NCBI GenBank assembly: GCA_000388065.2
Contig: KB932206.1
Reading direction: 5' to 3' (one strand)
Source: Fonticula alba ATCC 38817
Taxonomy: Eukaryota > Protista > Nucleariida
DNA: 6,982 nt
Each line of letters opens with the position of its first letter. Position 1 is the stretch's first letter. The translations under genes were made by a program, and so were the position numbers. This document shows positions 1 to 6,982 of this stretch, in pieces. The notes under the pieces are model-generated. The model did not search any database, was not told the origin of the DNA, and saw only the letters and a program-made list of their open reading frames with translations.

Positions 1-26
1 GGGCCCCCCCCCCCCGGCCGCGCGCT

Positions 27-49
27 CCCCCCCCCCCCCCCCCCCCCCC
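27..49 (+). repeat. C23 homopolymer
   Basis: Direct count of the C run. Confidence 0.95.
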
Positions 50-77
50 TCGTCAGTTCTCTATCCTCCCTCGCGCC

Positions 78-145
78 ATGTGCGCGCGCGCGCACCCACA
101 CATGTGCATATGTGTGTGTTTGCACATGGACACGCACACATATGC
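78..145. repeat. Alternating purine-pyrimidine tract (GC/CA/TG/AT mix)
   Basis: atgtgcgcgcgcgcgcac...catgtgcatatgtgtgtg...cacgcacacatatgc, with a few interruptions. Confidence 0.75.
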
Positions 146-417
146 CTCCCCTCCCCTCCCCCCCCCCTGCGGTTGTGCGCGCGCCCTGTGGCGCCCGGCC
201 CATTCACACTCCCGCGGCAGGACAGGCCTCCTCCCTTCCCCCCTTGCCCAAAAGGTGGCGTGCCCCCTCTACCGATACACGGCGGCACACATGCCTTGGC
301 CCTGCCGCAGTCCAATACACTCAAATATCTTATCCTCCCCTCTCCGGGCTGTGCCGTGCCTCCCGGCCTGGCGGGACGCGCGCACTGCCTCGCCCGCAGG
401 AGGCCGCTAGCGTCAGA

Positions 418-445
418 GGGGGGGGGGGGGGGGGGGGGGGGGGGG
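418..445 (+). repeat. G28 homopolymer
   Basis: Direct count of the G run. Confidence 0.95.
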
Positions 446-471
446 TGGACGCCAAAATGGGACAGAGGCAC

Positions 472-502
472 TTGCCAAAAAAGAGAAGAATCAAAAGAAA
501 AA
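472..502 (-). promoter_or_regulatory. U-rich tract downstream of the stop codon, possible 3'-end processing element
   Basis: The sense strand reads CTTTTTCTTTTGATTCTTCTCTTTTTTGGCAAG, a strongly AT-rich patch about 300 nt after the stop. No AATAAA seen. Confidence 0.25.
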
Positions 503-786
503 GCACGGCACAAAGGGCAATAGCCCTCCCTGCCCGGCTCTTTCCCACCGTGTCCTTGCGACCAAGCGTGCGGTCCCCTCCCCTCCCCCGGCCGGAGCAC
601 AGACATGCCCGACGGTTGGTTCTGAATGTCGATCAGCGCCAAATGGTCACGTTAGCATGCGATAGCACATCGCAGGCAAGCCCACAATCGGCCCCGGGTC
701 CTTCGGGGGTCCTTGCTCTCTTTCCTCCTTCGCACGCCGGCCCGGCGTCGTCTATTCCCTGGTGACACACGGATGGCGAGGCAAAG

Positions 787-888
787 TCAAGCGGGGACAT
801 CTTCTCGGAGGAAGGTCACCAGGCAGCCAGATGCGATGCACTGGATGGTCTCCTGCAGTGGCCCAAGCACGGACTGGGGGAGGTTGTT
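787..888 (-). CDS. CDAN1: Terminal exon 9 ([33 protein letters not shown])
   Basis: Acceptor CATGTAG ends at 889 (136-nt intron 8), phase 0. 33 codons with amphipathic-helix character, then TGA at 789-787. This frame is not in the ORF track. Confidence 0.72.
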   Translation of the reverse strand, partial: NNLPQSVLGPLQETIQCIASGCLVTFLREDVPA

Positions 889-2687
889 CTACATGGCAGC
901 CGCCACGGTTGTTCGAAGGGGGGCGTGGCCGGTGTGAGGGAGGGAGGGGGGGGCGGGGGCGGGGGTGGGGGCGAGGGACCGGCCGGGGCGGGCAGAGGCA
1001 CGCATGGCAGGGCGTTCGGCGTACCTGGAAGTGCAGGTCAATGGATTGGCGCAGGCGCTCGCACGCGGCCAGGCGACCGCGCAGGAGCATGATGGGATCG
1101 GCGGCCGGTGCCGAGCCCGGGTCGCTGGTCGGGTCAAGCAGTATCCGGCCCAGCGCCAAGGGGCCGGGCCCCACAACGCAGGCGTCCTGCAGGGCCAAGC
1201 GCAGCAGCAGGAGGCGCTCCCGAAGGAGGGCCTGCATGTTGGGCTCCGTGCTGGGGGCCAGATCCTGGAAGCCGAGGAGCGCGTCGCGGACAGCCAGCAG
1301 CAGGGCCGGCAGGGCGTCCGAGGGCGGGCCCGCGGCCGGTCCCTCGCGCAGCCACAGCCGATGGGCAACCCTCGGCGAGGACTCCGGGCCCAGGCAAAGG
1401 GCCGTTCGGCAGGCGGAGCACGGGGTGGCGGCCGGCATTGGCCGGGCGGCCACTTCGAGGGCCGGGCGCTTGTGCTGCCGGTCGCCAGCCGCCGGGGGAT
1501 CCTGCGTCAGACGGAGCCAGCGCTTGTGGAAGGACCGGATGCTGGCCACCGTGGCGATGCTGACTCGGCCGTCGCCGGGGCCCAGGGCCATGGCGCCGGA
1601 CCCGGCGCCAGATGGCCGACCATGGGCCGACAGCCAGGCCTCCTCATTGGCCCCGATGCTGGCCAGCGCCAGGGTGAGGCTGACATCGGCAGGGTCGCCT
1701 GGAGCCGGGGCCGACGGCCGAGACGGCTCGTCCCGGGCCAGGGCCGTGCCTTGGACCACCAGCCGGGCGCAGAGCGCGCTCAAGCGCGTCCGGCCGCAGC
1801 TCACCGAAAAGAGCAAGGCATAGTGTGCCACCAGGGGAGGGGTGTCTGCTCGGGAGGCGCGTGTGTGCGAGAAGGCGATCAAGTGGAGGAGGGTGAGCGG
1901 GCATGGGGGGNNNNNNNNNNNNNNNNNNNNNNNNNNNNNNNNNNNNNNNNNNNNNNNNNNNNNNNNNNNNNNNNNNNNNNNNNNNNNNNNNNNNNNNNNN
2001 NNNNNNNNNNNNNNNNNNNNNNNNNNNNNNNNNNNNNNNNNNNNNNNNNNNNNNGGGGGGGGGGACGCACCCGGCGGAAGCAAGGCCCGCAGGGCAGCCG
2101 CAATGCGGTGCTCCAGCTCGCGGAAGACCCCGTCGGGCCCCGGTGCGCCGGTGTGCGGAAGCATGTCCCCGGCGGCGAAGGGGGCCGGGCAGCGGAGCTC
2201 GAACAGGGGCCCCGACGTGGCGCCGGCCCCGACAAAGTCCGCCATGGATTGGACCACCTGGGCGAAGTCCGGCGGCAGGGGCCCCTCGGCCGATGGAGGC
2301 CGTGGCCGAGGGGCCGAGGCTCGAGCAATCTCCATGTTCATGGCGATTTCCAGGCGCGCCGAGAAGACGGCCAGGGCCGACCGCGTGGCGATCACTTCGC
2401 CGAGGGACCGCAGCCCGCTGTGCTGCAGCGAGAACCACCGGATCAGAGACCGCTCGCTCGTGGAGGGGGGCTACAGACGGGTCAGCAGACTGCCCGGGGG
2501 CAGGGCGGCGGGGTGGGCAAGGAGGCGAGGGGGCCATGAGGGGGCAGGTGGGGAGGAGGCAGAGAGCCGCGCGCCTGCCTGCCTGCCTACCTGCCTGCCC
2601 GGCCTCGGAGTGTCGATGCCCGTACCTCGGGCTCGGTGGCGGGCGAGGGATTCAGACGCTTGGGGGCCACCCTACGGGGAGGCGCGG

Positions 2688-2723
<36 letters not shown>

Positions 2724-3267
2724 TGGTGGCGGCGGGGGCAGCCGATGAGGCCGTCAGGGAGGCTGGTGGCCGGGCCACGCCGGCCATGGTGCCCGCTGGT
2801 GCCGGGGATGCGGGTGTCGCGGAGGATTGTTCGACCATGGCGGCGACGTGTTCCACAGGGCTGGGATGGCCGCCAGGCCCGCGCAGAGCATCGCGGCTCC
2901 ATACCGTGGCGGCGTGCGACGTGCCGAAGAGCATGCCTAATAGCCGGCTGACGGCGGGCGCGGGCCCGAGCGCCGCCAGCAGGCCGGCCGCCCAGGGGGA
3001 CAATGTCAGTTCGACGGCCGGCCCATCGGCGGGCCGGTCGAGCGTGGCAACAGGCGCAGGCGTCGTGCCGACGAGAGTGGCACTCGTTTGAACGTGCAGC
3101 ATGGCCGCAAGGCGGAGGGCGGCCCCGGCCAGCGGGAGAGACCCGCGGCTTCCGAGACCGGGAGACCGGCACAGCAGCCGGCCGAGCAGTGTATGTGCAT
3201 TGCGCAAGGCCATCCCCACGGGAGGCTCGGCAAAAAGACTGCACCATGTGACGGGAGAGGGAAGAGG

Positions 3268-3312
<45 letters not shown>

Positions 3313-4875
3313 GTGTGCGTGTGTGCGTGTGTGTGTGTGTGTGTTCCCGTGTGTGTGCGTGTGTGTGTGTGTGCGCGTGTACGCGCGAGGGAAAGAGGGG
3401 AGCACCGTCAGCGGTCAACATCCAGACGGAGGGCCACCCCCATGCAAAGGGCCACGCACCCCGGCCAGGCACGCGCATAGGCCAGGCACACGGGCAGTAC
3501 GATGAGCAAACGCCCGAGGGCGTCCATGGTGTCGGTTGAGCGTGGGCTGTCGCCTGGCCCGGCAACCGCCCAAGTGAGCAGGGCATCCACCCGGAGCGGT
3601 CCAGCCGCCCGGCCGAGCAACAAGCGGCGGGGGTCGTCACTCGGCGGAGGGTCCGACTCGTTGGAGCTCGGGCCGAGGGCCGCCCGGGCCAGGTCAAGTA
3701 GCCGACGGTCGACAGCCCCGGCCGGCGGCGAGGGGGGGCCCAGTCGCCCGGGGGCCGATGCCCCGCCGGCCAGGTGCTGGGCGATGCATGCATGCAGCTT
3801 CCCGAGGAAGACACACAGGTAGATGCCATTCACCAGGGAGGGCGTCCCGTGGCCGGTGCCGCTCAAATGCCGGAGGACTGGCCAGCTGGTGTCAGAGTAG
3901 CCGGGCGGGTGGGTGGGGGGGGGGGGACATGTTCCGAGTGACCGGGCCCCGGGTCCAGGGGAGAAGAGGAGGGGGGGGGAGGCGGGAGGGGAGATGAGCG
4001 CACCAGATAGCAGCCGCTCCAACACCAGCGTCTCCACAGCCCGGAGAAGGCGGCTGTGGTCGGCAGCACGTAGAAACTCGAAGGCGAAGGCTTCCTGGTC
4101 CGAGTCGAAGGCGGTTTCGGGCGGCCCGGCCCCGAGCCAAGAGACCGGGGCCGTGCTGCCGGCAGGCGTCCATGAGCACACCGCGCGCGGGAGAGGCGCC
4201 GCGCCCTTGGCGTTGGCGGTCGAGGCGGCGCCTTTCGCCCCTGCGACCGGGGCGCCGGGTTGCGCACCGGTCCGCGCCGCCGGGCCGGCCAGTCGCTGCT
4301 CCAGTAGGCGCTTTCGCCGGGCGGCCGCGTCCTCGGCCTGATGGGCACCGGACAGAGGGAGCACCAGGCTACCAGGATGGCGGACCGGGCGTTGGTGGCG
4401 CTGGTAAGAGGGTCGAAGAGGGGAGCGGGCGGGGGGGGAGACAGGGGCCACAGCTCCAAGGCCGCGAGGGGGGAAGAGACCCAGCGCACCGGTTCAAGCA
4501 GAAGCCCAGAAAGGCCCGGGCGAAGACATCCAGCATGCGGTCATGCCGATGCCCGGGGGTTGAAGAGCGGCCCAGCGACACATCCCACTCGGCCGGCGCC
4601 GGGCCGAGGGCACAGTGAACCGTCTGTCGGGCCTTTTCGACAAGCCACCACTCGGCCTGCGGCCGGGCGGCGCCGGGGCCGGTGCCCGGATCGGCCTCGG
4701 CCAGGCCCGGCGGCCCTTCGGCCAGCTGTGCGCTCGCCGCGTAGGACCCCTCGATGTCGAAGAGCCGAGCCGCCTCGCTCAGCATGTCCAGAGCCCGCTC
4801 GAGGCGCGAGTCCAGGTAGTGCCCGGAGAGGCCAACTATGCGTGCGCGCGCGAGCACACAAACATACACACGCAT

Positions 4876-4970
<95 letters not shown>

Positions 4971-5405
4971 TCGGGGGAGTGGGTACGGGGGGGGGAACAC
5001 AGCACCAGCGAGGCGCGCGTCACCGGGGAAAGGCGGGGCCAGGAGAGGGACACAGCGCCAGCGAAGCGGTTGGGTCAGAGCCGGCGGGACGCGGACGGGG
5101 CAAGGGCAGCTCGGCCCGGGACCGGGAATCGCACGCACCGAACGTGGACGAGGGGGTGTCCCAGGCATGGCCGCCGTCGGGCAGCATGTCGGCTGGGGGG
5201 TCTTCCGGCCGGGGGTCCGGGTCGGAGCAGCCCAGGCTCCCGGCCATGACTGCCAAGCAGAGGGCCATCGGGCTGGCTGAAGAGTCGAGCCCCTCGCCGG
5301 GGGCCGACGGCGCGGNNNNNNNNNNNNNNNNNNNNNNNNNNNNNNNNNNNNNNNNNNNNNNNNNNNNNNNNNNNNNNNNNNNNNNNNNNNNNNNNNNNNN
5401 NNNNN

Positions 5406-5464
<59 letters not shown>

Positions 5465-6851
5465 TCGGGGGAGTGGGTACGGGGGGGGGAACACAGCACC
5501 AGCGAGGCGCGCGTCACCGGGGAAAGGCGGGGCCAGGAGAGGGACACAGCGCCAGCGAAGCGGTTGGGTCAGAGCCGGCGGGACGCGGACGGGGCAAGGG
5601 CAGCTCGGCCCGGGACCGGGAATCGCACGCACCGAACGTGGACGAGGGGGTGTCCCAGGCATGGCCGCCGTCGGGCAGCATGTCGGCTGGGGGGTCTTCC
5701 GGCCGGGGGTCCGGGTCGGAGCAGCCCAGGCTCCCGGCCATGACTGCCAAGCAGAGGGCCATCGGGCTGGCTGAAGAGTCGAGCCCCTCGCCGGGGGCCG
5801 ACGGCGCGGCCGCCACGCGGAGCAGCCCCAGCAGGTCGGCATCCGAGTGCCCTGCCAGCGTCTCCAAGCTGCATGGGTGCCGGCGGTGGCCGCAGGGGCG
5901 AGTGTGAGTGCGTGCGCCGTGGGGTGGATGGGGCATCATGGGGGAGTGCATGCGCGCACGCACCTGGGCCAGTGAAGGGGAAGGGGCTGGCGATCGGGCC
6001 GGAGCTGGGTGCCGGCCACCTGTAGCAGGCACGCCAGCACCGGGCAGAGGCCGGCAAGCCGGAGGGCGCGCAAAATCAGGCGCCCCAGCGCGAGGGTGGC
6101 CAGCAGCATGGCGCACCCCGGGCAGCTCGACCCGGCGGCCGACACCGCATCGGCCGGGGCCAGGCGCATCAAGTGCGAGATCACCTGCAGGGCGCCCAGC
6201 AGAGCCGACACGGCGCCCACCGAGCCCCCCAGGGCCACGGCCACCGCCAGAGGCAGAGCCTCCTGGGTGCCGGTGTCGAGCGCTTGCAGGGCCGGCCGGT
6301 GGTCCGGGCCGAAGTCCGGCAGCAGGAGTCGCCCGGCCGTCGGGAGTCGCGGTGTCCTGGCGCAGGCGGGGCTCGCCGGTGCCCGCCCGGCTGCGCTCGG
6401 GCCCGCGGCCGGTGGAGTGGTTGTGGCCAAAGTCACGGCATCCAGGCGCTCTGTCAGCCGGCGCTGGAGGAGATCCCCCGGGGGGGAGTCCGGGCCGAGT
6501 GTCTCCCTGCGGGGGGTTTCCTGTGAGTATGGGCCGGATGGGGAGGAGGGGGCGGCCAGGCGGAGGCGAAGGCGGGGCCGAGTTGGATGTCACGCACGGG
6601 GGAGGCCCGTCGGGGGCGGAGAAAAGCGGCGAGAAGTTCGCCGACCTGACCCCGGCCACCGGGGTGGTGGTCAGGCGCTTGGGACGCGATGGCGACCGAG
6701 GCGCCGGGGCGATGATGGCCGGCGCCGGGGCCGGCCGGGGCTTTGGCGCTGGCGCACATGCGCATTGCTCCATCCACACGAGCGGGAGCTCGCCGCGAGC
6801 CAGCTGCTCAATCAGCCGGGCCAGCTGGCGACCCACGTCTGGCGGCGCCAT
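787..6851 (-). CDS. CDAN1: Codanin-1 homologue, 9 exons, 1407 aa as modelled
   Basis: The splice model joins ORF-track segments through 8 GT-AG introns with all phases compatible. Collinear matches to recalled human CDAN1: [14 protein letters not shown]~VLESLLREEVSVAAVVRW; KRLTTTPV~RRINPTPV; [12 protein letters not shown]~GRLWRLQERLMA; [29 protein letters not shown]~[28 protein letters not shown]; [13 protein letters not shown]~RRAVLTVPWLVEF; RRVAPKR~RKITPT; [21 protein letters not shown]~[21 protein letters not shown]; [14 protein letters not shown]~AVRALLPEETPAAV. No database search was run. Confidence 0.8.
938..971 (+). repeat. G-tract cluster in intron 8 (G-quadruplex-type motif on the template strand)
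   Basis: gggagggagggggggg-c-ggggg-c-ggggg-t-ggggg: more than four G3+ runs with 1-nt loops. Confidence 0.7.
1025..1845 (-). CDS. CDAN1: Exon 8 ([13 protein letters not shown]...RQSIDLHFQ)
   Basis: Acceptor GAGCAG ends at 1846. The junction recreates RALLPP-DTP, matching the recalled human RALLPEETP. Donor CAG/GTACGC at 1024. 821 nt, phase 1 to 0. Confidence 0.82.
1911..2054. other. Assembly gap (144 N) inside intron 7
   Basis: N run flanked by G6 (1905-1910) and G10 (2055-2064), consistent with a break at a G/C homopolymer. Confidence 0.95.
2071..2470 (-). CDS. CDAN1: Exon 7 ([30 protein letters not shown]...ALRALLPP), Codanin-1_C-like region
   Basis: Branch-like CTGAC (2485-2481) precedes acceptor CTGTAG ending at 2471 (155-nt intron 6). 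Donor CCGG/GTGCGT at 2070. 400 nt, phase 0 to 1. Confidence 0.85.
2573..2599. repeat. Short (CCTG)n/(GCAG)n microsatellite in intron 6
   Basis: gcctgcctgcctgcctacctgcctgcc on the plus strand. Confidence 0.8.
2626..3238 (-). CDS. CDAN1: Exon 6 ([23 protein letters not shown]...[28 protein letters not shown])
   Basis: Acceptor GGTGCAG ends at 3239 (221-nt intron 5). Same frame as ORF 2587..3405. Donor GAG/GTACGG at 2625. 613 nt, phase 2 to 0. Confidence 0.82.
2683..2733 (-). repeat. Coding (GCC/ACC)n repeat encoding AATTAATTAAAAAAAAA
   Basis: (gcg)n with two gtggtg interruptions on the plus strand, in frame in exon 6. Confidence 0.9.
3271..3380. repeat. Interrupted (GT)n/(CA)n microsatellite in intron 5
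   Basis: About 110 nt of gt repeats with gc and ttccc interruptions. Confidence 0.95.
3460..4368 (-). CDS. CDAN1: Exon 5 ([27 protein letters not shown]...CLAYARAWP)
   Basis: The acceptor CCTGGTAG ending at 4369 is the AG that keeps the frame (121-nt intron 4). Same frame as ORF 3408..4451. Donor GTGCGT at 3459. 909 nt, phase 2 to 2. Confidence 0.78.
4490..4835 (-). CDS. CDAN1: Exon 4 ([19 protein letters not shown]...[11 protein letters not shown])
   Basis: Acceptor CGCATAG ends at 4836. Same frame as ORF 4369..4971. Donor CCG/GTGCGC at 4489. 346 nt, phase 1 to 2. Confidence 0.8.
4876..4970. repeat. Perfect (GCAC)n/(GTGC)n microsatellite in intron 3, about 24 units
   Basis: 95 nt of uninterrupted gcac. 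A further 59 nt of the same repeat lies at 5406-5464 in the duplicated block. Confidence 0.95.
4912..5809. repeat. 404-nt perfect direct duplication (4912-5315 = 5406-5809) separated by a 90-N gap (5316-5405)
   Basis: Base-by-base comparison at offset 494 shows no differences, including the G9 run. Both copy boundaries coincide with the gap edges. Confidence 0.92.
5633..5868 (-). CDS. CDAN1: Exon 3 ([14 protein letters not shown]...WDTPSSTF)
   Basis: Acceptor CATGCAG ends at 5869 (95-nt intron 2). Donor TTCG/GTGCGT at 5632. 236 nt, phase 2 to 1. Confidence 0.8.
5964..6506 (-). CDS. CDAN1: Exon 2 ([22 protein letters not shown]...PLPLHWP)
   Basis: Acceptor CCCCCCGCAG ends at 6507 (91-nt intron 1). 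Same frame as ORF 5936..6436. Donor CCAG/GTGCGT at 5963. 543 nt, phase 2 to 2. Confidence 0.8.
6598..6851 (-). CDS. CDAN1: Exon 1 ([22 protein letters not shown]...[10 protein letters not shown]...DGPP)
   Basis: ATG at 6851-6849 is followed directly by a helix resembling the CDAN1 N-terminus. Third codon positions are strongly G/C in this frame. Donor GTGCGT at 6597 (phase 2). The frame is also open back to a YAG at 6913-6914, so an upstream exon is not excluded. Confidence 0.7.
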
Positions 6852-6982
6852 CGGAAGGCTGGCAGGCGGCGGCGGCCGAGCAGCGAAGGGGAGGGCTCGC
6901 CGGCGCAGAAGACTGTGCGAGAGGGGCGCAGCAGGGGGCGAGGTCACAGCAGAGGAGGGCGGAGGCGAGGGGGGCGGGGGGG

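Follow-up and report, generated by a model that had tools for sequence, protein, structure and literature searches.

One gene of Fonticula alba is annotated as two hypothetical proteins, and its product may be a divergent Codanin-1-like docking scaffold for ASF1

We show here that positions 787-6851 on the minus strand of the analysed window, a stretch of 6,982 nucleotides from Fonticula alba (GCA_000388065.2, contig KB932206.1), are a single gene with a product of about 1365 residues. The public annotation, in which this gene appears as two proteins, is wrong, the cut falling at a scaffolding duplication; that two Fonticula alba "hypothetical proteins" are one gene holds independently of any link to Codanin-1. 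At the motif level, and by a pattern taken in part from presumed human letters, the protein carries two B-domain-like elements, and its most likely function would be that of a divergent Codanin-1-like scaffold on which the histone chaperone ASF1 docks, a reading to which we give just under an even chance. The functional claim is a lead, its positive evidence being at motif level and drawn partly from presumed human sequence. Human CDAN1 (Codanin-1) is an ASF1-sequestering scaffold and the partner of the nuclease CDIN1. The first-pass annotation, made from the letters of the window, had read the gene as full-length Codanin-1 of a GC-rich non-animal protist, possibly Fonticula-like, and the source is indeed Fonticula alba, a non-animal opisthokont.

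The gene runs from an ATG at 6851 to a TGA at 787-789, the same limits as in the first-pass annotation, and comprises 10 exons rather than the nine proposed there, joined across nine GT-AG introns into a coding sequence of 4098 nt (1365 aa) with no internal stop. Exon 1 (6598-6851, 254 nt) is backed by its phase and open frame, by codon log-odds and by the ATG it shares with a public 383-aa model; exon 2 (5964-6506, 543 nt) by the splice model and codon log-odds. Exon 3 (5633-5868, 236 nt) has its final 177 nt and donor repeated at 5139-5315. Exon 4 (4490-4835, 346 nt) has the same junctions in the public protein H696_04145, and the splice model and that protein likewise agree on exons 5 (4004-4368, 365 nt), 6 (3460-3877, 418 nt), 7 (2626-3238, 613 nt) and 8 (2071-2470, 400 nt). 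Exon 9 (1025-1845, 821 nt) is 100% identical to H696_04145 residues 759-1031, and exon 10 (787-888), which carries the stop, gives an identical C-terminus; all ten exons are on the minus strand. In the model frame exons 1, 2 and 3 score codon log-odds of +16, +79 and +44, the other two frames being negative, and they share with the publicly annotated exons 4-10 a codon signature with GC3 of 0.83-0.90. Donors read GTGCG[TC] in seven of the nine introns, which are C-rich on the sense strand. Acceptors at 6506, 4368 and 3877 yield the open frame and agreement with the public models; placing the acceptors at 6520, 4400 and 3885 instead gave misfitting phases and nine stops, and that model was rejected. 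The gene had also been called complete, and the open frame from ATG to TGA stands, but the start is insecure, as 131 nt upstream of the ATG the sequence runs into a gap of 1,935 N, with no in-frame stop on the way; the intervening 129 nt are not coding-like. Over 787-6786, four RNA runs labelled with the same species gave zero reads, an outcome to which we attach no weight. Neither Rfam nor a tRNA scan had any hit in the window.

As the first-pass annotation had said of the open-reading-frame view, the public annotation also breaks the gene into fragments, here 6851-5514 (the 383-aa model) and 5268-787 (the 1064-aa "hypothetical protein H696_04145", for which no Pfam domain is recorded, in keeping with the suggestion that the protein might be annotated only as hypothetical). 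Junctions 3/4 to 9/10 of our model are reproduced residue for residue in H696_04145, and the length and limits of the 383-aa model agree with exons 1-3, starting at the ATG at 6851. That these are two separate genes of 383 and 1064 aa, as the public gene calls have it, is highly improbable. The cut coincides exactly with an N run flanked by identical 404-nt copies; H696_04145 opens with the last 43 residues of exon 3 (from exon-3 residue 36), which both public models share; the 3' end of the 383-aa model is 39 codons read into intron 3; and the exon 3 donor, GTGCGT, joins the exon 4 acceptor in frame.

Both N runs inside the gene are intronic. The one at 5316-5405 (90 N, intron 3) is a scaffolding fault, since it is flanked by two exact 404-nt copies, 4912-5315 and 5406-5809, so that the faulty region spans 4912-5809. 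The right copy begins within a (GCAC)n microsatellite. The arrangement looks like two overlapping contig ends left unmerged, in which case nothing need be missing. Exon 3 splices to exon 4 identically from either copy, and intron 3 measures 303 nt once the duplicate is collapsed, against 797 as assembled. The other run (1911-2054) lies between two poly-C runs within intron 8 (1846-2070, minus strand); exons 8 and 9 are in frame across it, and their junction, LLPP/D/TPPL, is found in H696_04145.

The case for a link to Codanin-1 begins with two B-domain-like motifs. The first, KRLTTTPV (6657-6680, minus strand; residues 58-65), is followed by AGVRS. The second, a tandem element of 13 residues (2638-2676, minus strand; residues 909-921), stands after a low-complexity run and about 30 residues ahead of the next helical block. 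The pattern [KR]R[ILV]xx[ST]P[VA], which like our other motif patterns was picked after the sequence had been seen, matches the protein twice where 0.006 matches would be expected, and none of 5000 shuffles reaches that number. The human comparison uses four short CDAN1 motifs with 45 letters altogether; these letters are presumed ones, in agreement with all 14 residue identities named in PMC11911400 and 10.1101/2024.07.10.602876. In that comparison, motif 2 matches the human BD-N 15-mer better than any other site in the protein (score 32), with motif 1 next, and both scores together were reached in 3 of 3000 block shuffles.

A third element, RKRLLEQRL (4290-4316, minus strand; residues 478-486, H696_04145 177-185), is H3-mimic-like. 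It fits all four HMH-C anchors, whose spacing is given by CDAN1 R541/L545/R548/L549 and TLK2 R12/L16/R19/F20 (10.1101/2024.07.10.602876; PMC8826447), and falls inside a DSSP helix (138-186) of a low-confidence model. No other site in the protein matches the presumed human HMH-C 12-mer as well, at a score that 23% of shuffles reach; for the pattern [KR]xxxLxxR[ILF] there are three occurrences where 0.2 would be expected. The H3-alpha3-like stretch of 11 residues that the first-pass annotation had put forward as the H3-mimic helix (6443-6475, minus strand; residues 96-106) keeps three of four positions of this pattern, a weak match. The presumed human BD-C and HMH-N strings (for HMH-N with anchors R251/L254/R255/R258) gave no signal against the protein.

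If these elements act as their human counterparts do, the basic B-domain-like strands at residues 58 (KRLTTTPV) and 909 (the tandem) would add to the edge of the ASF1 beta-sheet, while the Arg/Leu helix at residue 478 (RKRLLEQRL) would occupy the histone-H3 site of ASF1. ASF1 held in this way would be unable to pass on H3-H4, as with human CDAN1. The elements of the human protein are BD 193-203, HMH 249-260, HMH 539-550 and BD 820-833 (PMC11911400; 10.1101/2024.07.10.602876), and motif-like elements follow the same order, BD, HMH, HMH, BD, in the Fonticula protein. Of the two ASF1-binding B-domains typical of the Codanin-1 family, one lies in the N-terminal loop and the other beyond the second helical domain. 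The HMH-C key positions R-x3-L-x2-R-L are kept at residue 478. The two proteins are also alike in size (1365 vs 1227 aa) and in being largely helical (predicted here), a long disordered linker lying close to the N-terminus; exon 1 encodes a short N-terminal helix-like stretch and then a Pro/Ala-rich linker. In contrast, about 28 residues precede the linker here and 63 in human, and motif 2 resembles human BD-N rather than BD-C and lies some 85 low-complexity residues from the structured core, whereas human BD-C comes directly after the core.

The same order of four elements argues against a further reading, in which the protein is some other partner of ASF1 or of histone chaperones and came by its B-domain motifs through convergence, as HIRA, CAF-1 p60, Rad53 and TLK2 did, without deriving from Codanin-1. 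HIRA, CAF-1 p60 and Rad53 do share with the Fonticula protein a short ASF1-docking-type motif with two consecutive basic residues (PMC11911400), and the failure to detect sequence homology to CDAN1 is what convergence would give. However, the known B-domain carriers besides CDAN1 are WD40 proteins or kinases, none of them being an all-helical protein of about 1300 residues, as is predicted here. We therefore regard convergence as improbable, and keep the Codanin-1-like scaffold as the preferred reading.

A full-length Codanin-1 identity, as first proposed, gained no support from Pfam, PDB phmmer or language-model look-ups. Pfam hmmscan of H696_04145, of exons 1-3 and of nine stop-free pieces returned no family at E<=10, Codanin-1_C included; since the filters of HMMER remove the majority of hits beyond an E of about 0.1, a very weak Codanin-1_C match may still be present. 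Eight phmmer queries jointly covering all ten exons found no CDAN1 match at E<=10 in a PDB copy that may not contain CDAN1 chains, the matches obtained being chance ones such as ExbB, transketolase and VPS18. When exon 9 was searched exhaustively with phmmer, 1.84 billion representatives yielded the protein itself alone, but exon 9 is a poor query, because the conserved part of Codanin-1 corresponds to human residues 400-850 (PMC7092493). Word searches also gave, among the matches listed, the protein itself alone, low-complexity words having probably inflated the candidates; to be listed there, a sequence must share exact 5-mers and reach about 33 bits or more against 5.8 billion sequences, and a CDAN1 relative is very unlikely to qualify. 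A metagenome scan yielded 88 pattern hits, none of them confirmed. In two language-model look-ups Codanin was absent among the neighbours, which were generic HEAT/ARM-like families, all below 0.9 (virilizer, MEI1/PRD1, LINES, Dopey, Nup192). The first-pass annotation had taken the lack of a significant profile or structural hit as refuting it, and by that rule its claim falls for the present; the test is weak, though, and the motif evidence favours its reading.

Structure prediction was of limited use. Two AlphaFold2 single-sequence models, made with no alignment, had pLDDT of 40.5 and 44.7, with unreliable packing; in both, the secondary structure was all helical with long unstructured stretches, at low confidence. 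Foldseek and VIA-align applied to these poor models (pLDDT 40-45) returned generic helical hairpin matches only. With low confidence, we predict a mostly alpha-helical protein with long Pro/Ala-rich disordered linkers. CDAN1 itself has the domain order MIF4G1 (split by a long loop), MIF4G2, three-helix bundle and MA3 (PMC11911400). The central region of CNOT1, likewise a large all-helical scaffold such as is predicted here, is a further point of comparison. It comprises MIF4G, MIF4G, the DUF3819 three-helix bundle and a MIF4G-like domain, and is a structural relative of CDAN1; in contrast to CNOT1, the Fonticula protein matches none of the CNOT1 Pfam domains (MIF4G/CAF1-binding, DUF3819, Not1) at E<=10.

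These results could belong to a fast-evolving, lineage-restricted alpha-solenoid scaffold of HEAT/ARM-like type with some other role, in which the motifs arose by chance in an Arg/Leu/Pro/Ala-rich sequence, and we consider this a substantial possibility, if below an even chance. HMMER, the word search (among the matches listed) and the metagenome scan brought up no relative, Pfam and PDB no match, the closest clusters in the language model belong to unrelated helical-repeat families, and the structural matches are generic hairpins. Taken singly, three of the four presumed human motifs fall short of significance, and the composition of the protein is A 18%, L 14%, P 12%, R 8%. Yet chance does not readily produce paired, near-identical PKRLxx[TS]P[VA] motifs, as their rarity in shuffles (0/5000 and 3/3000) indicates, and both motifs and the R/L helix are placed in the order found in CDAN1. 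The Codanin-1-like scaffold stays our preferred, if tentative, reading.

Whether the likeness reflects descent is a separate matter. It is possible, though we hold it rather below an even chance, that H696_04145 and its upstream neighbour are together a true, extremely diverged CDAN1 orthologue. The common ancestor of animals and fungi would then have had the CDAN1-ASF1 module, presumably also with CDIN1. That such a module would be new outside animals was overstated, as Codanin-1 orthologues had already been reported in oomycetes and diatoms by Swickley et al. 2020 (PMC7092493). These homologues (e.g. Phytophthora F441_15879, 1340 aa; PMC7092493) are non-animal and similar in length to the Fonticula protein, and would be its nearest published precedent outside Metazoa if it is Codanin-1. 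In contrast, they were detected by plain BLASTP with human Codanin-1, and the Fonticula protein is missed by such methods. BLASTP surveys found Codanin-1 absent from choanoflagellates and reported it from few protist lineages (PMC7092493), which lowers the prior for a Fonticula copy. Codanin-1 also co-occurs with CDIN1 (C15orf41) in the same genome (PMC7092493).

Swickley et al. 2020 asked whether the scattered protist Codanin-1 stems from horizontal transfer from animals or from an ancient origin with many losses (PMC7092493). If the Codanin-1 link is true, a copy in the sister lineage of fungi favours an ancient origin and would settle that question; true orthology would imply vertical inheritance rather than transfer to stramenopiles, with later loss in fungi and choanoflagellates. 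It would also provide a simple amoeba for studying the protein behind a human anaemia, which is caused by mutation of CDAN1. In CDAN1 the C-terminal MA3 domain binds CDIN1.

Two smaller observations concern the sequence itself and its surroundings. The 3' end of exon 7 is an Ala/Thr/Pro-rich low-complexity run, whose poly-Ala is encoded by a (GCG)18 repeat at 2684-2739. Within a 24-kb locus, the gene has L27A, a TPR protein, a SNARE and MCM5 as neighbours.

The window is 72% G+C, and its minus strand holds long stop-free stretches whose frame changes along the window. Joined through GT..AG sites, these stretches yield a spliced model of 10 exons, 4098 nt and 1365 codons without an internal stop. 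In order along the minus strand these are exon 1 (6851-6598), exon 2 (6506-5964), exon 3 (5868-5633), exon 4 (4835-4490), exon 5 (4368-4004), exon 6 (3877-3460), exon 7 (3238-2626), exon 8 (2470-2071), exon 9 (1845-1025) and exon 10 (888-787), the last ending in a TGA stop codon at 787-789. The gene limits of the first-pass annotation, 787 and 6851, are exact, and its nine exons become ten. A model with three other acceptors was dropped because its phases did not fit. The 5' splice site is unusually uniform, with GTGCG[TC] as the donor in 7 of 9 introns. The introns measure 91-303 nt, counting intron 3 with a duplicate collapsed, and are C-rich on the sense strand with microsatellites inside. 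Examples of such repeats and homopolymers are (GT)51 in intron 6 (3271-3373), (CACG)25 in intron 3 (4869-4970) and the poly-C runs on both sides of the first assembly gap, in intron 8 (2055-2070 and 1905-1910).

In the public annotation this single gene is cut in two by an assembly fault. The second gap (5316-5405, 90 N) is bracketed by exact 404-nt copies, 4912-5315 being identical to 5406-5809, and the right copy starts within a (GCAC)n array. This has the look of two overlapping contig ends left unmerged by the scaffolder, in which case the letters are continuous and one copy, together with the N run, is spurious. Inside the duplicate are the final 177 nt of exon 3, its donor and the beginning of intron 3, so that the spliced message is identical whichever copy is used; intron 3 spans 797 nt in the scaffold and about 303 nt once the duplicate is collapsed. 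The window is identical letter by letter to part of scaffold KB932206.1 in GCA_000388065.2. Exon 9, used as query for an exhaustive phmmer search, returned one real match, a public protein of 1064 aa (P0001; 100% identity), recorded at NCBI as 'hypothetical protein H696_04145 [Fonticula alba]' without a Pfam domain. The first methionine of this protein falls within the left exon 3 copy, and its junctions 3/4 to 9/10 are then exactly those of our model. Directly upstream lies a second public gene of 383 aa (window 6851-5514). Extending exons 1-3 into intron 3 as far as its first stop gives exactly 383 aa with the same limits, the last 39 codons coming from intron 3, and the two public proteins have 43 identical duplicated residues in common. 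Given these limits, shared residues and junctions, we conclude that the two models are one gene. The codon signature of exons 1-3 is also that of exons 4-10, and two separate genes are very improbable. The merged gene of the first-pass annotation thus stands, as does its expectation of a locus annotated only as hypothetical in a non-animal, possibly Fonticula-like host: the source, Fonticula alba, belongs to Rotosphaerida within Opisthokonta and is therefore not an animal.

The first gap (1911-2054) lies inside intron 8 with a poly-C run on each side, and the reading frame carries over from exon 8 to exon 9, so that its true length is irrelevant as long as intron 8 is real. A poly-proline-coding read-through in place of splicing is conceivable in the strict sense, one frame staying open on both sides of the gap. 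Splicing is favored by the intron 8 donor, GTGCGT, as well as by the public model. In its ~24-kb locus (L001) the window forms an island of 6,982 nt between N runs of 1,935 (L001:6352-8286) and 1,257 letters (L001:15269-16525). Only 131 nt separate the ATG from the start of the upstream run, and they contain no in-frame stop; for this reason the 5' end at ATG 6851 is probable but not proven; the 129 nt between run and ATG score as non-coding. The upstream N run leaves the promoter, the 5' UTR and possible additional 5' exons unread. Four large RNA-seq runs with the same species label gave zero reads on window 787-6786; either this organism is absent from the runs, or expression of the gene is very weak or its sequencing poor at 72% G+C.

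The proposed identity of the product, full-length Codanin-1, found no match in profile or structure searches. Pfam gave no family, the Codanin-1 profile included, at E<=10 for P0001 or any exon piece. A phmmer search of PDB sequences, with queries together covering every exon, gave chance matches only (E above 0.7), and word searches with residues 1-1064 and 236-560 of P0001 had that protein alone among the matches listed, each search being capped at 8000 candidates. No relative came out of a metagenome scan. The language-model look-alikes, each scoring under 0.9, included no Codanin cluster and belonged to generic helical-repeat families (virilizer, MEI1/PRD1, LINES, Dopey, Nup192, HEATR5A). 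AlphaFold2 without an alignment reached a pLDDT of 40.5 for P0001 and 44.7 for its residues 44-530, the low-confidence models showing helices and long coils throughout with no reliable packing. With these models Foldseek gave nothing at E<=0.001, and the VIA-align matches were confined to helical hairpins at Z 8-10, a kind of match that counts as background for helical models according to the notes of that tool. Given the lack of reliable packing, the structure comparison is void rather than negative.

Human Codanin-1 (CDAN1) provides the layout for comparison. According to two 2025 structure papers, a loop (residues 64-298) interrupts its MIF4G1 domain and bears an ASF1-binding B-domain (193-203; S194, R195, R196) and an H3-mimic helix (249-260; R251, L254, R255, R258). 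MIF4G2 holds another H3-mimic helix (539-550; R541, R544, L545, R548, L549), and a second B-domain (820-833; M824, R825, K826) is followed by a three-helix bundle and the CDIN1-binding MA3 domain (PMC11911400; 10.1101/2024.07.10.602876). The H3-mimic spacing recurs in a TLK2 helix (R12, L16, R19, F20; PMC8826447).

In the merged 1365-aa protein, the B-domain-like pattern [KR]R[ILV]xx[ST]P[VA] matches twice against 0.006 expected, and two matches were reached in 0 of 5000 shuffles. The first, PKRLTTTPV at residue 58, sits in the Pro/Ala linker that follows the initial ~30 residues; the second, PKRLNPSPA at residue 914, has RRVAP just before it. Immediately preceding this second motif is an Ala/Thr/Pro-rich low-complexity insert of ~85 residues, whose poly-Ala is encoded by a (GCG)18 repeat in exon 7 (window 2684-2739). 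The pattern [KR]xxxLxxR[ILF] matches three times against 0.2 expected, as the H3-mimic-like RKRLLEQRL at residue 478 and at residues 1079 and 1267. We also scored four short human motif strings, with anchor residues from the papers and the remaining letters provisional. For the BD-N 15-mer the two top-scoring sites fall exactly at 912 (score 32) and 56 (score 27), a score pair that 3 of 3000 block shuffles attained, and the HMH-C 12-mer matched best at 478, equalled in 23% of shuffles; the HMH-N and BD-C strings gave no signal. The order runs from a B-domain through an H3-like helix (residue 96) and an H3-mimic helix (478) to a B-domain (909) and resembles that of human CDAN1. By eye, the central region bears putative collinear likenesses to human CDAN1, which we take to be a lead without further weight.

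This evidence is suggestive of a Codanin-1-like protein, although it is post hoc, depends in part on the provisional human letters and concerns short motifs in an Arg/Leu/Pro/Ala-rich protein. An unrelated lineage-specific helical scaffold with such motifs by chance is a serious possibility, while a convergent ASF1 partner appears unlikely. In BLASTP surveys, which mention neither fungi nor nucleariids, Codanin-1 turned up in most animals and in oomycetes and diatoms, and none was found in choanoflagellates (PMC7092493), so that its prior here is low. The B-domain-like motif pair raises the odds of Codanin-1 and the complete HMMER-level detection failure lowers them, though the failure is tempered by the compositionally extreme nature of Fonticula proteins and by poor Codanin-1 conservation outside human residues 400-850 (PMC7092493). 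On balance, a Codanin-1-like ASF1 docking scaffold, orthologous or nearly so, is a tentative reading that comes close to an even chance, and a Codanin-1 copy in Fonticula is not established. The gene is already public as two hypothetical proteins, and Codanin-1 outside animals has been published (oomycetes, diatoms; PMC7092493). If the reading is true, the new element would be Codanin-1 in the lineage sister to fungi, and this would favor ancient vertical origin over horizontal transfer.

Neither CDIN1, ASF1 nor another histone-supply gene is among the called neighbors in L001:900-24482, which are a ribosomal L27A, a short-chain-dehydrogenase-like protein, a TPR protein, a SNARE and MCM5. Two stretches of the 3' flank, each without an ORF, tRNA or Rfam match, are a C-rich run of ~46 nt (77% C) at window 4-49 and a G28 homopolymer at 418-445.
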